From IMG/VR virus record IMGVR_UViG_3300035517_000173, positions 4,346 to 68,345 of that record: a DNA stretch of 64,000 nucleotides, one strand, 5' to 3'. The DNA is from a virus (taxonomy: Duplodnaviria > Caudoviricetes). Below the pieces are notes generated by a model that saw only the letters and a list, made by a program, of their open reading frames with translations, did no database searches and was not told where the DNA came from. The position numbers and the translations under genes are program-made. This document shows, in pieces, positions 1 through 64,000 of this stretch (the stretch's first letter is position 1; each line of letters opens with the position of its first letter).

Positions 1-8
1 TGATATTA

Positions 9-138
9 TTAAGGAAATCCGTTATAATCTATTTACCACAACAGATTAAAACTAACTTATTTTAAGGTTTTCCTTAATTTAGGTCTAGTATACTACGGTC
101 TGGCATAATCGTCAAGTATTTTTTAAGGTTTTCCATAA
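9..138. promoter_or_regulatory. Three repressor operator-like palindromes
   Basis: TTAAGG-TTTT-CCTTAA (62-77, perfect), TTAAGG-TTTT-CCATAA (123-138) and TTAAGG-AAAT-CCGTTA (9-24), upstream of the XRE repressor. Confidence 0.7.
87..115 (-). promoter_or_regulatory. Leftward sigma70-type promoter (lytic/cro direction)
   Basis: Minus strand TTGACG-17 nt-TATACT, lying between two operators. Confidence 0.7.
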
Positions 139-156
139 TTTTTTAGGAGTGATTTT

Positions 157-489
157 ATGTACGAGACTTATAAAGCATTATTAGACAAGCACAATTTGAA
201 AAATTCAGACATAGCCAAAGCAACTGGAATTTCCAATATGACACTGTCTGATTGGAAACGTGGAAAGACGCACCCAAAGACAAGCACATTACAAAAGATA
301 GCTGATTATTTCCATGTCAGCGTTGACTACCTATTGTACGGCGAAGAATTTTCAGACGAAAACGCAAAACTGACAAGTTTAATCAGAAATGACACAGAAC
401 TTTCAAAGGCACTGTCAAAGTATGCGAAAATGACGGATGACAAGAAGAAACTTGTTGTGAAGTATATCAATATGTTGGATGAGGTGTGA
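157..489 (+). CDS. XRE/Cro-C1 HTH repressor (cI-like)
   Basis: LKNSDIAKATGISNMTLSDWKRG...IADYFHVSVDYLL HTH_3 signature; flanked by operators. Confidence 0.9.
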   Translation: MYETYKALLDKHNLKNSDIAKATGISNMTLSDWKRGKTHPKTSTLQKIADYFHVSVDYLLYGEEFSDENAKLTSLIRNDTELSKALSKYAKMTDDKKKLVVKYINMLDEV

Positions 490-812
490 TTATGACAAGT
501 GATAAAGTATTGAAATCTATCGCAAAGAACAGAAAACCAGATAACAGCGTTGATTATAGGGATGTCGAGAATGAACTAAAAATGAGTGACACATCTCTCA
601 CACCGTTTCTTAAAGAATTATCGACAAAAGGATATATCACTCAATTCTTGGGTCAGATAGAAATAACCGACTTAGGACTTTCGGCGTCCAAAAAGGCGTC
701 TTTTCCGTTTCGGCTGTTCCATAATTCTCCCAAATTTCTTCTGAATGTAATCATTGATGTCGCTGTCGGTTTGCTCGTCGCTTTCCTTGTCTATCATTTC
801 GGATGGCAGTAA
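486..812 (+). CDS. Small protein with winged-helix-like N-terminus and C-terminal TM helix
   Basis: GTGA overlap with the repressor stop; hydrophobic C-terminus IIDVAVGLLVAFLVYHF. Confidence 0.65.
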   Translation: MIMTSDKVLKSIAKNRKPDNSVDYRDVENELKMSDTSLTPFLKELSTKGYITQFLGQIEITDLGLSASKKASFPFRLFHNSPKFLLNVIIDVAVGLLVAFLVYHFGWQ

Positions 813-980
813 ACCAATAACCTTTAGTACCAAAAGGGTATCAAAGATTGCGTCGCTTTTTCTTTGTCCAGAAGCAGTAAGCATGCTTAATAACCACAAA
901 TCATTGAACTGCTTGTCAGACAAGTGTATTCCAACGTATTCAAGACCATCTTTGCTTGTGTCAATTCTGTAACTATTCAT
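672..980 (-). CDS. Hypothetical protein, convergent with and overlapping 486-812
   Basis: ATGA-coupled to the upstream small ORF 977-1096; the C-terminal overlap part may be a by-product. Confidence 0.45.
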   Translation of the reverse strand: MNSYRIDTSKDGLEYVGIHLSDKQFNDLWLLSMLTASGQRKSDAIFDTLLVLKVIGLLPSEMIDKESDEQTDSDINDYIQKKFGRIMEQPKRKRRLFGRRKS

Positions 981-1096
981 TCATATACCCTCATAACGAT
1001 ATCTTTTACTATAAGATAAATATACCGCAAAATAGCCTTATCGTCAATTGTTTTCAACATTACCGTAATCATTTCCCTATAGTTTTCTGCTTTCAT
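977..1096 (-). CDS. 39-aa small protein MKAENYREMITVMLKTIDDKAILRYIYLIVKDIVMRVYE (not in ORF track)
   Basis: Translated by hand; GGAG-rich RBS upstream. Confidence 0.55.
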   Translation of the reverse strand: MKAENYREMITVMLKTIDDKAILRYIYLIVKDIVMRVYE

Positions 1097-1351
1097 TCTC
1101 CCTATCTCCTAACATCATCAAATTTGTTTTTGCTAAACATCCGTTTGTATTCCCTGTACCCCGACACGATACGTCTATTATACAGTTTTTTCAATAAAGT
1201 CCAAAATTTCATTGCTAAATCCCCCTATAAATGCTAAAATTGTAACTGTTGTGGGGATGCGAATTGCGGACACACCCCCACTGGTCAGAACTTGAATTGC
1301 CCCTCTGCATGGGGCATTTTCATTTTATTATAAGGGGGAGAAAATAGAAAC

Positions 1352-2104
1352 ATGATAGAAAGATATAGATTAAGGGAATTGTCAAGGGAATTATCTGCTG
1401 ACAGATACGACTATATGACGGCTTTCCGAAAAAACGTGAATCTGTATTTGTCTGAAAAAGAATTGACCATACGTGAACTGGCGGAAATCGCTGACCTGCC
1501 GATTGAAACGCTGAAAAGTTTCCTGCATATGGGTACAAGGGATTGCAAGGTGTCTACTGCCGTTAAACTGGCAAGGGCGCTAGAAATAAGCGTGGATGAG
1601 TTAATCGGTGCGGAAACGCTTGAATTTGACTTTAAGCACAACTGCGCCATCTGTCGGAACATCCCCGACAATGCCATGTATCTGATTAACTGGATAATCA
1701 GAAATCAAGAAAAGATGTACCAAAATGCCGAAAAAGGGAAAAGGGTTATAAGCGTCATGCGTCCAACGGTGGATAATAACGGAAACCTCAAACCGAACTA
1801 CGATTTTGAAGATTTAGATATAAGCAGTACAAAAGATGATATCAAGTATAAGACATTTTTAGGAATACAGTTACCCGATGACCGATATATGCCATATTAC
1901 ACGCCGTATGATATTTTGCTTGTGGCAAATGACCGTGAACCTAAAATCAACGAACACTGCGTGATTATCTGCGGTGGCAATATGTTTCTTGCAAGGAAAG
2001 AAAACGGAAAATACTACTCCATTCGTGACGGTAAATTCCGTGCAAATGAAGATGAAAAAGATGATTTTGTCGGATATATCACAAGTGCTGGGAAAGGAAT
2101 TTAG
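1352..2104 (+). CDS. XRE-family HTH regulator with LexA/S24-like C-terminal region
   Basis: LTIRELAEIADLPIETLKSF...LARALEISVDEL HTH; C-terminal YMPYYTPYDILLV motif. Confidence 0.8.
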   Translation: MIERYRLRELSRELSADRYDYMTAFRKNVNLYLSEKELTIRELAEIADLPIETLKSFLHMGTRDCKVSTAVKLARALEISVDELIGAETLEFDFKHNCAICRNIPDNAMYLINWIIRNQEKMYQNAEKGKRVISVMRPTVDNNGNLKPNYDFEDLDISSTKDDIKYKTFLGIQLPDDRYMPYYTPYDILLVANDREPKINEHCVIICGGNMFLARKENGKYYSIRDGKFRANEDEKDDFVGYITSAGKGI

Positions 2105-2126
2105 GTAGGGTTATTCAACCCTACCT
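2103..2126. terminator. Hairpin between convergent transcripts (probable terminator)
   Basis: AGGTAGGGTT-attc-AACCCTACCT, perfect 10-bp stem. Confidence 0.7.
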
Positions 2127-2137
2127 TTCCCATTTAC

Positions 2138-2257
2138 TTACTCCTTATTTTCTTCCAGTTCATCCAGTGCTTTTTGCACCTTGCTTCGCCATAACGACGG
2201 TACATCGTCAATGGTCATAAGACCATCATTAATTCGTCTCACATAGATAGATACCAT
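2138..2257 (-). CDS. CD1375-like small phage protein, 39 aa (not in ORF track)
   Basis: MVSIYVRRINDGLMTIDDVPSLWRSKVQKALDELEENKE, typical of proteins at the end of tail modules. Confidence 0.75.
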   Translation of the reverse strand: MVSIYVRRINDGLMTIDDVPSLWRSKVQKALDELEENKE

Positions 2258-2259
2258 AT

Positions 2260-2496
2260 TTACACCTCGCTTTCTTTTTCTGCTAAATTTGACACGATTT
2301 CTGCCAATTCACACAATGCGTCATTTTGCTCGCTGATTAAATCTGCCAGTTCAACCGTGCCAGATTCGTCCTCTGTGATTTTGTCTGCATTTTCTTGATG
2401 CTTCTGTATTGTAAAATTATCAAGTTGTCTGCCGATTTCATTGACTTTTTGCGATACGGCATTGATAGATTGAAAAATTTGTGTTGTTACATCCAT
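2260..2496 (-). CDS. Hypothetical coiled-coil tail-region protein
   Basis: Co-oriented with the tail fibre; AGGAGG RBS. Confidence 0.7.
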   Translation of the reverse strand: MDVTTQIFQSINAVSQKVNEIGRQLDNFTIQKHQENADKITEDESGTVELADLISEQNDALCELAEIVSNLAEKESEV

Positions 2497-2521
2497 TTAA
2501 ATTTACCTCCTGTTTTAGTAA

Positions 2522-5500
2522 TTACAAGCAGAACGCAGGGCAGATACCATAGGTTTTATTCGGTACGGTAGTTACCGCCGTACCAGAAGTACTTACATAA
2601 TAAACATACGACCGACCCGATAAATATCCTTGTGACCACCATGCTACGGCACTTCCTGTACTTGTAGCATTACCGGCGTACTTAATTCGATTACTGCTTG
2701 TGTTATAATAGGCATAGCACGAACTACCAAAAATATCAATGTAATCTGCGATAAAACAATAATCAGAAACACTAGTGGTATCCATATATGGGGTCCAAGT
2801 CACTGGTCTAACCAAACCTTTAAGATAGCTCGGTAGTGCTGATTTAAATACGTTATTACACCAAGTGCGTCTTTCGCTCGTTTCCCAATAAAGATTGTAT
2901 ACAGTAGTATTACCGCTAGTTGTACTATTCAAGGTCATATACCCAGTCTCGGCTGTTGTTCCATTAGATAATACATTTTTAAGCTGTACCGTGATAAGTG
3001 CTTTTGTCTTGCCACCATTCGCATCGGTCAGTGTATCTTTGTCAAAATCCAAGATAACCAACTGCTGTGTCTGCGCTACATGGGATTCTCCTACTCCAGT
3101 CGCTGACATCGCAGACAGTGATATGGTTCTTGCATCGCCCACACTCCATACGGACTTCACGTCATCCAAAGTAATCATGCCGTTATAGTAGGCATTTATC
3201 ATTCTGGCAATCTGGCTGTCCGTTGCAGTTGACCATGGCACTAAGTATCCGCTAAATATATCCACGCTCGTAAGCACTGTTGAGCCAGATTTTAGGCTTA
3301 ATGTACTGCCATCCAGTGACATTGTGGTTGCGTAATTACTGTGGGTATGTGATGACTTCGCCGCACCTATGTTGTCTGGGGTACAGTATTCCTTGTAGTT
3401 TGTTTCATCTAATAATCTAGACCAGCTATACCAATCATCACCAACATCTCTTAATGCACGATACCACATTCCACCGCCAGCTTTATCCCAACGGACATCT
3501 ATTTCTGCTGAGCCTGTATTACCCATACCAAACCCAATTACAGCACCATATGGTGTTGGTGCATTTGTTCCAGTATACGTTCTGTATGAATATACTCCTC
3601 TATATAAAGTATTTCTTCCTGTTAATGGGTCAGCAGTACCTATTGGAGATATATGGTCGATTATATCACCGTAGTTCCCCTCGTCTAACACTCGTTTCCA
3701 GGATACCCATGTGCCGTTATTTCTTCCTCTAACTGCAATCGAACCAGACCGATAATCTCCATATATCATGTGTGCCCATGATGAAGAATAAACTTGCTTG
3801 TAAAGAGCACCATCCGTGATATCTGTTGTCAGTGCAGTACCAGTATACCCTTGTACATAGCCAATGGCATTAGCGGTCAAAGTATCCTGCCCTACATTTG
3901 CCGTAGATGTATTAGTAAAATATGAAAGACCAGATGCTGTATCTGCCACAGCTACTCTACCGTTCAGCGTACTAGTGAGATATCCAGTTGGTAATTCCGT
4001 TACATCTTCATTCTCCCAAGTCCATGATATACTGTTATATGCCTTAGAACCGAATGTAAAATCTGTGATAGTAATATCATCATATGTACCCTGTTTCTTA
4101 ACATAAAGTGTCCATGTACCTGTGTCAGATTTGTAATAGTATAGAGGCCATCCGTTTACTAACCAGTGATAACATCCAGCCACCGAAGGGTCTGTACTAG
4201 TATTTCCTGCAAATATTATGCTATAATTAATTTTTAAGCCAATACCTCTATGGGTCACAGCAAACATGATTGGTCTGTCTGCATAACTGCCTGTGATTTT
4301 CAGCGTAGCTATTTTCTTATAATAGCCATCGGTGTAATTGGTATATCCAAATTCTTTATTGACGATATCCTTATTCATGTAAATTCTGCCAGACACGTAT
4401 CCACCAGATAACGGCAAATATGTACTTGCGATGTTATTTCCATTGCCATCTTGCGTTGCTTTGGTTGCTGTGGCGACACTATCACTCGCCGTAATATATC
4501 CACTGTCATTTGTCAATGCAGACACCTTTGTCGGTATATCATCCGTAACAGCAATAGTCCCCGACTTGCTAGGAAGTGTAAGCTGATTTTTATTATACGT
4601 AGTTTCATTACAAATACTTTGACAATTTAAAATCCTGTGAATGTATCCATAATGCCATTTGTACGACGCTGACCCAAAGTCTATGTTACTAGATGTTTTA
4701 GGTGCTAACGCACCAGTAATTGAACTTGAACCCGACAAGGGTATAGCACCAACATTGTCACACGTGATGTTCACATTCCCCCTGCGATAGCTTGTCTCTG
4801 AATCTCCCTTTACTCCTGTCACTGGCGTTCCTGCAAGGCAATCCCAGTATCCGTCTGCCGTATAATAGACGTTCGTTCCCATCGGGTATTCGATACCGCC
4901 GCCATCTTTAAAATTGTCATCCGATGTGAAATCATCCGATATGTTATACATATAACCCGAAACTTTAGGAGACGTGTTCAGCTCGGCATAAGTTATCGTA
5001 CCCATAGGTAGAAGTGTTCCATTTAGCCCCTCTGATATACTTTTGGTCTGCTCATAATATTTCTTTGCGTCCTCGGAATATCCCTTTGATTCTGTGACGG
5101 CGGTATCCAGGTCGGTTGCATATCCGCTTGCACTTTCTGCGGATTGCAGTGCTTCTGATGCTTTCGCTGTTGCTGTATTAGCGGAATTGGATGCGCTTTC
5201 TGCACTTGCCTTAGCGTTTGTTTCGCTTGCACTTGCCGATTCCGCACTCTCACTTGCCGTAGATGCACTTTTTGACGCACTTGATTCACTCGCACTTGCC
5301 GATTCTGCGCTTGCTTTAGCGTTCGCTTCACTTGTTGATGCGCTTTCCGCTTTTTCCGTAGCAGTTTCTTCCGATTTCTTTGCCGATTCTGCGCTTGCAC
5401 TTGCGTTCTTCTCACTCGTCGATGCACTTTCTGCACTGGCTTTAGCGTTCGCTTCACTTGTTGATGCGCTTTCCGCTTTTTCCGTAGCAGTTTCTTCCGA

Positions 5501-6310
5501 TTTCTTTGCCGATTCTGCACTGTCACTTGCGTTCTTCTCACTCGTCGATGCGCTTTCTGCACTTGCTTTAGCGTTCTCTTCACTCGTCGATGCTGATTGC
5601 GCACTTGAAACGGATGTTTCTTTTGCTTCTTTCGCCACATCACTGTAATACTTTGAATTGTCAGTATCTTCGCTTTCTCTTATGCCACTTCCGCCAACCG
5701 CATAACTCTGTGCCAATTTTGCGTCAAAAGAAGCATCCGTAGCTGAATCTGCCGCGTTTGATGCGCTATTTTCCGCCGCTTGTGCATTGGATATGATTTG
5801 CGCCAAGTAATTTGGCTGTAAATACTCATCCGTAATGCTGTTCTTCTTTAACTCTGCCTTTATGTGATGCCCGTTTTCATCAACATCATCCGAAAGCGCT
5901 ACAGTATCGGAATCTTCATATACGTATGTCGGTATCATTTTCCCAATATCTGCTGTCCATTCTGTTCCATCCTCTGTTTTCATGGTTATAACGCCATTTT
6001 CATCCATAGAAAATGACACTGGTATCTTCTCTATATTGAAATCAATCTGAAACTCCGTTCCATCATAGAACTTCATTTTGAATATGCCAGTGTCGGAATC
6101 CCATGTTGGCGTTTCGGAAAATAATTTCCCTGCGCTGTCCTTGTCCAGTTTTCCAGTCGAAAATTCATCATATGCAGTATTCAAATTTCCCGCAATTTCA
6201 TAAATAGCTGAATCCATGCGGTTTAGATTTGTCTTTCCAAGCGGAGTTGTAAGTGATTCTGACTTATTCAGCCAGTTTACCCTACTGTATACAAATTTTG
6301 TAAATGACAT
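2522..6310 (-). CDS. Tail fibre/receptor-binding protein with Ala/Ser coiled-coil repeats and a DUF6273-like C-terminal domain
   Basis: 1262 aa; ASAESASTSE repeats; RGNVNIT fibre motif; ends ...WETSERRTWCN...AWW...YGICPAFCL. Confidence 0.85.
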   Translation of the reverse strand: MSFTKFVYSRVNWLNKSESLTTPLGKTNLNRMDSAIYEIAGNLNTAYDEFSTGKLDKDSAGKLFSETPTWDSDTGIFKMKFYDGTEFQIDFNIEKIPVSFSMDENGVITMKTEDGTEWTADIGKMIPTYVYEDSDTVALSDDVDENGHHIKAELKKNSITDEYLQPNYLAQIISNAQAAENSASNAADSATDASFDAKLAQSYAVGGSGIRESEDTDNSKYYSDVAKEAKETSVSSAQSASTSEENAKASAESASTSEKNASDSAESAKKSEETATEKAESASTSEANAKASAESASTSEKNASASAESAKKSEETATEKAESASTSEANAKASAESASASESSASKSASTASESAESASASETNAKASAESASNSANTATAKASEALQSAESASGYATDLDTAVTESKGYSEDAKKYYEQTKSISEGLNGTLLPMGTITYAELNTSPKVSGYMYNISDDFTSDDNFKDGGGIEYPMGTNVYYTADGYWDCLAGTPVTGVKGDSETSYRRGNVNITCDNVGAIPLSGSSSITGALAPKTSSNIDFGSASYKWHYGYIHRILNCQSICNETTYNKNQLTLPSKSGTIAVTDDIPTKVSALTNDSGYITASDSVATATKATQDGNGNNIASTYLPLSGGYVSGRIYMNKDIVNKEFGYTNYTDGYYKKIATLKITGSYADRPIMFAVTHRGIGLKINYSIIFAGNTSTDPSVAGCYHWLVNGWPLYYYKSDTGTWTLYVKKQGTYDDITITDFTFGSKAYNSISWTWENEDVTELPTGYLTSTLNGRVAVADTASGLSYFTNTSTANVGQDTLTANAIGYVQGYTGTALTTDITDGALYKQVYSSSWAHMIYGDYRSGSIAVRGRNNGTWVSWKRVLDEGNYGDIIDHISPIGTADPLTGRNTLYRGVYSYRTYTGTNAPTPYGAVIGFGMGNTGSAEIDVRWDKAGGGMWYRALRDVGDDWYSWSRLLDETNYKEYCTPDNIGAAKSSHTHSNYATTMSLDGSTLSLKSGSTVLTSVDIFSGYLVPWSTATDSQIARMINAYYNGMITLDDVKSVWSVGDARTISLSAMSATGVGESHVAQTQQLVILDFDKDTLTDANGGKTKALITVQLKNVLSNGTTAETGYMTLNSTTSGNTTVYNLYWETSERRTWCNNVFKSALPSYLKGLVRPVTWTPYMDTTSVSDYCFIADYIDIFGSSCYAYYNTSSNRIKYAGNATSTGSAVAWWSQGYLSGRSYVYYVSTSGTAVTTVPNKTYGICPAFCL
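5180..5590 (-). repeat. Intragenic repeats including a 126-bp (42-aa) tandem duplication
   Basis: SEKNAS(D/A)SAESAKKSEETATEKAESASTSEANAKASAESAS appears twice, plus degenerate heptads; coordinates approximate. Confidence 0.85.
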
Positions 6311-6327
6311 AGCCTATTCTCCAATCT

Positions 6328-6570
6328 TTAGTTTTCACTGGTTTTGCTTTCTTCCAATTCTTTATATACAAATTCCTCAAATGCCGCAAAATCTTTCAGC
6401 ACGTCATCCTTGTTGCTATCAAACATTTCGGAATTTTGGATTGCCTTGTTGATACTCAAATTTCCGTCTGTCTGTATACTGGCGTTCATGTATGCCACCT
6501 GCACATCCTTTTCGCCGTCGTTAATTACGCTTGCACCGTTGATTGTGATTGATTTGTTTAATACTACCAT
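6328..6570 (-). CDS. Hypothetical tail-associated protein
   Basis: Position between the tail spike and tail fibre genes. Confidence 0.75.
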   Translation of the reverse strand: MVVLNKSITINGASVINDGEKDVQVAYMNASIQTDGNLSINKAIQNSEMFDSNKDDVLKDFAAFEEFVYKELEESKTSEN

Positions 6571-6571
6571 T

Positions 6572-9343
6572 TTAAAGCCCTCCTGCTTGTGATAATTTTG
6601 TTTTTATGATTGATAATTCGCCTTGAAGCGATAATATCTCTGTTTTCTGCTGTTCTATTTGGTTCTTCTGCATTTGTATCAATGCCAACATTGGCGGTAT
6701 GATATAGCGTTCGCTCCAATTCTCCACTAAACCGCTATCCCGATATTCCGTTGCTATCGGATATACCTCGTTCACTTCTTCCGCAATGAAACCACATACA
6801 TATTTGTTGTACCGTTTGTCGTTGTTATCCAAATATCCTGCGTTGTACATATACTGCCTTACTGGTAAGTTGTACAGTTTTTCTGGGTTCAAATCTGAAT
6901 TGCATATGTCGGATATACTGTTCTTATACCGCCTTGATGATGAAGCAATCCGCATTAACTTTCCACTTTCATCATTACAACGCACATTTGCCGTATTGGA
7001 AGTAGCAGTATTGTCTCGGATTGATGGAGACAATACCGCATCCTTAGCATCTCCAAGAATAATTTGCCCAGCGTTAGCCGTAGTCAAATTCAATTTACCA
7101 TATGGCTCTAACGTGAGATTTTCGTCACTTTTACAAGTTATAATTGACGTTGTTATACTTTGGTCTTTTATAATCGTTCGTTTATTTGATGATGTAAAGC
7201 CTTCCGATGATAATGTAAATCCTGCTATCGTTCCGCTGTCTGTTGTTACACTTCCGCCGTTGAACGTTTGTCCGCTTATTGTTCCACCGCTTAATCTATT
7301 ACAGTTTATATATCCTGTTGTAATATTCGCTCCATTGATGGTTGTGCTTCCGCTTGTTGACAAGTCACTGAATTTCACAAGTCCTGTCATCTGAATCGTT
7401 CCGCTTGTTGAAGTGGTAGTTCCATCTTCTTTTTTTGTAGTAATTGTAATTCCCGATGTTGTAGAACCATTATCCACAGTTAGTTCAATACTGCTTGCTG
7501 TCTGCTTGATTCTCGATGATAAGTCACTATAACTTGAACTTGCATCCGTTTTTGTCTCGTATTTACCAGAAACCTCTGATGTGATGTCCGTTGCTGTCTG
7601 CGTTATCTTCGATGATAATTCATTGTAGCTTGAACTTGCATCTGTTTTTGTCTCGTATTTACCAGAAATCTCGGATGTAATGCTCTCTGCTGTCTGCGTT
7701 ATCTTTGATGATAATTCATTGTGGCTTGAATTTGCATCTGTTTTAGTCTCATATGTCTTTGAAACATTGGATGTGATGTCAATCTCTGTCTGATTTATCC
7801 TTGAAGATAAATAAATGTAATCATCATTTGCATCTGTTTTAGTCTCATATGTCTTTGAAACCTCGGATGTGATGCTCTCTGCTGTCTGCGTTATTTTTGA
7901 TGATAAGTTTTCGTAGTTTTCATTTGCATCTGTTTTAGTCTCATATGTCTTTGAAACCTCGGATGTGATGCTCTCTGCTGTCTGCGTTATTTTTGATGAT
8001 AAAGTTTCCTCTGTTTCTGTTATTTGACCATCTAGCACTTTCTCTGCCGTTGTTGCCCTTGTAACCTCTGATTCAATACTATCATCCAGTTTTTCTAAAC
8101 GAACTGTTGTAGTGGTATTATTTTCCTCTATGGTCTCATTTATATCTTCTATTGTATCCGATATGTCATTTACATCATCCTCAAGACTGTTCACCTTATC
8201 TTCAAGGCTTGTCTCATTTGCTCTTATCTCATTTCCTTTTGTTTCATATGTATCTTTTAGTCCTTGTATTCCACTAAGTGTCCTTGAAAGTATGATTGAT
8301 TCTACAGTGTCCGTCCTCTTAATAAGCAAATATGTATCTCCGCATTCCATATACGGAAGTCCTTGAAGTTCTGTTGTGTTTGGTCTGTACGTACCACCCC
8401 TTATTCTATCAAAAATCAACTGACCAATTTCCATTAATTCACTTTCTTCTTTTCCGTAGAGCAGTGTGCTATTACTGATAATATATGGATTTGTTGTGTC
8501 ATCACCAATCTGTGCAAGCACACTTTCCGTCTGTATATACAGGCACGTTATTTCTCTTGTCATATATTCTTCATATGTTGTTGAGATATAATCTGCACCA
8601 GTATCTTCGCTATCACCCAAATATGCAAATGGCTCTTCCGGATATAAAGTTTCTTCCGGGTACAAAGTTTCTTCCGGAAATAATGGAGATGTTTTCAAGT
8701 TTATGACTTCAAAGATGCCATTTCGATTTATTCTTCCAAATCCACCATTTAACTCACACATGGATTTTAACAGTTCTGTTCCTGTTATGTTACCTTTGTC
8801 GTATGTCTTTTCGCTTGTAATAACAACATTATCATTGATTAGCGATTGTCTTTTGTACGGTATATTAAAATACGAAAGTAATGATTCTCTTGCTTCTTTT
8901 ACTGTGTGACTTTCCGAAAAGAAATCATTGTACCAGTCAGATGCATCTGCGGATGCATCATACAGAAAATCATAGGCGGTCACTTTCTTATAGTCGTTAT
9001 CATCAACTCTTTTTGCTGAATCCACACGAAATGTTCCGATTGGAATTGATAAATCGCACGTACTTCCATCATCCGAACGGTTCACTTGTAGCTCTGCTGT
9101 AAATTCAAGTCCGCTTAGGTCATTTTCTATAATCTCTGAAACTTCAAACTCAATGGATGAAGCATTGCAACCGCCATACGTCAAATCTTCATCCTCGCAT
9201 ATTGATTCTTTCAATTCTACCGATTCTTGATGAATGGTTTCGTTTGTGATTTCAAGTCCTATGTCTGGAAATTTAAATACATAATCAAAAAAATTGCCAG
9301 TATTCCAAAACAATGCTTTCTGTTCATCCGTAAGGGAAATCAT
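6572..9343 (-). CDS. Minor tail/spike protein with C-terminal peptidase S74-type intramolecular chaperone
   Basis: SSRRYKNSI...GFIAEEV...coiled-coil end; internal 32-aa repeats. Confidence 0.85.
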   Translation of the reverse strand: MISLTDEQKALFWNTGNFFDYVFKFPDIGLEITNETIHQESVELKESICEDEDLTYGGCNASSIEFEVSEIIENDLSGLEFTAELQVNRSDDGSTCDLSIPIGTFRVDSAKRVDDNDYKKVTAYDFLYDASADASDWYNDFFSESHTVKEARESLLSYFNIPYKRQSLINDNVVITSEKTYDKGNITGTELLKSMCELNGGFGRINRNGIFEVINLKTSPLFPEETLYPEETLYPEEPFAYLGDSEDTGADYISTTYEEYMTREITCLYIQTESVLAQIGDDTTNPYIISNSTLLYGKEESELMEIGQLIFDRIRGGTYRPNTTELQGLPYMECGDTYLLIKRTDTVESIILSRTLSGIQGLKDTYETKGNEIRANETSLEDKVNSLEDDVNDISDTIEDINETIEENNTTTTVRLEKLDDSIESEVTRATTAEKVLDGQITETEETLSSKITQTAESITSEVSKTYETKTDANENYENLSSKITQTAESITSEVSKTYETKTDANDDYIYLSSRINQTEIDITSNVSKTYETKTDANSSHNELSSKITQTAESITSEISGKYETKTDASSSYNELSSKITQTATDITSEVSGKYETKTDASSSYSDLSSRIKQTASSIELTVDNGSTTSGITITTKKEDGTTTSTSGTIQMTGLVKFSDLSTSGSTTINGANITTGYINCNRLSGGTISGQTFNGGSVTTDSGTIAGFTLSSEGFTSSNKRTIIKDQSITTSIITCKSDENLTLEPYGKLNLTTANAGQIILGDAKDAVLSPSIRDNTATSNTANVRCNDESGKLMRIASSSRRYKNSISDICNSDLNPEKLYNLPVRQYMYNAGYLDNNDKRYNKYVCGFIAEEVNEVYPIATEYRDSGLVENWSERYIIPPMLALIQMQKNQIEQQKTEILSLQGELSIIKTKLSQAGGL
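7480..8010 (-). repeat. About five 96-bp (32-aa) tandem repeats
   Basis: LSSKITQTAESITSEVSKTYETKTDA units; coordinates approximate. Confidence 0.85.
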
Positions 9344-9366
9344 TTTGGCATCACCACACTTTCTTA

Positions 9367-9816
9367 CTAATATTCTATAAATTCCATACTGATAGGCTGA
9401 TATGTCGGCTCTCCGTTATATGTACCGCCATATGGGAAATCAACATCCGGCACATAAAAAAAACCGAACGCATAATCATCCGTCCAGTCATCATAGTAAC
9501 GTATTCGTATCTTTTTCTCTGGAATTTCCGCACAATCTTTCTGTTTCATCCCATTCATGAGTATCTTTACGAATTTCTTCTTTTTGGAATACGTCATGTA
9601 TGGTGTGCTGAATGTTATACCGGAACGTGTATGTTTCAATACATTTCTTTTCAGTTTTCCGTTTGCGTTCACGTAAGAATCTAAGTCCTGTGCCCTGTCC
9701 GGTGTTGAAGTGTAATTATCTGCAGCTATATATTCATCTATCTTTGTATATGAATAATTTCCACCGGAATATCCTGTTGCGATTGCACAAACGCCTTTGC
9801 TTTTTTCAAATGCCAT
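9367..9816 (-). CDS. Probable distal tail (Dit-like) protein
   Basis: Size, position after the tape measure, FYVPDVDF motif. Confidence 0.6.
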   Translation of the reverse strand: MAFEKSKGVCAIATGYSGGNYSYTKIDEYIAADNYTSTPDRAQDLDSYVNANGKLKRNVLKHTRSGITFSTPYMTYSKKKKFVKILMNGMKQKDCAEIPEKKIRIRYYDDWTDDYAFGFFYVPDVDFPYGGTYNGEPTYQPISMEFIEY

Positions 9817-9845
9817 ATTCCACCTCTTTCCTAAAAATGTTTACA

Positions 9846-9875
9846 AAAAAGACACCTACCTAAGCAAGTGTCTTG
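9846..9875 (-). terminator. Rho-independent terminator
   Basis: Minus: AAGACAC...GTGTCTTTTTT. Confidence 0.6.
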
Positions 9876-9893
9876 ATTATTTATATTAAATTA

Positions 9894-9919
9894 AAAGAGA
9901 GTGCCGAAACACTCTCTTG
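9894..9919 (-). terminator. Rho-independent terminator after the moron
   Basis: Minus: AAGAGAGTG-tttcgg-CACTCTCTTTT. Confidence 0.7.
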
Positions 9920-9939
9920 ATTTTACCATAGATTATGAT

Positions 9940-11028
9940 TTACTTTAGTTTAACTTTTATTGTCTTTGTATTCCAGCTTTTGAAATAATCTTCTTTTGGA
10001 CGTATCTCCAATGAAAATTCAATCTTTTTGATTTTCTTTATTGCGTTATCGGAAAGAAATGTTTCACTTGGACTAACCTTTATTTCTGTCCTACTCTTGT
10101 TAAAAACAATTACGCTAACCAAATCAAAGTCAAGTTCTGATGACGTATAATCATTTATTGATAAATTATTAATATCTGTATCGAAGTAACTGCCGGTATT
10201 GTTTATTATAACAAATTTATAATCTCCATCTTCTTCCCCTACGTATTGAACAGAAATTCCATCCTTTTTATATATTGTTTCATTACTTTTATATTTTATA
10301 TTGCCATCATATAAACTTGTTTTCAGCCTTATTACTCCAGTATCAAATGATTTAAAAGACTTATCATTATCGTACGCCCAAAACAAAATATCTATGTACT
10401 TGATTTCACTTATTCCATTTTCCGACAAGAATGTTTTATCTATTTCCAATTCTGTATTCGCCTTCTTGCCTTTTGCCACGTCACAATCCATATCATATAT
10501 GTTATTATTTGCCATTATTCCATTTACGCTATACGCATGAGCATTGAACCCAAGATTTAATTTAGACTTATTTTCAATCTTGAATTTCAAAGTATGTGAA
10601 GAACTATCGTAGCCATTAACATAAATTGATACTTTGTTTTTGCTGTATATCTTTTTCTTTTTTATTGTTTCTTTTTTGGCTTTCGTTTTTTCACTGTTCT
10701 TGCTTTTGTCTTTACTGCTTGATTCCTCTGTCTTTGTAGTAACTTCTTTTCCACTTTCAGAATCATCATCACCAGATGCAAGAGAAACTAACGCATAAAA
10801 CACAGCCACAATTACTATGCAAAGTATAACCCATTTACCATTTCCGTTTTTCTTGTTGTCATTTCCAGTATTCGAATACATTCCATTTATCGGTATCGAA
10901 CCATTCTGATTCATTGCGTCTGTTTGCTGAATTTCATAATCTTTCGTGCATTTATCACACACATTGTTTTCATTCCCTGTTTCTGTTCCACATAGTATAC
11001 ATTTCATTGTTTTCCCCCTCTTCTCCAT
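9940..11028 (-). CDS. Membrane-anchored exported protein (moron; superinfection-exclusion candidate)
   Basis: N-terminal CxxC...CxxC zinc ribbon, one TM helix, Lys/Ser linker, duplicated beta-rich domains; AT-rich. Confidence 0.75.
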   Translation of the reverse strand: MEKRGKTMKCILCGTETGNENNVCDKCTKDYEIQQTDAMNQNGSIPINGMYSNTGNDNKKNGNGKWVILCIVIVAVFYALVSLASGDDDSESGKEVTTKTEESSSKDKSKNSEKTKAKKETIKKKKIYSKNKVSIYVNGYDSSSHTLKFKIENKSKLNLGFNAHAYSVNGIMANNNIYDMDCDVAKGKKANTELEIDKTFLSENGISEIKYIDILFWAYDNDKSFKSFDTGVIRLKTSLYDGNIKYKSNETIYKKDGISVQYVGEEDGDYKFVIINNTGSYFDTDINNLSINDYTSSELDFDLVSVIVFNKSRTEIKVSPSETFLSDNAIKKIKKIEFSLEIRPKEDYFKSWNTKTIKVKLK

Positions 11029-11033
11029 TCAGA

Positions 11034-11267
11034 TTAAAAATATCCCACATTCACAAAGAGTACCAATGAAAGTGATGTACTGATTATGGACAACGCCCAT
11101 CCAAACCCTGCAACACTGCTTTTCTCTGATTTTGATAGTCCTATTGACGACAACACAAGAGAAATAAGTCCTAGCATTACTCCCACAAAATACATACGTG
11201 AAAACAAAACGCTAAGCACACCTAACGCTACGGAAGCATAGCTTATTGTCTGTATTCTGTCTTTCAT
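11034..11267 (-). CDS. Small multi-TM membrane protein (moron), start MKDRIQ
   Basis: GGGGG RBS before the ATG at 11267; almost entirely hydrophobic. Confidence 0.7.
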   Translation of the reverse strand: MKDRIQTISYASVALGVLSVLFSRMYFVGVMLGLISLVLSSIGLSKSEKSSVAGFGWALSIISTSLSLVLFVNVGYF

Positions 11268-11301
11268 TTTAATTCCCCCTTGAAATATAGATAGTGGGGA
11301 T

Positions 11302-11330
11302 ATTATACCACATCCCCACTTTTTTGTAAA
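11302..11330 (-). promoter_or_regulatory. Moron promoter embedded in a hairpin
   Basis: Minus TTTACA-17-TATAAT with extended TG; overlaps the IR AGTGGGGAT/ATCCCCACT. Confidence 0.7.
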
Positions 11331-11334
11331 GGAA

Positions 11335-14300
11335 TCATGCAAATAACGGCTTTCCTGTGCGTTTCTTGTTCTTTGTGTTTGCGTCCGAAACAATCTTTAC
11401 GATATCACCGTCCGAAACTCCCTCAACGTACAATGCGTTTCCGCTGTTCTGTCCGCTGTTCATTGCGCTTATGGATGTAGCAAGCCTTGTCAATACTGGA
11501 TTCAGCACATTATATACTGCGTCCGATACACCGCCTGCAACGGATGTTACAATCTGGTCATTGTTTGCGACAACAGGATTGTTACCTTGCCGTCCGATAA
11601 ACTCAGGCTTTCCGTTTTCATTTGCATAAAACAAATCAGCTTTCGTAGGATAACCGCCCTTTTTATAATACTCTATCATTCCGTTTTTTTGTAGTGCCTG
11701 CGCCCAAGGCAATTGTGCAAGGGCATTAGCAGTGTTCATTGCTTTTGGAAGTCGTATTTTTACCGCCTTTATAGACGTTTTAACAGCACTTCCGTTATCA
11801 AGTTTGGTCTGCAACCCTGTTGATGTAACAATCGTGCTAACAGTCATTTTTGAGCCGTTCAGCAGATTGTTCTTTGCTGTTTTTCCGTCTTGTGTAAGGC
11901 TTACCTTATTTACTTTCGCACCGACTGTCAAATCTTTGTCTGTCGTAACCTTTGCCTTTAGGCTAATGTCCGGTGCCTTGATGTTTTTCAGCTTTGTTTC
12001 TGCGTCTGTCGTATCTGCTTTCGGCTTAAACGTCATGTTAGGAACATATGACGGCAATTTGCCTAATGTAGTTTGCGCACTGCTTGTATCTGCGGTTATC
12101 TTTGCTGTCTTATCTTTCACACTTGAAATAGTACTTGCTAAATCATCAACTGCTTTTCCTCCTATTGTATACGCCTCTACGGTAACTTCCTTGTTATCTG
12201 TATTATTTACCGAATCTTTTAAGTTATCAACATCTTTCTTTCCACTGGTTGTCGCTTTTACTTTAACAGATTTACCTTTTGTCTTTTTAATTGTTGTCTG
12301 TACTTCCTCAACATCTTTCTTTCCGCTTGTCGTTGCTTTAACTTTGACCGATTTCGATTTTAAATTCTTAATTGCCTTTTTTAAATCTTTAGCAGATGTA
12401 TAGTTTCCATCAACTATTTTCTTATACTGCTCCCATGATATTTCTCCACTTTCAAGTTTTTCTTTTAAGTCTTTTTGTATTTCTATATTGTCACTTGAAG
12501 TTACATTCAATTTTGACAATTTTTTCTGTAGCTTTTCAATTGCTTTCCTATATTTTGTTGTATATGTGATTGATTTTGCATAATAACCGCCCTTACTTGT
12601 ATTGTATGAACCTGTCACATTTTTATCATTTCCAAGCCCTACGGCATTTGCAAAATCAATCCATGATTGTTCTTTTTGTTCACTCGTAAATGATTTGTAA
12701 TCTTTTTCTAGTGCTTTTTTTAATTGCTTTTCTGTTATACTGCCACTTTCAATAGCTTTTGACAAACTGCTTATTAAATATGCTTGTTTTGTCGTATTTG
12801 AATAACCAAACTTATCAGTCAGTTCTTGAACTTGCTTGAGTAACATTGACTTTTCATCAGTTCCACTCGTATATGTGCTGGTTACATCTCCTGCATCACC
12901 ACCTGCAGTTATAGAATTTTCCCAAAATCCATATGCGGCAACCATTGCGACACCCATTGCTCGCCCTAGTTTCGTTCCAAGTACAGAAAATCTCTTTTTT
13001 AGCTTATCGCTTAATTTTATTTTTGGTGCTGAAGCCGTTAGCCCTCTTGTTATTAATGTAGCGAAAACTTTCTTAAAAATACCTTTCAAAGCACCAAACT
13101 TACTCATCAACCTCTTGAATGTGAATATTTTAGCTAATATTAAAAGTGCGCTTAAAACATCGGATGGATTTTTCTTTATAGCAGCAATCGCCATTTTGAA
13201 CAGTCCTTTTATCGCTGATGCAAGAACATCTTTTATACTGCTCAATATCTCTTTCCATTTTAAGCCTTTCAGAAAGTCTGCTATTGCAACACCTATATCT
13301 TCCCAATGAACATTTTTCAATGCCGTTGTGATAGAATTTGCCAACCCTTTTATACTATCGCCTATTGTTGCGCCAAGTGTCTCCCATCCTGTCATTCCTG
13401 TATCTTTATTCTTTTGATTCATGGACTTAAAAAATTTATTGATACCATCTGCAATTTTACTTCCTAATTCCGTCCATGCGCTCTTTTTTGATACAATGGT
13501 ATATAGTCCTGTCGCTAAAGAACTTACCAGTTTTCCTAATTTCCAAGTGACTTTTCCAAAGTCAATACTTCCTATCAAATCGGAAATTGCCTGTCCTACC
13601 TTATCCCATGTCGTTATATCTCCCAGTGCTTCTGTTATTGCGTCTATGATTCCGCTTAAACCGTCTGTTATCCCCTTTCCTAATTCCTGCCATCCTGTCA
13701 GTTTAGTATTTTTATTTTTCTTGCTCATTGTGTCAAGAAAATCGTTGATTCCATTTTTCAAGTGAGTTCCCAAACTCTTAAAGTCAAATGTCTCTATTGC
13801 GCCAAATGCAAGTTCAATGGCGGCTCTTATTTTATCTGCTATAAGGCTAAAATAACTTTCCAAAACGCCAGTTTTTATTGCACTGTTCAAACTTGTTGCA
13901 AGGCTAGAACCTAAATTAGTCCAATCTACTTTCTCAAAGAAATTTTTTTCTGCTTCCAATACAGCTTTAATTGAATTGCCGATTGCTTTTCCAAGACCTT
14001 TCCAGTCTAACTGATTAACAAATCCATTGAACGCCGTCGCAAGCAATCCAGCCATTTTCTTTAAGGTGCTTGAAAACTCTGACATATGCTCGTTTACCCA
14101 GTTAATGCCTTTGTTTATCCATGCAGCAACAAGCGTTCCTATATCTGTACCGTCACCACTCTTCCATGCGCTCTTGAATAAATTCGTCAGTTTTTCCGCA
14201 AATTTCTCTGCGGCATTCTGCATTTCTTTAAACTTTTGATTCCATACTTTTTGATAATCGGAAAGCATATCGTTCAATGCGGATGTCAACTTGTCTGTCA

Positions 14301-16383
14301 CATTGGTTGCTGAATCATCATCACCGCTACTGCTAGAACTTGTTGTGGATGTAGTCATGTTATTTAATTTATCAAATCCTTGCAACTGTTTGTTGAATTT
14401 CTTCTGTGATTCCGTAGAATCATCTATTGCGCTTGATAAATCTTCCTCATCGTCAAGTAAATCCGAAATGGCACTGTTATCGCTCCCAGTGTCTTTAAAA
14501 AGGCTCATGTCAACGCCTAACAGACTTCCAACATATGTAACAAGGTTTCTTACGGCAATCGCAAAGCCGTTAAGATAAGGCAGTATTTTCTGAACTACAG
14601 GCAGGAATATCTGACCGATTGCACGTGAAATTGAAGTCAGATTGTTCTTCAACAACCTCAACTGGTTTGCCGGCTGTGAAATCGTTGAAGCCATATCACC
14701 CCATGCGTACCTTGTGCTGTCAAGAAGCGTAATGGTTCTCAACAGTGCCTTGTCATTCTGATTAAGGTTTGAGATATTTGCCTTTATGCCTAAATTGTTA
14801 AGCTGTGTCTGTAAATTGGCATTACGGATATTTACGCCGTATTTATCCCATGTACGGCTCATACCGGTAAGTCCGCTTGCCATATCTTCCCATGTATCTT
14901 CAAAATCAAGGTTCTTTACGGACGCAAGGTCAGCACCAATCTCTGTCAATGCTGTGGATAATTGCGTTGCTGTGTCGCTTGCCACACCCATTGATGATGA
15001 CATTTGCGCAAACATAGCTTGATAATTCATTGTGAGGTTTGGGTCAAGTCCGAGGCTTGCCTGTCCTGTTGCTGTCAACTGACCATTTTTACCCACGTTA
15101 AAGCCTGTTAATTTACTTGTGAGGTTCTCTGCCGTCTGCTGAAATGAGTTTGCGTATTCCTGCGCAGACTTATAGCCTAACTCTTTCCATGCACTAAGGT
15201 CTGCTTTGGATGCTACTTGATTAAAGGCGGCTTGAAAATAATTGTACGTTTCTATGTAGTCCATAGCAGATTCAATTGAATTTCCAAGCTGTTTAAAGGC
15301 ACGTATTAACATGAAACACTTCGCATAGAACATACCTATAGTTGATACAAAGCCTTTGGATGTTGAATTGGCAGACTTTATCCACGGAACAAACTTTCTC
15401 ACAGTATTTGTCAGTTTTTGGAATGGGGCTGAATTTCCTATTGCAGAAAACATCTTTTTGAACCCGCCAGTAACACCGCCAAGCACCTTTTTAAGTCCGT
15501 TAAGTATAACAGAAGAACCGCTCGCACCTCTGTTTACACCGCTAAACATACCGCTTGAAAATCTTCCAGCATTTGCCAGATTTCCAAGTCCTTGAATCGT
15601 ATTGGCAATATTATCACTTATGTTCGGTGCGCTTTGAAGTTTCTGTAAAAGACGGATAACTCCATCACCAAGGTCATCTAAATTAGAAACTGTTTCACCG
15701 ACTTTTTTCCCTGCGCTTGCCAGTTTTGCAATTGCTTCAACAACTTTGGATATGCTTACATCTATTGTTCCAACAGTGGAAAGACTTCTGACAAGAGCAA
15801 CAATCTGATTCCCAAGTATAGGCAACTGAACTGTTACATTTCCTATGTACTGTCCTGTGCCGGACAACCTCGCAATAGCAGACACAAGGCGAACAACCTT
15901 AGAATCTATGTTACCAACCGCTGAAAGTTTATTCGCAAAATCGGCTATAGTTGTTGCTATAGCGTTCATTTTCGCAGTGTCAAACCCTGTCATATCTACC
16001 CTTGCAAGGTTCTTAATGGCGTTTATTGCCGGAGTAATGTTCTGTAAGTTGCTTATTTTACTGATTGCTTCAAGACTTCTAGCCAGTGTATTAAGACCGC
16101 CTGCCGCACTATTCAATTTTGTCGCATCTATATTTGCAAATTTCTGAAATCCGTTTGCAATCCTTGTAAACTCTGATGCTTTAACACCACTAAGTGATTT
16201 TGTGGCAGACGCAAGTTTATTTACGCCGTTTGCAAGTCCGCTCAAATTACTTCCGCTGATGCTTCCAAGGCTTCTTGAAAGAGTGCCAAGTTTACTGACC
16301 AACTTATCTATGGAATCACTTGCGCTTTTCGCCTGTGCTGAAATCTTAATATCCAATGAATCTACTGTAGCCATGACTGACAC
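11335..16383 (-). CDS. Tape measure protein
   Basis: 1682 aa, Ala/Gly-rich amphipathic repeats; follows the tail chaperones. Confidence 0.92.
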   Translation of the reverse strand: MSVMATVDSLDIKISAQAKSASDSIDKLVSKLGTLSRSLGSISGSNLSGLANGVNKLASATKSLSGVKASEFTRIANGFQKFANIDATKLNSAAGGLNTLARSLEAISKISNLQNITPAINAIKNLARVDMTGFDTAKMNAIATTIADFANKLSAVGNIDSKVVRLVSAIARLSGTGQYIGNVTVQLPILGNQIVALVRSLSTVGTIDVSISKVVEAIAKLASAGKKVGETVSNLDDLGDGVIRLLQKLQSAPNISDNIANTIQGLGNLANAGRFSSGMFSGVNRGASGSSVILNGLKKVLGGVTGGFKKMFSAIGNSAPFQKLTNTVRKFVPWIKSANSTSKGFVSTIGMFYAKCFMLIRAFKQLGNSIESAMDYIETYNYFQAAFNQVASKADLSAWKELGYKSAQEYANSFQQTAENLTSKLTGFNVGKNGQLTATGQASLGLDPNLTMNYQAMFAQMSSSMGVASDTATQLSTALTEIGADLASVKNLDFEDTWEDMASGLTGMSRTWDKYGVNIRNANLQTQLNNLGIKANISNLNQNDKALLRTITLLDSTRYAWGDMASTISQPANQLRLLKNNLTSISRAIGQIFLPVVQKILPYLNGFAIAVRNLVTYVGSLLGVDMSLFKDTGSDNSAISDLLDDEEDLSSAIDDSTESQKKFNKQLQGFDKLNNMTTSTTSSSSSGDDDSATNVTDKLTSALNDMLSDYQKVWNQKFKEMQNAAEKFAEKLTNLFKSAWKSGDGTDIGTLVAAWINKGINWVNEHMSEFSSTLKKMAGLLATAFNGFVNQLDWKGLGKAIGNSIKAVLEAEKNFFEKVDWTNLGSSLATSLNSAIKTGVLESYFSLIADKIRAAIELAFGAIETFDFKSLGTHLKNGINDFLDTMSKKNKNTKLTGWQELGKGITDGLSGIIDAITEALGDITTWDKVGQAISDLIGSIDFGKVTWKLGKLVSSLATGLYTIVSKKSAWTELGSKIADGINKFFKSMNQKNKDTGMTGWETLGATIGDSIKGLANSITTALKNVHWEDIGVAIADFLKGLKWKEILSSIKDVLASAIKGLFKMAIAAIKKNPSDVLSALLILAKIFTFKRLMSKFGALKGIFKKVFATLITRGLTASAPKIKLSDKLKKRFSVLGTKLGRAMGVAMVAAYGFWENSITAGGDAGDVTSTYTSGTDEKSMLLKQVQELTDKFGYSNTTKQAYLISSLSKAIESGSITEKQLKKALEKDYKSFTSEQKEQSWIDFANAVGLGNDKNVTGSYNTSKGGYYAKSITYTTKYRKAIEKLQKKLSKLNVTSSDNIEIQKDLKEKLESGEISWEQYKKIVDGNYTSAKDLKKAIKNLKSKSVKVKATTSGKKDVEEVQTTIKKTKGKSVKVKATTSGKKDVDNLKDSVNNTDNKEVTVEAYTIGGKAVDDLASTISSVKDKTAKITADTSSAQTTLGKLPSYVPNMTFKPKADTTDAETKLKNIKAPDISLKAKVTTDKDLTVGAKVNKVSLTQDGKTAKNNLLNGSKMTVSTIVTSTGLQTKLDNGSAVKTSIKAVKIRLPKAMNTANALAQLPWAQALQKNGMIEYYKKGGYPTKADLFYANENGKPEFIGRQGNNPVVANNDQIVTSVAGGVSDAVYNVLNPVLTRLATSISAMNSGQNSGNALYVEGVSDGDIVKIVSDANTKNKKRTGKPLFA

Positions 16384-16449
16384 CTCTTTCTATAAAAAAA
16401 TATGGCGGCACACCATAGCGCACCGCCTTTATCTGTTTTCATGATTCAA

Positions 16450-16956
16450 TTACAAGCCAATTACCATAATAATATGTTTTCCGGATTTAAGTGGCATATC
16501 GCCAAGTTTGAAACGTGACGAATTAAGATTAGTTATTTTCTTAAACCGTTTCGGGTACTTACTAACCGTATAACTCTCAAATGTTGATGTCGTTATGGCA
16601 GACGGTACAACCTCTTTTCCGTATGCAAAGTTAATGGCACATCCGCACAATTCTGAACAGTCACCATTGCACAGGCTAATCTCATTGATTCTTTTTATAT
16701 CCCATCCTATTTTCTGGCACTGCGAATACAATGTACTTCTGTCATCCTGTCCGTAACCAATATTGTTATTGTTACACATTTTCTTCAATGCTTTTGCAGC
16801 CTTTTTTCGTCTTGCCGGATTTTTGAATCGAATCAATTTATCCTGTCCAAAATTGTAATAACTTCCTGTTTTAACTTCCCATCCGGTCTGGTCACCCTTT
16901 TTACCGTTTTTCGATTTATTTTCGGACTGTGACGCCCATCCACATAATAATGACAT
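16450..16956 (-). CDS. Peptidoglycan amidohydrolase (NlpC/P60-like) catalytic domain only
   Basis: ASQSEN...GDQTG.EV, IGYGQDDR, DCS (Cys) and GKH (His) motifs like Clostridia phage lysins; no cell-wall-binding domain. Confidence 0.7.
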   Translation of the reverse strand: MSLLCGWASQSENKSKNGKKGDQTGWEVKTGSYYNFGQDKLIRFKNPARRKKAAKALKKMCNNNNIGYGQDDRSTLYSQCQKIGWDIKRINEISLCNGDCSELCGCAINFAYGKEVVPSAITTSTFESYTVSKYPKRFKKITNLNSSRFKLGDMPLKSGKHIIMVIGL

Positions 16957-16973
16957 AATATCATTCCTTTCTT

Positions 16974-17285
16974 TTACATAGGACTTTCCGGAAGTCCTTG
17001 TTTTTTCAATTCATTTATTCGCTGTTTCATTTCAAATACCGCCACTTCTTCTTGATTCGAGTTCTCTTTTTCACTGTTTTCTCCGAAAAGCGGTTTATCC
17101 GGATATCCCTTATCCGAAAAACAAGCAGCAATCCCTTTCATGACATATACGCCCATTTCCCACATTTTCATGTCAATAACTTGCATTTTGCTGTTATATG
17201 CCTTGTAAAATGCTTTCAGTTTTTTCGGTGTTAAATGCCAAAACAATTCATAAGGAACTCCAACCATAATAGCGTCCGGTAACAT
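16974..17285 (-). CDS. Tail assembly chaperone, frameshift extension (T part)
   Basis: GVPYELFWHLTP motif; the -1 frame is open back to 17411. Confidence 0.75.
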   Translation of the reverse strand: MLPDAIMVGVPYELFWHLTPKKLKAFYKAYNSKMQVIDMKMWEMGVYVMKGIAACFSDKGYPDKPLFGENSEKENSNQEEVAVFEMKQRINELKKQGLPESPM

Positions 17286-17296
17286 TTCTTCAAATA

Positions 17297-17767
17297 CTAT
17301 TTGTCGGTAGCTTTTGTCGTTTTCTTCTTGTGGTCTTGTGGTACTTTCGGACTTTTCTCTGTTTTCTCTTCCGTTTCCAACATCTGATTCAGCCCGACCA
17401 GTTTGAAAAAATCATCATCTGACATGGTATCAATCATAATTTCCATTACCGCGTAGAAATTCCCTTTGCCATCTTCCTTATGTTCTGCAAAATACTGTCT
17501 TATGAGTTTTTTTGCGTCACCCTCATTCAATACGCTACCGTCACCGCTTGCTCCATGATGTTCAATAAGTCCTGCGTAAAACATTGACATTGTTGTCTGC
17601 GGAACATCACACAAGTTCTTCAATACGTCTGCCGGATTTTCATTATCCTGCGCTTCTTCCATCTTGTATAAGAGGGATGTTATTTTCTCTGTGCAATCAT
17701 TATAGAGTGCCGCTTCAATTGAAAATTCAAATGTGTATTCTTTTCCACCAATTGTTAATACTTTCAT
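17297..17767 (-). CDS. Tail assembly chaperone (G)
   Basis: Directly after the major tail gene; contains a slippery heptamer. Confidence 0.8.
   Translation of the reverse strand: MKVLTIGGKEYTFEFSIEAALYNDCTEKITSLLYKMEEAQDNENPADVLKNLCDVPQTTMSMFYAGLIEHHGASGDGSVLNEGDAKKLIRQYFAEHKEDGKGNFYAVMEIMIDTMSDDDFFKLVGLNQMLETEEKTEKSPKVPQDHKKKTTKATDK
17405..17411 (-). other. Programmed -1 frameshift heptamer T TTT TTC
   Basis: GAT GAT TTT TTC AAA; the -1 frame opens immediately after a TGA and runs without stops into 16974-17285. Confidence 0.75.
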
Positions 17768-17946
17768 TCTTTACCTTTCCTTTCCCTTTGGATTTATGGG
17801 AAAGGGGCAGTGTTTCCACCGCCCCAGTTCCTACCAAAATCAACTCAATTCATCACTATCTTATTCATTACTGATAGCTTCGTCTGCATTTTCAGTTCCG
17901 GCTGTACTGTCTGCGCTCTGCGATTCAGCCGATGTTCTCGTAGAGC

Positions 17947-18486
17947 TTACGATTTTTTTGTCAGCTTAATTTGTGTCGGATATCCGTTTTCATCTTCCGT
18001 TACTTCAACGTCGTAGTTATCTTCAATCCAACGTGGAACTGTTGATACCGCTATGGTTGCTGTTCCTGTCAAGTGGTCATCTGTTGCAGAATCCGGTGAG
18101 AACCTTTCCTCTCCGATAAATGCGCAAATTCCCTCTGAACCTTTGCCGTCCGTTCCATAAAGGATACAAAAATCAAGTTTCTTGTTTTCGTTCTCAATCA
18201 AATCATCTTTGTAGGACTTCTCAAATGCTCCAGATACTTCCATTGAGCCTGCTGCGGTTCTTCCAAATTCCTGTGTTTCCACCAAGTCCTCAAGAGTGGA
18301 AGTGTCTACCATGTTTGGTGAGCCGAACGGACTAGGGATCTCTTTCGCTCTGATTAACAGTTTGTAAGTACCAGCCCAGTAATCAGAAGCGCCTGTGTCT
18401 TTTGTTTTTTCTCTGTAGATAATTCTACTTTTCAAACCGGTTGCCATTTTACATACCTCCATTTTTTTAATATAAAAAAAGGGCAT
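17947..18486 (-). CDS. Major tail (tube) protein
   Basis: PSPFGSPNMVDTSTLED...EFG..AAGSMEVSG tail-tube motif; likely start MATG. Confidence 0.85.
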   Translation of the reverse strand: MPFFYIKKMEVCKMATGLKSRIIYREKTKDTGASDYWAGTYKLLIRAKEIPSPFGSPNMVDTSTLEDLVETQEFGRTAAGSMEVSGAFEKSYKDDLIENENKKLDFCILYGTDGKGSEGICAFIGEERFSPDSATDDHLTGTATIAVSTVPRWIEDNYDVEVTEDENGYPTQIKLTKKS

Positions 18487-18508
18487 ACGCCCTTATCTTT
18501 ATTTCTTG

Positions 18509-18925
18509 TTAAATTTTATCTCCACAATCTATGTGTCTTGTAAATGTTGCGTTGCTTTGATATATGCCGGATGAAACCTCATAACCGGGCATTGCAGTAG
18601 CCTTAAAAAGCATTTTTTTCATTGCCTTGACTACGTGTCGCATTATTTTCTTTGATTCTTCTTGACTATTGTTACTCATGACGCTTACTTGAAATACAAA
18701 CCTTGCGCCGTTAATCGTGCAGCGTTCCAAGTCCTCTGATGTTTCGGATGAATCAATAATTTTCATATAAACAAATGGGAACTTAGGTGTTGAATTTGAC
18801 GCACTGACGGTTGAAAACTTATCATCCGACAAGCTACACGCCTTTGATACATCATCTTTCATTCTTGCAAATACAATAGACTGTATCAAATCGTACCACG
18901 ACCAATCAGCCATTGAACCAACCAC
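18509..18925 (-). CDS. Tail terminator/completion protein
   Basis: PKFPFVY motif; position. Confidence 0.7.
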   Translation of the reverse strand: MVGSMADWSWYDLIQSIVFARMKDDVSKACSLSDDKFSTVSASNSTPKFPFVYMKIIDSSETSEDLERCTINGARFVFQVSVMSNNSQEESKKIMRHVVKAMKKMLFKATAMPGYEVSSGIYQSNATFTRHIDCGDKI

Positions 18926-19462
18926 CTACTTTCCGAATATTTCTTTTGCTGTTTTTCCCACGATTGACCGCAACTGAGAACTCGTGTTGTGCATGAACGG
19001 TCTGGACGGCATACCCTCTGTGTAATGCCATTTGCCATCATCACCCGGATAAAACCAGTAATAATGACCAGTTACGGCATTTTTCTTGATTGTTTTCCAT
19101 GTCGCATAATTCCAACTCACGCCGTCGGGTAGCTTGTGTGGATATGGCACGTCAAGTCCTCGCTGTCCTGTACCGAACTCAACGAATATCGCACTTTCGT
19201 CATCTGCAACAACCGCAAATATCGCACCGCCTTTTTGACTTCCAACGTATTCACTGTGTATGCTTTGAAGCAGTTCGCCTGTAAATATAGCGTCAAGGTC
19301 TGCAATCTGTACCCTTGCAATCTCTACGCCACGTTCGGCAAGTGTTTCAGCTAACAATCTCGCCTTGTACTCTATGCTGTTCTTGTATTTCAAAAGTTCT
19401 TTCTGCAACTGTGCTATGGACGATTGCGAAAGTATGTCGCATTTTAGTGTTTTCTTTGGCAT
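18926..19462 (-). CDS. HK97 gp10-like neck/tail completion protein
   Basis: AIFVEFGTG...TEGMPSRPFM. Confidence 0.8.
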   Translation of the reverse strand: MPKKTLKCDILSQSSIAQLQKELLKYKNSIEYKARLLAETLAERGVEIARVQIADLDAIFTGELLQSIHSEYVGSQKGGAIFAVVADDESAIFVEFGTGQRGLDVPYPHKLPDGVSWNYATWKTIKKNAVTGHYYWFYPGDDGKWHYTEGMPSRPFMHNTSSQLRSIVGKTAKEIFGK

Positions 19463-19469
19463 ATGTCAC

Positions 19470-19670
19470 CTACTTATTGCATGGGTTCAGCATAAACGCA
19501 TTTTCGTTTAATACTATGCCTGTTTTTAATTCCTTGAATATTGGTTCTGTTCCTTTGTAAATCTTAAAATCAACATCTTTTCTGCAAACACAGTCTTTTC
19601 CTTCAATCGAAACACACGCAAGTATTTCCTTTGTGCTTTTATCAAACACAACTATTGTTTCCTTTTCCAT
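19470..19670 (-). CDS. Hypothetical protein
   Basis: Co-oriented; GGTG RBS. Confidence 0.6.
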   Translation of the reverse strand: MEKETIVVFDKSTKEILACVSIEGKDCVCRKDVDFKIYKGTEPIFKELKTGIVLNENAFMLNPCNK

Positions 19671-19677
19671 TTCACAC

Positions 19678-20112
19678 CTACTTTGTCATTGCTGAAAGAA
19701 CATACCTTGTCCAGTTCGGCGATTTCACAACCTTTGCCACCTTGTAGTCTGCACTTGTCTTGTCCACAATCGTGTTTTCCATGTCTTTATAGACGATTTC
19801 TGAATCTACCCATATAAGACTACCCTCTTGTAATTTCAAGGCGTTTTTCGGCAAAATAATCGTTGCGTCATACTGCGATATGTCAATACCGAACGCCTTA
19901 TCTTCTGATTCACCGCCACTCATGGAGAGACTTGAATAGAACTCTTTAGGAATTGTGTAACCCGGTTCGGTTTCGCCTGTCGGTATCGGTTTCAGTTCAC
20001 CGTCAATGTCAAGGTATCGAGTGTTTCCATCATCATCCTTTTGATAAACAGGCACTTCTCCGTCTCTGTTGGAATAGTACATTTTCTGCATTGTTTTCCG
20101 TCTGCAACGCAT
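19678..20112 (-). CDS. Head closure protein (probable)
   Basis: Position; beta-rich, DYKVAKV motif. Confidence 0.65.
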   Translation of the reverse strand: MRCRRKTMQKMYYSNRDGEVPVYQKDDDGNTRYLDIDGELKPIPTGETEPGYTIPKEFYSSLSMSGGESEDKAFGIDISQYDATIILPKNALKLQEGSLIWVDSEIVYKDMENTIVDKTSADYKVAKVVKSPNWTRYVLSAMTK

Positions 20113-20322
20113 TTACTCATCCACCTCTGGAAGTCCTGCAAATGAAGTCAGAATGGATAATACGCCTGCAAGCACACTCGCAGATATAACGGACACCCAG
20201 TTTACACCGCCAAGCACCGTTGCCGTACCAATCGTTGCGATTGCCGTCTGACATACCGTTTTTACGGCACGAATACCGCCCGCTTTCAGCCATTTCTTTG
20301 TTTTACTGCTCATTCTCTGCAC
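20113..20322 (-). CDS. Holin (r1t/Dp-1-like)
   Basis: [20 protein letters not shown]...[12 protein letters not shown]. Confidence 0.85.
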
Positions 20323-20623
20323 CTCGTTTCTTTCCGGTCAAATGCAACTCTTGTATTTCGCTGTACATCTTTGTTATCATTCCGTTACCGCCTAAATCAT
20401 GGTATGCTTGATACATTTCTTCAAAATTCTGATAAGCGTAAGACGGTATTTTACCCATTTCCATGTATTTGTCGTGGTACTCGATAAGATGTACTCTCAA
20501 AAGAAGCATTGTTCCTTTTGCGTTCGCATCCCTATCTTTTTTCTGTTCTTTCAGCAGCCATACTATATAGCCAAGAATTACAGGGAGTGCAACCACAATA
20601 ATCTGCATCATGATGTCTTTCAT
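20303..20623 (-). CDS. Single-TM phage protein often adjacent to holins
   Basis: N-terminal TM; [11 protein letters not shown] motif. Confidence 0.7.
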
Positions 20624-20726
20624 GTATTCAACCTCTAATCTTGTTTAAATTTCACCGCCCAACCACCGCCTATTGTGAAATACCCTTATGGCATGACACT
20701 GAATAGTGCCACGTCACGCACAACTG

Positions 20727-21125
20727 CTATATTTTTGCAAATGGGATAATTCCGGCAAAAAGTTTCGTCCTGTCCGTCATTGTCTGGCTAACTGAATTTT
20801 CGCTGTGGCTTGCTTCAAATTCCATCCCGACCATGTTGTAGTCGTACAACGCTAGGTTTCGTATGTTGGAGTAATAATCGTACAAGTCGCTGTCAATCAT
20901 GTCATCCGTATAACTGGTTGGATAACTTCTCGCCCTCTTTACTTCTCTGATTGCGTTTCGTATTTTTGAGAGCAGGAGTTTTTCATTGAAAAGTTCATCC
21001 TCTGACAGTTCATCTGTCAAATCTGCAACAAGTTCCTGTTCCAGTGTCAGTGACATTTCCACGTCAACTTCTTCCGTTTCGGTTTCCGTCAAGTCACTGC
21101 TGTCTACTGTCGTTTCTTCATCCAT
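20727..21125 (-). CDS. Head-tail adaptor (gp6/gp15-like)
   Basis: GMEFEASHSENSVSQT motif; position. Confidence 0.7.
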   Translation of the reverse strand: MDEETTVDSSDLTETETEEVDVEMSLTLEQELVADLTDELSEDELFNEKLLLSKIRNAIREVKRARSYPTSYTDDMIDSDLYDYYSNIRNLALYDYNMVGMEFEASHSENSVSQTMTDRTKLFAGIIPFAKI

Positions 21126-21143
21126 ACTCTCACTTCCTTTCCC

Positions 21144-21437
21144 TTATAGTCCGTAATGCTCAATCAGTTCTTTTTTTAAATCTGCACCGCTCTTGTTCTC
21201 CACGTCAGAAAGACCCTCTTTTGTGGCAAGGTCTTTCAGCTCTGCTGTGGATAAGCGGTTGATATCTGTTTTTGTATAACTCGCTTCTTTCGGTTCTTCC
21301 GGTGGGTCCATATGCTGTGGAAAATCAGTTTTTTCCTCTTCCTCATCACATTTAACCCATCCATTGTTTAAAAAGGCGGCAAGTTGGTGTTCATCCCTTA
21401 CCGCCATAGTTATGCTGTCTTTTTTTAGTCTAATCAC
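21144..21437 (-). CDS. Capsid-associated protein with Rho-N/HeH-like C-terminus
   Basis: INRLSTAELKDLA...KKELI. Confidence 0.65.
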   Translation of the reverse strand: MIRLKKDSITMAVRDEHQLAAFLNNGWVKCDEEEEKTDFPQHMDPPEEPKEASYTKTDINRLSTAELKDLATKEGLSDVENKSGADLKKELIEHYGL

Positions 21438-21459
21438 TATGGATTACCTCCACTTCTGA

Positions 21460-22311
21460 TTATTCTGCGCTCTTATGTACTGCGATTGCGTCTGCTTTCT
21501 TGTCAAGTACGAAAGCATCATAGCGAACTCTCGCTTCAACCAGTGCGCCACTGATACCCGGTGCATCATAGTTGATTTTGAACTCCTGCAACTTAACTGG
21601 AGAAGGTGTTGCAATCGGGTTTGTAATGAAGAAATCAACATTTTCCGGCATATAAGAAGTTGGAACTTTAATAGCCGGAACACCGTCAATATCACCAACG
21701 ATTCCGTTAATTGCCAACTGTGTAGCCATATCGCCCCACTTCGTAAAGTGGTCATCCAGTTTAATCTTGTTCAGATATGCCGGCGTAACAACTGCAATTC
21801 TGCCGCCCTGCGGTGCTTTGTCATCGTCAAGAATCTCCTGCAATGCAAGGAACTCCTCATATGCGTTAGCGGATGTTACAGCCTGTACCTTAATATGGCT
21901 CTGTCCGCTCACCTCTCCTGCTGTCGGTGCTTTGGAAACAATAACGCCGATTCTGTACTTATCCATTGCCGGAATAACAAGGTTGTCAATGTTCTCTGCA
22001 AGGGTAGCTGCTGCTTCCATTGTTCCGTTAGTGTCCTGCTCGCTCGCTGCGTCAATCGTGTAAGTAAATGACTTGTCCTGTGATACGGTCATTTCCTGCT
22101 CGGCATTTCCTAATTCGCCTGGGTCACCATAGCGGTTACTTCCGGTTGTCTTGTAGTCGTTCAGTGTTGCAAGATTTCTTGAGAACACTTTTACAGTTTT
22201 AACTCCAAGCCAATCAAAGCTATCGTTAATTAATGATTGCGTAAGTGAACCAAGTTTGAATCTCTCGTCTACGGTATCTGCGTACTTTGTTGCATAATTG
22301 ATTGTTGCCAT
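21460..22311 (-). CDS. Major capsid protein (HK97 fold)
   Basis: MATINYATKYADTVDERF...VEARVRYDAFVL; follows the scaffold gene. Confidence 0.9.
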   Translation of the reverse strand: MATINYATKYADTVDERFKLGSLTQSLINDSFDWLGVKTVKVFSRNLATLNDYKTTGSNRYGDPGELGNAEQEMTVSQDKSFTYTIDAASEQDTNGTMEAAATLAENIDNLVIPAMDKYRIGVIVSKAPTAGEVSGQSHIKVQAVTSANAYEEFLALQEILDDDKAPQGGRIAVVTPAYLNKIKLDDHFTKWGDMATQLAINGIVGDIDGVPAIKVPTSYMPENVDFFITNPIATPSPVKLQEFKINYDAPGISGALVEARVRYDAFVLDKKADAIAVHKSAE

Positions 22312-22327
22312 AAAATCTTACCTCCAA

Positions 22328-22942
22328 TTATTTGTTTGTTTTGAATCGTGGATTAACGGAACTAAAACCTTTTATAAAGGCGTCCTCCGGTTCTTCTCCG
22401 CTTCCATCTCCTGCCTGTACCTGCGGTCTGTTTTTAATGAACTCCGCTTCGTACTCTTTGCGTTTCCTTGCTTCTACTTCTGACATAATTTTTATTTTTG
22501 CTTCTTTGTCATCATCAACCTCTGCGATTGCCATTTTTTCAGCTTCGCTTGCTGTATACCCCATGATCCCGAGATATTCTTTTTCAAGTTTGAAAATCTT
22601 GTTTTCACGAACGGTCTTGTTCCATTCTTCTTCCCTTTCAGCCTCTTTCTCTGCTTTTTCAAGACTAGCCTTTTCCTTTTCAGAAAGAGTTGCGTTGTAT
22701 TTTCTCTTATACTCTGCCGCCTCGCTTGCTGCCTTTTCCTGCGCTTTCTTAACCTTTGCCAACTCATTCATCAGCTCTTGCACTGTTGGTTCTTTTGGTT
22801 CTGGCTCTGCTTTTGGTTCTTTCTTAGGTTCTACCTGCGGTTCTACACTAGGTTCTTCCTGCTGCTCCGGTGTAGGTTCTTGCGGTGATTCTGCGAAAAG
22901 CTGTAAGTTTACTGGAATTTTTGTTCTGTTTTCTTTACTCAT
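22328..22942 (-). CDS. Capsid scaffolding protein
   Basis: NLQLFAE motif; acidic coiled coil. Confidence 0.85.
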   Translation of the reverse strand: MSKENRTKIPVNLQLFAESPQEPTPEQQEEPSVEPQVEPKKEPKAEPEPKEPTVQELMNELAKVKKAQEKAASEAAEYKRKYNATLSEKEKASLEKAEKEAEREEEWNKTVRENKIFKLEKEYLGIMGYTASEAEKMAIAEVDDDKEAKIKIMSEVEARKRKEYEAEFIKNRPQVQAGDGSGEEPEDAFIKGFSSVNPRFKTNK

Positions 22943-23113
22943 TTTTGAATACCTCTACTTTCTGCGTTTTTGCGTGTTCCCTCACGATAATTTGCGTGAT
23001 TATAGACATTCCCTTGTCTTTTCATGTTTAAAATCTCTATGCGTTTTATTAACGTCAGTTCCCTCTGACATATAAAAAAGAGAGATACGATTTGTACCTC
23101 TCTTGATATCTGA

Positions 23114-24691
23114 TTATTCTTCCGGCTCTGACAATTCCTCATTGCTTCTTCCGTCCACAAACGGACTGTTCGTAATCTGTGCAAGCTGTCCACCGTCCGT
23201 ATTGTCCGGTTCACTTTCTTCTGCTTCTGATTTCCCCTTATCAAACAAGGATGATTGATATTTGTCAATCAGTTCTTTTGAATCGGCATATACTTGATTT
23301 ACGTCATCAAACAGATTGATTGCCTTTAGAGCGTGCATACCATCAATACCATGCGACACAAGATTTCCGAAACACGTTGATTTAGTGACCATTTCGTAGG
23401 TCTTTTGTCTCTTTATGTTCGGTTGCACATCACAGTACCTAAGTTGCAAAAGCGGACTGTCTGACGGAACATTGGAAGATTTCTTTATTGCTTCTAAAAC
23501 AACCTTTACTTCTTCCATCTTACAGCTTTCTATAATGTTCTGTTCCTTGCACGCTGCGGATTCAGCACCCTCCCATCCTGCCGCCTGTGATGTTGCCATC
23601 CCTGTTGAATTACTTGCGTCTGCTCTGTCTGGAACGTCACATTTCTGCAATATCAACGCTCTTTTAGAAAGTGCCATATCCATAATTCCTTGATAGTTAT
23701 AATCAGCGGTCAATGGTTTTACAAAAGGCGTTTTTCCATCGACTGACGTATACGTGAGTAACCAATCTCCGTTTCCCGGATGTTTGATATCTCCGTTTTC
23801 ATCTTTCGGAAAGTCAATATCATTTCCATGCCAAACGGCTTGTGTCTCTTGGTCTGTATCATTTAAAAAGTCGCTCCAAAGCAGATTTAAGTGATTCATT
23901 TCATCAATCTGTCTTTCAAAGCAACCCATTCTATCATGTGAGCGTTTCCATTCAATAATCGGTATTCTGCCTATCGGGTTCTTCTCACCGTTTCTGTCGC
24001 TTTCTTTCCATCGCTCCAAATTCACCCAGTCTCTTTTATTTTCTTTCACAGGCTGTTCATTTTGGAACTTCGCAAGATTTAAAATTTCAAATCTTTCATT
24101 CTTCGTAAAGCAAGTAAAATAGTAATTCCCGATTTCATCTTTCCGAAAAGTAACTCCAACCATAGGTCTGTGGTCGATGTAATAACTGGAATGAATGATA
24201 AAAGCACATCTAGGGTCAAGCACATTGACATTAAAATAACTGTCCCCGTCTGCATAATCTGTATTGATATCCACGAATGTATAACCAATTCCGCAAATCT
24301 CAATAAACCTTGCAAGCTGTTGTGTCTTTGACTTATTTCCGTCTGTCTCGTAACACTCATTCAGAAGTGATATGGCAAGAGTCTCATCCTCGCCACCGCT
24401 GTCTCTTTCCCCTCGCTGCACAAGTGTAATCGGGTTGCCCCAGTTAAAGCCAAGTTTAAACTCCGTAACTTCATTTGCCACATTGTCAACGCTCTGAAAA
24501 TCAATGTCCGGTCTGTATTTCTTTTCTTCTTTTCTTTGTAATGGCTGTTCTCCTGCCTCAAATCGAAGAAGAAAGTCACACTCACTTGCAACACCGGTAA
24601 AGACAGGCATTGCTTTTTGAAGTATCTGTATTATGTTTTTTTTCGTAATGACCGGAACATCCGTATATATTACTTTTCTTCCTCGATTCAT
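23114..24691 (-). CDS. Portal protein, SPP1 gp6-like
   Basis: 525 aa; GCFERQIDEMNHLN..SD, position after TerL. Confidence 0.88.
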   Translation of the reverse strand: MNRGRKVIYTDVPVITKKNIIQILQKAMPVFTGVASECDFLLRFEAGEQPLQRKEEKKYRPDIDFQSVDNVANEVTEFKLGFNWGNPITLVQRGERDSGGEDETLAISLLNECYETDGNKSKTQQLARFIEICGIGYTFVDINTDYADGDSYFNVNVLDPRCAFIIHSSYYIDHRPMVGVTFRKDEIGNYYFTCFTKNERFEILNLAKFQNEQPVKENKRDWVNLERWKESDRNGEKNPIGRIPIIEWKRSHDRMGCFERQIDEMNHLNLLWSDFLNDTDQETQAVWHGNDIDFPKDENGDIKHPGNGDWLLTYTSVDGKTPFVKPLTADYNYQGIMDMALSKRALILQKCDVPDRADASNSTGMATSQAAGWEGAESAACKEQNIIESCKMEEVKVVLEAIKKSSNVPSDSPLLQLRYCDVQPNIKRQKTYEMVTKSTCFGNLVSHGIDGMHALKAINLFDDVNQVYADSKELIDKYQSSLFDKGKSEAEESEPDNTDGGQLAQITNSPFVDGRSNEELSEPEE

Positions 24692-24702
24692 TCAGTACAC
24701 CT

Positions 24703-24897
24703 CTAGCAATAACATTTCCCGGAGCTAGTATTTCGCTCCGGTATTTTACACAATTTCGTCTCGTCGCTTATTGGATTGTAAACAACACGCTTTCTGCATT
24801 TTTTACAATTCACGCCTATAATCATTGTTGATTTTCCATCATAGGCAAATACTTTTCTTCCACATTGCGGACAATATATTGTTTTCGGTTCGCTCAT
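24703..24897 (-). CDS. Zinc-ribbon protein (start MSEPKTIYCPQCG)
   Basis: CPQC and CKKC; GAGG RBS at the second Met. Confidence 0.65.
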   Translation of the reverse strand: MSEPKTIYCPQCGRKVFAYDGKSTMIIGVNCKKCRKRVVYNPISDETKLCKIPERNTSSGKCYC

Positions 24898-25083
24898 ATA
24901 AACCTCATTTCTTTGCACAAAAGAAAAACGGCATCTATAAAAGACACCGTTCTCTCTCATTAGAAAGGATATTGAAAAAAACCAATGGGAACTTTTGGCT
25001 TTTTATCTATTTTAATACTAACACGGCACACAATATATCACAAGATGAAAAAGTATGCAAAAATATGTAAGCCTATGCACGTT

Positions 25084-25506
25084 TTATAAATATCCTCTTC
25101 CGTAAAGCCTTTCAAACTCCAATAAAGCCTCTCCATGCAGTGAAAATACTTTCCGCATACTCCAATGCGTCACTTCGGATATTTTTTTAAATGTAACGCA
25201 ATGAACATATCTCAAAGATAGAATCTGATAATAGTCACTGTTTTTGATTTCATCTATCTGTCGGACTATATGTTTTCTCTTTGCAAGAAAATCATCCACC
25301 AACATATCCATTTCATTCTCTAAGTCAACTATTTTTGCTACGGTCGAACCTAGCCTGTCCATTTCGTGTGTAGATTGTACTCTGTCACAATCATTCAATG
25401 CGGAAACACTGCACGCCATAGCTTTTAACTGGTATATCTCCGATAACTTATTTTGAACCATCTTATTTAGCCTGTTAATCTGCCCCAAGTATTGTTTTGT
25501 AGTCAT
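25084..25506 (-). CDS. RinA/ArpU-like late transcriptional activator
   Basis: MTTKQYLGQI...ILSLRYV...HGEAL sigma-region-4-like C-terminus. Confidence 0.75.
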   Translation of the reverse strand: MTTKQYLGQINRLNKMVQNKLSEIYQLKAMACSVSALNDCDRVQSTHEMDRLGSTVAKIVDLENEMDMLVDDFLAKRKHIVRQIDEIKNSDYYQILSLRYVHCVTFKKISEVTHWSMRKVFSLHGEALLEFERLYGRGYL

Positions 25507-25520
25507 CTTAAATCACTCCT

Positions 25521-28280
25521 CTATATTGGACTGGACATTATAATTGTTTCTTTTCTTCGCTGTTTTCTCGTTATCCGCACCGCAAAGTTTGAAAACACAT
25601 CCGGCACGTCATCTAACTGTTTCTTTCCACTTACGGAATATCTCATAAGCAGTGACATCATTACTCCGTATTGTTCGTTTGGCGTGTACATTGACTGGTC
25701 TTTGAATATAACGTGCTGCAATATCCAGTTTGAACACTGATATATTCTCGCTTCTTTGTTCGTTTCCGTCGGCGTGTCTGTTATATTGCAGATATGCCCC
25801 TTTTCCTCGACACGCTTGTTTACTTCCATTGCCACCCTGTCACCGCCTGCGTTTCGCTCAAAGTCACATTCCTGCATACCATGATGCACGATAAGGTTTG
25901 CAGAGTTCTCATACTGCAGCTCATAATCGGCGGTATTATCACAGACGCAGTCCACACAGTAATAATCTTCACCATATTTATACAGGCAAGGCAGTACAAA
26001 GTAGTCTGTTCCTTTTCCCTTTGTATCACATTGTCCGGTGATTATATCCGGCTCTCCATCCGGCAGATTAAGGTATCTCCTAATTTTATCTTCTGGAAAC
26101 AACAATCCCTCACGTTCTACCGGGTCTTGCTTATACAAACATCTGTAAGATATTTCATCCATGAGTAATTGTTGGTCTGCAAAAAATTCTTTTGTAAACC
26201 CACCGTATTCATAATCAAAATTACTTTCTCCGGTAACAGGGTCTATATCCGGCACAGATATAACCTTTACACGTTCATTTCCCTCATAGCTGCGAATTAT
26301 ACGACCAATAACATCATTTACCGACCATCTTGTGGCAATGTGTATCTCCTTGCAGTTCTTTCCGTCTGTGTCCTGTATCTTACGTTGTCTTGCGTCTACG
26401 GAATACTTATCCCACAACTTATTCAGCACAGCCGGATTAAGAGCTTCTTCGATACCGCCTATCATGTCATCCACCAGTAGAAACTTTGACGCTCTTACCT
26501 TACCTGCGTTCTTACTCCCGACGGATGTTGTCTGTAATGACGGGAACGGTTTGTATTTCCCGATATTAAACTGTTCCATCTTTGCGTTTGTAGAAGTTAT
26601 CTTTAAGTCCGGGAAAATCTCATTCCATGTATATTCATCGCTTGTCACAATGTCATATACACCGTCATAGTACATTCTTGTAATATCTCCGCTGTGGGAA
26701 TAGAAAAGAGTAAAATCTTTAGGATACCAACCTATGACGGCACTATTGAAAAACTTCTCGATTGTCGTATTATGGGTAATGATATAATCATCCGTAATAT
26801 ACAAATGGCAATCATCGTCAATCATTATGCACTGACATTCTTCTTTTCCTGCATATTCAACTCTTTTTATAAATCTCTTTACATTCTTTCTCTTTGGTTT
26901 ATATTTTTCTTTATGCCTAGTAAGATTGAAAACTGGTTCGCTATCCGCAAAAAACTGTATTGCAATTACATAGGCATCTTTGCATCGTATGTATTTCCCA
27001 TCTTTCTTATATCCTGCTTTCTTTTTCCTACAACTTGCATAGCCACCCAAAGAGTGAACAAGTTCAATAACATCTTCTGATAATTGTCTTGAGGTTGTGC
27101 AATACTCTATTCCTGTTTTCTGGCAATATCCATCTGTATCTAATAACCCTCTCAACAACCATAGTCTCTGTTCTTTTGAAGCATACATATATTCTTTCGG
27201 TACAAATTTCTCATGACTTCTTTTGCCGAACAACCCATACTTTTTCAAAGCAATGCTCACTAAACTTCCACACTTCGAATTGTTTCCCTCGTGCCCTTTT
27301 ACAACATAGTCATAATTTGATATATGCTTTAACTCATACCCTTTCGGCAAGAATTCATTCATTGCGTCCAACACTTCTTTGTCATTTGTTGAAAATCTTG
27401 TCTGACCACTGGATAAACCTCCATCTCCTAGCAAAGCACCCATTACATAAGGGTGCAGCAATAGATTTTTCTCGTTAAACTCAATAGGTTTCACATAATC
27501 AATCGAGTAATTTAATCGCTTGCCATTTTCAACTCGCAAATTATCAACAATTTCTTCTAAAGTTATTGTTCTTGTCTTATGTATCCCAGTTCTTGTTTCG
27601 CATTGTCTGTCGCATCTACTCTGTACAGTAAACAAATGGTCTTTTGAACACCTACACTTAGAGCCGTCATCCAAATATACGTCATACAACTCTTTTACTC
27701 CTTGCGGATACACTCCGATTACATTCGCAACATTACCATTCGCAGCGATAACCTTATCCCCTACCTTTAATGACGAATTTTTCACAAATCCATCCGGCGT
27801 GAGGACTTTAGAATCCATACTCAAAGCCTTGCCTGCACCGGGAACTAGGGATATACACAATATGTCGTATTCGTCATCAATCATGCCTTGTAGTGCCTGT
27901 GTCAATCCCATTTTGATAAATTGTTTTCTCTTTGGTGCGTAAAACCGTTCTTTGTACTCACGATTCTTCTCAAGGTAAAGAAAATAACTGTCAACCCATT
28001 TGTTCTGTGCCTCAAAAAGCATTGCCTCCCAGTATAAATTACCGTAGTCCTCATTCTGCGTCTGGATATGAAGTGCCTGTGCTGCTTGTTTAATGTATGT
28101 AGTCCATTTGAAACAAAAATCACGTTCTGCATAATTCTCATTCAGAAGTCCTATGCACATATCTAACAATCCTCGCAGTTTGTCAAGGTCAACGCCGTCT
28201 TTCTTGATAGCGTCTCTTAAAGTTTGTATGGCGTGTTTGTATTGATTTTCTGATTCTGACATAGAAAAATGGAACACCAC
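25521..28280 (-). CDS. terL: Terminase large subunit (intein-containing)
   Basis: Walker A PGAGK|TT split by an intein; LLVDD Walker B; nuclease DTKGKGTDY...DDVPD. Confidence 0.9.
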   Translation of the reverse strand: MVFHFSMSESENQYKHAIQTLRDAIKKDGVDLDKLRGLLDMCIGLLNENYAERDFCFKWTTYIKQAAQALHIQTQNEDYGNLYWEAMLFEAQNKWVDSYFLYLEKNREYKERFYAPKRKQFIKMGLTQALQGMIDDEYDILCISLVPGAGKALSMDSKVLTPDGFVKNSSLKVGDKVIAANGNVANVIGVYPQGVKELYDVYLDDGSKCRCSKDHLFTVQSRCDRQCETRTGIHKTRTITLEEIVDNLRVENGKRLNYSIDYVKPIEFNEKNLLLHPYVMGALLGDGGLSSGQTRFSTNDKEVLDAMNEFLPKGYELKHISNYDYVVKGHEGNNSKCGSLVSIALKKYGLFGKRSHEKFVPKEYMYASKEQRLWLLRGLLDTDGYCQKTGIEYCTTSRQLSEDVIELVHSLGGYASCRKKKAGYKKDGKYIRCKDAYVIAIQFFADSEPVFNLTRHKEKYKPKRKNVKRFIKRVEYAGKEECQCIMIDDDCHLYITDDYIITHNTTIEKFFNSAVIGWYPKDFTLFYSHSGDITRMYYDGVYDIVTSDEYTWNEIFPDLKITSTNAKMEQFNIGKYKPFPSLQTTSVGSKNAGKVRASKFLLVDDMIGGIEEALNPAVLNKLWDKYSVDARQRKIQDTDGKNCKEIHIATRWSVNDVIGRIIRSYEGNERVKVISVPDIDPVTGESNFDYEYGGFTKEFFADQQLLMDEISYRCLYKQDPVEREGLLFPEDKIRRYLNLPDGEPDIITGQCDTKGKGTDYFVLPCLYKYGEDYYCVDCVCDNTADYELQYENSANLIVHHGMQECDFERNAGGDRVAMEVNKRVEEKGHICNITDTPTETNKEARIYQCSNWILQHVIFKDQSMYTPNEQYGVMMSLLMRYSVSGKKQLDDVPDVFSNFAVRITRKQRRKETIIMSSPI
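26769..27827 (-). mobile_element. 353-aa intein with LAGLIDADG homing endonuclease
   Basis: Starts ALSMDSKVLTPDG, ends CQCIMID...IITHN before Thr; MGALLGDGG and LRGLLDTDG motifs. Confidence 0.92.
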
Positions 28281-28366
28281 CTTTCAAAATTAAAAAGTAA
28301 TGCTCCATTTTGCATTGATACATACGCTCCATCATGCGTATGCCTTAGATGTTTAGTAATTTCGTT

Positions 28367-28789
28367 TTAATACTCCGAACCATTGTTCAGATTTTCATAT
28401 TTTACAATTCCATTGTCAATATATATCAATGTCGGCTTTTCTGATTCTTCATACCGCATATATCCGATAAACTCATCTGTTTCTATATACGGACTTATGA
28501 AGTCCAAAAAATTTTCTATTTCTGAATCATAATTTTTCAGATTGCTTCTCACATTCAAGTGATATTGACCATCTATATCGTTATATTCCATTTTACTATC
28601 TGATATGCTGTCAAAATAAAAACTGTCACCAGTTAAAACCATTCTGTGTCTAGGACAACCAAATAATTCGTGGTCTATGCAAGGTTTTTCTTTTGTTTCA
28701 CACAACAAATACTTAACAGCGTCTATTATTTCTTTTGGCGTATCCTCTTTAAAAGCAACGCCAATATTTAACTCTGTATACATTCCCAT
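28367..28789 (-). CDS. Conserved phage hypothetical protein
   Basis: MGMYTE...IGYMRYEE; good RBS. Confidence 0.75.
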   Translation of the reverse strand: MGMYTELNIGVAFKEDTPKEIIDAVKYLLCETKEKPCIDHELFGCPRHRMVLTGDSFYFDSISDSKMEYNDIDGQYHLNVRSNLKNYDSEIENFLDFISPYIETDEFIGYMRYEESEKPTLIYIDNGIVKYENLNNGSEY

Positions 28790-29064
28790 TATAAATCACA
28801 CATCCCTTCTGCTATATACGATTCCATTGTTGCGATTTCATCCGTTGTCAACTCATTTGAGACATTAAGTATATTCAATATTTCTTCACAAAACTTTTTC
28901 ATTATCGGGCTTTCCGTTTTACTATACATTTCATTTACCGTAGAAATAACCTGTTCGACACGCACAAGAAATTCTTCAAGTGGAAGTCCATTCACTTCTA
29001 AGTCTTTTTTCGCTCTATCAGCAACTTCCTTCGCCATTTCTTGTATCGTTGGAAATTTAGCCAT
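28789..29064 (-). CDS. Hypothetical protein
   Basis: Coupled ORF. Confidence 0.65.
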   Translation of the reverse strand: MAKFPTIQEMAKEVADRAKKDLEVNGLPLEEFLVRVEQVISTVNEMYSKTESPIMKKFCEEILNILNVSNELTTDEIATMESYIAEGMCDL

Positions 29065-29657
29065 TATTTACGCTCCTTTCCGTTCCATTCAAAACCAAAG
29101 TCTGTACGTTTAATCTTGCATTTAGGTTCATTATCCAGCCAAAATACAATGCCCTCTATGTAGTTATCATGGAGATATTGCTTTATGCCATCAAATGTAC
29201 GCTCGACTTCAATGATGTTTTCTCCATGCTTTACTAACTGGTCACTTTTAAAATTATATGGATTGCCTTGAAAATGCTTTCCAACCGCCTCATATGTTCC
29301 ATCCGGCAACTGCAACCCTTGATTACTCCACATTGAAGTTATATATTCAGCTTCAACAAACCACTTGTCAGCCGGATTATTCCTATCGCATTTTACCCAA
29401 CAAGGCATATGTCCTGTCACTTTGTCCGGCTCATCTTGACACTTAATAGCACCGTCTGGTATCGGTTTTCCATTTTTAGCGTCATATCGTTTATATAACT
29501 TTCTGTTGATAATGGCACAGCATGAACCATCCCATTTCACCGTTGCAACTCCCTCGCCATCAAGAACCCACTCCATTCCACCTGTGACGTTTGGAAGTAT
29601 GTCAACGATTTTGTGATTCTCATAAACTCTCTCAAACAATGTTGGTATTTTCTTCAT
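29064..29657 (-). CDS. DUF5565/RLIG1-like RNA ligase (nucleotidyltransferase)
   Basis: MKKIPTLF, ATVKWDGSCC (KxDG adenylation motif), GTYEAVG, EGIVF, CKIKRTDFG. Confidence 0.75.
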   Translation of the reverse strand: MKKIPTLFERVYENHKIVDILPNVTGGMEWVLDGEGVATVKWDGSCCAIINRKLYKRYDAKNGKPIPDGAIKCQDEPDKVTGHMPCWVKCDRNNPADKWFVEAEYITSMWSNQGLQLPDGTYEAVGKHFQGNPYNFKSDQLVKHGENIIEVERTFDGIKQYLHDNYIEGIVFWLDNEPKCKIKRTDFGFEWNGKERK

Positions 29658-29800
29658 CTTGCCACCACCTTTTTGCTTATTTCCGCAATACTAACTCCAT
29701 TTGCTGACTTCCTTATCTCGCAATCTTTCCCTCTCGCAATGATTTTCGCTATGTTCTCTGCCTGTTCCACAATTTTCAGTTTCAATTCCCTCTGCGTCAT
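29654..29800 (-). CDS. 48-aa small protein (not in ORF track)
   Basis: MTQRELKLKIVEQAENIAKIIARGKDCEIRKSANGVSIAEISKKVVAR; ATGA overlap with the next gene. Confidence 0.65.
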   Translation of the reverse strand: MTQRELKLKIVEQAENIAKIIARGKDCEIRKSANGVSIAEISKKVVAR

Positions 29801-29866
29801 AAATAAACTCACTCCTAATTATTTTTGCAAACTGTTCATCCGTCAGTTTCATTGCCCTTGCTATAC

Positions 29867-30592
29867 TCATCCCTCTGTCAGTTCCTTAATTGCGTCCATT
29901 TTCTGATAGTATTTCTGAAGCGCAAATCTCTGTTCATTGTTTATCTGTTTCAATCTTTCAATCTCTTCTTCCTGTCCAACACATTTTTTTACCAGTTCTT
30001 CAAAAGTGTATGATTCTGAAATTTCCTCATATGCCAACTTCGAAAGAGGTGTTTCCTCTTGATTTTTCTTTCCAGTTATCCTATCAATTTCTAATTTTAA
30101 TTCCTTGAGTCTTCCAGCAAAACTAACTCCAGTTTCGTATTCAGAATGCAAGCCTACTTCAATTTCTTCTCTTAATTTTTTGTTATCTATTTGGTAAAAG
30201 TCAAATTTTCTTTCATTTTCTTTATTCCTTTTCATTTTTTCGTCTATTTTGTAACACAAATCGTTATTCTCGCTTTTAAGCCTTAAAACTTCTTCCTCTA
30301 AGGAACATATCTTTCTTCTGTGTCTTTCGTACGCCATTTTTAGTTCTTCGTTCTGTTTAGCCGTCTTTTTAATAATTTTTTCATTCTCTTGTTTTTCTTC
30401 TTTCAATTTGTCAACCAGTTTCCTTAATTCCTCATTTTTCAATTCAAGTTCAGCATTATAGAAAAACAAATCGTCCGTTTTCTTCTTCATGCTTTCCTTG
30501 TAACTGCAACATTCCATCATAAGCTGTTTGTATGTTTCCTCCGGCACATAGCCTTTTCCATTGAATTCACAAATCACTACATAGTTTGTCAT
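29867..30592 (-). CDS. Coiled-coil hypothetical protein
   Basis: Lys/Glu-rich heptads. Confidence 0.7.
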   Translation of the reverse strand: MTNYVVICEFNGKGYVPEETYKQLMMECCSYKESMKKKTDDLFFYNAELELKNEELRKLVDKLKEEKQENEKIIKKTAKQNEELKMAYERHRRKICSLEEEVLRLKSENNDLCYKIDEKMKRNKENERKFDFYQIDNKKLREEIEVGLHSEYETGVSFAGRLKELKLEIDRITGKKNQEETPLSKLAYEEISESYTFEELVKKCVGQEEEIERLKQINNEQRFALQKYYQKMDAIKELTEG

Positions 30593-30951
30593 TTCGCACC
30601 TACTTTCTCATCTTCTTGATTTAATTTACGTCCACACATAGGACAATATTTAATATCTATGTATCCAGCAGTTAAGCATTGATTAAAAAGCATAATACAC
30701 GGCTCTTCTATTGTGCTTATATAAATTTCTGCCCTATCTGGAGAAGATTCTTTTGAAGATACCGTTGGTTTCACTGGAATATGTTTTCCGAGAACACCGC
30801 CTTTTGGCGTGTGATATTTGTTACAAAACTCACACCCATCTTCATTTATTCCGAGTACGGCACTGCAAACATTTTTACATAATTTCCCATCGTCTTCATG
30901 GGTGCATAAATTGTCTTTGTTGTATCTGCAAGTCGCATATCCGCATTTCAT
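30589..30951 (-). CDS. Cys-rich protein, C-terminal YCPMCGRKL
   Basis: Zinc-ribbon motifs. Confidence 0.7.
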   Translation of the reverse strand: MKCGYATCRYNKDNLCTHEDDGKLCKNVCSAVLGINEDGCEFCNKYHTPKGGVLGKHIPVKPTVSSKESSPDRAEIYISTIEEPCIMLFNQCLTAGYIDIKYCPMCGRKLNQEDEKVGAK

Positions 30952-31418
30952 CTTTGCACCAACTTTCTACCGCACATAGGACAAAACTCAATTTCCACAA
31001 ATGCACCCCATCCTTTTTTGTCAAATATCACAAATGTTGGATTCCCATTATCATACAAAAATATCTGACAATCTTTAACATCTGTTTCACTTATTGTCTT
31101 TTTTAATTCAATCACATTGCAATATTCGACAACTTTGTCTTTATAGCCATGACAAAACCTGCAACCGCTTTCCTCTCTTATCACATCCGCAGCAGACAGT
31201 ATCTGTTCCTTTTCATCATCGCACAATTCAAGATTGTTCGTTTTCGCAAAGTGCGGTCTCGTATCTTCAAGTGTTGTAAATTCACATACTATTCCTTTTT
31301 CTTTGCATGATTCTAAGTATTCACACTTATCGCAATGAGTATCTTCCTCGTGGTAAACATATTCAATATTCTTATTCTGTTTTGCCTTTTCCCTCTTGAA
31401 AAATTTCAATATTCGCAT
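30948..31418 (-). CDS. Cys-rich protein, C-terminal FCPMCGRKL (paralog-like of 30589-30951)
   Basis: Shared GC.FC and CPMCGRKL motifs. Confidence 0.7.
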   Translation of the reverse strand: MRILKFFKREKAKQNKNIEYVYHEEDTHCDKCEYLESCKEKGIVCEFTTLEDTRPHFAKTNNLELCDDEKEQILSAADVIREESGCRFCHGYKDKVVEYCNVIELKKTISETDVKDCQIFLYDNGNPTFVIFDKKGWGAFVEIEFCPMCGRKLVQR

Positions 31419-31422
31419 ATGT

Positions 31423-31995
31423 CTACACCTCTTTCCCTGTTATCAACTCACTGTATGGCAAAGTTTCTATCCAATCACAAAATACTTGCCAATCAACAAG
31501 CCTGTGATGTCTGCGCTGTTGGTAAATCGTCTTTAACTGCCTGTAGTTCGTTGTCATCCTTGCGGTCAGTTCAAAACCACTAGGAATGTTATACAAAAGC
31601 GTCAAATAGTCCTCTTTGCTTTTGGTTTCGTTGTACTTGTCTTTCAAGTCCTGCAGAACAGAAATGATTCTCTCGTCAACATATTCATTACACATTTTCC
31701 GTATATCCATGACGGCTATTTTGTGCATACTGGATTGACTGCTGACAAAATCTATAAAGTGATACCTCTGCAATTCAACCCATGCTTTGTTACTGAACGT
31801 CAAATCAAACTGTACGACTATACCGTTCAGAAAATTATCATGTCCGGTTCCTGTCTCACATTTCGCAAGATTCTTTATCGTGTCAGTTATTTCGCTGTTC
31901 ACTTCGCTTGTATCTGTCGCTTTCGGGTACTTGCTCGCCTTGAAACTTTGATTTATTCCGTAAATAAAAATATTATCTATTTTCGGCATTTTCAA
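31423..31995 (-). CDS. ThyX-like (FAD-dependent thymidylate synthase-like) protein
   Basis: GHDNFL.GIVVQFD, QRYHF...SSQS, TNYRQLKTIY.QR..HRL..W..FC pattern; divergent from canonical RHRxxS. Confidence 0.5.
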   Translation of the reverse strand: MKMPKIDNIFIYGINQSFKASKYPKATDTSEVNSEITDTIKNLAKCETGTGHDNFLNGIVVQFDLTFSNKAWVELQRYHFIDFVSSQSSMHKIAVMDIRKMCNEYVDERIISVLQDLKDKYNETKSKEDYLTLLYNIPSGFELTARMTTNYRQLKTIYQQRRHHRLVDWQVFCDWIETLPYSELITGKEV

Positions 31996-32002
31996 TCCCC
32001 TT

Positions 32003-32380
32003 TTATTTGCTATCTTTGTTTTTCCTGTTCATTTCTTCTCTGATTAGGCTTTTAACATCTTCTTTTGTTATGATTTTACTCCATGGTCTGAAACGTGTCT
32101 TGATAAAGTCTATTGCATTTCTGTACTGGACATTCATCTCATCACTCAAGAAAAAATGTTCCACATCTTCAACATAATAATCTATTATAGGCGGTATTGA
32201 TATGCTAGATTGTGAAACGCTTATCCCATATACAAAAATTCCATTAGCACGAACAAATCGCCTATGTGCATTGTGCTCAACTCCAACTTCTGCATTGAAC
32301 AAATCTTCTAAAAACCACTTTGCCTTTTCTCCGTAATCTGATAGATATACAACAAAAGTCGTCATTTTCAATCCCTCCAC
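32003..32380 (-). CDS. Hypothetical protein
   Basis: Co-oriented ORF. Confidence 0.6.
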   Translation of the reverse strand: MEGLKMTTFVVYLSDYGEKAKWFLEDLFNAEVGVEHNAHRRFVRANGIFVYGISVSQSSISIPPIIDYYVEDVEHFFLSDEMNVQYRNAIDFIKTRFRPWSKIITKEDVKSLIREEMNRKNKDSK

Positions 32381-33340
32381 TTAATATTCAACAATACCAC
32401 TCGCTAACTTTTTAAGGTATTCTCCGTTGTTAGCAAAATGCGTTATGTGGTAATCAGTGCCTTTAGGGTGCTTTCGTCTGAAATGCTCCAACACCATATA
32501 CTCAAGGTCGCTGTATAAACTATCTTCGTTCTCGATTGCAGCGACATTTTTGAAATGGTCGTGTTCATCGTCTGCTATGTTATCCAGTGTCAAGAATATG
32601 CTTTCCAGAGTTTCATCTGACAGTATCGGGTGAACTTTTCCAGTCAACTCATTGTACTTTGCCATGTAAAGACTAAAAGCATTGCATATGTTCTCTATCT
32701 CTGTGTTGCTTATCTCTGCCTCTTCCACAATGCAATTAAATCTTTCAATCATGTCCCTTTGCATTTCCAGTAACTCATTTCGGCTTTTCTTTCTGGATGG
32801 TTTTTCCGCTTGCTTTTCAGACTGAAAAGTGTATACCTTTACTTCATTCTCTTTAGAGGATGAAGTGTTTACCTCTGTATCACTTAAACTACTGTTACAT
32901 TTACTACTGGAATACTTATCTCCGACTTTTATTCCACCACCCCCTTGATTTTTTTCCATAACCCCCTCTGGATTTGAATCCATGTCATTACAATCATTGT
33001 CTGATTCTTTTTCGTTGATAAATTCTTCGTAAAATTTATCAAGCAATGTAATTGTACGCTTTTCAATCTCTTTAGTTCCATTTTTGTATGTATAACTACG
33101 ATTGATATATCCATCCTTTTCAAATTTCAGTAACATCTTCTGGACTGTGTTTTCCTTTAACCCTGTGAAATTCGCAAAATGTCTATTTCCTGCATAACAT
33201 ACTCCTTTTTTTGAAAAACTGTAAATTTCGATAAGTATAAACTTTTCGTTCGGAGTAAATTTTGTGGATAAATACAATCTTTTCGGAATCCAAACACCCT
33301 TAAAATCTCTTTTTTCGTCTATCACAATATCTCTACTCAT
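32381..33340 (-). CDS. HTH replication-initiator/replisome-organiser-like protein
   Basis: RDFKGVWIPK...CYAGNRHFANFTG...LEKDGYI wHTH. Confidence 0.75.
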   Translation of the reverse strand: MSRDIVIDEKRDFKGVWIPKRLYLSTKFTPNEKFILIEIYSFSKKGVCYAGNRHFANFTGLKENTVQKMLLKFEKDGYINRSYTYKNGTKEIEKRTITLLDKFYEEFINEKESDNDCNDMDSNPEGVMEKNQGGGGIKVGDKYSSSKCNSSLSDTEVNTSSSKENEVKVYTFQSEKQAEKPSRKKSRNELLEMQRDMIERFNCIVEEAEISNTEIENICNAFSLYMAKYNELTGKVHPILSDETLESIFLTLDNIADDEHDHFKNVAAIENEDSLYSDLEYMVLEHFRRKHPKGTDYHITHFANNGEYLKKLASGIVEY

Positions 33341-33369
33341 AAATTTTTACCTCCGTGTTGATAAATTTT

Positions 33370-33437
33370 CCGTGATTTTATAAAAACAACGGACAGGCAA
33401 TCACGGTTTTGCTTTTCGGGAGCTACCCTATTCCGTT
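33370..33437 (-). promoter_or_regulatory. Structured 5' leader with alternative helices
   Basis: AACGGA/TCCGTT helix competes with CCGTGATT/AATCACGG; GGGTAGCTCCCGAAAAG core. Confidence 0.45.
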
Positions 33438-33444
33438 ATTTTAA

Positions 33445-33511
33445 AAGGGTGTGTGGGACTTGAACCCACGCTTCATATGTATGTTGCTCTCGCCATCTGA
33501 GCTAACACCCT
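33445..33511 (-). tRNA. tRNA-like element with truncated anticodon arm (pseudo-tRNA)
   Basis: 7-bp acceptor AGGGTGT/ACACCCT, D arm GCTC/GAGC, T arm GTGGG-TTCAAGT-CCCAC; only 15 nt between D and T arms. Confidence 0.65.
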
Positions 33512-33611
33512 AGAATACCTCTGTGACGTAAAATTTGCCACTTATTTTTCGATTTTTATTCGTTTTGCGTAATTATACTGTCTAAACGTGCAAAATGCTT
33601 TAAATCGCAAA

Positions 33612-33851
33612 TTAAAGCGTCTCTTGTTTTATGAACGGCAATCCGTAAAGCGTATATCCGTTCTCAAAAACCATGTCGCACCACTTGAGGAACGTTGGCG
33701 TTGACACTCCTGCGACTTTTGCAGCTTTTCCTTGCGACAGTTCTCCATGCAAATATCCGTTAAACGCCTTTTCAAAGTCATCTGCATTGACTTTCTTTCC
33801 GGTGTAGTAGTTTGGATGACCTTTCACAAAAAAATTCCCCATTTTACACAT
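33612..33851 (-). CDS. Small HTH protein
   Basis: LSQGKAAKVAGVSTPTFLKW. Confidence 0.7.
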   Translation of the reverse strand: MCKMGNFFVKGHPNYYTGKKVNADDFEKAFNGYLHGELSQGKAAKVAGVSTPTFLKWCDMVFENGYTLYGLPFIKQETL

Positions 33852-33972
33852 CCTTTCTCTTTGGATAGGACAGATGGGATGACGTCATAGAAAAAATCAA
33901 GGGGAATTTCTACGATAAAGAGGAAATGCATCCCATCTGCCACGGAGACAAACCCTGCGTAAGTCTCCGCAA

Positions 33973-34050
33973 TACGCACAGCCGGAATCGAACCGGCGTT
34001 TCCAACACAACCGTAAATATACGGCAGATATCGTCTTATATCGTGTGCGC
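33973..34050 (-). tRNA. Degenerate tRNA-like element
   Basis: Acceptor GCGCACA/TGTGCGT, T arm GCCGG-TTCGATT-CCGGC; anticodon loop not 7 nt. Confidence 0.55.
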
Positions 34051-34124
34051 TCCGATGAACATTTTTCCAGAAAAGGGCAGTTTTCAAAGAAAATATTCTG
34101 ATACCCGGAAAGAACCGGGTAAAT

Positions 34125-34172
34125 GCTTCCCATGGGATTCGAACCCAACGTTGACGCCGACCGTCCGAAGCA
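34125..34172 (-). ncRNA. Minimal tRNA-like fragment (acceptor-like stem, one hairpin, T arm)
   Basis: GCTTC...GAAGC enclosing GACG/CGTC and TGGG-TTCGAAT-CCCA. Confidence 0.35.
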
Positions 34173-34306
34173 CCGCAGACTATAACTGCGCATCGCATCC
34201 GAAAACACGATGGTATGAATTCCACGCTTATCCGGTGACGTGGCAATCTTATAACTTGGGGAATTAAATTTAATTAACGTTACGCAGCATAAAACGGATA
34301 AGCAAA

Positions 34307-34381
34307 TGGCAATCTGCAGAATCGAACCGCAATCTTTTCTGTTACATGGCAAAACAGAACGTGCTCCGTACACTAATTGCC
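34307..34381 (-). tRNA. Degenerate tRNA-like element (9-nt anticodon loop)
   Basis: Acceptor GGCAATT/GATTGCC, stem TTCTGTT/AACAGAA with loop TTGCCATGT, T arm TGCGG-TTCGATT-CTGCA. Confidence 0.55.
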
Positions 34382-34427
34382 GCCTCATGTCGTAATAAGG
34401 AGAAAAAATCAAAAAAATCTAACAAAA

Positions 34428-34514
34428 CGCCGAAAGCAAGAATCGAACTTGCACAACGATTTTACTCGTTGGAGAGATTAGCAATCTCCTGTGATACCAT
34501 TACACCATTTCGGC
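34428..34514 (-). tRNA. tRNA-Ser(GCT)
   Basis: Full cloverleaf: GCCGAAA/TTTCGGC, anticodon loop TTGCTAA, long variable arm, GCAAG-TTCGATT-CTTGC, G discriminator, no encoded CCA. Confidence 0.88.
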
Positions 34515-34606
34515 TGATATATTTCAGCGGACAGACTATGCATCCAACAAAAGAAAGGAGGTTTCTGCGGCAAATCAGATACACACGTCTGTCCTGCTCC
34601 TGTATT

Positions 34607-34960
34607 CTATTCTTCATTTAAGCCAGAAAGTTCAAATTCTAGGTACTGTTTGGCTTTCAAAAGGTCTTTCTCTCTTGATTCGCCGTCTTTCCGTCCGGCA
34701 CGTGCAATGTATTTGACTACATTCCCCAAACAGAAATCTAAATTCCAGTCCTGTATGACTTTGACCGGCTCATATTTGCGACCATCACAGTAATGAGCTG
34801 GATGCTCAACGATATCCTTTTTGTTTTTTGAAAATTTTTCACAATTAAGTTTTACACAATGATATTCTTTTTCGCCTGTTGACATATCTTCAATTGTGGT
34901 AAACATAGGGCATCCATCACAATGTTTTGGAATATCTTTAACGTCTTTTACTACAAACAT
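34607..34960 (-). CDS. DUF3310 (SaV-like) protein
   Basis: VEHPAHY...FCLGNVVKYIARAGRK...DLLKAKQYL. Confidence 0.85.
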   Translation of the reverse strand: MFVVKDVKDIPKHCDGCPMFTTIEDMSTGEKEYHCVKLNCEKFSKNKKDIVEHPAHYCDGRKYEPVKVIQDWNLDFCLGNVVKYIARAGRKDGESREKDLLKAKQYLEFELSGLNEE

Positions 34961-35140
34961 CTATTCATCTCCTGTCAATCGCAAAAGTATGTGTTCCGCA
35001 AGTTCCCTTGTATCCTCTATCTCTGCTTCAATCAAAACGGATTCTATGCTTCCCGTAAGTTCGTTGTATAGTTCATCATCAATTTTAATCTGCTCTTTAA
35101 GCTGCTTGATAAGCCCTGCGCTTATAATCCTATTCCCCAT
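34961..35140 (-). CDS. 59-aa hypothetical protein (not in ORF track)
   Basis: MGNRIISAGLIKQLKEQ...LRLTGDE; GAGGTGG RBS. Confidence 0.6.
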   Translation of the reverse strand: MGNRIISAGLIKQLKEQIKIDDELYNELTGSIESVLIEAEIEDTRELAEHILLRLTGDE

Positions 35141-35256
35141 GCTAATTCCACCTCACTGTAGAAATCATATTGGTAAATTATTGAATGTGTTCATCTATTT
35201 CAGATACCGCCCTTATTATTATGTCAAATTATATTGACGACGTGGATAACTGTAGT

Positions 35257-35442
35257 CTACATCTTGAACAAATACGTTGATTTCTCAGGTAGTTCATTGC
35301 AGTATTTCAGGACAATCGGTTTCATTGTCTCTGCAAATTCACAATATGCCAAAGTCATCTTCATTTGGTCTTGAAGTTCCATTTCTAACATATCCAGTTC
35401 TCCCACAAGTTTGAAAATGTTGTTTACCTCATCAATGCTCAT
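35257..35442 (-). CDS. Hypothetical protein
   Basis: GGGGG RBS. Confidence 0.6.
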   Translation of the reverse strand: MSIDEVNNIFKLVGELDMLEMELQDQMKMTLAYCEFAETMKPIVLKYCNELPEKSTYLFKM

Positions 35443-35457
35443 TACGATATCCCCCTT

Positions 35458-35880
35458 TTAATACAATACAACCGTTTCATCCGGCACTTGCATAAGCAAT
35501 CTAAATGTGTTTTTGCCTTTTACCGTTACATATGTTCTAACGCCACTGTAACCGCTGTATTTATTCTTAAAATCTTTCATGACAAACAACACTTGTTTTC
35601 TGTACGGTTCATATGGCTTTATTATTCCTGCGTTGTCCTTGTAAATGTAACCCTTTTCTAAAATCCATCCTGTAAACTCCGTCTGACTATATCCCAGTTC
35701 CTTTGCCGTGTCACGGAAGTTTGTTAAAAGATTGCTGTCAACCAGTGAATTAAAATAATCTGATTTTGGTTTCATTTCTTCCGCTTGTTTCGTCAGTACT
35801 CTGTTTTTATCCTCAAGTGCCTTTCTCTCTTTCGCTTCTTCAATCCATCGTTCCGCACGCTTGATAGGGTCATCTATCAT
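35458..35880 (-). CDS. Antirepressor KilAC domain protein, apparently N-truncated
   Basis: EMKPKSDYFNSLVD...TNFRDTAKELG...RTYVTVKGK. Confidence 0.75.
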   Translation of the reverse strand: MIDDPIKRAERWIEEAKERKALEDKNRVLTKQAEEMKPKSDYFNSLVDSNLLTNFRDTAKELGYSQTEFTGWILEKGYIYKDNAGIIKPYEPYRKQVLFVMKDFKNKYSGYSGVRTYVTVKGKNTFRLLMQVPDETVVLY

Positions 35881-36196
35881 GTATGAATCCTGTTTCTGTT
35901 GAATTGTGTATCCTCTCTGTCTTCTATTTACATGGTGTTCAGTTATTGTATATTGTATATATATTATTTACTGTGTTATGGTTCATAGCATATATACTTT
36001 TAATAACCTTAAAGGGGGCTTTTTGTTTTTTCGGGATTCGTGTGGCTTAGTAGGCGATTCCATCATTCCCACCAATATCCCCCTACCACCGCCTCAGTTC
36101 CTTGCCTTTTAGCTCTCTTGGACAAACTCCGGTTTGTTCTATAGAGTGATTCGTGTATATTGCGTTTATCATTCACGCAACCACTATATCTTGTGT

Positions 36197-36889
36197 TTAT
36201 GTATCGTCTGGGACAGTCGGTAACTCTTTTCTTGCATTATCTCCGTACAACTGTTCGATTTGTGCTGCCGTTCTTGTCTGCTTTTTCGATACTTCTTTTG
36301 ACACGCCCGGAAGATTGTACCCATAGTGCTTATTGAGTAATATAGCTATCGCTGTCGGATGATTCATGCTTGTAAGTTTTGCGACAAGTGATTCTTCACG
36401 ATACACATGTAATTTTTGGTAAATCTCAAAACTTTTATTACTTAATCTTTCGCCACTGTATCTATCCCATGTATGTATAGTCTCTTGATTTATACCAGTG
36501 AGAAAAGTAAAGCCGTTTATAGATACTTCTTTATTATTTATCATGCATAAATATATATAATAATTACATATGTCATTTAATAAATCATAATTATATGAAT
36601 TAAATGTACTATCCATAATGCAATTACTTTCTGTGTAATTATCTTTAGACTTTAATAATTTAGGGTCAGTGAAAACATGTGCATGAATATACATCAGACA
36701 GGCGTTCCACCTTGACTGGCTTTCACGTGTGAAATCTTCTATGTTGTTTTCTTCTTTGAACTGTGTAATATAATAATCCATATCACTATTAAAAACTTCG
36801 GCGGTCAGTTCTTCGCCCTGTACCCTTTCAACTGCTTTCGGTTCTGCCTTTTCTACTGTCTTTCTTGCCATGCTATCACCTCTTTTCAA
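36197..36889 (-). CDS. Probable terminase small subunit / DNA packaging protein
   Basis: Helical protein ending AILLNKHYGYNLPGV; inferred, about 8 kb from TerL. Confidence 0.5.
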   Translation of the reverse strand: MKRGDSMARKTVEKAEPKAVERVQGEELTAEVFNSDMDYYITQFKEENNIEDFTRESQSRWNACLMYIHAHVFTDPKLLKSKDNYTESNCIMDSTFNSYNYDLLNDICNYYIYLCMINNKEVSINGFTFLTGINQETIHTWDRYSGERLSNKSFEIYQKLHVYREESLVAKLTSMNHPTAIAILLNKHYGYNLPGVSKEVSKKQTRTAAQIEQLYGDNARKELPTVPDDT

Positions 36890-37036
36890 TCCTAAAAATC
36901 AAATAAAAAAACGCCCAACAAGTGCTATTAAAACGGCACTCGTTAGACGTGTGAAATGTCTTGTATTATATTGTTCTTGTGTACACTCCGCAGGCTGCCA
37001 CGCTCCACGGGTGGAAATATTAAATTGATTTACTGG

Positions 37037-37066
37037 AATAATACCACAACATGTAGTTATCTGTCA
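37037..37066 (-). promoter_or_regulatory. Promoter upstream of the TerS-like gene
   Basis: Minus TTGACA-18-TATTAT with TG extension. Confidence 0.5.
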
Positions 37067-37227
37067 ACTATATTTTTTCAATTACTGGAACATATTCACT
37101 TGTGTATATTGTTGTATTATATAACTGTTGTATGTATATATATTATACTGTTGTGTATTATTATATTATATATTACATACTGGAAACAGTTAGAAATGTG
37201 GGGCGGTTTGTGTCCGCCCCCTTGTTT

Positions 37228-37398
37228 CTAGTCTTGCAATTCTAAATCTTCGGTGCTGATTCCAAGACTTTGTAGCTCCATTCTGGCAATTCTTTCTTGG
37301 TATTCAATTTCTTCCTTGCCGTATTTCTTTATTCGCTGAATACCAACAAATTTTTCAATTGCTACTTTCTTTTGTTCTGATTCGTTCAAATCGTTCAT
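37228..37398 (-). CDS. 56-aa small protein (not in ORF track)
   Basis: MNDLNESEQKKVAIEKFVGIQRIKKYGKEEIEYQERIARMELQSLGISTEDLELQD; GAAAGGAG RBS and own promoter. Confidence 0.75.
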   Translation of the reverse strand: MNDLNESEQKKVAIEKFVGIQRIKKYGKEEIEYQERIARMELQSLGISTEDLELQD

Positions 37399-37444
37399 AT
37401 TTCTCCTTTCTATGTATTTCAGATGTTCCCTATCTGATAATACA

Positions 37445-37473
37445 ATTATAACATAAGTGCATTATATAATCAA
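37445..37473 (-). promoter_or_regulatory. Promoter with operator in the spacer
   Basis: Minus TTGATT-17-TATAAT; TAAGTGCATTAT inside. Confidence 0.7.
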
Positions 37474-37486
37474 GTATATAAGTGCA

Positions 37487-37687
37487 TTATTTTAAATATT
37501 TTTCCATCCTTTCTAATTCATTGGAAACAACTTCTTTTATAAAACCGCCCGCCGATTTGATTCCAAGCCGTTTCATGCGTTCCCTCGTTCCTGCTGGGAA
37601 CACCACATTTATACGGTCATTCTTTTTTTCGTATTCTCTAACGGCTTTTCGTTGTGCTTCGGTTGTTTTTAGTTCCGTTTGTTCCAT
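37487..37687 (-). CDS. Small ribbon-helix-helix-type DNA-binding protein
   Basis: TEAQRKAVREYEKKNDRINVVFPAGTRERMK...FIKEVV. Confidence 0.75.
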   Translation of the reverse strand: MEQTELKTTEAQRKAVREYEKKNDRINVVFPAGTRERMKRLGIKSAGGFIKEVVSNELERMEKYLK

Positions 37688-37724
37688 TATCGTTCACTCC
37701 ATTCTTTCTTGTGACATTTATATC

Positions 37725-37753
37725 ATTATATAATAAGTGCGTTATATTGTCAA
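37725..37753 (-). promoter_or_regulatory. Consensus sigma70 promoter with operator in the spacer
   Basis: Minus TTGACA-17-TATAAT; TAAGTGCGTTAT inside. Confidence 0.85.
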
Positions 37754-37970
37754 TAGATAAGTGCATTATACAAAGTGGATAAAATATAAGTGCGTTATTT
37801 GTTTTTATTTTATACTATGTAAGTGCATTATATTATTTGCGTTATAGTTTCAAAAACATAGTGATATCATCCAGAATATAGAGTTCGCTCTTTTCAAAGA
37901 ATAAAAGTCATGCTATACCGTACATTGATAGTGGTTTACTTATAGTTTTAACTTTAAATATTACTTATAG

Positions 37971-38129
37971 TTAAAACTGTATCCTATTCCGATAATAAGG
38001 ACAATTCTCCGCAACAATAATCAATCCGACACTTGCATATCGGCACTTTCGCAGTTCTTCCAGTAGTTTGTCCTGCGTCATGCCCGGATTGGTTTTTCTC
38101 ACGTATTCAAGCAATTTCTGTATGGTCAT
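37971..38129 (-). CDS. 52-aa small protein (not in ORF track)
   Basis: MTIQKLLEYVRKTNPGMTQDKLLEEL...; ATGA overlap with the upstream gene. Confidence 0.6.
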   Translation of the reverse strand: MTIQKLLEYVRKTNPGMTQDKLLEELRKCRYASVGLIIVAENCPYYRNRIQF

Positions 38130-38443
38130 GATACACCTCGTTTCAATCTGTAAAATACATTGTCAGCAGTTTCAATTATTGACGTTCCGTATTCGCACAT
38201 AATCTGGCACACAATTTCTTCCTGCTCAACGGTCAGATTTATGCCATACTCACTCATGTAGGCGTGACATATCTCATGTATCGACACTTTGCGGAACATG
38301 GTGTCTGGTAGTCTGTCGAAAATATAAATCGTTCTGTTATCTCTGTCGCACACTCCCATCACGCTTACACCGTCACTTCTCCTTAAAATCGGACTTCCGC
38401 AACGTACAAGCCTTATATTCCAGTTTTTATTGTTTATCCGCAT
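38126..38443 (-). CDS. HEXXH zinc metallopeptidase-like protein
   Basis: GVCD...RTIYI...IHEICHA. Confidence 0.75.
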   Translation of the reverse strand: MRINNKNWNIRLVRCGSPILRRSDGVSVMGVCDRDNRTIYIFDRLPDTMFRKVSIHEICHAYMSEYGINLTVEQEEIVCQIMCEYGTSIIETADNVFYRLKRGVS

Positions 38444-38463
38444 AAATTCTACACCTCACATAT

Positions 38464-38484
38464 AAAAAGGGGCATTTCTGCCCC
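38464..38484 (-). terminator. Rho-independent terminator
   Basis: Minus GGGGCA-gaaa-TGCCCC-TTTTT. Confidence 0.7.
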
Positions 38485-38489
38485 ATAAA

Positions 38490-38963
38490 TCAAGCGTTCA
38501 TCTTTGTCAAAAGCGTCTGTAAACGTGTCTTTATGACGGTACGGCTCGCATTGTCAAGCGTTCCCCACATATCCGTCAAGTCGCTCACTAACTCTTTTGT
38601 GAAGTGGTCGAAGTTCTCCTGCGACTTATCTTCGTGATACTTCTGACGTGCTTTCTCGGACTTGCTCACTTCTTTCTCGTGTTCAATCGGTTCGGTGTAA
38701 TATCTCAATCCCTTTGAAATATCCATATCTCTGTACCATTCCGCAGAATGTTCTTTGAACATCTCTGGTGTCATGCGGTACTCTCCACCCTCTTTCATTT
38801 CCTTTGAAATAAGGGCATGATATTCAGCGTCCGACAGGTCTTTTATCATATCCACTACTAAACCAAGTTCCTTTGTATCTACGCATTTAATATCCTGTGA
38901 TAATTCATCACAAGCCACTTCTGTAAGCGTTTCAACCATTTTGTGTATACGTTCAATGTGCAT
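38490..38963 (-). CDS. Conserved phage module protein, helical
   Basis: ELGLVVDMIKDLSDAEY motif. Confidence 0.75.
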   Translation of the reverse strand: MHIERIHKMVETLTEVACDELSQDIKCVDTKELGLVVDMIKDLSDAEYHALISKEMKEGGEYRMTPEMFKEHSAEWYRDMDISKGLRYYTEPIEHEKEVSKSEKARQKYHEDKSQENFDHFTKELVSDLTDMWGTLDNASRTVIKTRLQTLLTKMNA

Positions 38964-38966
38964 ATT

Positions 38967-39446
38967 TTATCTCCCCTTTCCGCTTTTTGTAATCGTTGTT
39001 TCTGCAACCTCTGATTCCACCGCTATATCCGTTTCGGCTACTGCGGATGCAACTGCCGTAGTTGTTGGCGTTGTGCCAGTGATTGACGCAAGGTTATTGT
39101 TTCTGTCACAGCAAATATTCCCAAGAAGACGGAATACACCACTTGTAGGGGATGTTTCCACTCTTGTTGCGTATCGTGTACGTTTCTGAATGTCTGCCGC
39201 CACAATCTGTGTGCCATCACAATTTATTAACGGATAAAGTACCGTTCCAGTGCTACCTATCTGCACATACACTGGCATATTGATAGTTGCCGTTGACGGA
39301 ATACTCTGTGCGGTCACAATGCAGTATTTTGTATCGTCAAGATAACATCCGCTAGGAATTGTGATGACCAAGTTTGAACCGCTAACTGCGATTGCTGTAC
39401 TTAGCGTGAGTTTTTTGCAAAGTCTACAAGTATTTCTGCAAGCCAT
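38967..39446 (-). CDS. Cys/Thr-rich beta protein of the unknown module
   Basis: MACRNTCRLC...LLGNICC. Confidence 0.75.
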   Translation of the reverse strand: MACRNTCRLCKKLTLSTAIAVSGSNLVITIPSGCYLDDTKYCIVTAQSIPSTATINMPVYVQIGSTGTVLYPLINCDGTQIVAADIQKRTRYATRVETSPTSGVFRLLGNICCDRNNNLASITGTTPTTTAVASAVAETDIAVESEVAETTITKSGKGR

Positions 39447-39450
39447 AAAA

Positions 39451-39687
39451 TCACTCCTTTTCTGTTTTTGGCGTTTCCAAGCAAAACGCTTTTTGTAATG
39501 TTGAATGTAACATAAGTTCGTCTATTGCCATATCTGGAAGTTTCGACATTCTTTCAAGCAATTCGACATAAGATGACAAGCCGTTAAAACCTAGTCCTAA
39601 CTGGCTTATATCAATCTTCCCAACTTCTTCAAACAATTCGTCTTTTAATTGTTTGTACGTTTTCATAGCTACCTCACTTTCATGCAA
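39451..39687 (-). CDS. Hypothetical protein
   Basis: Co-oriented ORF. Confidence 0.6.
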   Translation of the reverse strand: MHESEVAMKTYKQLKDELFEEVGKIDISQLGLGFNGLSSYVELLERMSKLPDMAIDELMLHSTLQKAFCLETPKTEKE

Positions 39688-39722
39688 AAGGGATAGACTT
39701 CTCGCCTATCCCTCAATTCTTG

Positions 39723-39953
39723 TCAGCCGTTAGGCGAATTAGATTCCTCTAAAAGTTTCAGTATTTTGTTTTGGTTCTCCAGTATTTTTTCAAGATAGGC
39801 TTTGTCCTGCTTCTGCAATTCCGACATTATGTCGTCATTATTGCTCTGCTGTTGGTTCTCCATGTAGTTAATCAACTGCAATCCAAAACCTATTATCGTT
39901 AAAAAATCAAGAAACTCAAAACTGCTTGATTCTCCGTCGTTTATCATGCACAT
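39723..39953 (-). CDS. Hypothetical protein (TM-like N-terminus, coiled coil)
   Basis: FLDFLTIIGFGLQLINYMEN...QDKAYLEKI. Confidence 0.65.
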   Translation of the reverse strand: MCMINDGESSSFEFLDFLTIIGFGLQLINYMENQQQSNNDDIMSELQKQDKAYLEKILENQNKILKLLEESNSPNG

Positions 39954-40657
39954 CCACAGCCACTAGACAGATTGCTTAAAGCCAACGCCTGACTTTGGTA
40001 AGGGCTACAAGTCAGATATGATGGTGTCGGTGTCGGCAAAAGCGTACTGATAAGCGTAGCGTTCTGTGCCTGCTGCGACAACTGGAATGCCTGCATCATA
40101 TTGGTGTCACGCAACCCCTGAATCTCGGACTGACACATTCTGTCAAGGATTCTCTGTACTCCTGCATTCTGTGCATTGATAATATCGCAAGTATTTTTCG
40201 CATTTTCATAGCGAACTGCATCAATGTTTCTGTTGGTTTCACAGCAGCACTGCTGATTCTGATACCCTAACTGTGCGATTGCGCTCTGAGTATTATAACC
40301 CTGCTGCATTACATTCTGATTTACATTGTTTACCTGTGCCAAGTTATCATATCCAAGCTGACACAATCCGTTTGTGATTCCGTCCAATTTCCCGATAATG
40401 GAAGCGGTATCAAACCCTCTTTGAACTGCGCTGTCTGTGTAATCAGACGCAATAGAACGGCTGTTGTTTGCCGACGCAAACATAGAAGCCATAGCAGCCA
40501 TTTCAGCACCATTACCAACGCCGTTGTTACCTCGATTTCCACCGAAGAAACCACCATTGAATACAAGCAATCCAAAGAAAAGGATTATAGCCCACATCCA
40601 GTTATTGTTGTTTCCATCATTTGTATTGACTGGTACAAATTCAGTGTTAGAAAACAT
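39944..40657 (-). CDS. Gly/Asn/Gln-rich membrane protein with CCC motif (unknown module)
   Basis: WMWAIILFF TM, QRGFDT, QQCCCETNRNIDAVRYENAKNTCDII, PTPSYLTCSPY. Confidence 0.8.
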   Translation of the reverse strand: MFSNTEFVPVNTNDGNNNNWMWAIILFFGLLVFNGGFFGGNRGNNGVGNGAEMAAMASMFASANNSRSIASDYTDSAVQRGFDTASIIGKLDGITNGLCQLGYDNLAQVNNVNQNVMQQGYNTQSAIAQLGYQNQQCCCETNRNIDAVRYENAKNTCDIINAQNAGVQRILDRMCQSEIQGLRDTNMMQAFQLSQQAQNATLISTLLPTPTPSYLTCSPYQSQALALSNLSSGCGCA

Positions 40658-40709
40658 AACTTTTACCTCATTTCTTTAATATTTATACATAACCTTGCAA
40701 GTATTAGTA

Positions 40710-41003
40710 TCATTCTTTAATTTCTTTTATAGCTCCGTCTACAATATCAACAACATCAATCCCACGTTCAGAAAACATATTCTTTGCTTTCTGTTCTGCA
40801 TTCCCATCTGCAGCCATACTTTTAGCTTGTTCCCAAATAGGCGCATATTGAGGGTTCTTTTTCACGTATGCATTTATCATTCCAAAAGCGACTTCGCCCG
40901 GATTTGCATTGCTTAAAACATTTTTTGCAACTTTTTTCAGTCCACTACTCATTAGTTTCTGCACTATCTGATTTACTTGATTTCCTTGCATTTCTCGTAC
41001 CAC
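40710..41003 (-). CDS. Small helical protein (unknown module)
   Basis: AEQKAKNMFSERGID. Confidence 0.65.
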   Translation of the reverse strand: MVREMQGNQVNQIVQKLMSSGLKKVAKNVLSNANPGEVAFGMINAYVKKNPQYAPIWEQAKSMAADGNAEQKAKNMFSERGIDVVDIVDGAIKEIKE

Positions 41004-41403
41004 CTTTCAATTCTTGTTTAAGAGTTTCAAATTTTTCGTCAAGATATGCTTTTATGTCAAATTCTTCATTTTTCTCTGCTTGCTGTTCTTCTACAATCTT
41101 TTTGTAGACCGCATAATCACTTGAACCAGTATTCATGTTGAGAAACTTTGTGTAAATGTAATCTCCATTTACAAGAGGGAAATATGTTATACTTCCATCA
41201 AGTGGTGTTTCCGTAGCTTTTACAGTTTCAAAATCACTAACTATCTTTCCTTGTATTCCAACTGTTTGCTGATTCGGTAATGGCTGTTGATACTGCGGAT
41301 ACTGTTGCTCTAATTGCTGCAATCTCTGTTGCGCATTCATCATTGGATTGTACGGCATATTATTCATTGCCGGCTGATTCCAGTAAGGATTGTACTGTTG
41401 CAT
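40945..41403 (-). CDS. Gln/Pro/Tyr-rich N-terminus protein (unknown module)
   Basis: MQQYNPY...GKIVSDFETV...PLDGSITYFP. Confidence 0.75.
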   Translation of the reverse strand: MQQYNPYWNQPAMNNMPYNPMMNAQQRLQQLEQQYPQYQQPLPNQQTVGIQGKIVSDFETVKATETPLDGSITYFPLVNGDYIYTKFLNMNTGSSDYAVYKKIVEEQQAEKNEEFDIKAYLDEKFETLKQELKGGTRNARKSSKSDSAETNE

Positions 41404-41533
41404 ATGGGTTCTCCTTTGCTATATTTTCTAGCACATCTTGAAAAGCATTTACGGATGTGGCAATACAGCCAACCGGTATTTTCTGCATTTCATGATGTGT
41501 GAAAAGTTTTTCCAAAAACTCATCATTGAACAT
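41360..41533 (-). CDS. Small protein (likely start MFNDEFLEKLF)
   Basis: AAGGAAG RBS upstream; the track start at 41659 is probably too long. Confidence 0.6.
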   Translation of the reverse strand: MFNDEFLEKLFTHHEMQKIPVGCIATSVNAFQDVLENIAKENPYATVQSLLESAGNE

Positions 41534-41567
41534 CTTCATCACTTCCTTATGCTTAAATTTTGGCATA

Positions 41568-41587
41568 AAAAAAAGACGGCGAACCGT
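41568..41587 (-). terminator. Rho-independent terminator downstream of the recombinase
   Basis: Minus GACGG-ttcg-CCGTC followed by a long T run. Confidence 0.7.
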
Positions 41588-41671
41588 CAAACAATCGTAA
41601 CAAAACAGTAAAAATAACGTATTTTCGAATAAAATCAATCCCATTCTTAAATTTTCCACTTCCTATTGTAG

Positions 41672-41694
41672 CCCCGATTTACTGTAGTAAGGGG
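41672..41694. other. Candidate serine-recombinase att site (attP-like)
   Basis: CCCC(gat)TTACT-GT-AGTAA-GGGG dyad with a central dinucleotide, 16-40 bp past the recombinase stop. Confidence 0.45.
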
Positions 41695-41709
41695 AAAAAG
41701 ATAGTTTTT

Positions 41710-43089
41710 TTAAAAAGTGACAAAATATATCAAGATTTCATCACCTTTTATAATTATCTTTTCAATACATTCTTTGAGAACTTTGTTTTTTTCCCGACTT
41801 GTCAAATCATCCCATACATCCGATATCCTCTTAATATCGTTTATTGCACGTATATCCGTTTTGGCTGCCGATTCCTGCTCGATTTCCAATTGCTCTTTCA
41901 ATGTTTCAACACGTTTTTCTTCTTCCATTACTAAATCTAGCAGATTCTGACTTTCATTTTCAACGTAAAGAGAATAGTATTTCTTTATCTTTGCATTAGC
42001 TTTCTGTATTGCGTCTCTAATCTCTTTTACGCTGTCTTTCTTTTCATGTAAGTCATCTATGCGGATTGAAAAATCTTTAAAAGACTTTTCAACTTCGGAT
42101 TCAACATCTTTTGCCATTACCATTGTGTCACAGTTTTCAGCACGTTTCATATATTCCTTGCTGCTAAGTCCATAATGCGAATAGCAAACCAACTTGTGAT
42201 AATCTTTACCCCATTTTTGGTATCTCATTCTTGCCCCGCATTTTCCGCAATAGCATAGTCCTGTCAGCATATTATCATTATTTATATGGGAGTTTGTCGT
42301 GCGTTGCATCATGCAACGCATAGCTTTGTCGTATACTTCTTTATCTACGATTGGTTCATGCAATCCTTTGTATACTTCCCCTTTGTACTCAATCAATCCT
42401 ATGTTAGATTTTCGTTTGAGCATTTGTGCAACAATACGCTCACCTTTCAATCCTAGAATTGACGATATACTATTACAAGAATAACCGTCAATGTATAGTT
42501 GATATGCCTTTCTTACATTTTCCGCTTCATCTTCCTTAGGATGGAGAATACCGTCGTTTCGGTCATAATAATATCCATACGGTGTCCTTCCACCGCCCAT
42601 CCACAATCCTTTCTTGACGCGTTCCACCATCCCTGCCCTTGTTCTCATGTATATAACTTCACGTTCATACTGGTTCATGGCAGCGTTCATAGTGACCATC
42701 ATCTTGTCCATAGGGTTTTCAGTCCGGATATCCTCTGTCATAGACACGATATTAACATCATAGCTTGGCAAGACCTTATACAGCAACGTCAACGTATCTA
42801 TAACATCCCTTGACATTCTGTCTAGTTTGTATATATATACCGTCTTAATCATGCCATTGCTTGCGTCAGATAGTAGCTTGTTTATCTCCGGTCTTTCCAT
42901 CTTGGCACCGCTATAACCACCATCAACATACCATCTGCTTATCGTTATCTTGTTTTTTTCGCAGTATTCAGTTATTTTTTGACGTTGTACATCAAGACCA
43001 TACTTTTCTGTTTGCGCCTCTGTAGAAACTCTAAGATATGCCACGTTCCCTTTTTTTGCTGTTAGGTTTTCTCCTTTCATACGTTCCAC
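41710..43089 (-). CDS. Large serine recombinase (integrase)
   Basis: YLRVST catalytic Ser, YKLDRMSR, recombinase domain, CGKCG zinc ribbon, coiled coil. Confidence 0.93.
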   Translation of the reverse strand: MERMKGENLTAKKGNVAYLRVSTEAQTEKYGLDVQRQKITEYCEKNKITISRWYVDGGYSGAKMERPEINKLLSDASNGMIKTVYIYKLDRMSRDVIDTLTLLYKVLPSYDVNIVSMTEDIRTENPMDKMMVTMNAAMNQYEREVIYMRTRAGMVERVKKGLWMGGGRTPYGYYYDRNDGILHPKEDEAENVRKAYQLYIDGYSCNSISSILGLKGERIVAQMLKRKSNIGLIEYKGEVYKGLHEPIVDKEVYDKAMRCMMQRTTNSHINNDNMLTGLCYCGKCGARMRYQKWGKDYHKLVCYSHYGLSSKEYMKRAENCDTMVMAKDVESEVEKSFKDFSIRIDDLHEKKDSVKEIRDAIQKANAKIKKYYSLYVENESQNLLDLVMEEEKRVETLKEQLEIEQESAAKTDIRAINDIKRISDVWDDLTSREKNKVLKECIEKIIIKGDEILIYFVTF

Positions 43090-43104
43090 TCTCCTTTTTA
43101 AGAG

Positions 43105-43133
43105 AATGGGATTGATGTTTATTCAATCCCATT
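43105..43133. repeat. 11-bp perfect inverted repeat; third copy at 41635-41645
   Basis: AATGGGATTGA-7-TCAATCCCATT. Confidence 0.8.
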
Positions 43134-43138
43134 TTAAA

Positions 43139-43519
43139 CTATTCGTTTCCTTTTGTCAATTTACCGGAAATAAGCTCTTTCACTCTTTCAATGTGTATTT
43201 CAAAGTTCTTAACATCATCTTCTGACACTCTCTTTCCGTCCACATAGATAATTGCTGTCATATCAAAAACCTCCAAAAAATCAATTATTTTTCTTCTGAT
43301 AACACGTTTTTTCTTGGTTACTGTGGACGTGCAGACACCCATTTCATAAGATATCTGTACATCCATATAACCTTTAGCAATCAATTCAAACAGATTTGAT
43401 TCATCCTCTGTAAAGTTGCAGTTTTCTTTTAATAATTCAAGGTCTGACCGGACTAATTTGTCCAGCCTTAATTTCATTATATAGTCCTCTCTTAATATTT
43501 TATGCTCATAATTTACCAA
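43139..43519 (-). CDS. LuxR/GerE-type HTH protein
   Basis: ENCNFTEDE..LFELIAKG...QISYEMGVCTSTV. Confidence 0.75.
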   Translation of the reverse strand: MVNYEHKILREDYIMKLRLDKLVRSDLELLKENCNFTEDESNLFELIAKGYMDVQISYEMGVCTSTVTKKKRVIRRKIIDFLEVFDMTAIIYVDGKRVSEDDVKNFEIHIERVKELISGKLTKGNE

Positions 43520-43986
43520 CTATGCACGGATATTCCGTTTTCTTGCTGTGTAATTCTACCTTTCGCAATATTCTTACAGGCATTGTCGTAACACCGTTTG
43601 CATAAGTGCCTGTTCTCGTATAGTTCTTTTGAGCCACATATGTAGCACATTCCGTATGTCGGTCTTTCATATCGTTCAAGATATGCGCCGCGTCTTTCTT
43701 TCGCTTGTTTCCTTTGCTTTACAAGGCATATACCGCACCTTGTCTTTCCGTTCATTGCTTTTCGTTTGCCACATGTGACACATATTCCATCGGCTTTTCT
43801 TCTTTGAGCCGTAGTATTCTTCCTTTTATTCGTTTTAAGTGATTCTTTGTTTTTATAGTACCGAAGCCTTTTGGCATCTAAACACTCATAGCATTCAACA
43901 TGATGCGGTTCTGCTTTGCGCTTCTGGCATGTAGGGCAAATGCCGATTTCCTTAAACATTTCATAGGTTTCTTTTCTATAGCCCAA
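43513..43986 (-). CDS. Multi zinc-finger protein
   Basis: Three CxxC..CxxC units. Confidence 0.75.
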   Translation of the reverse strand: MGYRKETYEMFKEIGICPTCQKRKAEPHHVECYECLDAKRLRYYKNKESLKTNKRKNTTAQRRKADGICVTCGKRKAMNGKTRCGICLVKQRKQAKERRGAYLERYERPTYGMCYICGSKELYENRHLCKRCYDNACKNIAKGRITQQENGISVHSW

Positions 43987-43992
43987 TTTCCG

Positions 43993-44220
43993 TCATTCCA
44001 ATTCTCTTTTCCGTTTATCTTCCAGACTGTCGAGAAGTGCAAAGACAAGTTTCTTTGCAAATTCAGTCTTGTATTTCTCACCGAACGCTATAGATTCTTC
44101 GGTTACGCTCTTCCAGTATTCGTCATCCTTATCGGGTATCCAGTATTTTTGACATAGTGACCAAAATTCTGTAAACATCTGCCATTCTTCGCTGTTTTTC
44201 TCAAATCTTTTACTTGCCAT
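43993..44220 (-). CDS. Hypothetical protein
   Basis: Coupled ORF. Confidence 0.7.
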   Translation of the reverse strand: MASKRFEKNSEEWQMFTEFWSLCQKYWIPDKDDEYWKSVTEESIAFGEKYKTEFAKKLVFALLDSLEDKRKRELE

Positions 44221-44510
44221 TATTCACTCCCATCTTCGCCGCCCCCATTCTCCAACATAGCCAAATGCCCCTCAATCGTACTAATTGCCGATATGTAGCC
44301 TGTCGCATAATCACAGTTTTCACAATTCATTGCTTTCTCTCTCATGGACTTCATTTCGGTTTTTAGTTTTTCCGCATTTTCAAGTGTTTTAATACCCATG
44401 TCAACGCAATCATAAGTAAAACTGTTAAAACTTGTCTTATTCATTTTATCTTGCAGTTCCATAAACAACCTTAAATTTTCCAGTCCAGTTATCGCATTTC
44501 CACTTGTCAT
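44220..44510 (-). CDS. Hypothetical protein
   Basis: Coupled ORF. Confidence 0.65.
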   Translation of the reverse strand: MTSGNAITGLENLRLFMELQDKMNKTSFNSFTYDCVDMGIKTLENAEKLKTEMKSMREKAMNCENCDYATGYISAISTIEGHLAMLENGGGEDGSE

Positions 44511-44782
44511 TCCTCATCACCCCACTTCAATTTCTGACCGCAATTCATACAGTGTTTCTTGCCTTTGTAGAATCGGTTGTATTGTGTGCTACAAGTAGGA
44601 CACTTATATGTGATTTCGTTGTCAATATCTGATTTCCCGATTGCTATCATTTTCTTTGGCTTTTGCCTTGATAGTGCTTCGATTGATAGTTTTATAACCT
44701 CGTAATAATCGCCTATAACATCTTTGTAATCTTTGATTTCTAGTCGTTTTTGAAGTTCTTCAATTGCTTTTCCTACTGTCAT
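44507..44782 (-). CDS. Zinc-ribbon protein
   Basis: CPTC...CMNCGQKLKW. Confidence 0.7.
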   Translation of the reverse strand: MTVGKAIEELQKRLEIKDYKDVIGDYYEVIKLSIEALSRQKPKKMIAIGKSDIDNEITYKCPTCSTQYNRFYKGKKHCMNCGQKLKWGDEE

Positions 44783-44985
44783 TTGTCATCACTCCAATCT
44801 ATTTTAGTTCCACATTCTCTACAGTATTTATCTCCGATACACACACGCTGTGCAAATTCTCGGCAAACTCCGCAGTATATCATATGATGTAATCTACCAG
44901 TATTAAGCCGATACTTTGTATGTATAGGTTTTACTGATTTTTCTTCTTCCATTTTTATCACACTCCTATCCAAACGGATTCTCAT
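44779..44985 (-). CDS. Zinc-ribbon protein
   Basis: CGVC...CRECGTKIDW. Confidence 0.65.
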   Translation of the reverse strand: MRIRLDRSVIKMEEEKSVKPIHTKYRLNTGRLHHMIYCGVCREFAQRVCIGDKYCRECGTKIDWSDDK

Positions 44986-46777
44986 CGTTTATGTCAATTT
45001 GTTGAAACTCATCTTTGCACCATCCGTATTCCCTGTGCAAGTCATCCCCCTGTCCGTAGATACGCTTTGATTTTGGGTCATAGTTTAGCACGTAGCCTTG
45101 CAGATATACCTTTCCGAACAGACGATTCTTAGCAACCTTGCAAAGCCTTTGGTCATCTGCTATGTCTTTGTTCCGCTCATATGCAATGTGCAGTGTCGCA
45201 AGGTTCGTAATGTCGGCAGAACCGCTAACATCATCGTTCACATCATCCGAAAAGCTGTCTTTCCTCTTGTGTACCACCAACAATATCAACGCATTGTGCC
45301 TTAGTGCCATTTTTCGCAGATTGTCTACAAATGTACTCTGTCTTTCATACTTGTCGCTCCCCTTAACACCCTCTAGGCTGATAGCTGTCATAAGGTTGTC
45401 CAACAGAACCACTTTAACGCCGTACTGCATAATCACGTTTTCGGTGATGTTCAAAAGGCTGTCCATTTCCTCACCGTCAATAACGGAATTGTCATACAGA
45501 AAGCATTTATCCCGATACCATTCGCCTATAAATTCCTTATTCGATTTCGATACATTATATTGCGTATCTCCCCATTTGTTCTGATACTCAATTATGTGCC
45601 GTCCACCTGCTATCTGAAAATCAATCCATGATTTAAACAGATAGTTTGGCAGTTCTCCGCTGTACGCAAAGCACTTGTATCCCTGTTCAATGGCATTTAT
45701 AAGTATCTGACTTGCAAGTGTTGACTTTCCCGAACCGCTTTTACCAGACACAAGGACTACACCGCCAAACGGCAAACCGCCGTATAGAAGTCTGTCAATC
45801 TGACGTATTCCAGTGTTCAATTTTGGTATCTTGAATATGTCAACATCTTCCACATCCGCAAGCTCTATCACTTGTTTTATTGGCACAAGTACGGCATTTT
45901 CAACGCATTTCACAATCTGCTCTTTCCCATGCTTTTGTAAAATCTCGTTAGCGTCTTTGCAACCTTTGTAATCTTCTTCTCTGACGTGCTTAACCTTTGT
46001 TTTTAGGCGCTTCGACAGTTCATCCAGTAAAGTTATATGCCCTTTCTCGTAATCGCCAAATATGACCACTTCCTCAAACTGGTTTACCCAGTTCCAACAA
46101 TATGGTATCCATGTGAAACCTTTTGCACCATTAGGAACACTTACGGCATTTTGTATTCCTGCCGTTGCTACTGCCAACGAATCCGCTTGACCTTCCGTAA
46201 TTACAAGCCTTGAAAAATCTTTGCACTGTTTCATCCCGAACAAAATCGGTTTTGAATCTTTCTCAAACCATTCCTTGCATTTGTCTTTATTTGCGTCAAA
46301 ATCGGTTTTTCTGTACTTAACCCCAACAAGTATACCCTTGCTGTCATAAAATGAAAATACGAGGACGTTAGCGTGGTCAGAACGCACTGTAATCTCATAT
46401 TCGTTTGCGACTTCTTCACTTATCCCCCTGCTTTCCAAATATGCAACCGCTTCTGGCTTTGGCTTAACTGGTTCTTTTAACTGTTTAAAGTTTTTATATT
46501 TCTTCTTCGGTCTGTAGTATTCGTCCACCATGCCACCAAGTGAAAAATCAAAATCCCTTGAAAGGATAACCATGTTCCCAGTAACACCGCAACTAGAACG
46601 GAAACATTTATGCTGTCCAGTCTTTAGATTTATGGCAAATGTATTCTTATCATTTCCGTTTGCACCGCCTCGGCAGTACGGACAATATTTGAATTGTAAT
46701 TCATCCCCCTTTGGCTTTGCCTCGATTCCGACTTCTCTGGCGAACCGAAAAGCGTCATCCTGCTTAAACTCATACAT
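44966..46777 (-). CDS. Primase-helicase (T7 gp4/Twinkle-like)
   Basis: CPYC zinc domain, TOPRIM ITEG.AD and DxD, Walker A GKSGSGKST, LLDNL, DVSGS. Confidence 0.9.
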   Translation of the reverse strand: MYEFKQDDAFRFAREVGIEAKPKGDELQFKYCPYCRGGANGNDKNTFAINLKTGQHKCFRSSCGVTGNMVILSRDFDFSLGGMVDEYYRPKKKYKNFKQLKEPVKPKPEAVAYLESRGISEEVANEYEITVRSDHANVLVFSFYDSKGILVGVKYRKTDFDANKDKCKEWFEKDSKPILFGMKQCKDFSRLVITEGQADSLAVATAGIQNAVSVPNGAKGFTWIPYCWNWVNQFEEVVIFGDYEKGHITLLDELSKRLKTKVKHVREEDYKGCKDANEILQKHGKEQIVKCVENAVLVPIKQVIELADVEDVDIFKIPKLNTGIRQIDRLLYGGLPFGGVVLVSGKSGSGKSTLASQILINAIEQGYKCFAYSGELPNYLFKSWIDFQIAGGRHIIEYQNKWGDTQYNVSKSNKEFIGEWYRDKCFLYDNSVIDGEEMDSLLNITENVIMQYGVKVVLLDNLMTAISLEGVKGSDKYERQSTFVDNLRKMALRHNALILLVVHKRKDSFSDDVNDDVSGSADITNLATLHIAYERNKDIADDQRLCKVAKNRLFGKVYLQGYVLNYDPKSKRIYGQGDDLHREYGWCKDEFQQIDINDENPFG

Positions 46778-46780
46778 CGC

Positions 46781-47713
46781 TTACACCTCGTACTTGTTTA
46801 TTTCTGCTATTTCTTCCTCGCTTAGTTCTCCATAGTCAAGATTTTCTTCATCATCTATCACTCCTCTCTTTCTCAGGCTGTCGTATAAATCTTTTGGCAG
46901 ATTCTTGAACCGCCCTTGTGAATTTTCCAACGGCTTATCTTTCTGCTGTGGCTTTGGCTTTATAATCTGCTTATGTTCGTTTCGTGGTTCAAAGATTCCT
47001 CGCCATCCCTCACTGATTGATTGCTCTATGGTTCGTATAGCCAAATCAATATCCAAACTTCCGTCATCTGCCGTACAAAACTTTCTGACCTTTTTCACAT
47101 TCAGTTCGATTGACTTTTGTGTCGTAGGTATCTTTGCTGACTTCCTCATTTCCAGATAATCAACAAATGTCTGTGTAAGTTCGTCACTCTCTGGAAAATA
47201 TTTCTCATCACTCTTTTTCTTAGTTACGTTAGTAACTTCTTTTTCTTTCTTTTCATTCTTAACATTCTTTATATTCTTTACATTCTTGTTTGTGGGGAGT
47301 TGTTGTCCATCGGTTGTGGCAGTGGTTGTCCTTTGGTTGTCCATTAGTTGTCCTTTGGTTGTACCATCGATTGACCCACAATCTTGATAAATGCCGTAAT
47401 TTATAACGGTTAGCGTTGCCCCATGCGTTGTCCTCTTTTGCGTTATCATATTGTCACTTTCGAGGGCATTTAAGAACCTCGAAACTTTCTTCCTATCCCA
47501 CCCCCATCTGTCAGCCAATCCCAGAATACTTGTCACGAATTGACCTCTTTCTATCGTCCTCAATTTTCCGTCAACCAAAATTTTCTTTTCGGAATGATTA
47601 GCCGTCAGCAATAAGTCAATCCATGCACTTCTTTCATCAAATGGTTTCCCAGATTCCCATATCCATGACTTTTGTATCTGTCTGTATAGTTTTATCCAAC
47701 CACTATCTTTCAC
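46781..47713 (-). CDS. Replication initiator (lambda O/DnaD-like)
   Basis: GWIKLYRQI...RGQFVTSILGLADRWGW; internal iterons. Confidence 0.85.
   Translation of the reverse strand: MKDSGWIKLYRQIQKSWIWESGKPFDERSAWIDLLLTANHSEKKILVDGKLRTIERGQFVTSILGLADRWGWDRKKVSRFLNALESDNMITQKRTTHGATLTVINYGIYQDCGSIDGTTKGQLMDNQRTTTATTDGQQLPTNKNVKNIKNVKNEKKEKEVTNVTKKKSDEKYFPESDELTQTFVDYLEMRKSAKIPTTQKSIELNVKKVRKFCTADDGSLDIDLAIRTIEQSISEGWRGIFEPRNEHKQIIKPKPQQKDKPLENSQGRFKNLPKDLYDSLRKRGVIDDEENLDYGELSEEEIAEINKYEV
47300..47366. repeat. Iteron-like GGTTGTCC repeats (candidate origin)
   Basis: About six GTTGT(CC) units inside the initiator, next to an A/T-rich repeated stretch at about 47240-47290. Confidence 0.65.
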
Positions 47714-47931
47714 TCGTTATCACGTCCTTTGATATATTTAAGCGCATGGTGCAAGGCAATTATGCAAGCAGCATTAACCATTCGTGTCGTGTTATGATTT
47801 TTTCTCGACACCTCATACTCTCTTACTACTTGCTCATACTCTTTTTCACACTTTTTTTGTATTTCATCCATCTCTTTAGTAGTTAGCATATTTTTATGTA
47901 TCATCATTTCCACTTCCTTTGATAATCTCAA
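47710..47931 (-). CDS. Hypothetical protein
   Basis: Coupled ORF. Confidence 0.6.
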   Translation of the reverse strand: MRLSKEVEMMIHKNMLTTKEMDEIQKKCEKEYEQVVREYEVSRKNHNTTRMVNAACIIALHHALKYIKGRDNE

Positions 47932-48154
47932 TCACTTTATCTACTGGAATCAAATAAATTGGAGTATCAAACCCCTTGTAGGTTTTGGCAGAGTATGATT
48001 TTTTTATATTCTCTATAAGCTTGTCCACATCAAATGCTGTCGGCTGTCTCTTAACCATAGGGATAATATCTCTGACAATTTCCATTGTACTTCTTGGCGT
48101 TCTTATCTTTTTTTCAAGTTCATCAATAAGTAAATCAGCGTTAATTAACCTCAT
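47894..48154 (-). CDS. Hypothetical phage protein (MRLINAD family)
   Basis: MRLINAD...QPTAFDVDK. Confidence 0.7.
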   Translation of the reverse strand: MRLINADLLIDELEKKIRTPRSTMEIVRDIIPMVKRQPTAFDVDKLIENIKKSYSAKTYKGFDTPIYLIPVDKVIEIIKGSGNDDT

Positions 48155-48158
48155 TTAA

Positions 48159-48548
48159 TCACTCCTTTAACAATTCTGTATTGTCGAAAATGTTTCCAAT
48201 AACCTCAATTCTTCGTTTTGTAGCCCAAAAATAAAGTTCGTTTCTAAAGCCCATGTTTTCAAAATCGTCGCTGCCAACAAACCATTGTCCGTTTTTGAAA
48301 GATACTTCCCCGATTGGGTTTTCTTTGTAACCCATGACGGAAATAATATCGCCGTCAAAAATCATGGCACCATTCACATCTTTGAACCCTGTGAACTGGC
48401 ACACTGTGTCTAGTCTTATTCCTACCATGTCTGGAATATTATTTATCATTCCACGCATGATATATCCTTCATTCCATATCTTGTAGAAATACCCATACAC
48501 CCATTTTCCATTGTCAATCCGCTTTCCACGAAACAATATCTCTCTCAT
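48159..48548 (-). CDS. YopX family protein
   Basis: MREILFRGKR...CQFTG.KD.NG..IFDGDI...EVIGNIFDN. Confidence 0.9.
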   Translation of the reverse strand: MREILFRGKRIDNGKWVYGYFYKIWNEGYIMRGMINNIPDMVGIRLDTVCQFTGFKDVNGAMIFDGDIISVMGYKENPIGEVSFKNGQWFVGSDDFENMGFRNELYFWATKRRIEVIGNIFDNTELLKE

Positions 48549-48751
48549 TACTCAAACACCTCAAATTCTTTCAATATGCAATCGGCACAATATTCAACAC
48601 CGCCTGCGCAATCATACCGATATAATTTATCAACTTCTTCTCCGCAACAATCACACGTCAGCACCTTTACATTGCGGTTTTTACATCTGTCTCCGATACA
48701 TGGATATAATTCTGTCGCACAACTGACGCAACGATTTTCATATGTAATCAT
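48548..48751 (-). CDS. Cys-rich small protein
   Basis: Multiple CxxC. Confidence 0.65.
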   Translation of the reverse strand: MITYENRCVSCATELYPCIGDRCKNRNVKVLTCDCCGEEVDKLYRYDCAGGVEYCADCILKEFEVFE

Positions 48752-49092
48752 TCCTTATCATCTCTCTTTCCAAAAATCAGCATGAATAATTTCCAAAGCA
48801 ATTTCAATATCAGACAGAAAATAAGGATACAAAACATTACTATGCTTAAATACCATGTGCAAAGAAATATCAATATCTCAAGTATTATGATTCCACCTAT
48901 GTTTATGATTCCATACGTGCTTTCAAGTGCCATACATTCCCACAAGAATACACACTTGAAAAATTCAACCACACTCGATAATACAAACTCACAATCAACT
49001 ATGTCATCATCGCCTAACCCAACAAAAGCAATCGGAACACCTACCATCATTGTAATTATCAGATATGCTACTATTACATCTTGCCACGTCAT
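48748..49092 (-). CDS. Small membrane protein
   Basis: Hydrophobic segments. Confidence 0.6.
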   Translation of the reverse strand: MTWQDVIVAYLIITMMVGVPIAFVGLGDDDIVDCEFVLSSVVEFFKCVFLWECMALESTYGIINIGGIIILEILIFLCTWYLSIVMFCILIFCLILKLLWKLFMLIFGKRDDKE

Positions 49093-49109
49093 TTATTTAC
49101 ACCTCGCTT

Positions 49110-49295
49110 TTAATTTATACCGCCTTTGTGTCCTTTCATTCCGGCACTTCGTAATGCCGAAAAAATAACTCTTTCTGCGTACTCTTGGCTCATATCTCTG
49201 TCCATCGTTATATCCATGCGAATATACCAATTTTTCTTTTTGTAATCATCTGTTTCAAATCCATCAATAGGACTGTGTTTTGCAAATTCTGTCAT
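49110..49295 (-). CDS. Hypothetical protein
   Basis: Co-oriented ORF. Confidence 0.55.
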   Translation of the reverse strand: MTEFAKHSPIDGFETDDYKKKNWYIRMDITMDRDMSQEYAERVIFSALRSAGMKGHKGGIN

Positions 49296-49360
49296 TTTAC
49301 ACCCACTTTCAAAAGTTCCTTAAACTTCTCAAACTGTTTCTGCGATACCTTGTTGTTGGA

Positions 49361-49915
49361 TTAAACATATTTCCAATGATAACCGTGAGAAGTTTTATAA
49401 ACTCCTCGGCACGCACTTCTAATATTGCTAGAGTTTATTCCTGTTTTTCTTTCTACATCACGACTGTTGTAAAACACAACTCCTGTTTCAATGCACATAA
49501 CAGGCTTTTGATTATACATATTATTAGTTCTTGTTCTGCTGCTATTAGCCTTGCAGCTCCCATAATTCACGTTATACTTGCAGTCACACCATTCCAAATT
49601 TTCTACGCAATTATTTGTTTTAATTTCATCCTTGTGATTTATCTGCGGATAATTATTTGGATTCGGAATAAACGCCTCTGCGACAAGTCTGTGAATTAAA
49701 AATGATTTCTGCTTATTATTTTTCGTTAGGCATATTCCTAAATATCCTTTTTTTCTTCTTGATGGGTGCATAATCTTTCCTGTATAGTTTTGAAACATAT
49801 CATTCCAACTGTTATATATTTTTCTGTCCATACTTCTTACTCTACCTAAGTTTGAAATCTGATAATATCCCTCAAATTCAGGTATATCTTTCCATATTTC
49901 TTCCAATAAAATCAC
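49361..49915 (-). CDS. NUMOD4-HNH homing endonuclease
   Basis: EIWKDIPEFEGYYQISNLGRV, IHRLVAEAF, INHKDE...NLEW. Confidence 0.9.
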   Translation of the reverse strand: MILLEEIWKDIPEFEGYYQISNLGRVRSMDRKIYNSWNDMFQNYTGKIMHPSRRKKGYLGICLTKNNKQKSFLIHRLVAEAFIPNPNNYPQINHKDEIKTNNCVENLEWCDCKYNVNYGSCKANSSRTRTNNMYNQKPVMCIETGVVFYNSRDVERKTGINSSNIRSACRGVYKTSHGYHWKYV

Positions 49916-50526
49916 TCCTTTCTTTGGTTGTTATCGTTATAGAAGTTCAAAAAATCATTGAATTTACTCAACGCTTTCTGCTGATTTTTAGTCGGTGGGC
50001 TTGATTTCGCCTTGTATTCCAAGTGCAAGTCAAACAAATGGCTAATTTCTTTAGATGCGTTTTTGTACCCTTGTCTCAATCCATCTCTATATCCTCTGCT
50101 TTCACGATATTCATTTATCTTTTCTTTCCCTGCACCTTGACCGCCAGCAGTTTTGTTGTACCGACATTGATATCCTTGCTTTGTATATTCCAATATCCAG
50201 TATTGTTCCCATTTGTCTAGTTCATTTTCTGGATAATACAAAGCATTTATCTTCCACCCATACGGATTATCTTTTTCATCATATAATCCTCTCTTTTTCA
50301 AACTGAGGTCTATATGTTGATATCCAGACAGGTGTTGTGCCACTCTGCCAAGAACAGAAACGGATGCTTGCCCTATGTAAAAATAGCCTATCCCATCTTC
50401 ATCAATTCTTGTCAGAAAATAAATGCCACTACGGTCTTGTAAATAAGGATTCACTTTTAAGACACGTTCCTTATTCTTCTTCTCGATAGCGTAAATCTGT
50501 CTGTAATTAGGTTTGCTCATAATCAT
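49912..50526 (-). CDS. GIY-YIG nuclease family protein
   Basis: SGIYFL...FYIGQA...R...E. Confidence 0.8.
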   Translation of the reverse strand: MIMSKPNYRQIYAIEKKNKERVLKVNPYLQDRSGIYFLTRIDEDGIGYFYIGQASVSVLGRVAQHLSGYQHIDLSLKKRGLYDEKDNPYGWKINALYYPENELDKWEQYWILEYTKQGYQCRYNKTAGGQGAGKEKINEYRESRGYRDGLRQGYKNASKEISHLFDLHLEYKAKSSPPTKNQQKALSKFNDFLNFYNDNNQRKE

Positions 50527-50758
50527 TACCTCTCTTTGCCTTTAATCTATCATCACATTCCATCTGCCTTTGCTTATATATTCTCCGTATTTCTTTACAA
50601 TATCTTCTATGTCTAAGTTTCGTCGCCACTTCACACGACACAGTAACATAGGACGAACATAAGGGCGGATGGCAATAATGCTCATATGTTCCGTCTGCAA
50701 GTCTATATAACTTATGGCAATGGCAAGACAAACATTTTTTGTAATTAAGTTTTTTCAC
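50507..50758 (-). CDS. Hypothetical protein
   Basis: Co-oriented ORF. Confidence 0.55.
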   Translation of the reverse strand: MKKLNYKKCLSCHCHKLYRLADGTYEHYCHPPLCSSYVTVSCEVATKLRHRRYCKEIRRIYKQRQMECDDRLKAKRGNDYEQT

Positions 50759-51085
50759 TTACCACACCTCGCTCTCATAACATTCTGTAAATTCTATAAA
50801 TTTCAATAATTGCAAATTTAAGTAATATCATAGTGATGGTTACCTTATCCCATATATCTAGTTCCATATCAATCTATTCCACCTCACAATTTTTTTGATA
50901 GTTCCAACAATTCACTACGCAACAAAGTTATTTGCCGTTTTATCGAACCTTTGCTATCGTGATGTGATACTTCATAACCTCTGATTTATTCTCGCAGAAA
51001 CTTCCAAAACATGGAACATACGGATAGCCTTTTCTGTGGCAGTACCACAACTTAGAGTTTTTGTCCTGAGATACCTCGTGTGTCA

Positions 51086-51355
51086 TTATTTTTTATTCCC
51101 ATCTCGCAACATCAAACATATTTCAAGTGTCTGTCCGTTCAATGCAAGCGTAGTGTGAAATGCAGGACATTCTTCTCTCATGCAAGGCATGAAATATTCG
51201 TTTTCAAATGCTTCACCCTCAACTGTTGCTGATAACAGTCTTTCTTTTCGCTTTCTAAAAGGACATACTTTAAGTTCTTTATGTGAATCCATATATATCT
51301 CCTCTCTAACCATCATATTTCCGATTTTAGCCACTTTGCGACTACCAACCGACAA
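51086..51355 (-). CDS. Cys-containing small protein (likely start MDSHKEL)
   Basis: CPF...PCMREECPAF. Confidence 0.6.
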   Translation of the reverse strand: MSVGSRKVAKIGNMMVREEIYMDSHKELKVCPFRKRKERLLSATVEGEAFENEYFMPCMREECPAFHTTLALNGQTLEICLMLRDGNKK

Positions 51356-51401
51356 ATTATCGTTAAGCGACTAAAAATCGGATATGGGACCTTTCTGCGT
51401 G

Positions 51402-53897
51402 TTACATAAAGTCAAACAACGTAGGTGCTGTGATTTCGTTTTCTGCCGACTGCAAATACCCCAATGCGTCTCTAAAATAATCGCTGTTTAACTCACACAT
51501 ATATCCTATACGTTTCATTTTGATAGCTGACATAGGTACTGTACCTAATCCACCAAATGGGTCATACACCAAATCTCCCTCGTTTGAATATCTGTTAATG
51601 ATTCTTTCTACAATATCTAGTTGGAGAGGGCAAACGTGCATTTGCTTTCTCCTATTGCTTTGTTGCGTGTTTAATGTCCTCATTCGGTTTACATCGTCCC
51701 ACACTTCCAACTGATTCCATGAACCGGGGGCAACCACCATAAATATAGCTGGCAACTTTCCGTTTTCGTCCAGTTTCTTTGCAAGTGCAACGTGTTCTTC
51801 ATAGTTATAAACATTTTCCCTAGAAAATTCACGATAGACTGCCTGCAAATTTTTCACAGGGACTTCCTCTAATTCTTCCTTGCTTATAAGCCTGTCTCCG
51901 CTACTTCTCCAATAAGCGTGTGCGTCAATCTGCCACTGTGCCCTTGTATAATCCTCTTTGGACTTTGATACTGGCTCATCGGCATAAGCCTTTGTTCTAT
52001 CCGTCGGAAGTTTACGGAAAAGCAACACATATTCTGGACAACCTACACCCATCTTTGAACCATCTTTGCATTGTTCCGTCCAACCTAATCTATATGTTTG
52101 GTTGTTTTCTCTGACAACGTCTGTGACAACTGTAATCATTCCAAAATACTGAAAACCATGTCTCATATAATGCTTTATACAATCTGCATGAAAAGGCTCG
52201 ATTGTCGGCATACCAGTTCCAGTAGCATTCCCAAAAAGAACTCTGTCTTTCACATGGATAGCCGCCACTCTACCCGGCTTTAACACTCGCAATAATTCTG
52301 GTGTCAAAAAGTCCATCTGTTTGAAAAACTCATCGTCATTCTCATTACAACCAAAATCGTTGTAATTAAGACTGTACTCATAATGGTTTCCAAATGGAAT
52401 TGACGTATGTATTAAATCAATGCTGTTATCTTCCATCTTCCTCGTGTGTTCTACGCAATCATTATTCACCGCTGTATACTTTTCTCCTGTGACAATCACT
52501 TCTTCAACACCCATCTTTCTGTTTAACTGCTCAAATCGGTTTACATTGTTTAATCCATATTGCTTAACAATCTCTATCATTTTAGCAACCATTTCATCAT
52601 GCCTTTTCCACTTATCAAGCAACACGTCTTTCACTGTACGTTCACTTTCCATATAGATAATGTCAATGATTACCTTTTCATCTTGCAAAAATCGGTAACA
52701 TCTGTGTATAGCCTGTAAGAAGTCGTTTGCTTCATAATCAATTCCAAGAAATATCTCTCTGTGACAATATCTCTGGAAGTTACAACCGCTACCACTTAAT
52801 GATTTCTTCGTGGCAAATAGCCTTGTCCTGCCTTCTGAAAAGTCAATAACACGCTTTTCTCTCTCGTCATAGTCGAGACTTCCCCAGATAGATACAACCT
52901 CTGGGATGGCCTTTTCTATGGCGTGTCTTTCGGCTTCTCTGTCGTGCCACAATACAAAATGGTCGTCTGGACTTGCATTGATGATTTCAACCAGCTTTGC
53001 AACTCGCTCATCTATCGAATTTCCCTTTATATGTGAAGCTTCTTTCAGTCCAACACTCGCTTCATTGAAAAGTGTAAACTGTCCATATCTATCAGTTTCT
53101 TTTCCATATTCAATCGGAATCTCGTGCCACCTCACTTCTAACTCAGGCAACACATATCCGTCATCGGAATATTCGGGATTTAAATCTGACGGCTTCGTGC
53201 AAAATAACGCCCAACTGCTAATCCATAACCAAAACTCTGTCTCCCTGTTTGGATATAAGGTTAAATTGTTCGCCTTTGTGCTGTCTCTCTGGAAAAACCT
53301 TGTTAAAGCCTGTCCAGTAGGCATAACCTCTAAATAGCCTGCATAGTGAATCAGTTCCTTATATTTGTTTGGAGATGGTGTAGCTGTTGCAACCATCTTA
53401 TAAGGCACTCCCTTGAATTTATCTAGGAATGTCTGATACGTCTTGCTGCCAAAACTTCTTAAAACGCTTGCCTCATCTAATGATGTAGCCATAAAGTATG
53501 TAGGCTCAATATCACCATCTCTTACTCTTTCGTAATTTGTAATAACAATTTCAGTTGTAGAATTTTTCACATCTTCCATTGTTTTCACATACTGCGGTGC
53601 TTCATATCCTAAAACTTGCACTGAATCTCTTGTAAATTCCTGTTTTACACCTAAAGGGCATACAAGCAAGGCTTTTCCACCAAACTTATTTGTGACTTGA
53701 TGTAGGAACTCTAACTCTTGTACGGTCTTGCCTAATCCGTAGCTTTCAAATAAAGCTCGTTTTCCACCTCTTAATGCCCATCTCACAGCTTCTTTTTGGT
53801 GTGGCATGAGTGCCGAGTTTATTTCACTTTCCGACACCTCAAAGCCTGTCTCTTTTGCAATGTCAATTTTCGTCTGCAAAAACTCTGTATAATTCAT
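51402..53897 (-). CDS. SNF2-like helicase fused to an N4/N6 DNA methyltransferase
   Basis: GLGKT, LDEAS, TATPSPN, QAIHRCYR; then TSIPF and DPFGGLGT (beta-class order). Confidence 0.88.
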   Translation of the reverse strand: MNYTEFLQTKIDIAKETGFEVSESEINSALMPHQKEAVRWALRGGKRALFESYGLGKTVQELEFLHQVTNKFGGKALLVCPLGVKQEFTRDSVQVLGYEAPQYVKTMEDVKNSTTEIVITNYERVRDGDIEPTYFMATSLDEASVLRSFGSKTYQTFLDKFKGVPYKMVATATPSPNKYKELIHYAGYLEVMPTGQALTRFFQRDSTKANNLTLYPNRETEFWLWISSWALFCTKPSDLNPEYSDDGYVLPELEVRWHEIPIEYGKETDRYGQFTLFNEASVGLKEASHIKGNSIDERVAKLVEIINASPDDHFVLWHDREAERHAIEKAIPEVVSIWGSLDYDEREKRVIDFSEGRTRLFATKKSLSGSGCNFQRYCHREIFLGIDYEANDFLQAIHRCYRFLQDEKVIIDIIYMESERTVKDVLLDKWKRHDEMVAKMIEIVKQYGLNNVNRFEQLNRKMGVEEVIVTGEKYTAVNNDCVEHTRKMEDNSIDLIHTSIPFGNHYEYSLNYNDFGCNENDDEFFKQMDFLTPELLRVLKPGRVAAIHVKDRVLFGNATGTGMPTIEPFHADCIKHYMRHGFQYFGMITVVTDVVRENNQTYRLGWTEQCKDGSKMGVGCPEYVLLFRKLPTDRTKAYADEPVSKSKEDYTRAQWQIDAHAYWRSSGDRLISKEELEEVPVKNLQAVYREFSRENVYNYEEHVALAKKLDENGKLPAIFMVVAPGSWNQLEVWDDVNRMRTLNTQQSNRRKQMHVCPLQLDIVERIINRYSNEGDLVYDPFGGLGTVPMSAIKMKRIGYMCELNSDYFRDALGYLQSAENEITAPTLFDFM

Positions 53898-53902
53898 AAT
53901 CT

Positions 53903-53950
53903 TCTAGGAGTAAATCATGATTTATTGTCCGGACAAACCTCTTACTCCTT
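53903..53950 (-). promoter_or_regulatory. Leader hairpin upstream of the helicase-methylase
   Basis: Minus GGAGTAA...GTCCGGAC...TTACTCC. Confidence 0.4.
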
Positions 53951-53970
53951 TCTGCTTTTATCTCAATACC

Positions 53971-54174
53971 TTATTCATTTTCAACATAAACATCTATCAT
54001 TGCACCGTTATATCCACATTTACCGCCATTATCTCCACAATTGACAAATGCAACGCATTTTTCTTTGATGCATGGTAAAAAATATGTTACTGTTATATCT
54101 CCGTTTCCTACCATCATTGCTTTTCTTTCTTCCTTTTGCGGAAGATAAGGGCATAATTTTAATTTTTTACCCAT
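53971..54174 (-). CDS. Cys-containing small protein (paralog-like of 51086-51355)
   Basis: CPY...PCIKEKCVAF. Confidence 0.65.
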   Translation of the reverse strand: MGKKLKLCPYLPQKEERKAMMVGNGDITVTYFLPCIKEKCVAFVNCGDNGGKCGYNGAMIDVYVENE

Positions 54175-54184
54175 TTAAAACCTC

Positions 54185-54598
54185 CTAATTGAACGGCAAT
54201 TCATCGCCGATACTGTCATCAATGTGCATGAAATCATCATCGCTTGTCTGCGGTGATGAATTTTGATTGTTCTGATGCGTTGCTTTACTTTCACAAAATT
54301 CCTGTTCCTCAACAACTACATCTGTTGTGTAAACCTTGTTACCGTCTTTGTTCGTATAGCTTCCTGTCTGTATTCTGCCAGTGGCAGCTATCTTTGTACC
54401 TTTATGCAAATATTTTTCTGCAAACTCACCTAACTTGCCAAATGCTATACAGTTGATAAAATCAGCCGATGGCTCGTTGTCACGCTTAAATTTTCTGTCA
54501 ACAGCAAGTGTATATTTTGCAACTGCTGTGTTATTCTGACCGCCATATCTTACTTCGGGGTCTTTGGTTAATCTGCCTATTAAAATTACTTTATTGAT
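54185..54598 (-). CDS. ssb: Single-stranded DNA-binding protein, apparent ATC start
   Basis: (M)NKVILIGRLTKDPE...ADFINC...GRIQTGSY...DELPFN; the track ORF lacks the N-terminus. Confidence 0.88.
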   Translation of the reverse strand: MNKVILIGRLTKDPEVRYGGQNNTAVAKYTLAVDRKFKRDNEPSADFINCIAFGKLGEFAEKYLHKGTKIAATGRIQTGSYTNKDGNKVYTTDVVVEEQEFCESKATHQNNQNSSPQTSDDDFMHIDDSIGDELPFN

Positions 54599-54618
54599 AA
54601 GTCATTCCACCTTTCTAT

Positions 54619-54891
54619 TTATTGTTTGCTTTTCTCGTCACGCATTAAAATGTCGTTAAACAACTGTGCGTGTTTCCTGTCAACCCTTGCTATTTTGCAA
54701 CCACAATACTCACAATACTTCATGCAAGGGTGTTTTTCTAAATCTTTCATCCCCATATAGCAATTCCCACATATCCATTTCCCGTTGTATTCATCATCTT
54801 TTAAGATTGGAACAATATTTCCTTTTTCGTCATGGGAATATGGTAAACGTAGGAACAAAGGCTCAATCCCATTTACATCTTCCATATACAC
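54619..54891 (-). CDS. Zinc-ribbon protein
   Basis: CGNC...YCEYCG. Confidence 0.65.
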   Translation of the reverse strand: MYMEDVNGIEPLFLRLPYSHDEKGNIVPILKDDEYNGKWICGNCYMGMKDLEKHPCMKYCEYCGCKIARVDRKHAQLFNDILMRDEKSKQ

Positions 54892-54899
54892 CTCACTTT

Positions 54900-55595
54900 C
54901 TAAAATGGCACTTCCGACAAATCAACTGTCAGACCTCGCTCTGCGACATACACATTTGCGTTTCCTGCGACTTTTTTGACCTCTGTGAGTATTTCTTCCT
55001 TGTCTGCGTTAGATGTGCTTAAATGGCACACTATGACGTTTCTAAGGGCATTTGATACGTTGTCTTTCACTATCCCTATCGTCGTGGAAAGTTCTGCGTG
55101 ACCACGAGCGACATGGGAGTAGTTCTCTTTATCCCTGTCAACCATGCTTTTACAGTAATTGCACTCTACCAACAAGATGTTGATTTTCTGCTTAGCGAAA
55201 CTCACAGGGATATACTCAAAGTCCGTAGCATAAACCATTCTCTGTCCATCTGGACAAACTACATAGAATCCACAGCAAGCTACATTGTCGTGTGGGACTT
55301 CAAAACTTTGCACCTTAAACCCTCCAAATTTCCTCGCTTGACTTTTGTTTGTTTCCAGATAAGGTGTAAAACAGTCAATCCCCATTCTCTGAAACTCTGG
55401 TAGACTTCTTGCATGGTCTAGTCAAAGATGACCATGAGTTACAATAGTCCCCTCTACGTCCGATACGTTGTAATCAATCGCTTTCATAATCTCTGACTTT
55501 TTTAAGCCTAAGTCCAAAAGCAACATCTTTCCGTTGTCGGATTTTAAAATGTAGTTATTCCCGCTACTTCCTGTGCCTGTGCAATATATGGTCAA
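54900..55595 (-). CDS. MBL-fold metallo-hydrolase interrupted by an in-frame TGA (55422-55424)
   Basis: TTG start; GSSGNNY, THGHL*LDH, PHD, YATD, ECNY, HLS motifs all in one frame. Confidence 0.85.
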
Positions 55596-56290
55596 GTTAC
55601 ATCACCTCCCCATTGTTCAGCCATAGCCTTTGCAATTCCATGATATGTTTTACTTCTTTCTTTTTTTTACTCTAGGGTCTTTCCATGATAAAATTTTTCC
55701 GTTTTCATCACGAACACACCAACTCGGTCCTGAATACCCACCAGACTTCCCTTTGCTATGTATGATTTCCGGCTCCACTATTTCCGTTGGTTTTAAAGGT
55801 TTTAATCCTTTCAGCCACAGACAAGTTTTTTACTAACTGGACTTCCAAATTGAAAAGGCTGTATAATGCAATCTGGCTTTCGATATTCCGTTGAAATAAT
55901 GCCTACTGGATTTTCTATTGCAATCTTTTCACAATCAGCATTAACAAACTGCATAAAAAACTCTATTGCTTGTTTCCGTTTTTCAAATCTCTGTATTGCC
56001 TTTTCTCCATATCGTTCAATGTTGTAATATCTGTTAGCCGCTACTGTCAGATATGTACAAGGTGGGTGTGCTATAATCAAATCCCACTTTCCGTCAATTT
56101 TATGTTCTACTCCGTCTACTGTCCGAAAACTGCAATTTCCATTCAGTAAAGGTAATACATCTGTCTGTATATGCCATTCTTCGTGACCTCCGCTGCAAGG
56201 TTCAATGTCACAAGAATATGCTTCGTGTCCTAGCTTGCGAAACTCTATACACACTCTTTGACTTTCCTCACAGGCTACTAATACTTTCAA
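55592..56290 (-). pseudogene. C5-cytosine methyltransferase-like gene with two homopolymer frameshifts
   Basis: HPPCTYL and IENP motifs; KTCLWLKGL in a shifted frame after A6 (55826-31), RSKTYHGIAKAMAEQWG back in the original frame after A8 (55661-68). Confidence 0.75.
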
Positions 56291-56333
56291 AACTCAATCA
56301 CACCTCACTTTCCGAAACTACTTATTTATAAAA

Positions 56334-56966
56334 TTATTCTGATTCCTTGTTCTCTTTTTCATATTCCAACGCTTTCTGTTGTAGATTTTCTAGCAACTTA
56401 GGAATATTCATTCTCTTAATGGTGTCTACTGCCAACTGGTCTTTTAAGTTCTGCTCAAGTGTCTTTATAACAGTATCTTCTGCATCTTTTTGAGCCTTTT
56501 TAACCATTTCGCTAACTTGTGCAGATAATGTTTTGTTAAGGTATTCTCTTATGCACTTTTCTGAAATTGAATATTGCTTATCGGAATCGTACCTCGCAAT
56601 AGAATAATCTTTGTCATATATTTTCCTTGTAAGATATTTTTCAAATTCCAATCCGACAAACTCGCTAATTGGTATGTACTCAACCTCGTCTCCCCATGTT
56701 GATTTCTTTCGAGGAATTTTAATTTTCTCGATTGAATTTTGCGTTACAACATCTAAGAAATCTTCAACTCTTTGTCCGATAATTTCCGTAGCTTCACTCA
56801 ATTTCTCTGCAATAGCTGTATCTAACTTTTTCGTCACTTCATCTGTTGTCTTTTTTAACAGTTCGTCTTTCACGCCTTTTATGACTTGTTCTCTGATTTC
56901 ATCATCAATCGAATAATCTTCATCAGATAACCAGTCCAATTCTACTTCAATATTAAATTTTGCCAT
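56334..56966 (-). CDS. Hypothetical protein
   Basis: Long co-oriented ORF. Confidence 0.7.
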   Translation of the reverse strand: MAKFNIEVELDWLSDEDYSIDDEIREQVIKGVKDELLKKTTDEVTKKLDTAIAEKLSEATEIIGQRVEDFLDVVTQNSIEKIKIPRKKSTWGDEVEYIPISEFVGLEFEKYLTRKIYDKDYSIARYDSDKQYSISEKCIREYLNKTLSAQVSEMVKKAQKDAEDTVIKTLEQNLKDQLAVDTIKRMNIPKLLENLQQKALEYEKENKESE

Positions 56967-56979
56967 TTTATTATTAACC

Positions 56980-57375
56980 TCACTTTCTGAAAAATGTTTC
57001 CCTCACGTTTACAACATTTGCACTCATAGCGTATTCAATGGAAACTGATGGTCTTTCTGACGGACAGCAGATAAAGTCGCTACAAACGCGTGGTTTTGAT
57101 TCATATATGGTGCATTTATGCGTTTTCTTGCTATCGTCCAGAAATGGACACGTCATATCCAAAATAGGCTGTGCAAGTGGTATTGATACACCATGTTTAC
57201 ATTCCTTGATATTGTGTACCTTAATGTAACTGCGGATTTCCTTTATTTCTTCGTCTGTCATAGGTAAAATGTTACTGCAGCACTCGCCACATTCCGTACA
57301 CTTTCCATTGTCCGTAAAATCGTAAGTGCCGTTGTTAAAATCATTCAGCATTTCTGCTATGCTTGCGGTTTTCAT
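56980..57375 (-). CDS. YkgJ-like cysteine-cluster protein
   Basis: CTECGECCS...CPFLD...CTIYE.KPRVC..F.C. Confidence 0.85.
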   Translation of the reverse strand: MKTASIAEMLNDFNNGTYDFTDNGKCTECGECCSNILPMTDEEIKEIRSYIKVHNIKECKHGVSIPLAQPILDMTCPFLDDSKKTHKCTIYESKPRVCSDFICCPSERPSVSIEYAMSANVVNVRETFFRK

Positions 57376-57758
57376 TTGAACTCACCTACTCCTTTTATTC
57401 CTGTGAATATGCTAGGCGGCATTGGCAGTTTGCCGGAATATTGCTCAATCGGTTTCCAAATATGCAAGCAGTATTTTACATTGTTCACATACTCGCTTTT
57501 CGGTGGGTGATACTGTACGCAACATTCATCAGCATTAAAGAACATATCCTTTAACTCGCACATTTCTTCCCAAGTCGGCATACGGCTCTTTCCGTCAATG
57601 CTTATATGTTCCCAACCACCGCCAAAACTCCAAATAACCGTCATTCCTTTTTGATAGCCTTTTGTGAAAACTCCCATACCGCCGTCAAAGCCTGTTCGTA
57701 TAATATTGAAATCTTTCCTTGCGTCCAGTTCAGTTAATAATGTTTTAATATTTTTCAT
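57372..57758 (-). CDS. Conserved phage protein
   Basis: GWEHISI..PTWEEMC...YVN...CLHIW. Confidence 0.75.
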   Translation of the reverse strand: MKNIKTLLTELDARKDFNIIRTGFDGGMGVFTKGYQKGMTVIWSFGGGWEHISIDGKSRMPTWEEMCELKDMFFNADECCVQYHPPKSEYVNNVKYCLHIWKPIEQYSGKLPMPPSIFTGIKGVGEFK

Positions 57759-57761
57759 ACG

Positions 57762-58130
57762 CTACACCTCGATTTCATCGTCCTGCGGAAACTGAAAGAC
57801 CTTGCAAGCCATGTAATATCCACTCGGATAAAACTTCTCAAACATTTGAGCGTTATAAAGCGTTAAATCATCGTCTTTCGCTATCTTGCTTTTATCAATT
57901 TCTGGAAATTTAACATAATTTCCTTTTCCGTAAGCCTCACGCAACATTTCCATAGCCTTGATTGCCTTTTCTTCGGTGGAGTATTTGGCAATAACGCTTG
58001 CCATAACATTCTCCGGGCAATCAGCTACGGTTTTCATTGCAACAATTTCATTGCTTGCTGTTTTTCCGATTACAAAATTTTCATATGGTATATCTAATGT
58101 CCCATCTTGACTTATCACACGCATAATCAA
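57762..58130 (-). CDS. Hypothetical protein
   Basis: MRVISQDG...YSTEEKAIKAMEML family pattern. Confidence 0.7.
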   Translation of the reverse strand: MIMRVISQDGTLDIPYENFVIGKTASNEIVAMKTVADCPENVMASVIAKYSTEEKAIKAMEMLREAYGKGNYVKFPEIDKSKIAKDDDLTLYNAQMFEKFYPSGYYMACKVFQFPQDDEIEV

Positions 58131-58828
58131 TCCCCCACATCTGCCACAACAAAATCTTCCTTGTTGGCGTTCTGCTCAATAGTACTCTGTACGGATTCCA
58201 TCATGTCATCAGCCGAATATTCCTTAAAATCTCCGTCAATGATTTCATCAGAGGTGTAAATCCCCATTGAGATTTCCGGGCAATTCATTCTTGAGAAGAA
58301 TGACGCTGCACGATACCTTAACATTACTTCCGGCATGGTTTTCCATTTGCTACCATTCTTTGAAGTCCATCCCTCGGCATTTGCCATATCCATATCAATT
58401 ACCGGTCCTTCTACTCTTCTACCGTCTTTCGTAGTCCAACACTGGCATGAAAACGGTTTATTCTTTTCATCACGCTTTAAGTCAAATTGCAGTTCCATGT
58501 CATACTTACGGCTTGCGTTAATTGTTCCAATAAGCCATTTCGCATTCCACCCTGGCTTCCCTTGTATAACGTCAAGATTCTGCATTACCAAAAACGGACT
58601 TGTCTTCATTCTGATAGAAATATCAATCGCAATCATGCAGTTTGCTTCATTCTTCTGATACTCTTTTGGAACAAGCGTAGACTGTGATAATGCTTTCGCC
58701 ATCTGATAAGCCATTGTAAAATTGTCGGATGTTCCAAAAATTCCAAGGCTAAAGTCTGTAACCTTATTTGCTACCGATTTCACTTCTTTCTTTTCTTCTA
58801 CTGCTACCTCATTCTTTGTTTCGCTCAT
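58127..58828 (-). CDS. Single-strand annealing recombinase (RecT-like)
   Basis: VP..YQ.N.ANC, VMQNL.VIQGKP.W, WKTMPEVMLRYRAASFF. Confidence 0.75.
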   Translation of the reverse strand: MSETKNEVAVEEKKEVKSVANKVTDFSLGIFGTSDNFTMAYQMAKALSQSTLVPKEYQKNEANCMIAIDISIRMKTSPFLVMQNLDVIQGKPGWNAKWLIGTINASRKYDMELQFDLKRDEKNKPFSCQCWTTKDGRRVEGPVIDMDMANAEGWTSKNGSKWKTMPEVMLRYRAASFFSRMNCPEISMGIYTSDEIIDGDFKEYSADDMMESVQSTIEQNANKEDFVVADVGD

Positions 58829-58831
58829 TTT

Positions 58832-59098
58832 CTATTCCTCGCTTTCTTTATTCTCAACATACAAACTTCCGTCTGCGTTTAATCTAGGTGTAATTCCACC
58901 CTTGGAATAACTACTAAAAATTACATATTGCACTCCTGTTTTTTCATCAACCCATATTGATATACATTCGTTGCCCATACTGGAAACAGTATTTTCTCCT
59001 ATTGTGTCAACAGAACAACCAATAAGTCCAAAACATAAACCAATCACAGACAAGATAACAATAATTTTCTTTTTCATTCTTCCACCATCCTTTACCAA
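58832..59098 (-). CDS. DUF6440-like lipoprotein
   Basis: LIGC lipobox; VDEKTGVQY...GGITPRLNADG. Confidence 0.75.
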   Translation of the reverse strand: MVKDGGRMKKKIIVILSVIGLCFGLIGCSVDTIGENTVSSMGNECISIWVDEKTGVQYVIFSSYSKGGITPRLNADGSLYVENKESEE

Positions 59099-59358
59099 AG
59101 TCCATCATTCAAATCTGAAATACTTATCATAAGTCCATCTCTTTCTCTGTTTTTCAGATACTTTTCTTTGTCAATAAAACATAATTCTGATTTGTTTACA
59201 TCTTTTCTGTCTACCGCAAATGCAAAAATCAATCCCTCTTTTTCCATTTGAGTTTTCAGAAATGACAAGGAAACTTCTATCATTGTTCTTGTTTCATCTG
59301 TCATTTTCCCACCTCGCTTAAAATCTGTTCTACAATCCTCTTGCATTGCTCGATACAA
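59092..59358 (-). CDS. Hypothetical protein
   Basis: Co-oriented ORF. Confidence 0.6.
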   Translation of the reverse strand: MYRAMQEDCRTDFKRGGKMTDETRTMIEVSLSFLKTQMEKEGLIFAFAVDRKDVNKSELCFIDKEKYLKNRERDGLMISISDLNDGLW

Positions 59359-59735
59359 TAATCTAATGTGCGAATAGGATTGTCCTCATTGCAAATTTTG
59401 TAATATCCAATTTGTTCTAATGACAAGATACTTCCCATTGCCTCGCTATCCTCTGCATACAATTTCTTTGCAGTTTCAAAATCATATCCGTCGCAAGCGT
59501 GCGCACAATCAAAACCTATCCACCATGTATCTTTATCTGATTGACTGTATAAATCCTTTTTGCTATATGTAAGTCCACAATGACAATCTATAGGAATATC
59601 AATATAAGATTTTTTGTAATACTTATGACCTTTTGGTATTCCTACATATCCGCACCGATAACCCATATACATGAACAATACAACGCACGGAAAACCTTTG
59701 TAATCAAATCTTTTTTCTTGTACTGGAATCGCCAT
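59301..59735 (-). CDS. Conserved phage protein
   Basis: RCGYVGIP...HCGLTYS...WWIGFDCAHACD. Confidence 0.75.
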   Translation of the reverse strand: MAIPVQEKRFDYKGFPCVVLFMYMGYRCGYVGIPKGHKYYKKSYIDIPIDCHCGLTYSKKDLYSQSDKDTWWIGFDCAHACDGYDFETAKKLYAEDSEAMGSILSLEQIGYYKICNEDNPIRTLDYCIEQCKRIVEQILSEVGK

Positions 59736-59740
59736 TTTCC

Positions 59741-60115
59741 CTACACCTCGCTTTCATATCTGCCATCTATAATCATTCTATCTATGACACATTCCAGTTC
59801 TTCGTATGATATAGACAACTTGATATTCTCCATATTTTCATTGTAATATTCGATTTTGTGTCCGTTTTGGCTGTGGTCTGCACCATGAATATAATTAGGT
59901 TTTTTAGTTGGAGAACCAAACCCGCCTACTCCATATTCCTTTTTCAAGAAATCTATTCTCTCTTTTTTATCTGTGTTAGAATGAAAAAACTCTGCAATTC
60001 TTTTCTTCCCATTTGTGAAACCACTACCACCATTTGCGTAATCTTCAATAGGATTATATTCTTGCGATTCGTTCTGTATAAACGAAAATATAGACATTTG
60101 TCCGTCCATTGTCAT
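59741..60115 (-). CDS. Hypothetical protein
   Basis: GQMSIF; GSGF..GK.RI motif. Confidence 0.7.
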   Translation of the reverse strand: MTMDGQMSIFSFIQNESQEYNPIEDYANGGSGFTNGKKRIAEFFHSNTDKKERIDFLKKEYGVGGFGSPTKKPNYIHGADHSQNGHKIEYYNENMENIKLSISYEELECVIDRMIIDGRYESEV

Positions 60116-62025
60116 ACCTCGCTAACTGTCAATTTTTCGTCATCTGACCGCCTAATCATTATTATCTGATTGTCCATTTCCGGCACTCTCCAACTGTCAA
60201 GGCTCTCGGTATCGTCCGTAATAATCGGAAGTGTTACATTGTTTGCCCTCTGAAACGCCCGACAAATATCTATCTCTGCTAAAATCTTTGCACCATGATT
60301 AAGGTTTCTGTCGTAACTTTCGCCATTTACTACTGGTTGGCAAATATCTTTCAATTCACCGTTTATCTGTGGCTCAAACATCTTAAACTGGATATACTCA
60401 AAATTGTTGTTCACGCTTTCTTCCAGTAATTCATTTTTCTTCCGGTCAAACTCTTTCAGATAGTTCAGAGTCCGTTCTTCATCTGCAATTTTCTGTGAGA
60501 TTTCCCTCTGTTCTTTCTGCAATTCTGCAATCCGTTCATCAATCGCAACATTACTTTCAGATTTTGCAATCTGCTTTTCGATTTCAAGCAACTGTGACCG
60601 CAAGTCGTTTTCTTCATCCTTTAGATTTTGTTTCGTTGTGAAGAAAGAATTACTCTCTTTCATGGCTTTTTCTTTTTCTGCAATTTGATTATTCAGTTCA
60701 ACAATGTCCGTTCTTTCTACAATGTCCATTAACGGTGGAAGTTTACAGAACTGGTTTCTAAGGTCTGCAATGGCTGTATTCAGCATTTCAAGGCTTTTCT
60801 TGTGTTCGGCAAGTTCCAGTTCAAGTGTGCGTAATGTTTCCTGCTCAACCTCAATTTCAGATTTCAAACGATTTCCGCTTTCTTCAATGCTTTTCAATTT
60901 TTCTTCTCTATGGCTTTCAAATTCTGCCCTTAATTCGTCCTTTTTCTCACTAGGGTATTCTTGCCCGCAATACTGACAAATAAGGCTATTTTCGTCAAAT
61001 TCAAGGTCTTGCGTGTCTTTGTACTTCTCACGCAATCTCTCAACATCTATCCGATTTTCTTTGATTTCCCGCTTTACATAAATAATATCTTTTTCTGTGT
61101 CTTTAATCGTTCTATTGGTTTTATCTGCAAGGAATCTCTTTTCTGATAGCTTGTTCTCAATCTCTAACCTATACTTAGAATTTTCCTCATTCGCCTGTCT
61201 GATAAGGTCATTTACTTGAAACTTCAACTCCAGTATTCCGTCACTTGCCTTGTCGATTTCTTCCATCTGCTTAGATAAGTCATCCTGCTTTGCCTTATTC
61301 TCTTTCAACTGCTCCTTTATGGCATTTCTGCTCAATTCCAGTTCGGCAACATCAATGTCAATCTTATGTGTTTCAAGTTCCTTAATTGCTGAAATCTTCT
61401 CATCTCTTTGCTGTTCCAATCCGACAATATTTCTTGCTTTGCTGCCGTGAATTTTATCGTTGCAGCTTTGCTTGATTTCTTTTACACTTCCAACTTGAAG
61501 TAATGCTCTGATTGGCTCAAATTCAGAAAACATATCAACAATTTGTACGTTCGTGAATTTTCCAAATGTATTCTCTAACAGTTCTCTGCGTTTGGAAGTG
61601 TCCATCCGCAAGAAAGAATAAGGATTCACGCATAAATCGCTAGGAATGATTTCTGAAACATATTTCGCATATTCTCCGCTTTGTTTTGGAATATCTGACA
61701 CGTAACAATCCGTCACATTTCCAGTGATTTCTCCCTTTTTGTTGCGTTTCTGATAGTGTGACTTTTTGAGTGTTATGCCGCTGTCAAGTGCCAGTTCAAC
61801 CTCTGTCACAACATCATCAATGTCTTTACCCTCACTGTCATGCGGTCTTATGCCTGTAATTTCCTTGCCGTTCTCATCCTTAAGATTTAATATCCAGTAG
61901 ATAGCACGTTTAATTGTGGATTTTCCAACTTCATTACATCCGCTTATGGATGTAATATTATATAAGTCTGTCTCAAAATTATTATGCTTGCAGAAATTCC
62001 GTAAACGAATGTGTGTAAATTTCAT
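60112..62025 (-). CDS. SMC/SbcC-like AAA ATPase
   Basis: GCNEVGKST Walker A, long coiled coil, LNHG signature, IITDDTE. Confidence 0.88.
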   Translation of the reverse strand: MKFTHIRLRNFCKHNNFETDLYNITSISGCNEVGKSTIKRAIYWILNLKDENGKEITGIRPHDSEGKDIDDVVTEVELALDSGITLKKSHYQKRNKKGEITGNVTDCYVSDIPKQSGEYAKYVSEIIPSDLCVNPYSFLRMDTSKRRELLENTFGKFTNVQIVDMFSEFEPIRALLQVGSVKEIKQSCNDKIHGSKARNIVGLEQQRDEKISAIKELETHKIDIDVAELELSRNAIKEQLKENKAKQDDLSKQMEEIDKASDGILELKFQVNDLIRQANEENSKYRLEIENKLSEKRFLADKTNRTIKDTEKDIIYVKREIKENRIDVERLREKYKDTQDLEFDENSLICQYCGQEYPSEKKDELRAEFESHREEKLKSIEESGNRLKSEIEVEQETLRTLELELAEHKKSLEMLNTAIADLRNQFCKLPPLMDIVERTDIVELNNQIAEKEKAMKESNSFFTTKQNLKDEENDLRSQLLEIEKQIAKSESNVAIDERIAELQKEQREISQKIADEERTLNYLKEFDRKKNELLEESVNNNFEYIQFKMFEPQINGELKDICQPVVNGESYDRNLNHGAKILAEIDICRAFQRANNVTLPIITDDTESLDSWRVPEMDNQIIMIRRSDDEKLTVSEV

Positions 62026-62028
62026 ATA

Positions 62029-62661
62029 TTATTCCTCTCCTTTCACATCTCCGACATGGTATCTCCCATAACCGCTTGACCTACCGCTGCCGATTCCACT
62101 TCCAAATCCTGCAATATTGATAATGTTCAAAATCTGTTCTGCACTATATACATTTTCCATATAGGAAATTGTAAACGTAGCACTCCAACCACTAAAACGA
62201 TTAAGACGTGCTAATACTGGACTTCCCTTTTTAGGCGATATAAGTTTTTCATCAATAAAATGTTCTGAAAACACAATAGGCACTAAATCACCAACAATAT
62301 TTACATTTAAGTCAAATTTTGTCTTGTACTTATCAATCCCACTTCTAACGACCGAATCTCCAAATGATTTTTTTAGTCCAAACCCAGTAATGCAAGGTGC
62401 GTTTTCCTTTAATGCCTTTACTAGTCCTTTTTCTGAAAAATCTTTTGGTTTCCCATTTTTCCAGTGCATGGAAGTAATAATGCACTCCCATTCATTCGGT
62501 TTCTCATTATCTTTTGCCTTATCTTTTCTTTGGTTAATAAGTTGCCTTGCTGTAACATCGTTCATTTTGTTCAGCACCAAATCGCTATCTCCGACGATTG
62601 TTACCTCCATGTACTTTGTTGCAAACGGTTTCATTTCGATTGTGTTTGTAGTTCCTTTCAT
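62029..62661 (-). CDS. RAMP/Cas7-like RNA-binding protein (Vipr-like)
   Basis: N-terminal beta strand EVTIVGDSDLVLNK; W.A...ISY strand; C-terminal Gly loop AGFGSGIGSGRSSGYGRY; directly downstream of the pentamer array. Confidence 0.75.
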   Translation of the reverse strand: MKGTTNTIEMKPFATKYMEVTIVGDSDLVLNKMNDVTARQLINQRKDKAKDNEKPNEWECIITSMHWKNGKPKDFSEKGLVKALKENAPCITGFGLKKSFGDSVVRSGIDKYKTKFDLNVNIVGDLVPIVFSEHFIDEKLISPKKGSPVLARLNRFSGWSATFTISYMENVYSAEQILNIINIAGFGSGIGSGRSSGYGRYHVGDVKGEE

Positions 62662-62700
62662 TTTTAATTCCCCCTTAAACTTAAATTATTTTATTTCTAC

Positions 62701-63185
62701 CTCTACAACCTTGTAAGTGACAATAACAAATACAATATGCTGTCCTAGACTGTGATTTCCTGTCCTGTTATGTCCTTTAATACGCTATAGTGTTCTATGC
62801 AAGTGGCTATTGCCACTTATAAGATTGTAGAGAATAGTGTACTGTATTATGGTATGGTGTACTGTCGTGTTGTTTTGTTTTAATACGCTAAATTGATGTG
62901 TTTTGATTTGTTATCTGCCTTGATAGGCATTGGGTTAGCCTTAAAACTTTACAAGTATAGTTTATTGTTCTGTTTTGTCATGTGATGTACTGTACTGTTT
63001 TGCAGTGTTCTTGTTAGAATTAAAGCCAACCAAATACCTACCAAATTGCCCCATAATTCGTGAGTAAAACATATCCAAAGTAAAGATGTATTATAATGTT
63101 CTTTGCTGTTTTGTTATAATCTGTGATTTCATGTCCTGTTCTTTCCTGTTTTTATAGATGGTTTTACCCACCAACTATAAGGCAA
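62701..63185 (-). ncRNA. Array of four guide-like RNA units of NN-(ACA) pentamers, three enclosed by 24-28-bp stems
   Basis: Units at 63087-63151, 62956-63015, 62833-62913, 62731-62800; stems 63158-85/63046-72, 63020-43/62921-44, 62806-32/62701-27; 11 G-U pairs on the minus strand versus 1 A-C. Confidence 0.85.
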
Positions 63186-63203
63186 CTAGCAGATATTAAA
63201 TTT

Positions 63204-63632
63204 TCAAAGTGCGTCTATCTCTGCAAAAATACTCTCTAATTCAGTTAGCGTGTGATACCTCTTTTTGAAAGACTGCAATTCCAGTTTTGCCCTTTTCAAT
63301 AAACTTTGGTATTCATCTTCGTTCTTTAAAATCATTTTCACTGGTTGATATACGCTTTTTTGCGTTGTAATCTGAAAAGTTCTTATTGGTTCGTTATCTT
63401 TTTCAACTGGGGTAAATACAAACATTCGTATCATTTCTCTTGCTTGCAGATTTCTATATTTCTCCCCGGCTACAGTGTCATTCCACTCAAAATCATTGTG
63501 TATGACCGAATTTTCGTTCCTTGCCAAATCCACAACATTCTGTGGCGTGATATTTTCTAGTTTAGCTATTTCCTCATAGGCTTTTTGTGCGTCAGCCTTA
63601 TATTTTGGAATTTTCCATGATATTTTCTCCAT
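63204..63632 (-). CDS. Accessory protein immediately upstream of the pentamer array
   Basis: ITPQNVVDLARNENSVIHNDFEWNDTVAGEKYR..QAR motif; helical. Confidence 0.8.
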   Translation of the reverse strand: MEKISWKIPKYKADAQKAYEEIAKLENITPQNVVDLARNENSVIHNDFEWNDTVAGEKYRNLQAREMIRMFVFTPVEKDNEPIRTFQITTQKSVYQPVKMILKNEDEYQSLLKRAKLELQSFKKRYHTLTELESIFAEIDAL

Positions 63633-63635
63633 TTG

Positions 63636-63998
63636 CTAACACCTCGATTCTTCTAATTCCTTAACTTCTCCATTTTCGATAACATACCAAGTGTTTTCTT
63701 TGATGGTTTCTCCGTCTACTTGTACCATCTTCGCACCTTTCAATGTCCATGAATCAGGTTTCCAGTATTCAGATTCGTCACCTTCCCAATCTGCAAATAC
63801 AAGATGTGAACCTTTAACGCCTTTGGCTTTGGACTTGTAACCCCATGCAATAGCAACCGATTCTTTATCTTTTGCAGATGAAGCACCCTTGTAACCAGTG
63901 GCAGATGAAGCACCACAGTTACCAGTGGCAGATGAAGCACCCTTGTAACCAGTGGCAGATGAAGCACCCTTGTAACCAGTGGCAGATGAAGCACCCTT
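63636..63998 (-). CDS. Gly/Ala/Ser repeat protein (partial, runs off the window)
   Basis: True frame reads (GASSATGYK)n...AIAWGYKSKAKG...VDGETIKENTWY; the track ORF 63740-63994 is the wrong frame. Confidence 0.8.
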   Translation of the reverse strand, partial: KGASSATGYKGASSATGYKGASSATGNCGASSATGYKGASSAKDKESVAIAWGYKSKAKGVKGSHLVFADWEGDESEYWKPDSWTLKGAKMVQVDGETIKENTWYVIENGEVKELEESRC

Positions 63999-64000
63999 GT
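63874..64000. repeat. 27-bp tandem repeat (at least 4.7 copies)
   Basis: GCAGATGAAGCACCCTTGTAACCAGTG units. Confidence 0.95.

What the first reader, a model, noticed from the sequence alone, without database searches (positions are those of the whole stretch)
62029..63632. Candidate RNA-guided anti-phage system: accessory gene + NN/ACA pentamer RNA array + RAMP/Cas7-like gene (VIPR-like)
Seen: a 142-aa gene, a 485-nt ORF-free array with strict 5-nt periodicity, and a 210-aa protein ending in a RAMP-type Gly loop (GxGxxRxxGYG), all co-oriented in the early operon. There is no cas1/2, no nuclease and no CRISPR repeat-spacer array. Knowledge (recalled, not verified here): recently reported VIPR systems pair a RAMP protein with RNAs of alternating GGY/NN that recognise dsDNA through a gapped code. 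Inference: this is such a system with a different scaffold trinucleotide (ACA, always ending in A) and stem-bracketed guides, aimed at competing phages.
Basis: partly seen in the sequence, partly recalled or inferred. Interest (0 to 1): 0.97.

Follow-up and report, generated by a model that had tools for sequence, protein, structure and literature searches.

The report
Phage VIPR system with ACA-scaffold guides
A gut-bacterium phage carries a recently described kind of RNA-guided gene silencer (VIPR), built here on an unusual A-C-A repeat scaffold. Two of its four guide RNAs spell out conserved motifs of replication genes (a DNA polymerase and a PC4-like protein) found in rival phages.

Summary

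- **Protein.** The 210-aa protein is a true homologue of the experimentally solved SUSP1 Vipr protein (family profile vs PDB 36pp, E 2.6e-14). It has a Cas7-like RAMP fold (AF2 pLDDT 96; Foldseek E 5e-7).
- **Arrays.** The 542-nt gap upstream holds four tracts of 9-14 pentamers, NN-A(C/T)A. Three of them sit as loops closed by 25-45 bp stems.
- **Strand.** G·U versus A·C counts in these stems across 11 loci (72:15, p 4e-10) put the RNAs on the gene strand. The scaffold is therefore ACA, not its complement UGU.
- **Targets.** Read with the published 1-nt-skip rule, guide 4 matches codon positions 1-2 of motif B (AELALGYGGSVGAL) of family-A DNA polymerase genes. Matches occur in at least 113 viral contigs and 19 of 151 Lachnospiraceae genomes, and never at skip 0, 2 or 3. 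Guides of two related phages hit motifs A and B of the same gene. Guide 2 matches a PC4/YdbC-like gene (KELNVVSWND) perfectly. Guides 1 and 3 remain unassigned. The phage itself has no such polymerase.
- **Novelty.** VIPR was published in 2026, and non-GGY arrays were listed in an October 2026 preprint. This is a new variant of a known kind, not a new class.

The parts
63204..63632 (-). 142-aa accessory gene (vap-like), function unknown
   Evidence: A homologue lies directly upstream of the arrays and vipr in 20 of 21 related loci. It matches phrog_15946, unknown function. BLASTP shows no similarity to the SUSP1-type gene next to vipr. AF2 pLDDT is 79, with no significant fold match (Foldseek E>3; VIA best Z 3.8).
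63033..63197 (-). vrRNA unit 1: 5' arm 63197-63155, 13 pentamers 63151-63087 (NN = aa gg ga gg tg tc ga ta aa gc ga tt at), 3' arm 63077-63033
   Evidence: The arms pair over about 45 positions, with 9 G·U and 1 A·C on the - strand, and the stem appears in the MFE fold. No target was found: two 8-unit seeds gave 4 and 21 incoherent IMG/VR hits, and 0 of 401 Lachnospiraceae genomes matched at <=3 mismatches.
62920..63044 (-). vrRNA unit 2: 5' arm 63044-63020, 12 pentamers 63015-62956 (aa ga ct aa gt gt tc tg aa ga at ct), 3' arm 62944-62920
   Evidence: The arms form 20 Watson-Crick pairs, 4 G·U and 0 A·C. The first 10 units read as codon positions 1-2 give KELNVVSWN(D/E). There is a perfect 20/20 match in a 74-aa PC4-family ORF (L213; PF02229, E 3e-10) and 19/20 matches in 7 homologous small viral ORFs.
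62838..62882 (-). vrRNA unit 3: 9 pentamers (ta ca ca cg gt cc cc at gt) with no stem of its own, lying between the hairpins of units 2 and 4
   Evidence: Found by the tract detector. The arm alignment scored only 10. An 8-unit seed gave 10 incoherent IMG/VR hits, which is chance level.
62701..62832 (-). vrRNA unit 4: 5' arm 62832-62806, 14 pentamers 62800-62731 (gc ga ct gc tt gg ta gg gg tc gt gg gc tt), 3' arm 62727-62701
   Evidence: A 27-bp stem (3 G·U, 1 A·C) closes a loop that is almost exactly the guide. At skip 1 the guide matches A-E-L-A-L-G-Y-G-G-S-V-G-A-L of family-A DNA polymerase genes. In the 113 hit loci, 107 sites reach >=80% at skip 1 and none at skip 0, 2 or 3. In Lachnospiraceae genomes, 19 of 151 match, against 0 for the reversed control.
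62029..62661 (-). vipr gene: 210-aa minimal RAMP (RRM core, helical insertion, beta-hairpin thumb, G-loop 185-200)
   Evidence: A profile of 68 homologues hits PDB 36pp 'SUSP1 Vipr protein' at E 2.6e-14 over profile positions 20-210. AF2 pLDDT is 96.4. Foldseek's top hits are Cmr4, Csm3 and type VII Cas7 (E 5e-7, probability 1.0). Pfam RAMPs matches only below threshold (E 0.019).
60112..62025 (-). Neighbouring SbcC/AAA_23-like ATPase (637 aa); membership in the system uncertain
   Evidence: Pfam AAA_23/AAA_15 and phrog_77 SbcC-like. It is adjacent to the vap-array-vipr module in 13 of 21 related loci, but on either side. An AAA_23 ATPase also neighbours a distant Vipr clade (L025).

Best explanation
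This is a VIPR (Viral Interference Programmable Repeat) system of a complete temperate phage of Lachnospiraceae (its relatives are Blautia prophages).

Proposed sequence of events:
1. The - strand early operon transcribes vap(142 aa), four guide units and vipr.
2. Each guide is a run of 9-14 pentamers, NN-A(C/T)A. Three of the four are presented as a large loop closed by a long G·U-rich stem.
3. Vipr protomers bind one pentamer each. They sequester the A-Y-A triplet and expose the NN dinucleotides.
4. The filament recognises double-stranded DNA in which the NNs recur with one skipped base between them (NNxNNx...). In coding DNA this means codon positions 1-2, with the wobble base ignored.
5. 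Guide 4 is aimed at motif B (the O-helix, RQKGKIAELALGYGGSVGAL) of family-A DNA polymerase genes. Guide 2 is aimed at the KELNVVSWND motif of PC4/YdbC-like genes. These genes belong to other phages and prophages of the same host family; this phage lacks the polymerase, and none of its guides matches its own genome.
6. Binding would silence the rival's replication genes, and synonymous mutation would offer the rival no escape.

What is shown here: homology to Vipr, the fold, array anatomy, strand, conserved synteny, and target matches specific to the skip-1 rule.

What is inferred from the published SUSP1 work: filament assembly, R-loop triplex formation and transcriptional repression. Processing of the stems, perhaps by RNase III, is my own inference.
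For: **Protein**
- Family profile vs PDB 36pp SUSP1 Vipr: E 2.6e-14, nearly full length.
- AF2 pLDDT 96.4 with Cas7-family fold matches.

**Arrays**
- Periodicity: 70 of 91 pair distances are multiples of 5, against a maximum of 11 in shuffles.
- 17 of the 21 fetched loci of the clade show NN-ACA arrays between a vap homologue and vipr; in L002-L004 and L011 only scattered, degenerate ACA units were seen.
- In 324 units the NN positions carry 0.08-0.09 bits, while position 4 is C 71% / T 19%.

**Strand**
- Stem transitions are 72 G·U against 15 A·C on the gene strand (p 4e-10); 10 of 11 loci agree.
- Folding z-score is -6.8 on the - strand and -3.1 on the + strand.
- The SUSP1-type reference locus also has its arrays on the gene strand.

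**Targets**
All hits are in frame, and 105 also match 8-10 of 10 bases in the five unseeded upstream units.
- The hit genes are PF00476 family-A polymerases.
- In those loci the guide has 107 sites at >=80% match at skip 1 and none at skip 0, 2 or 3.
- Independent guides from related phages, L010_2 and L021_3, hit motif B and motif A of the same gene, with far more sites at skip 1 than at other skips: 103 sites against 0-1 for L010_2, and 114 against 5-10 for L021_3.
- A composition-matched reversed control gave 27 hits; the other guide seeds gave 4-21 incoherent hits.
- 19 of 151 Lachnospiraceae genomes match guide 4 at <=3 of 26 mismatches, against 0 for the control.
- Guide 2 matches a PC4-family ORF 20/20.
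- The phage's own genome has no PolA and no self-match.
Against: - There are no expression, processing or binding data. The strand call rests on the G·U statistics and fold energies, and one locus (L010) shows the opposite bias (1 G·U against 4 A·C).
- Guides 1 and 3 have no identified target.
- The guide-2 case is weaker. Three of the four exact metagenome hits are chance hits, and a 19/20 match is expected about twice by chance in IMG/VR. The support comes from the hits being in frame within one gene family.
- The canonical GGY scaffold and the invariant 3' tail or pseudoknot of characterised vrRNAs are absent.
- The SUSP1 residues that contact the bases are replaced (H17 to N31, D177 to S192, W178 to G193). 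The binding mode is therefore extrapolated, not shown.
- The accessory protein has no recognisable fold or homology to the SUSP1-type gene next to vipr.
Confidence: 0.85

Rival explanations
1. It is the same VIPR system, but the guide RNAs are transcribed from the + strand, antisense to vap and vipr. The scaffold would then be U-G-U/NN, a mild variant of GGY that keeps G2 and Y3. This would correspond to the WGT/NN or TGH/NN motifs listed for non-canonical VIPR arrays.
For: - The October 2026 Evo-PIN preprint lists WGT/NN and TGH/NN, which include TGT/NN, the reverse complement of NN/ACA.
- The earlier paper lists YNNNG repeats, which TGTNN fits.
- SUSP1 R179, the contact for Y3, is retained as R194.
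- On the + strand, units 3 and 4 are followed by a shared 12-mer that could serve as a 3' tail.
- A double-stranded DNA target search cannot tell the two strands apart.
Against: - Stem transitions are 72 G·U on the gene strand against 15 on the + strand (p 4e-10).
- The excess fold stability is twice as strong on the - strand.
- All flanking genes are on the - strand, and no + strand promoter or terminator stands out.
- The reference SUSP1-type arrays are on the gene-sense strand.
- The residues that contact G2 in SUSP1 (W178) and G1 (H17, D177) are all replaced, which is not expected if G2 were kept.
Confidence: 0.12
2. The repeat region is not a guide. It would be a structured leader or a cis-regulatory or processing element of the early operon, for example CA-rich translation enhancers or RNase III sites. 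The RAMP-like protein would be an RNA-binding regulator of the phage's own transcripts, and the target matches would be coincidental.
For: - The stems are long and could be RNase III sites that control expression of vipr or vap.
- Two of the four tracts have no target.
- There are no experimental data for this clade.
Against: - A guide match of 26-28 out of 28 bases, in codon phase, recurring in more than 100 homologous genes and only at skip 1, cannot be coincidence. So do two independent guides from other phages that hit the same gene.
- The NN positions are hypervariable between related phages while the arms are conserved.
Confidence: 0.03

Closest known systems
Type II VIPR of Escherichia phage SUSP1 and Pseudomonas fulva prophage (bioRxiv 10.64898/2026.04.26.720920 and 10.64898/2026.04.26.720927; PDB 36pp)
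   Same: - A minimal phage-borne locus: a Vipr RAMP of about 200 aa, one small accessory gene and intergenic RNAs of 9-16 pentamers, each with a fixed triplet alternating with a hypervariable NN.
- Arrays on the gene strand.
- The 1-nt-skip (xNN) target code with the skip base on codon wobble positions.
- Targets are genes of competing mobile elements, with no self-targeting.
- Protein homology is detectable by profile search (E 2.6e-14).
   Different: - The scaffold is A-(C/T)-A, not G-G-Y.
- The G1 and G2 contact residues of SUSP1 Vipr are replaced (H17 to N31, D177 to S192, W178 to G193).
- Guides are loops closed by 25-45 bp G·U-rich stems, rather than tracts capped by an invariant 3' tail or pseudoknot.
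- The accessory gene lies upstream, with the arrays between it and vipr, and is unrelated in sequence to the gene next to vipr in the SUSP1-type locus (presumably vap1).
- The hosts are Lachnospiraceae.
- The predicted targets are catalytic motifs of a rival's DNA polymerase and a PC4-like gene, rather than a satellite recombinase or lysis-lysogeny regulators.
Non-canonical VIPR arrays reported from the Evo-PIN intergenic atlas (bioRxiv 10.64898/2026.10.21.760802): GAC/NN, CAC/NN, WGT/NN, TGH/NN next to Vipr-like folds
   Same: 5-nt periodic arrays with a non-GGY fixed triplet beside a Vipr-like protein. TGT/NN, which is covered by both WGT and TGH, is the reverse complement of the NN/ACA arrays here, so this clade is probably among those 21 clusters.
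   Different: The text I could read lists only motif logos and a structural likeness of the neighbouring protein. Its figures and supplement were not available to me. It gives no transcript strand, RNA architecture, targeting rule or targets. The evidence here places the RNA on the opposite strand (ACA, not TGT), shows that the skip-1 rule still holds, and names targets.
Class 1 CRISPR-Cas backbone subunits (Cas7 family: Csm3, Cmr4, type VII Cas7)
   Same: RRM/RAMP fold with a G-rich loop and a thumb hairpin (Foldseek E 5e-7 to 1e-5, TM about 0.5). By homology, one protomer binds per short RNA register, with periodic base flipping.
   Different: There is no CRISPR repeat-spacer array, no cas1 (cas2 was not searched), and no large or small subunits or nuclease. 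The register is 5 nt, not 6. The guide is non-contiguous. The system is encoded by a phage.

Membership tests
VIPR system | Vipr protein: a minimal RAMP (RRM core, G-loop, thumb) homologous to characterised Vipr | tested here: met
   The profile of 68 homologues hits PDB 36pp SUSP1 Vipr at E 2.6e-14. AF2 pLDDT is 96.4 and Foldseek matches Cas7-family proteins at E 5e-7. The G-loop is GFGSGIGSGRSSGYG.
VIPR system | Minimal locus: vipr plus an accessory (vap) gene, long intergenic regions, no cas genes or CRISPR array; mostly viral or proviral | tested here: met
   The vap-like 142-aa gene is conserved next to the arrays in 20 of 21 loci. The record is a virus with 100% CheckV completeness and no Cas1. 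Relatives lie in IMG/VR contigs and Blautia prophages. Homology of the 142-aa protein to the published vap1-6 could not be tested, apart from the gene next to vipr in the SUSP1-type locus (presumably vap1), where there is none.
VIPR system | vrRNA of 9-16 tandem pentamers: a conserved triplet alternating with a hypervariable NN | tested here: met
   There are four tracts of 9-14 units. The NN positions carry 0.08-0.09 bits against a conserved A-Y-A (positions 3 and 5 were partly fixed by my detector).
VIPR system | Triplet consensus GGY, or the published relatives NNNGG, YNNNG, NNNNG | tested here: not met
   On the strand supported by the G·U bias, the triplet is ACA, ATA or AAA. Only the disfavoured + strand reading (TGTNN) would fit YNNNG.
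VIPR system | Invariant structured 3' tail (a pseudoknot in the SUSP1 clade) after the repeat tract | tested here: inconclusive
   No shared 3' tail was found. Instead, three of the four tracts are bracketed by complementary arms. Rfam finds nothing, including no hammerhead. The published types have variable architectures whose figures I could not see.
VIPR system | Targets obey the 1-nt-skip (xNN) code and lie in competing mobile elements, without self-targeting | tested here: met
   Guide 4 matches only at skip 1 (107 sites against 0). It matches polA of phages and prophages. Guide 2 matches a PC4-like gene 20/20. There is no self hit. Guides 1 and 3 are unresolved.
VIPR system | vrRNAs are expressed, co-purify with Vipr and repress transcription of the target | not testable with these tools
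   This needs small-RNA sequencing, pull-down and reporter or plaque assays.
CRISPR-Cas (class 1) | Repeat-spacer array plus cas1/cas2 and a multi-subunit effector | tested here: not met
   The repeats have a 5-nt period and are not repeat-spacer units. There is no Cas1 in the complete record (Cas2 was not searched). Only one RAMP gene is present.

The most novel reading that the evidence does not exclude
A large gut-phage clade of VIPR has fully re-coded the protein-RNA 'handle'. The scaffold is A-Y-A on the sense strand, read by an N31 / S192-G193-R194 pocket in place of H17 / D177-W178-R179. The 1-nt-skip DNA code is kept. Sister clades use further scaffolds that track their G-loop sequence: TCA, ATT and xCA. 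VIPR would then be a family of mutually orthogonal guide systems. The guides are loops closed by long stems, and they are aimed at the least mutable codons of rivals' replication genes (polymerase motifs A and B).
Probability: 0.55. Interest if true: 0.75.

Novelty: new variant of a known kind. Interest (0 to 1): 0.62.

Why it matters
VIPR is a months-old discovery, characterised only for GGY/NN guides in Proteobacteria phages. This locus suggests four things.

- **The code generalises.** The gapped 1-nt-skip code holds in a distant, abundant clade from gut Firmicutes (over 2,000 protein clusters) whose scaffold triplet shares no base with GGY.
- **Scaffold and G-loop co-vary.** Scaffold identity tracks the G-loop and β1 residues across clades. 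That gives a testable protein-RNA recognition code and a route to orthogonal programmable silencers.
- **A different RNA architecture.** Guides can be presented as stem-closed loops.
- **Motif-level targeting.** The natural targets are catalytic motifs of rival phages' DNA polymerases, read at codon positions 1-2. This amounts to targeting at the level of the protein motif, which synonymous mutation cannot evade.

The work also raises a concrete caution. Non-canonical arrays listed in the literature as TGT-like may have been read on the wrong strand.

Tried and rejected
- **+ strand (TGT/NN) reading.** I favoured this at first, because the tract is followed by a shared 12-mer and it resembles YNNNG. 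The G·U bias and fold z-scores rejected it.
- **Known RNA families.** Rfam found nothing in the gap or in 8 related loci, including no hammerhead.
- **Promoters and terminators.** The scan was at shuffle level and uninformative.
- **Self- and cross-targeting.** 30 guides against the phage genome and 17 related loci at skip 0-3 gave only the trivial self-array hits at skip 3.
- **Guide 2, first attempt.** A 9-unit exact seed in IMG/VR gave 0 hits. The target was found only after freeing codon 5 and scanning metagenomes.
- **Guide 1.** 401 Lachnospiraceae genomes at <=3 mismatches gave 0 hits. Two IMG/VR seeds gave 4 and 21 hits, with only 0-4 of 10 bases matching in the extension.
- **Guide 3.** 10 incoherent hits.
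- **Accessory protein.** Pfam, NCBIfam and PADLOC gave nothing significant. A PDB profile search gave nothing below E 0.25. Foldseek gave nothing below E 3, and VIA-wide gave a best Z of 3.8.
- **Published classification.** The supplementary tables of the VIPR paper are not held, so I could not check whether this clade belongs to one of the seven published types.
Full report
**What is there**

On the - strand the window carries three co-oriented parts: a 142-aa ORF (63204-63632), a 542-nt ORF-free gap (62662-63203) and a 210-aa ORF (62029-62661) ending GFGSGIGSGRSSGYGRYHV. An SbcC/AAA_23-like ATPase and a RecT gene follow. The record is a single 68,345-nt virus contig rated 100% complete.

The gap holds 35 ACA (TGT on +). 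Of 91 pair distances up to 30 nt, 70 are multiples of 5, against a mean of 2.3 and a maximum of 11 in 1000 shuffles. The periodic signal falls into four tracts of 9-14 pentamers, each in its own phase, rather than one strict 485-nt array. No other such tract exists in the genome.

**The protein**

- Pfam gives only a sub-threshold RAMPs hit (E 0.019).
- A single-sequence PDB search finds 'SUSP1 Vipr protein' (36pp) only weakly, at the G-loop (E 0.89).
- A profile of 68 diverse homologues hits that chain at E 2.6e-14 over nearly its whole length.
- The AF2 model is very confident (pLDDT 96.4). Its best solved matches are Cas7-family subunits: Cmr4, Csm3 and type VII Cas7 (Foldseek E 5e-7, probability 1.0).

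It is therefore a genuine Vipr homologue. VIPR systems were described in 2026. They comprise a minimal phage RAMP plus a vap gene plus vrRNAs of 9-16 GGY/NN pentamers. They recognise dsDNA by pairing only the NNs, with one target base skipped, and they repress competing mobile elements.

**Relatives**

The family is large: 2,052 clusters at 90% identity and 507 representatives at 50%. In 17 IMG/VR loci and 4 genome loci (Blautia and other gut MAGs), the module vap-like gene / arrays / vipr is conserved in 20 of 21 cases. The SbcC-like ATPase is adjacent in 13 of them, but on either side.

Arrays are up to 18 units long and up to 5 per locus. Over 324 units the two N positions carry 0.08-0.09 bits, and position 4 is C 71% / T 19%. 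Positions 3 and 5 were required to be A by my detector, so their conservation is partly built in. Arms are conserved between related phages while the NNs differ completely. Rfam finds no known RNA family.

**Strand**

I first suspected the RNAs were on the + strand (TGT/NN resembles GGY). Three lines of evidence point the other way.

- The tracts are flanked by complementary arms of 20-45 bp. Non-Watson-Crick positions in them are G·U on the gene strand 72 times and A·C 15 times (binomial p 4e-10). Ten of 11 loci agree, and the window alone gives 16 against 2. Random transitions in a stem give the two classes equally, so this indicates selection on a gene-strand RNA.
- The gap folds at -129.3 kcal/mol (z -6.8) on the - strand, against -116.2 (z -3.1) on the + strand.
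- In a SUSP1-type reference locus (phage Alf5) the GGYNN arrays are also on the gene strand.

No expression data exist.

**Targets**

*Guide 4 and the family-A polymerase.* I applied the published rule: NNs concatenated with one wildcard between them.
- All 113 hits are in frame and encode GYGGSVGA. In 105 of them the five unseeded upstream units also match 8-10 of 10 bases.
- The 14-unit guide therefore spells codon positions 1-2 of A-E-L-A-L-G-Y-G-G-S-V-G-A-L, with the skipped base on the wobble position.
- The genes are family-A DNA polymerases (PF00476, E 1e-21 to 1e-24).
- The spacing R-x3-K-x7-Y-G identifies polymerase motif B. This assignment rests on my own knowledge of PolA motifs.

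*Rule test and controls.*
- On the 1.0 Mb of hit loci, guide 4 has 107 sites at >=80% match at skip 1 and none at skip 0, 2 or 3.
- Two guides of other phages hit the same gene with far more sites at skip 1 than at other skips. L010_2 reads (R)QKGKIAELAL, offset 18 nt upstream (103 sites against 0-1). L021_3 reads AIEARVIA, motif A, 177 nt upstream (114 sites against 5-10).
- A reversed, composition-matched pattern gave 27 hits. Seeds of guides 1 and 3 gave 4, 21 and 10 incoherent hits.

*Host-family genomes.*
- In 151 Lachnospiraceae genomes, 19 carry a match with <=3 of 26 mismatches (12 places with only 1). The control gave 0.
- One of these genomes is the Blautia MAG that itself carries a VIPR prophage. 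That prophage's own guide L021_3 matches the resident polA at 14 of 16 bases.
- The phage studied here has no family-A polymerase.

I tested this.
- With codon 5 left free, 7 of 26 IMG/VR hits lie in small ORFs reading GW.KELNxVSWNDxxPKYDIRxW.
- The exact 10-unit pattern has 4 metagenome hits. One is a 74-aa ORF with KELNVVSWND that Pfam calls PC4 (E 3e-10).
- This is good but weaker evidence than for guide 4.

Guides 1 and 3 remain unassigned.

**Recognition residues and other clades**

Aligned to SUSP1 Vipr, the residues reported to read G1 and G2 are replaced: H17 becomes N31, D177 becomes S192 and W178 becomes G193. R179, the Y3 contact, is kept as R194.

Across the family the G-loop splits into two groups: D/E-W-R-P-like loops and S-G-R-like loops. 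Sampled loci show matching scaffolds on the gene strand:

| G-loop | Locus | Scaffold |
|---|---|---|
| GEGRP | L029 | GGC |
| GEWRI | L028 | xGT |
| SUSP1-type | L018 | GGT |
| GIGSGR | this clade | AYA |
| GIGSSR | L023, L024 | TCA |
| GIHTQR | L025 | ATT |
| GIGTCRP | L026 | TCA / CAA |

The sample is small, but it suggests that G-loop and scaffold co-vary.

**Accessory gene**

The 142-aa protein (phrog_15946) has no family, defence-model or fold match. It is unrelated by BLASTP to the SUSP1-type gene next to vipr. Its constant position argues that it belongs to the system. Its role is unknown; a helper of target binding or silencing, like vap1, is my guess.

**Mechanism**

Shown here:
- homology to Vipr and the RAMP fold;
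- array anatomy and strand;
- conserved synteny;
- skip-1-specific matches, in codon phase, to genes of rival phages;
- absence of self-targets.

Inferred from the SUSP1 studies:
- one protomer per pentamer;
- sequestered triplets and exposed NNs;
- R-loop triplex formation and transcriptional block.

My own inference:
- stem processing, for example by RNase III;
- that aiming at catalytic-motif codons gives broad targeting that resists escape. The codon-periodicity idea itself is already published for SUSP1.

**Novelty**

VIPR is known. An October 2026 preprint lists non-canonical arrays (GAC, CAC, WGT, TGH / NN) beside Vipr-like folds. TGT/NN is the complement of the arrays here, so this clade has probably been seen, apparently read on the other strand and without targets.

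What is new here:
- the sense-strand A-Y-A assignment;
- the stem-closed loop architecture;
- the replaced contact residues and their covariation with the scaffold;
- evidence that the skip-1 code holds in this clade;
- the named targets.

I rate it a new variant of a known kind.

Noticed in passing
window 63874-64000 (and ORF 63636-63998, - strand): A 27-nt tandem repeat (4.7 copies, 92% match) encodes GASSATGYK repeats at the N-terminal side of an ORF that runs off the contig end. Homologues of this ORF lie near vipr in Blautia prophages L021 and L022.
   Followed up: partly
window 60112-62025; L025:1-1857: An SbcC/AAA_23-like ATPase neighbours vipr in this clade, on either side of the module. 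It also neighbours a distant Vipr clade (P0168, about 30% identity). It may be a further accessory gene rather than part of the RecT recombination module. It also matches PADLOC AriA and LmuB models weakly (E 3e-11).
   Followed up: partly
L023/L024 (about 2090-2430), L025 (2380-2460, 3270-3450), L026 (435-815), L030 (1991-2045): Other Vipr clades carry 5-nt arrays with yet other fixed triplets on the gene strand: TCA, ATT, CAA/xCA and AnA. Each goes with a different G-loop sequence: GIGSSR, GIHTQR, GIGTCRP and GIGSHKP.
   Followed up: partly
window 62882-62868 and 62790-62776: Units 3 and 4 share the 12-mer TAGCGTATTAAA at their 5' side, but in pentamer phases that differ by one base. In unit 4 it is part of the target-matching guide. 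This may be a trace of duplication between units.
   Followed up: no
G001 (L021 and L217): The Blautia MAG that carries a VIPR prophage also carries, on another contig, a family-A polymerase gene. The prophage's own guide matches it at 14/16 and the window's guide 4 at 25/26. This may be an in-genome phage-phage conflict, although MAG binning is uncertain.
   Followed up: partly
L010:3650-4061: Three tRNA genes lie directly downstream of vipr on the same strand in one related phage.
   Followed up: no
L021:1990-2100: One related prophage has an additional stem-bracketed NN-ACA array upstream of the vap-like gene, in addition to those between vap and vipr.
   Followed up: no
guides WIN_2, WIN_4, L010_2, L021_3: All four guides with an assigned target have NNs identical to the coding strand of the target gene. 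A sense-strand vrRNA would therefore pair with the template strand. Four of four is too few to call a bias.
   Followed up: no

Follow-up and report, generated by a model that had tools for sequence, protein, structure and literature searches.

The window analysed here is a 64,000-nt stretch of a 68,345-bp virus record that is rated 100% complete but is linear. Near one end of the window, a gap between two minus-strand genes contains four tracts of pentamers (Table 1), in each of which a variable dinucleotide (NN) alternates with a nearly constant triplet, A-Y-A, on the strand that also carries the flanking genes. No Rfam family was recognised in the array region, a scan for promoters and terminators across it returned nothing above chance, and DNA searches of the phage collection with the locus, for near and for distant relatives, gave no match. 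On the far side of the 142-aa gene, 4.7 copies of a 27-nt tandem repeat (63874-64000) encode, on the minus strand, a 9-aa repeat (about ...ATGYKGASS...) within a 5′-open ORF (63636-63998) that matches PHROG families 27197 and 4433, function not known.

Table 1. Features of the pentamer array locus and its neighbours (window coordinates)
Feature	Position	Strand	Description
SbcC/SMC-like ABC ATPase	60112..62025	minus	637 aa, adjoins the vipr module
vipr	62029..62661	minus	210-aa RAMP-fold protein, homologue of SUSP1 Vipr
Whole non-coding array region (predicted vrRNAs)	62662..63203	minus	542 nt between the vap-like gene and vipr
Unit 4 stem, 3′ arm	62696..62735	minus	~34-bp imperfect closing stem
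Unit 4 (predicted vrRNA)	62731..62800	minus	14 in-phase NN-AYA pentamers
Unit 4 stem, 5′ arm	62797..62838	minus	~34-bp imperfect closing stem
Unit 3 (predicted vrRNA)	62838..62918	minus	two overlapping pentamer phases, 9 + 9 units, between stem-loops
Unit 2 with closing stem	62916..63050	minus	arms ~63009-63050 / 62916-62956, 34 bp
Unit 2 (predicted vrRNA)	62956..63015	minus	12 pentamers
Unit 1 with closing stem	63047..63185	minus	arms ~63154-63185 / 63047-63078, 28 bp, dG -34.9
Unit 1 (predicted vrRNA)	63087..63151	minus	13 pentamers
vap-like accessory gene	63204..63632	minus	142 aa, phrog_15946, upstream of the array

The longest in-phase run in the gap, 14 pentamers, exceeds every run obtained in 2000 shuffles of the same sequence (mean 4.5, maximum 12), and the rhythm of five is therefore not a product of chance. 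The four best period-5 windows of the entire virus record all lie inside this one gap; the remaining period-5 windows of the genome consist of A-rich coding or low-complexity sequence and were ruled out as arrays. Through the neighbouring 210-aa protein 17 related loci were collected, and all 17 have NN-AYA arrays within the 500 nt that precede the vipr homologue, with dinucleotides that differ from locus to locus. Altogether, 28 distinct arrays of 9-23 units were identified in 18 loci, and all 16 dinucleotides occur at NN. The pentamer logo has A (.86) followed by C (.65) or T (.25; Y.90) and then A, the last of which was required when runs were called, so that its 100% is by construction. 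As triplets, ACA accounts for 56%, ATA for 20% and AAA for 9%, and no position carries a conserved G.

Sixteen of 23 arrays lie in loops that are closed by 22-34-bp stems formed by the 5′ and 3′ flanks, with dG values of -25 to -48 kcal/mol versus about -12 for shuffles, and the arrays that are not closed in this way are positioned between stem-loops. For the stem around unit 4, the duplex dG is -40.8 against a shuffled mean of -13.3, with 5 G-U pairs, and for unit 2 it is -40.4 against -14.1; the 5′ arm of the unit 4 stem also holds an alternative small hairpin, GTGGC-AATA-GCCAC. In two related loci (L063:2440-2900 and L064:2244-2932), there are five tracts each, of up to 16 to 23 pentamers, and stem-closed loops alternate strictly with tracts placed between stem-loops. 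The two pentamer phases of unit 3 overlap by 9 nt in an AAAAC-rich stretch (62874-62882), which may correspond to the 'staggered' overlapping vrRNAs of the VIPR discovery paper or to a one-base indel in a single long tract.

The 210-aa protein encoded next to the array connects this architecture to VIPR, a group of CRISPR-related systems described in preprints of April 2026, in which Vipr, a small ancestral RAMP protein, binds vrRNAs of 9-16 pentamers with a constant GGY and a hypervariable NN; the NN pair with double-stranded DNA according to a '1-nt skip rule' that leaves out the codon wobble base, and rival phages and satellites are silenced (bioRxiv 10.64898/2026.04.26.720920, 10.64898/2026.04.26.720927). 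Cryo-EM places one Vipr protomer on each repeat and the target strand in a gapped R-loop within a triplex (VIPR preprints; PDB 36pp). Type II VIPR is represented by Escherichia phage SUSP1 and a Pseudomonas fulva prophage (10.64898/2026.04.26.720920, 10.64898/2026.04.26.720927, 10.64898/2026.10.15.759431; PDB 36pp), and types III-V have enzymatic vap genes (VIPR discovery preprints). Combined into a profile, 68 diverse homologues of the 210-aa protein match PDB 36pp_D, 'SUSP1 Vipr protein', with E 2.2e-14 over nearly the full length (profile positions 21-211, chain residues 4-188); the 210-aa sequence alone gives E 0.89. Its AF2 model has a pLDDT of 96.3, and the top Foldseek neighbours of that model are Cmr4/Csm3, at about E 1e-6. 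The protein is a Vipr homologue with a Cas7-like RAMP fold. Vipr homology, the pentamer array and the vap-like gene together make the locus very probably a VIPR system, with unit 4 as a predicted vrRNA.

The residues that contact the scaffold are not those of SUSP1. In SUSP1 Vipr, the two guanines are bound by four residues, D177 and W178 of the G-loop plus H17 and R138, and the pyrimidine by R179. The G-loop of the window protein is GIGSGRSSGYGRYHV; S192, G193 and N31 align with D177, W178 and H17, respectively, and R179 is kept as R194. In the family alignment, members of the window clade have N with SGR, and more distant members mostly have H with [DE]WR. At three loci (L086, L087 and L098), GGC/NN arrays are found beside [DE][WG]R G-loops, and loci without such a loop have AYA, ACA-like or ATT arrays; of the contigs collected for this comparison, L097 and L100 are too short to contain arrays. 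The association of G-loop type with scaffold type is suggestive and it is not one to one, because two proteins with a 'TQR' G-loop are beside ATT/NN arrays in one case (L089) and ACA-like arrays in the other (L099). In L089, NN-ATT arrays (2415-2470 and 3274-3460) flank the distant Vipr homologue P0168 (G-loop GIHTQRK), a third scaffold type, with a vap homologue present and a split SbcC-like ATPase upstream. In L099, ACA-like pentamers (639-700) are beside the 'TQR' homologue P0187, followed by RecT.

The first-pass annotation had listed the minus-strand pentamers of unit 4, taken NN as codon positions 1 and 2, and named a family-A DNA polymerase motif of Firmicute siphoviruses, KGKIAELALGYGGSVGALKAMG, that these would spell. 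Re-reading the minus strand from 62800 to 62731 gives the identical series, gcATA gaACA ctATA gcGTA ttAAA ggACA taACA ggACA ggAAA tcACA gtCTA ggACA gcATA ttGTA, and the NN read A-E-L-A-L-G-Y-G-G-S-V-G-A-L, agreeing at 14/14 positions with the first two codon bases of AELALGYGGSVGAL, a stretch conserved among the family-A DNA polymerases of gut Firmicute phages. If the third base of each pentamer is read as part of the codon, the Tyr is lost, since taA would be a stop. A regular expression with NN as codon positions 1-2 and any third base (28 specified bases) has 47 exact matches in IMG/VR, in 47 contigs. All 47 are in frame, in ORFs of ~650 aa, at RQKGKIAELALGYGGSVGALKAMG within the context ...RQKGKIAELALGYGGSVGALKAMGAL..., and the wobble bases vary among them. 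The same pattern reversed, as a backward control, has 0 matches, and the patterns of units 1 and 2, with an information content similar to that of unit 4, also have 0 matches in IMG/VR. Three of the 47 ORFs were scanned, and these contain Pfam DNA_pol_A with E values of 1e-21 to 1e-27. Named relatives of the matched polymerases are from phages of Oscillospiraceae, Ruminococcus, Acutalibacteraceae, Christensenellales, Streptococcus, Erysipelothrix and Terrisporobacter, so that the proposed motif, its phage range and its codon register all agree with the database, and the regular-expression search outlined with them separates 47 polA matches from 0 for the backward pattern. In the Streptococcus phage Javan630 (L093; MK448997.1, 36391-38330), the polymerase of the target family is annotated as two adjacent CDS, and so is either split or frameshifted. 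Several early ideas, a TRAP-like ring on ACA triplets, a decoy for the ACA-cutting MazF, quintuplet decoding, RNA editing, origin iterons and a DGR template, were dropped because the decode and the Vipr homology had been established.

Large sequence collections were scanned with exact patterns for targets of the individual units, and the 28 arrays were compared with the 47 polA loci, five complete polA phage genomes and the phage's own genome. Only window unit 4 and one unit from a related phage (L058:2633-2687) rose above shuffled controls among the 28 arrays. The latter belongs to a phage with a Vipr of 69% identity; it reads S-Q-K-G-K-I-A-E-L-A-L and fits with 20/22 NN at the same polymerase motif as unit 4, shifted six codons upstream. 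This tract was not chosen by the unit 4 pattern, and has 53 sites at ≥80% under a skip of 1, against 1, 0 and 0 under skips of 0, 2 and 3; it is the only independent comparison of skip rules, those for units 4 and 2 being circular because the local database was gathered with a skip-1 pattern.

The first 10 NN of unit 2 read K-E-L-N-V-V-S-W-N-D, a PC4/YdbC-like motif. All three exact matches in bacterial genome contigs fall in frame on this motif within genes for small proteins of the PC4 family (Pfam PC4, E 3e-10), as is one of four metagenome matches; the remaining three have in-frame stops and look like chance. These exact matches are from Treponema, Spirochaetaceae and Kiritimatiellae assemblies, not Firmicute phages, they cover just 10 of the 12 dinucleotides of unit 2, and in IMG/VR both an 11-dinucleotide pattern (ga to ct) and the 10-dinucleotide pattern have 0 matches. 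For unit 1, the exact 13-dinucleotide pattern has 0 matches in IMG/VR and an 11-dinucleotide core has 0 in metagenomes, and for unit 3 an exact 9-dinucleotide core has 0 in IMG/VR. Most tracts of the related loci likewise have no target in the polA loci and genomes or in the phage's own genome. By computation, then, a skip of one nucleotide, in which the wobble base of each codon is the one left out, describes unit 4, the L058 unit and unit 2.

That skipping the wobble base defeats synonymous escape is an argument already made by the VIPR authors (10.64898/2026.04.26.720920, 10.64898/2026.04.26.720927), and one that the first-pass annotation also made for unit 4. It is correct in that wobble changes are tolerated, as the 47 matches differ there, and does not extend to complete immunity. 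In named phages with an identical peptide, 25-26 of the 28 NN bases are matched because the codon family used for Leu varies between CTN and TTR, and a change of codon family at Ser or Arg would likewise break the NN match. The polymerase motif contains three Leu and one Ser, and through such six-fold degenerate residues a synonymous escape route therefore remains. In one named phage the motif itself has Ala in place of Ser.

The target is non-self, as had been proposed from the lack of a polymerase gene in the window. That lack holds for the whole genome (best tblastn E-value 0.76): tblastn detected no homologue of polA or of PC4 in the phage's own 68 kb, in which the large ORFs encode a helicase, a primase-helicase, a DnaD-like loader, a serine integrase, a terminase and a portal protein. 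The best site for unit 4 in this genome matches at 17/28, which is background. The serine-type integrase (41710-43089, phrog_95) indicates that the phage is temperate; since it depends on the polymerase of its host, silencing of polA would be harmless to the phage itself. An 831-aa ORF (51402-53897) has matches to helicase (phrog_16) and, C-terminally, to DNA methyltransferase.

Homologues of the 142-aa gene flank vipr, on either side, in 17/17 related loci and in L086-L089, and so adjoin it in the AYA, GGY and ATT clades (with GGC/NN, ACA-like and ATT/NN arrays). A fold search with the 142-aa protein gave no significant match; from its gene neighbourhood, it behaves as a putative vap gene. 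The ATPase gene is a neighbour of the vipr module at most of the related loci and also in a single distant clade, in variable gene order, and may represent either a second accessory gene or a component of the recombination module.

Taken together, the sequence at 62731-62800 very probably encodes a guide RNA, a vrRNA, of a phage-borne VIPR system directed against a rival polA. The array would be transcribed together with vap and vipr and would then be cut at the 22-34-bp stems, which are plausible RNase III-type substrates as long duplexes, to release single guides. The altered G-loop, in which S192/G193 replace D177/W178, and N31, which replaces H17, would read the AYA scaffold. By analogy with SUSP1 and P. 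fulva, each pentamer would be bound by one Vipr protomer, with the constant triplet buried and the NN presented. By the same analogy, the NN of the filament would pair with the template strand of a rival polA in a gapped R-loop from which every wobble base is flipped out, and transcription of the rival's replicative polymerase would be blocked, in a co-infection or in a lysogen.

The same code might have a different outcome if the guide recruits the SbcC/SMC-like ATPase, perhaps with a nuclease, and the rival genome is then cut, trapped or excluded. This alters only the last step of the scheme above, and so overlaps with it, and we consider it unlikely. The ATPase gene does adjoin vap-vipr repeatedly, downstream in the window and in L049, upstream in L050-L057, L060 and L065, and also in the distant ATT-type L089; the 637-aa protein weakly resembles the defence ATPases AriA and LmuB, and enzymatic vap genes are known from the published types III-V. 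However, there is no ATPase beside the GGY-type loci L086, L087 and L098, nor beside L088, no nuclease domain was detected, and the ATPase of the window sits with RecT in a recombination module, so that synteny among related phages may explain the association.

A guide directed at RNA, the polA mRNA, rather than at DNA is very improbable, even though Vipr filaments have been reported to base-pair with single-stranded RNA in vitro. The gene-sense strand of the array region folds better (z -6.8 versus -3.1) and has 68 G-U pairs in its stems, and the RNA is therefore assigned to the gene-sense strand. The NN are therefore sense codons, as they are in all three decoded guides, and an RNA of this sense repeats the mRNA sequence instead of complementing it, and could pair only with the template DNA strand, as had been suggested at the outset. 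Published Vipr complexes with RNA, moreover, stall as incomplete filaments. A coincidental or relic match to polA, in an array that only binds protein (for autoregulation of vipr translation or as an origin-like repeat), has in its favour that two of the four window units have no target and that the array is located in the vipr 5′ leader, but is close to refuted by the decode tests, given 28 specified bases with 47 in-frame matches and 0 for controls, the independent L058 array in another phage at the same polymerase motif, the in-frame match of unit 2 to a second protein motif, and NN that are hypervariable while AYA is kept.

Read as a guide locus against rival polA, the window resembles type II VIPR of SUSP1 and P. 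fulva in having a small Vipr RAMP protein (profile against 36pp_D, E 2e-14), pentamer guides of 9-16 units with a constant triplet and hypervariable NN, a 1-nt skip code that passes over the codon wobble base, a small accessory gene next to vipr, and a phage-encoded system with rival mobile elements as targets and no self-target. It differs in the constant triplet, which is A-Y-A rather than G-G-Y and ends in a purine; neither GGY nor a listed variant is the constant triplet of these arrays. The SUSP1 pocket excludes a purine as third base, and the solved binding geometry is not simply transferable to AYA. Where SUSP1 has D177/W178 and H17, the window protein has S192/G193 and N31. The sequences that follow the tracts vary between units and an invariant 3′ tail with a pseudoknot, a type II feature, was not recognised after them; most guides are instead in loops closed by 22-34-bp stems. 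All guides lie between vap and vipr, and the DNA polymerase motif that they include as a target belongs to gut Firmicute phages.

Degenerate scaffolds are known within the VIPR family. The text of the discovery paper gives only NNNGG, YNNNG and NNNNG as alternative vrRNA repeats, all of which keep G at the last scaffold position, whereas the arrays described here have no conserved G. In a genomic language model survey, 21 clusters have non-canonical repeats, for example GAC/NN, CAC/NN, WGT/NN and TGH/NN (bioRxiv 10.64898/2026.10.21.760802). Like the window arrays, these have a period of five bases, a constant triplet that is not GGY and a Vipr-like fold beside them. An ACA or AYA repeat is not named in the survey text (10.64898/2026.10.21.760802), but its TGH/NN, read on the other strand, is DCA/NN; this agrees with the logo reported here (A, G or T; C; A) and may be the AYA family of the window. 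In contrast to the present analysis, the survey text (10.64898/2026.10.21.760802) gives no targets, stems or protein residues. With the Cas7 backbone proteins of class 1 CRISPR (Csm3, Cmr4), the window Vipr shares the RAMP fold (Foldseek, about E 1e-6), and would share one protomer per guide repeat and a thumb that flips bases periodically. CRISPR, however, has a 6-nt period with five contiguous paired bases, spacers that are acquired by Cas1-Cas2 and effectors of many subunits.

The gapped-guide principle is thus not new, being the published VIPR 1-nt skip code of April 2026. What is new is a guanine-free scaffold with matching protein changes, guides that are bracketed by stems, and a polymerase motif as a recurrent natural target. 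The published gapped code is thereby extended to temperate phages of gut Firmicutes with a scaffold that has no guanine, and a concrete natural target is named, the most conserved stretch of a rival's replicative polymerase, which two phages match independently. The candidate residues for scaffold specificity would be useful if orthogonal VIPR tools were wanted. More tentatively, and with somewhat less than even confidence, we suggest that the AYA-NN clade is a natural orthogonal VIPR 'dialect', in which N31 and S192-G193 would set the accepted triplet, cutting at the stems would release the guides from a single long transcript and the SMC-like ATPase would be a further partner. If so, a single cell could host several VIPR systems at once, each keeping to its own guides, and solo guides of another dialect would not let a phage take over the Vipr of a different phage.

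Follow-up and report, generated by a model that had tools for sequence, protein, structure and literature searches.

Background

According to 10.64898/2026.04.26.720920, VIPR systems combine a lone ancestral RAMP protein (Vipr) with vrRNAs of 9-16 YNNGG pentamers, and the NN dinucleotides of these guides pair with dsDNA while every third base of the target, usually the wobble position of a codon, is skipped. In the cryo-EM structure of the SUSP1 Vipr each pentamer holds one protomer, whose G-loop recognises the two G bases through D177 and W178 (10.64898/2026.04.26.720927). A later VIPR preprint of 2026 describes the targeting of conserved codons in an essential satellite gene, and the main text of 10.64898/2026.10.21.760802 adds 21 non-canonical VIPR-like clusters found by entropy periodicity, with GAC/NN, CAC/NN, WGT/NN, TGH/NN and other patterns. 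The VIPR class, the skip rule, codon-matched targeting and odd triplets are already in these 2026 preprints; the new points here are PC4/YdbC as a target and a second, clean demonstration that the code holds in a family with an A-H-A scaffold.

In KT454805.2 the SUSP1 Vipr gene lies at 28474-29061 and vap1 at 28031-28471, with YNNGG tracts in both flanking gaps. The locus (27499-29511) could be re-found from sequence alone, with one YNNGG tract upstream and three downstream. Vipr is 195 aa and vap1 146 aa long, and the residue numbers used in the cryo-EM preprint fit the Vipr protein.

The cassette and its surroundings

The window, ie the whole 64,000-nt stretch that was analysed, makes up the final 64 kb of an IMG/VR virus record that is 68,345 b long and has a completeness rating of 100%. 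All genes around the array described here are carried by the minus strand. A 142-aa accessory gene at 63204..63632 (phrog_15946, no Pfam) lies directly upstream of an ORF-free array of 542 nt at 62662..63203, in which four pentamer tracts (units 1-4) run in the same direction as the genes on either side. The array is followed at 62029..62661 by the gene for a 210-aa Vipr-like RAMP with a Cas7 fold (phrog_4652, no Pfam) and an invariant C-terminal glycine-rich loop. Beyond this gene is an SbcC-like ATPase and, further away, RecT; the other neighbours are unknowns, and no cas1/2, Cas5/6/10 or large subunit was found near the array. There are no CRISPR-size direct repeats in 60000-64000. An Rfam scan of 62400-63500 gave nothing meaningful, blastn of the array region against 50,697 GenBank phages gave no match, and scans for promoters and terminators gave nothing exceeding shuffle expectation. 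Sigma-70-like -35/-10 pairs (10/12 matches) do occur on the minus strand inside unit 2 (62954-62981) and unit 1 (63090-63117); they are built from the xxACA pentamers and the terminal ATA-type pentamers, and their number is not above that in shuffles. At the end of the record a 27-nt tandem repeat (63874-64000, 4.7 copies, 92% match) sits within an ORF related to phrog_27197/phrog_4433, and may be the cause of the assembly stopping there.

The AF2 model of the 210-aa protein has a pLDDT of 85. Foldseek of the model against the PDB gave 54 matches at E<1e-3, and all of the 35 listed are CRISPR RAMP chains (Csm3, Cmr4, Cmr1 and type VII Cas7); in BFVD a phage 'RAMP superfamily protein' and proteins of archaeal viruses are among the matches. 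On this model the protein is a small lone Cas7-type RAMP, with an RRM core, a glycine-rich loop and a thumb. Its best structural matches are the Cas7 backbones of Class 1 CRISPR systems (Csm3, Cmr4, type VII Cas7), with which it shares the RRM core and G-loop, and a thumb periodically interrupting the guide-target duplex is a further shared feature. Unlike CRISPR, the period here is 5 nt with two paired bases, compared to 6 nt with five paired bases.

The 210-aa family comprises 2052 protein clusters at 90% identity and is unnamed. Relatives with 55-80% identity are encoded at 17 IMG/VR loci, and a prophage in a Lachnospiraceae MAG also encodes one; tblastn of the RAMP found none in the 50,697 GenBank phages. 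In each of the 19 related loci a homologue of the 142-aa gene (40-78% identity) precedes the array, and the module therefore consists of accessory gene, array and 210-aa gene. In the Lachnospiraceae prophage (L217:1-3630) an SMC/AAA_15-type ATPase lies upstream of this cassette; in the window (60112-63632) the SbcC-like ATPase lies downstream, so that the internal order is the same and the surroundings differ. Tracts of NN-A(C/T/A)A are found at the equivalent place in many relatives, with guides that differ between the arrays. Triplet counts over the units of 16 arrays were 294 ACA, 174 ATA, 154 AAA and 33 AGA. The tracts are enclosed by helices of 12-30 bp with sequences differing between units and between loci; four of five folded tracts from relatives were closed by helices of unrelated sequence, and among the folded tracts no shared structured 3' tail was seen.

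This arrangement has much in common with the type II VIPR systems of SUSP1 and a P. fulva prophage (10.64898/2026.04.26.720920, 10.64898/2026.04.26.720927, 10.64898/2026.10.15.759431). These are likewise phage-borne, with a small lone Cas7-like RAMP that has a G-loop, a small accessory gene, and several co-oriented guide units in the flanking non-coding DNA, each of 9-16 pentamers with three fixed and two variable bases. There are also differences from SUSP1. The scaffold is A-H-A (ACA > ATA > AAA), not GGY. Helices of 12-30 bp with unrelated sequences close the units, where the SUSP1 clade has a conserved 3' pseudoknot tail, and the array has the accessory gene on one side and the RAMP gene on the other. 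The 142-aa protein has no similarity to SUSP1 vap1. SUSP1 is an Escherichia phage, whereas the host range here, judged from Lachnospiraceae MAGs, is gut Clostridia. An hhalign comparison of the 210-aa family profile with SUSP1 Vipr gave a probability of 55% and E 1.2e-4, a weak match limited to the C-terminal 57 residues with the G-loop. In this weak alignment D177 and W178, which contact the G bases in SUSP1 Vipr, fall on the invariant S192 and G193 of the 210-aa family; such a replacement, resting on a weak alignment, would fit a scaffold without G.

The non-canonical clusters, so far as the main text of 10.64898/2026.10.21.760802 describes them, resemble the array in their 5-nt period, in having about 10 repeats of a non-GGY triplet and in an adjoining protein with a Vipr-like fold. 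That main text names neither ACA/ATA/AAA nor the complement TDT, and the A-H-A family may be among the 21 clusters. Of the patterns named there and in the earlier text (GGY, NNNGG, YNNNG, NNNNG, GAC, CAC, WGT and TGH), none fits the A-H-A triplet on either strand. The main text reports no targets for the clusters, whereas two guides are decoded here.

Unit 2 and its predicted fold

Unit 2 lies at 62956-63015 on the minus strand and consists of 12 pentamers, each an NN dinucleotide followed by an ACA-like triplet, which in the reverse complement read aaCAA gaACA ctGCA aaACA gtACA gtACA tcACA tgACA aaACA gaACA atAAA ctATA. A TGT at a period of 5 nt in 8/10 positions is unique to unit 2 within the 64-kb window; the next-best trinucleotide, TTT, reaches 6/10 and none other reaches 8/10. 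The NN series, aa ga ct aa gt gt tc tg aa ga at ct, is exactly that reported in the first-pass annotation, and the decode offered there, (K/N)(D/E)L(K/N)VVS(W/C)(K/N)(D/E), follows directly from it. In the ten pentamers of the guide core (62966..63015, minus) the NN correspond to codon positions 1-2 of K-E-L-N-V-V-S-W-N-(D/E), and the target form of the guide, with one nucleotide skipped, is AAnGAnCTnAAnGTnGTnTCnTGnAAnGAn. The two 3' pentamers, atAAA and ctATA (62956..62965, minus), have degenerate triplets and, as had also been remarked, no target match: opposite their at and ct the targets read GG/AA/CG and AA/GA. They probably mark where the tract ends or serve as a handle.

Unit 2 is placed in the loop of a long predicted helix, the arms of which lie at 63010..63045 (5' arm, minus) and 62918..62955 (3' arm, minus). 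The resulting 141-nt hairpin has a folding energy of -39.6 kcal/mol (z -5.2). The same region on the plus strand reaches only -25.0 kcal/mol, ie the minus strand is more stable by 14.6 kcal/mol, and the whole array compared with shuffles gives z -8.0 on the minus and z -2.3 on the plus strand. The innermost five predicted pairs overlap guide units 0-1, which counts against reading unit 2 as a VIPR guide.

If the plus strand (UGU-NN) were the RNA, unit 2 would be an antisense guide against PC4 mRNA. Such an arrangement would suit the closest solved folds, which are those of type III Cas7 proteins that target RNA, the in vitro pairing of Vipr filaments with ssRNA (10.64898/2026.04.26.720927), and the slightly better fold of the plus strand in the unit 3+4 region. 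However, every flanking gene is on the minus strand, the fold of unit 2 and that of the array as a whole favour the minus strand by the margins just given, and the arrays of SUSP1 are co-oriented with vipr. We consider a plus-strand guide very improbable, and the minus strand is taken as the RNA in what follows.

Matches of unit 2 to PC4/YdbC genes

Genomes were searched with pentamer units 1-9 and a 1-nt skip, ie with the pattern GA.CT.AA.GT.GT.TC.TG.AA.GA. There were six exact matches in 596 Gb of prokaryote genomes (genome_contigs), each falling in frame on (K/R)ELNVVSWN(D/E) within a gene of 74-80 aa belonging to PF02229 (PC4/YdbC); three of the six also fit unit 0. The PF02229 scores are 36.7-44.8 bits against a cut-off of 25, and the context of the motif in the six genes is GW(N/T/R)(K/R)ELNVVSWN(D/E)G..K.D(L/I)R(D/E)W. 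The target family is YdbC/DUF2128, now within PF02229, with solved structures 2ltd/2ltt and 3pm7; a PC4 protein from a phage contig (L085), whose gene fits the guide at 19/20, resembles 3pm7 and 2ltd/2ltt with E 1e-22 to 1e-24, and the L021 protein, with a guide fit of 20/20 in its gene, matches phrog_26484. The YdbC/PC4 motif, which the first-pass annotation had given, is thus a real one and agrees with the solved YdbC family. Trp32 of YdbC stacks on ssDNA (PMC3575825), and when the motif is aligned to that numbering the W of VSWN corresponds to Trp32, on the DNA-stacking beta-strand.

The exact 10-unit and 9-unit patterns gave no match in IMG/VR, and that no phage there matches all 10 units counts against phages as the target. 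With the variable fifth codon freed there were 26 matches, seven of them in PC4 genes, and it is only because this codon was relaxed that the phage genes were found. Agreement with the guide is 19/20 in five of the seven, 18/20 in another and 17/20 in the last; in the best the single mismatch is at the first base of the fifth codon. Annotation covered three of the seven contigs. One (L096) carries terminase and portal genes, the second (L079) has PolA, a primase-helicase and an exonuclease beside PC4, and the third (L089) has a methyltransferase and a replication initiator. Metagenome 3300045988 is the source of four of the seven and also of seven of the 17 loci with a related RAMP. PC4/YdbC genes are present in both phages and hosts, as had been stated, in the form of these seven contigs at 17-19/20 and of chromosomal ydbC genes. 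The virus itself has none: there is no PF02229 gene in its 68,345-b record, in keeping with the earlier remark that the window lacks one, and no self-match of unit 2 at up to three mismatches.

The 9-unit pattern had 20 matches in metagenomes, of which two are in PC4 genes and 18 are evident chance matches, with in-frame stops or in unrelated reading frames. In 401 Clostridia genomes the 10-unit pattern with up to two mismatches gave 16 matches, 11 of which read the PC4 motif in the matched strings, and the control pattern written backwards gave 12 matches. Shuffled guide orders reach a maximum of 15-16/20 on the phage PC4 loci, and the guide windows taken from 18 related arrays all stay below 15/18 on PC4 genes. 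A protein-alignment search for phage PC4 genes found five loci only, the best at 16/20.

The agreement with PC4 could itself be a coincidence, or the relic of a guide no longer functional. In favour of this are the predominance of chance among the metagenome matches and the fact that PC4 was tested for one of the four units, unit 1 having no target and unit 3 chance-level matches only. Against this, eight exact and 18 near matches fall in frame on one 10-codon motif of one family. The matched PC4 genes are only about 50% identical to each other, and the hits of a chance 18-base pattern would scatter. Unit 4 behaves likewise on another family. A fortuitous or defunct match is accordingly hard to credit, and unit 2 is treated below as a guide matched to the PC4/YdbC motif.

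Phage or host as the owner of the target

All of the 20/20 and 18/18 matches are chromosomal, and the perfect ones are in the ydbC genes of Treponema, Spirochaetaceae and Kiritimatiellae. Five of the chromosomal matches (L025, L020, L024, L022 and L069) were found in housekeeping contexts. The Kiritimatiellae ydbC adjoins a pyrB-like carbamoyltransferase gene, the spirochaete ydbC a tRNA-synthetase gene, and a ydbC from a Clostridia genome adjoins clpX. In two Oscillospiraceae MAGs ydbC directly precedes ligA; at L020:1323-3606 and L025:3764-6047 it overlaps the start of an ORF of 683-701 aa for the NAD-dependent DNA ligase, and the two genes look like one operon.

The working target could be the host's own chromosomal ydbC, ie the guide would serve takeover of the host and not conflict between phages. 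As ydbC directly precedes and overlaps ligA in some Oscillospiraceae, a block there could also cut ligA transcription. That the perfect matches are exclusively chromosomal, and that about 3% of the sampled Clostridia species match unit 2 at 18/20 or better, speak for a host target. On the other hand, the phyla with perfect matches are improbable hosts for the phage, whose RAMP relatives are in Lachnospiraceae, and none of the five genomes with a perfect or near-perfect ydbC match carries the RAMP gene. In the sets examined in 10.64898/2026.04.26.720920, moreover, published VIPR guides show no self or host targeting above 80%. Since the guide reads only positions 1-2 of an invariant motif and matches it across phyla, a perfect match does not identify the victim. 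From the chromosomal matches it is clear that the guide follows a conserved motif in the protein, but not that the genomes concerned are targets. On balance a host gene as the working target seems unlikely, though it deserves to be kept in mind.

Rather less probable still is that the guide has been kept on the invariant DNA-contact strand as a broad-spectrum weapon against any PC4/YdbC gene, host ydbC included. If the guide were such a weapon, the essential DNA ligase would be silenced as well wherever ydbC directly precedes ligA, and VIPR would be used for host shut-off in addition to phage-phage conflict.

By sequence comparison, then, the guide is matched to the PC4/YdbC motif, with phage-borne copies at 95% identity in similar samples. 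Most likely it is a PC4/YdbC gene at which unit 2 is aimed, in rival phages or bacteria.

Unit 4 and the remaining units

Unit 4 (62731..62785, minus) has 11 pentamers with the NN series gc tt gg ta gg gg tc gt gg gc tt, which spells A-(L/F)-G-Y-G-G-S-V-G-A-(L/F), a sequence of phage family-A DNA polymerases. An 8-unit pattern gave more than 113 matches in IMG/VR. All 80 of the 80 inspected are in frame on ...ELALGYGGSVGAL..., with 18-21 of 22 bases matching, and they fall within the PF00476 domain of phage family-A polymerases. The site corresponds to motif B of Pol I and covers its YG. This second in-frame decode (80/80) bears out the codon-phase gapped code that had been put forward, which is the same as the 1-nt-skip rule published for VIPR in 10.64898/2026.04.26.720920. 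As in type II VIPR, at least 80% of the variable bases agree with coding DNA, with the one skipped base on the wobble position, and the probable targets are conserved codons in genes of other mobile elements, with no self-target.

The phages with a polymerase match have no PF02229 above the cut-off, and the PC4 phages have no polymerase match. No phage is shared by the two sets, and the guides of units 2 and 4 therefore point at different rivals. Convergence of the two units on a single phage was considered and is ruled out by the disjoint target sets.

Unit 1 (63087..63151, minus) has 13 pentamers and no target match; its 9-unit pattern has no match in IMG/VR. Unit 3 (62838..62882, minus), with about nine pentamers, gave matches of 14/18 in numbers at chance level. 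Several of these chance-level matches coincide with a Q-H-R-L-P-P peptide that recurs close to the polymerase in the phages that unit 4 would target. Unit 3 has no long enclosing helix of its own, whereas units 1, 2 and 4 each have one. A direct repeat, AGCGTATTAAA, occurs immediately before both unit 3 and unit 4 (62662-62900, minus).

TRAP sites in Bacillus trp leaders consist of 11 (G/U)AG triplets with spacers of 2-3 nt, and are bound by an 11-mer TRAP ring. The tracts in the array resemble them in having a triplet, a 2-nt spacer and about 11 units, and might be mere sites for an oligomeric RNA-binding protein, with NN uninformative. The identical 3+2 periodicity and the similar number of units (10-12) are in keeping with such a role. 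In contrast to TRAP sites, the triplet is A-H-A and the spacers carry coding information; conserved codons from two protein families would not appear in spacers without a function, and the conserved neighbour is a RAMP, not a TRAP-like protein. We give this explanation almost no weight. A TRAP-like or RecT-like binding tract, a decoy for MazF (ACA), a rut site and a replication origin were all dropped as candidates, as the dinucleotides spell codons.

Proposed mechanism

The pentamer array, the codon-phase matches, the RAMP and the cassette together lead to a VIPR-type system with an A-H-A scaffold instead of GGY, and there is in our judgement a high probability that unit 2 is a guide RNA (vrRNA) of such a system carried by the phage. 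The weak homology to Vipr, the non-GGY scaffold, and the long stems in place of the 3' pseudoknot tail count against a VIPR assignment.

By analogy with the SUSP1 VIPR, the minus strand would be transcribed, and the pentamer tract either released from the long helix or presented in its loop. Copies of the 210-aa Cas7-like protein would then bind, one per pentamer as in SUSP1, so that the A-H-A triplets are held in the filament and the ten NN are exposed. The exposed NN would pair with a DNA strand, every third target base being skipped. As the guide has coding-strand sense, it would pair with the template DNA strand and not with mRNA, and this inability to pair with mRNA favours DNA as the target, provided that the minus strand is the RNA. 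Pairing with the template strand would probably result in transcriptional silencing of the PC4/YdbC gene and of the genes downstream. The guide reads codon positions 1-2, and therefore synonymous changes cannot break the match. The likeliest owners of the target would be rival phages with PC4 in an early or replication module.

Conclusions

The code in which two bases are read and one is skipped does not depend on the GGY scaffold: it is followed with A-H-A triplets by a large RAMP family in phages of gut Clostridia. The change of scaffold coincides with replacement of the G-reading residues, as far as the weak alignment to SUSP1 Vipr indicates, and a direct structural test of scaffold recognition is therefore possible. 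Caution is also called for in assigning targets, as a guide that reads only positions 1-2 of the codons of an invariant motif matches genes across phyla. The genes of PC4/YdbC ssDNA-binding proteins are a new target class for guides of this kind, and the presence of a PC4 guide beside a polymerase guide suggests that it is the replication modules of rivals which are attacked.

What the first reader, a model, noticed from the sequence alone, without database searches (positions are those of the whole stretch)
62701..63185. Stem-bracketed guide architecture and strand assignment by G-U bias
Seen: three pentamer tracts (13, 12 and 14 units; all 39 end in A, 22 end in ACA) each sit in the loop of a 24-28-bp helix with only 1-2 defects. 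The three helices differ in sequence, so structure rather than sequence is kept. The minus strand gives 11 G-U pairs and one A-C, so the functional RNA is the minus strand. Short alternative hairpins overlap the arms (AAGTGGC/GCCACTT, TGCCT/AGGCA). Inference: long helices could be RNase III-type processing sites that release single guides.
Basis: partly seen in the sequence, partly recalled or inferred. Interest (0 to 1): 0.75.

Follow-up and report, generated by a model that had tools for sequence, protein, structure and literature searches.

The report
ACA-type VIPR guide-RNA array in hairpins
This phage stretch is a guide-RNA array of the recently described VIPR system, a phage-borne relative of CRISPR; its repeats use ACA instead of GGY, long hairpins separate its guides, and the guides match essential genes of rival phages.

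Summary
On the minus strand, three tracts of 13-14, 12 and 14 NN-ACA pentamers sit in the loops of 26-31-bp helices. A fourth tract lies between helices 2 and 3.

The region lies between a 142-aa gene and a 210-aa gene. The 210-aa protein is a Vipr homologue: its family profile matches solved SUSP1 Vipr at E 7e-14, and its model has a Cas7-like RAMP fold. So this is a VIPR locus, a system described in 2026 preprints: candidate accessory gene, vrRNA array, vipr.

All 18 related viral loci I could inspect that carry ACA-type arrays show the same layout: same strand, different stem sequences, G-U pairs far outnumbering A-C mismatches, and compensatory changes.

The published 1-nt-skip rule holds here. 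Window guide 4 matches 25-27 of 28 variable bases, in codon frame, in family-A DNA polymerase genes of more than 100 other phages. Guides of three related phages hit the same phage group, and one hits rival vipr genes, including this window's. Guides in loops and in linkers both find targets.

What differs from published VIPR is the constant motif (A-H-A, not GGY) and the hairpin-separated array. RNase III processing is plausible but untested. The scan's own sibling notes had already proposed a VIPR-like reading of this stretch.

The parts
63204..63632 (-). 142-aa gene, candidate VIPR accessory gene (vap)
   Evidence: A homologue lies next to vipr plus a pentamer array in all 19 related loci, including L020, which has a canonical GGC/NN array. 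It has no Pfam family and belongs to PHROG 15946, of unknown function. The AF2 model has pLDDT 85 and no PDB fold match.
63045..63186 (-). Hairpin 1: arms 63155-63186 and 63045-63077 (30 bp, 6 G-U pairs) with a 77-nt loop
   Evidence: Minimum-energy fold and inverted repeat I2.
63087..63156 (-). Guide 1 (loop type): 14 pentamers, 8 ending in ACA
   Evidence: No convincing target: an 8-unit core gave 15 IMG/VR hits whose flanks match at chance level.
62920..63044 (-). Hairpin 2: arms 63010-63044 and 62920-62955 (31 bp, 4 G-U pairs)
   Evidence: It has orthologues in L003, L004, L006, L009 and L019. 14 of 27 pairs show double-sided compensatory changes on an arm-only alignment; 5 of 23 do with MAFFT plus RNAalifold on whole hairpins.
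62956..63015 (-). Guide 2 (loop type): 12 pentamers, 8 ending in ACA
   Evidence: The 9-unit core read as NNx gave 28 hits in genome contigs. Of these, 19 lie in frame on the KELNVVSWN motif of PC4/YdbC-like genes (PF02229), mostly of Clostridia and other Bacillota, and match 19-22 of 24 bases. This target is tentative.
62838..62918 (-). Guide tract 3 (linker type, between hairpins 2 and 3): two 9-unit phases, 62874-62918 and 62838-62882, offset by +1
   Evidence: It occupies the same position as the validated linker guide L019:5266-5330. No target was found for the first phase.
62906..62919 (-). Small alternative hairpin TGCCT/AGGCA, overlapping the 3' arm of hairpin 2
   Evidence: Read directly from the sequence.
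62701..62832 (-). Hairpin 3: arms 62806-62832 and 62701-62727 (26 bp, 3 G-U pairs, 1 A-C mismatch) with a 78-nt loop
   Evidence: (I1).
62801..62818 (-). Small alternative hairpin AAGTGGC-AATA-GCCACTT, mutually exclusive with the inner part of hairpin 3
   Evidence: It is conserved in L002, L003, L004 and L019 with covariation.
62731..62800 (-). Guide 4 (loop type): 14 pentamers, fills 70 of the 78 loop nucleotides
   Evidence: Read as NNx it matches 25-27 of 28 bases in frame on AELALGYGGSVGAL. This motif lies in family-A DNA polymerase genes (PF00476) at 105 of 106 matched sites in 113 IMG/VR contigs. The best match in the phage's own genome is 17 of 28.
62029..62661 (-). vipr gene (210 aa): RAMP protein that should polymerise on the guides
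   Evidence: The family profile A1 matches PDB 36pp_D 'SUSP1 Vipr protein' at E 6.8e-14. The AF2 model has pLDDT 96.5. The best Foldseek matches are Cmr4, Csm3 and type VII Cas7 at E about 1e-6.
62561..62598 (-). Site inside this vipr gene that matches a guide of a rival phage (L019)
   Evidence: 22 of 26 NN bases match in frame on IVGDSDLVLNKMN. L019's own vipr matches only 17 of 26.

Best explanation
The region is the vrRNA array of a VIPR (Viral Interference Programmable Repeat) system. It is transcribed from the minus strand, within or alongside a candidate-vap / array / vipr operon.

Each guide is a run of 9-14 pentamers of the form NN-A-H-A (mostly NN-ACA). By homology with SUSP1 Vipr, one Vipr protomer binds per pentamer. 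It sequesters the constant trinucleotide and presents the NN bases. The NN bases pair with double-stranded DNA targets in which every third base is skipped.

The targets are essential or conserved genes of competing mobile elements: family-A DNA polymerase genes of other phages, rival vipr genes, and probably a PC4-like gene.

The 26-31-bp helices are inter-guide separators. Guides lie both inside the loops and in the linkers between hairpins.

Inferred, not shown: the stems are cut, most simply by host RNase III, or otherwise opened, to release single guides. The extended helical Vipr filament cannot form on a loop that is held closed.
For: Protein: profile homology to solved SUSP1 Vipr (E 6.8e-14). 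The confident model has a RAMP fold matching Csm3 and Cmr4.

Repeat: over 581 units from 12 loci, positions 1-2 are near uniform, position 3 is A in 78%, and position 4 is C 50%, T 26%, A 21%, G 3%. Position 5 is A by definition of the tracts.

Synteny: vap homologue, array and vipr lie together in all 19 loci. L020 has a canonical GGC/NN array with the same vap family.

Targets under the 1-nt-skip rule only (skip 0, skip 2 and shuffled-unit controls stay at background), always with the skipped base on the codon wobble position:
- Window guide 4: 25-27 of 28 in polA genes. The 12 bases not used in the search match 9-11 of 12.
- L011, L017 and L019 guides hit the same phage set at 18-20 of 22, 24-26 of 30 and 28-32 of 34. 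These loci were fetched without using those guides.
- An L019 linker guide hits vipr genes of eight relatives at 22-24 of 26, but its own vipr at only 17 of 26.
- No self-targets in the window's own genome.

Strand and structure: z -6.85 against -2.24. G-U 150 against A-C 17 in 12 loci. Compensatory pairs.

Geometry: the published filament has about 72 A pitch and six protomers per turn (10.64898/2026.04.26.720927). That gives roughly 170 A for 14 units (my arithmetic), while the ends of a stem-closed loop are about 20 A apart (established A-form geometry, not computed here).
Against: - No RNA evidence: no sequencing run was listed, and no promoter or terminator stands out. Transcript ends and processing are therefore unknown.
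- Guides 1 and 3 have no identified target. The guide 2 target rests on one conserved motif, with only 1-4 of 6 extra bases matching.
- The constant motif is not the GGY that defines published vrRNAs, and binding of A-H-A by this Vipr clade is inferred only.
- The G-loop change (GIGSGR in place of G-x-G-D/E-W-R) does not by itself explain the specificity. One relative with GIGSGR (L221) has GGC/NN arrays.
Confidence: 0.85

Rival explanations
1. Same VIPR guide array, but the stems are not RNase III sites. They cap or delimit Vipr filaments, as the 3' pseudoknot does in SUSP1. Alternatively another nuclease cuts them (Vipr itself in Cas6 fashion, the 142-aa protein, RNase Y or J), or they are simply melted during filament assembly. 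The conserved small alternative hairpins would then serve as the refolded handles.
For: The published SUSP1 complex has a structured 3' cap. Published arrays use varied processing routes, including hammerhead ribozymes and staggered arrays. The alternative hairpins are mutually exclusive with the long stems, and one covaries. In hairpin 3, the guide fills the stretch between the small hairpin and the 3' arm.
Against: Stems of 26-38 bp are far longer than a cap needs and are typical dsRNA substrates. Nothing here shows nuclease residues in Vipr or in the 142-aa protein.
Confidence: 0.3
2. The pentamer RNA is not a guide but a sponge or wrapper for a ring-shaped or helical RNA-binding protein that reads 5 nt per subunit, in the manner of TRAP. 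The stem would close the loop around it.
For: The period is 5 nt, with 12-14 units per closed loop. This was my first reading.
Against: The variable NN bases match real genes under the 1-nt-skip rule in five independent guides. The adjacent protein is a Vipr homologue that forms helical filaments, not rings.
Confidence: 0.03
3. The element acts as DNA: a replication origin, iterons or single-strand hairpins next to the RecT and SbcC-like recombination genes.
For: It lies inside a recombination module. G-T wobble pairs would also stabilise single-stranded DNA hairpins.
Against: It is linked to vipr and the vap candidate, not to the recombination genes. The ATPase changes side or is absent, and RecT is usually not adjacent. 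A canonical GGY-type locus carries its array next to the same two gene families, though in reversed gene order. The target matches are explained only by a guide role.
Confidence: 0.03

Closest known systems
VIPR systems: Vipr protein plus vrRNA (type II examples Escherichia phage SUSP1 and a Pseudomonas fulva prophage; bioRxiv 10.64898/2026.04.26.720920 and 10.64898/2026.04.26.720927)
   Same: Phage-encoded. A minimal locus with a Vipr RAMP protein, here homologous by profile to SUSP1 Vipr, and a small neighbouring gene. Guides of 9-16 pentamers, each three constant plus two variable bases. Natural targets follow the 1-nt-skip rule, with the skipped base on codon wobble positions. Targets are rival phages and rival VIPR genes, with no self-targets.
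   Different: The constant trinucleotide is A-H-A (mostly ACA), not GGY or the listed variants NNNGG, YNNNG and NNNNG. The G-loop residues that read the two guanines in SUSP1 (D177, W178) are Ser-Gly here. No conserved 3' tail or pseudoknot was seen. Instead 26-38-bp hairpins bracket the guides, and both loops and linkers carry guides. The text of the preprints held here does not mention this architecture. Which of types I-VII this belongs to could not be determined.
Non-canonical VIPR-like arrays found by a genomic language model (bioRxiv 10.64898/2026.10.21.760802)
   Same: That preprint reports 21 clusters of 5-nt-period arrays beside Vipr-like folds with fixed trinucleotides other than GGY, for example GAC, CAC, WGT and TGH. 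TGH/NN or WGT/NN could be the opposite-strand reading of the D-C-A / A-C-W units seen here.
   Different: The text available to me names no ACA motif and describes no hairpin bracketing, no targets and no test of the skip rule. Its figures could not be read, so the overlap is unverified.
CRISPR class 1 crRNA with a Cas7 backbone
   Same: RAMP-fold protomers polymerise on a guide RNA and interrupt pairing periodically. Csm3 and Cmr4 are the best fold matches.
   Different: There is no repeat-spacer array, no cas genes and no adaptation module. The guide is non-contiguous, with 2 of every 5 bases pairing. This is not a CRISPR member.
RNase III maturation of structured phage and CRISPR transcripts (type II tracrRNA:crRNA duplexes; phage early mRNA hairpins)
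   Same: Long perfect or near-perfect dsRNA stems flank the functional RNA segments.
   Different: Here the duplex is intramolecular, and cleavage is only inferred.

Membership tests
VIPR system | Vipr protein: a minimal RAMP (RRM core, G-loop, thumb) homologous to characterised Vipr | tested here: met
   Profile A1 against PDB 36pp_D SUSP1 Vipr: E 6.8e-14 over residues 4-188. The AF2 model has pLDDT 96.5. Foldseek gives Cmr4, Csm3 and Cas7 at E about 1e-6. The single sequence alone reaches only E 0.89.
VIPR system | Tandem pentanucleotide repeats with three constrained and two hypervariable positions, in an intergenic region next to vipr | tested here: met
   Logo over 581 units. Runs are present upstream of vipr in all 17 loci found with the Vipr protein, and between vap and vipr in L019 and L020. 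The run statistic beats every one of 2000 shuffles.
VIPR system | Constant motif GGY (YNNGG), or the published variants NNNGG, YNNNG, NNNNG | tested here: not met
   The constant part is A (78%), then C/T/A, then A. G is 3% at position 4 and absent from position 5 by definition of the tracts. The relative L020 does have GGC/NN.
VIPR system | 9-16 repeat units per vrRNA | tested here: met
   The window tracts hold 14, 12, 9+9 and 14 units. Relatives mostly hold 9-19, with one tract of 23.
VIPR system | Target recognition by the 1-nt-skip rule (NNx), with natural targets in competing mobile elements and no self-targets | tested here: met
   Five guides give matches of 82-96% only at skip 1, all in codon frame. 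The own genome stays at background. This is computational only.
VIPR system | Associated vap accessory gene | tested here: inconclusive
   A 142-aa gene family is adjacent in 19 of 19 loci, including a canonical GGY-type locus. Its identity with published vap1-6 could not be checked because no sequences were available, and it has no known fold.
VIPR system | vrRNAs are expressed as roughly 100-nt RNAs and co-purify with Vipr | not testable with these tools
   No sequencing run was listed for this DNA.
VIPR system | Structured invariable tail capping the repeat tract (3' pseudoknot in the SUSP1 clade) | tested here: inconclusive
   No shared tail was seen. Instead there are flanking long helices and small alternative hairpins. 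Pseudoknots were not searched for.
RNase III substrate | dsRNA stem of about 20 bp or more that is cleaved with staggered cuts in an rnc-dependent way | not testable with these tools
   Stem length and quality fit: 22-38 bp in all loci. Cleavage itself needs RNA end mapping.
CRISPR array | Direct repeats of 25-40 nt alternating with spacers, plus cas genes | tested here: not met
   No such repeats were found. There is no Rfam hit and there are no cas genes nearby.

The most novel reading that the evidence does not exclude
This clade is a distinct specificity class of VIPR with two features.

First, the Vipr protomer reads an adenine-rich A-H-A trinucleotide instead of GGY, using a remodelled G-loop.

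Second, array biogenesis follows a new route. A single transcript folds into a chain of long hairpins, and host RNase III cuts every stem. Both the loops and the inter-hairpin linkers then become guides, each keeping a half-stem that refolds into a small handle hairpin.

If true, VIPR recognition of the constant bases is evolvable. That would give orthogonal Vipr/vrRNA pairs and a processing logic not seen in CRISPR or in published VIPR arrays.
Probability: 0.4. Interest if true: 0.65.

Novelty: new variant of a known kind. Interest (0 to 1): 0.55.

Why it matters
VIPR was described only in 2026, and experimental work has centred on GGY-type systems of Proteobacteria.

This locus and its roughly 20 gut-phage relatives show that the same gapped code runs on a different constant motif, in phages whose guide targets lie largely in Bacillota genomes. 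That bears on how Vipr reads its repeat and whether orthogonal systems can be built.

The hairpin-separated layout, with guides in loops and linkers, is a testable new solution to guide maturation.

The predicted targets give a concrete picture of phage-against-phage warfare in the gut. They are the DNA polymerase and neighbouring genes of a large polA-phage group, plus the vipr genes of rivals. They also provide ready-made natural target pairs for experiments.

Tried and rejected
- Rfam, at gathering and at E-value thresholds: no family for the region.
- blastn against GenBank phages: no match.
- My first idea, a TRAP-like ring-protein wrap or a RecT-binding element: dropped once the Vipr homology and the targets appeared.
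- MazF (ACA) decoy and CsrA (GGA) sponge: considered from memory and dropped. Neither UACAU nor GGA is consistent across the tracts.
- Guide 2, 9-unit core (units 2-10) in IMG/VR: 0 hits. Units 1-9: 2 chance-like hits.
- Guide 1, 8-unit core: 15 hits with chance-level flanks.
- Guide 3a: 2 hits, not examined further.
- The guide conserved in L003, L004 and L006: 0 hits.
- Local search of 91 candidate tracts against 674 kb of related phage genomes: only the L019 linker guide stood out.
- Sequencing runs: none was listed.
- Promoter and terminator scan: nothing above the shuffle expectation.
- 142-aa protein: no Pfam family, no PDB sequence hit, no match by Foldseek or VIA-align.
- G-loop motif as the sole determinant of repeat type: rejected because of counterexample L221.
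- The 12-unit A-phase run at 37648-37707 overlaps the 5' end of a 66-aa ORF and has no neighbouring tracts or bracketing stems, so I treat it as chance.

Full report
**What is there**

The window is the last 64 kb of a 68,345-bp IMG/VR virus record. Positions 62662-63203 are intergenic, between two minus-strand genes. Upstream lies a 142-aa ORF (63204-63632). Downstream lies a 210-aa ORF (62029-62661), followed by an SbcC-like ATPase and, further on, a RecT-like gene.

Read on the minus strand, the region holds four A/C-rich tracts in which every fifth base is A and most units end in ACA. Three tracts sit in loops of long helices: 63087-63156, 62956-63015 and 62731-62800. The fourth, 62838-62918, is the linker between helices 2 and 3 and carries a one-base phase shift.

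Three runs of 12 or more units were never seen in 2000 dinucleotide-preserving shuffles.

The helices are 30, 31 and 26 bp in the minimum-energy fold, with 13 G-U pairs and one A-C mismatch. The minus strand folds far better than chance (z -6.85); the plus strand barely does (z -2.24).

**Conservation**

The 210-aa protein led to 17 related viral loci, and the 142-aa protein to two more. In all 17 loci found with the 210-aa protein, same-strand pentamer tracts lie directly upstream of that gene. Most lie in loops of 22-38-bp helices whose sequences differ from unit to unit and from locus to locus.

Across 12 loci the long helices contain 150 G-U pairs against 17 A-C mismatches. This count leans somewhat towards G-U because the sense strand was the one folded.

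One helix (helix 2) has recognisable orthologues in six loci. On an arm-only alignment, 14 of 27 pairs show changes on both sides that keep pairing. A less favourable whole-hairpin MAFFT alignment still gives 5 of 23.

**Identity**

Rfam has nothing for this region.

A sibling note of this scan called the stretch 'VIPR-like'. The literature tool confirmed that VIPR systems were described in 2026 preprints. A phage-encoded RAMP protein, Vipr, polymerises one protomer per pentamer on vrRNAs made of GGY/NN repeats. It hides GGY and presents NN. The NN bases pair with DNA in which every third base is skipped.

I tested membership directly:
- The 210-aa family has 507 clusters at 50% identity. As a profile it matches the solved SUSP1 Vipr chain 36pp_D at E 6.8e-14.
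- Its AlphaFold model is confident (pLDDT 96.5). Its best PDB fold matches are Cmr4, Csm3 and type VII Cas7.
- The 142-aa gene is adjacent in all 19 loci. One of these, L020, is a high-GC relative whose array is a textbook GGC/NN vrRNA.

The locus is therefore candidate vap, then vrRNA array, then vipr.

**Does it work like VIPR?**

I converted tracts to NNx patterns.

*Window guide 4.* Searched with only its central eight units, it returned at least 113 IMG/VR contigs.
- In the 80 loci examined first, the full 14-unit guide matched 25-27 of 28 variable bases in 74.
- The match was always in codon frame, with the skipped base at the wobble position.
- The motif is AELALGYGGSVGAL, within ...RQKGKIAELALGYGGSVGAL....
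- The 12 bases outside the search pattern matched 9-11 of 12, where chance gives about 3.
- The gene is a family-A DNA polymerase (PF00476).

*Guides of other phages.* These contigs were fetched without reference to any other guide. Even so, guides from three other phages hit them, under skip 1 only:
- L011: 18-20 of 22, on the adjoining RQKGKIAELAL.
- L019: 28-32 of 34, in 59 contigs.
- L017: 24-26 of 30, in 16 contigs.

Skip 0, skip 2 and shuffled-unit controls stayed at background.

*A guide against rival vipr genes.* A linker-type guide of L019 matches 22-24 of 26 bases on the (I/V)VGD(G/S)DLVLNKMN site of the vipr genes of eight relatives. This includes the window's own vipr at 62561-62598. 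It matches L019's own vipr at only 17 of 26.

*The other window guides.* Guide 2 probably targets the KELNVVSWN motif of PC4/YdbC-like genes, mostly of Clostridia and other Bacillota. 19 of 28 genome hits fall there, in frame. That rests on one conserved motif, so I rate it tentative. Guides 1 and 3 found nothing convincing. The phage does not target itself.

These results reproduce the published signatures of VIPR: the skip-1 rule, wobble alignment, rival phages and rival VIPRs as targets, and no self-hits. They confirm two recollections in the scan's sibling notes, the polymerase motif and the PC4 motif.

**What is different**

The constant trinucleotide is A-H-A, not GGY. Position 3 is A in 78% of units. 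Position 4 is C 50%, T 26%, A 21%, G 3%. Position 5 is A.

In the L003/L004/L006 subclade only the last A is strict. The four substitutions between two orthologous guides all fall at positions 3-4, leaving NN untouched (my count).

The SUSP1 residues that read the two guanines, D177 and W178 of the G-loop, are Ser-Gly in this clade (GIGSGR) and Thr-Gln in L019. Relatives with E/D-W have GGY arrays (L020, L220). One GIGSGR protein (L221) also has GGC arrays, so the G-loop alone does not set specificity.

The discovery paper lists only G-containing variants and does not mention stems or RNase III. Neither does the satellite paper. An October 2026 preprint reports 21 clusters with non-canonical trinucleotides (GAC, CAC, WGT, TGH). 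Some may be arrays like this one read on the other strand, but I could not see its figures.

**The stems**

Of the five guides with clear targets, three are loop-type (window guide 4, L019:5149, L017:3335) and two are linker-type (L019:5266, L011:3633). Every helix therefore separates two guides.

Window guide 4 fills 70 of its 78 loop nucleotides. It runs from just after the small alternative hairpin to three bases before the 3' arm.

The published filament rises about 12 A per protomer (72 A pitch, six per turn). By my arithmetic, 14 units span roughly 170 A. That cannot be reconciled with loop ends held about 20 A apart by a stem, so the stems must be cut or opened.

Host RNase III is the simplest agent for 26-38 bp of dsRNA, but nothing here tests it. 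Capping, another nuclease, or melting coupled to the conserved alternative hairpins remain open.

**Verdict**

The strand assignment and the 'structure, not sequence' claim are supported. The guide reading is strongly supported computationally. The RNase III step is a reasonable but untested inference.

The system belongs to a kind that is already known from 2026 preprints, which the scan's sibling note had recognised. It is a new variant in two respects: its constant motif and its array architecture.

Noticed in passing
window 62561-62598 (minus strand, inside vipr): The window's own vipr gene carries a site matching 22 of 26 variable bases of a guide from a more distant VIPR phage (L019:5266-5330). 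VIPR phages appear to target each other's vipr genes.
   Followed up: yes
L020:3790-3960: A high-GC relative has a canonical GGC/NN vrRNA array between a 25%-identical vipr and a homologue of the 142-aa gene, with the gene order reversed (vipr, array, vap).
   Followed up: partly
L221:2365-2501 and 3211-3440: A distant Vipr relative (P0084) has the GIGSGR G-loop but is flanked by GGC/NN arrays. The G-loop Ser-Gly therefore does not by itself predict the ACA motif.
   Followed up: partly
L003:2855-2929 versus L004:3873-3947: These orthologous 15-unit guides differ by four substitutions. All four fall at pentamer positions 3-4 and none in the NN or the final A, which suggests purifying selection on the NN bases.
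   Followed up: partly
window 60112-62025 (minus strand) and related loci: An SbcC-like AAA ATPase (PHROG 77) lies next to the VIPR module in many loci, but on either side of it, and it is absent from the flanks of others. It may be phage recombination machinery rather than part of VIPR.
   Followed up: partly
window 62838-62918: The linker tract changes pentamer phase by +1 near 62878-62882. It is either two 9-unit guides or one guide with a 6-nt unit.
   Followed up: no
window 63874-64000: A 27-bp tandem repeat (4.7 copies, running to the contig end) lies inside a minus-strand ORF and encodes repeats of a Gly/Ser/Ala-rich nonapeptide.
   Followed up: no
window 33370-34514: Rfam finds two tRNAs and an int-alpA RNA on the minus strand.
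   Followed up: no
L215:5814-6184: An NCBI MAG contig (GCA_948903735.1) carries the same vap, hairpin array and Vipr-like gene, next to Phage_pRha, SSB and AAA_15 genes. The system therefore also occurs in assembled bacterial genomes, presumably as a prophage.
   Followed up: partly
L145 (minus strand, about 1228) and similar sites in 16 contigs: The L017 guide hits a second gene of the polA-phage group, at the peptide AAEGT(A/D)AH.LCEYKL. I did not identify this gene.
   Followed up: no
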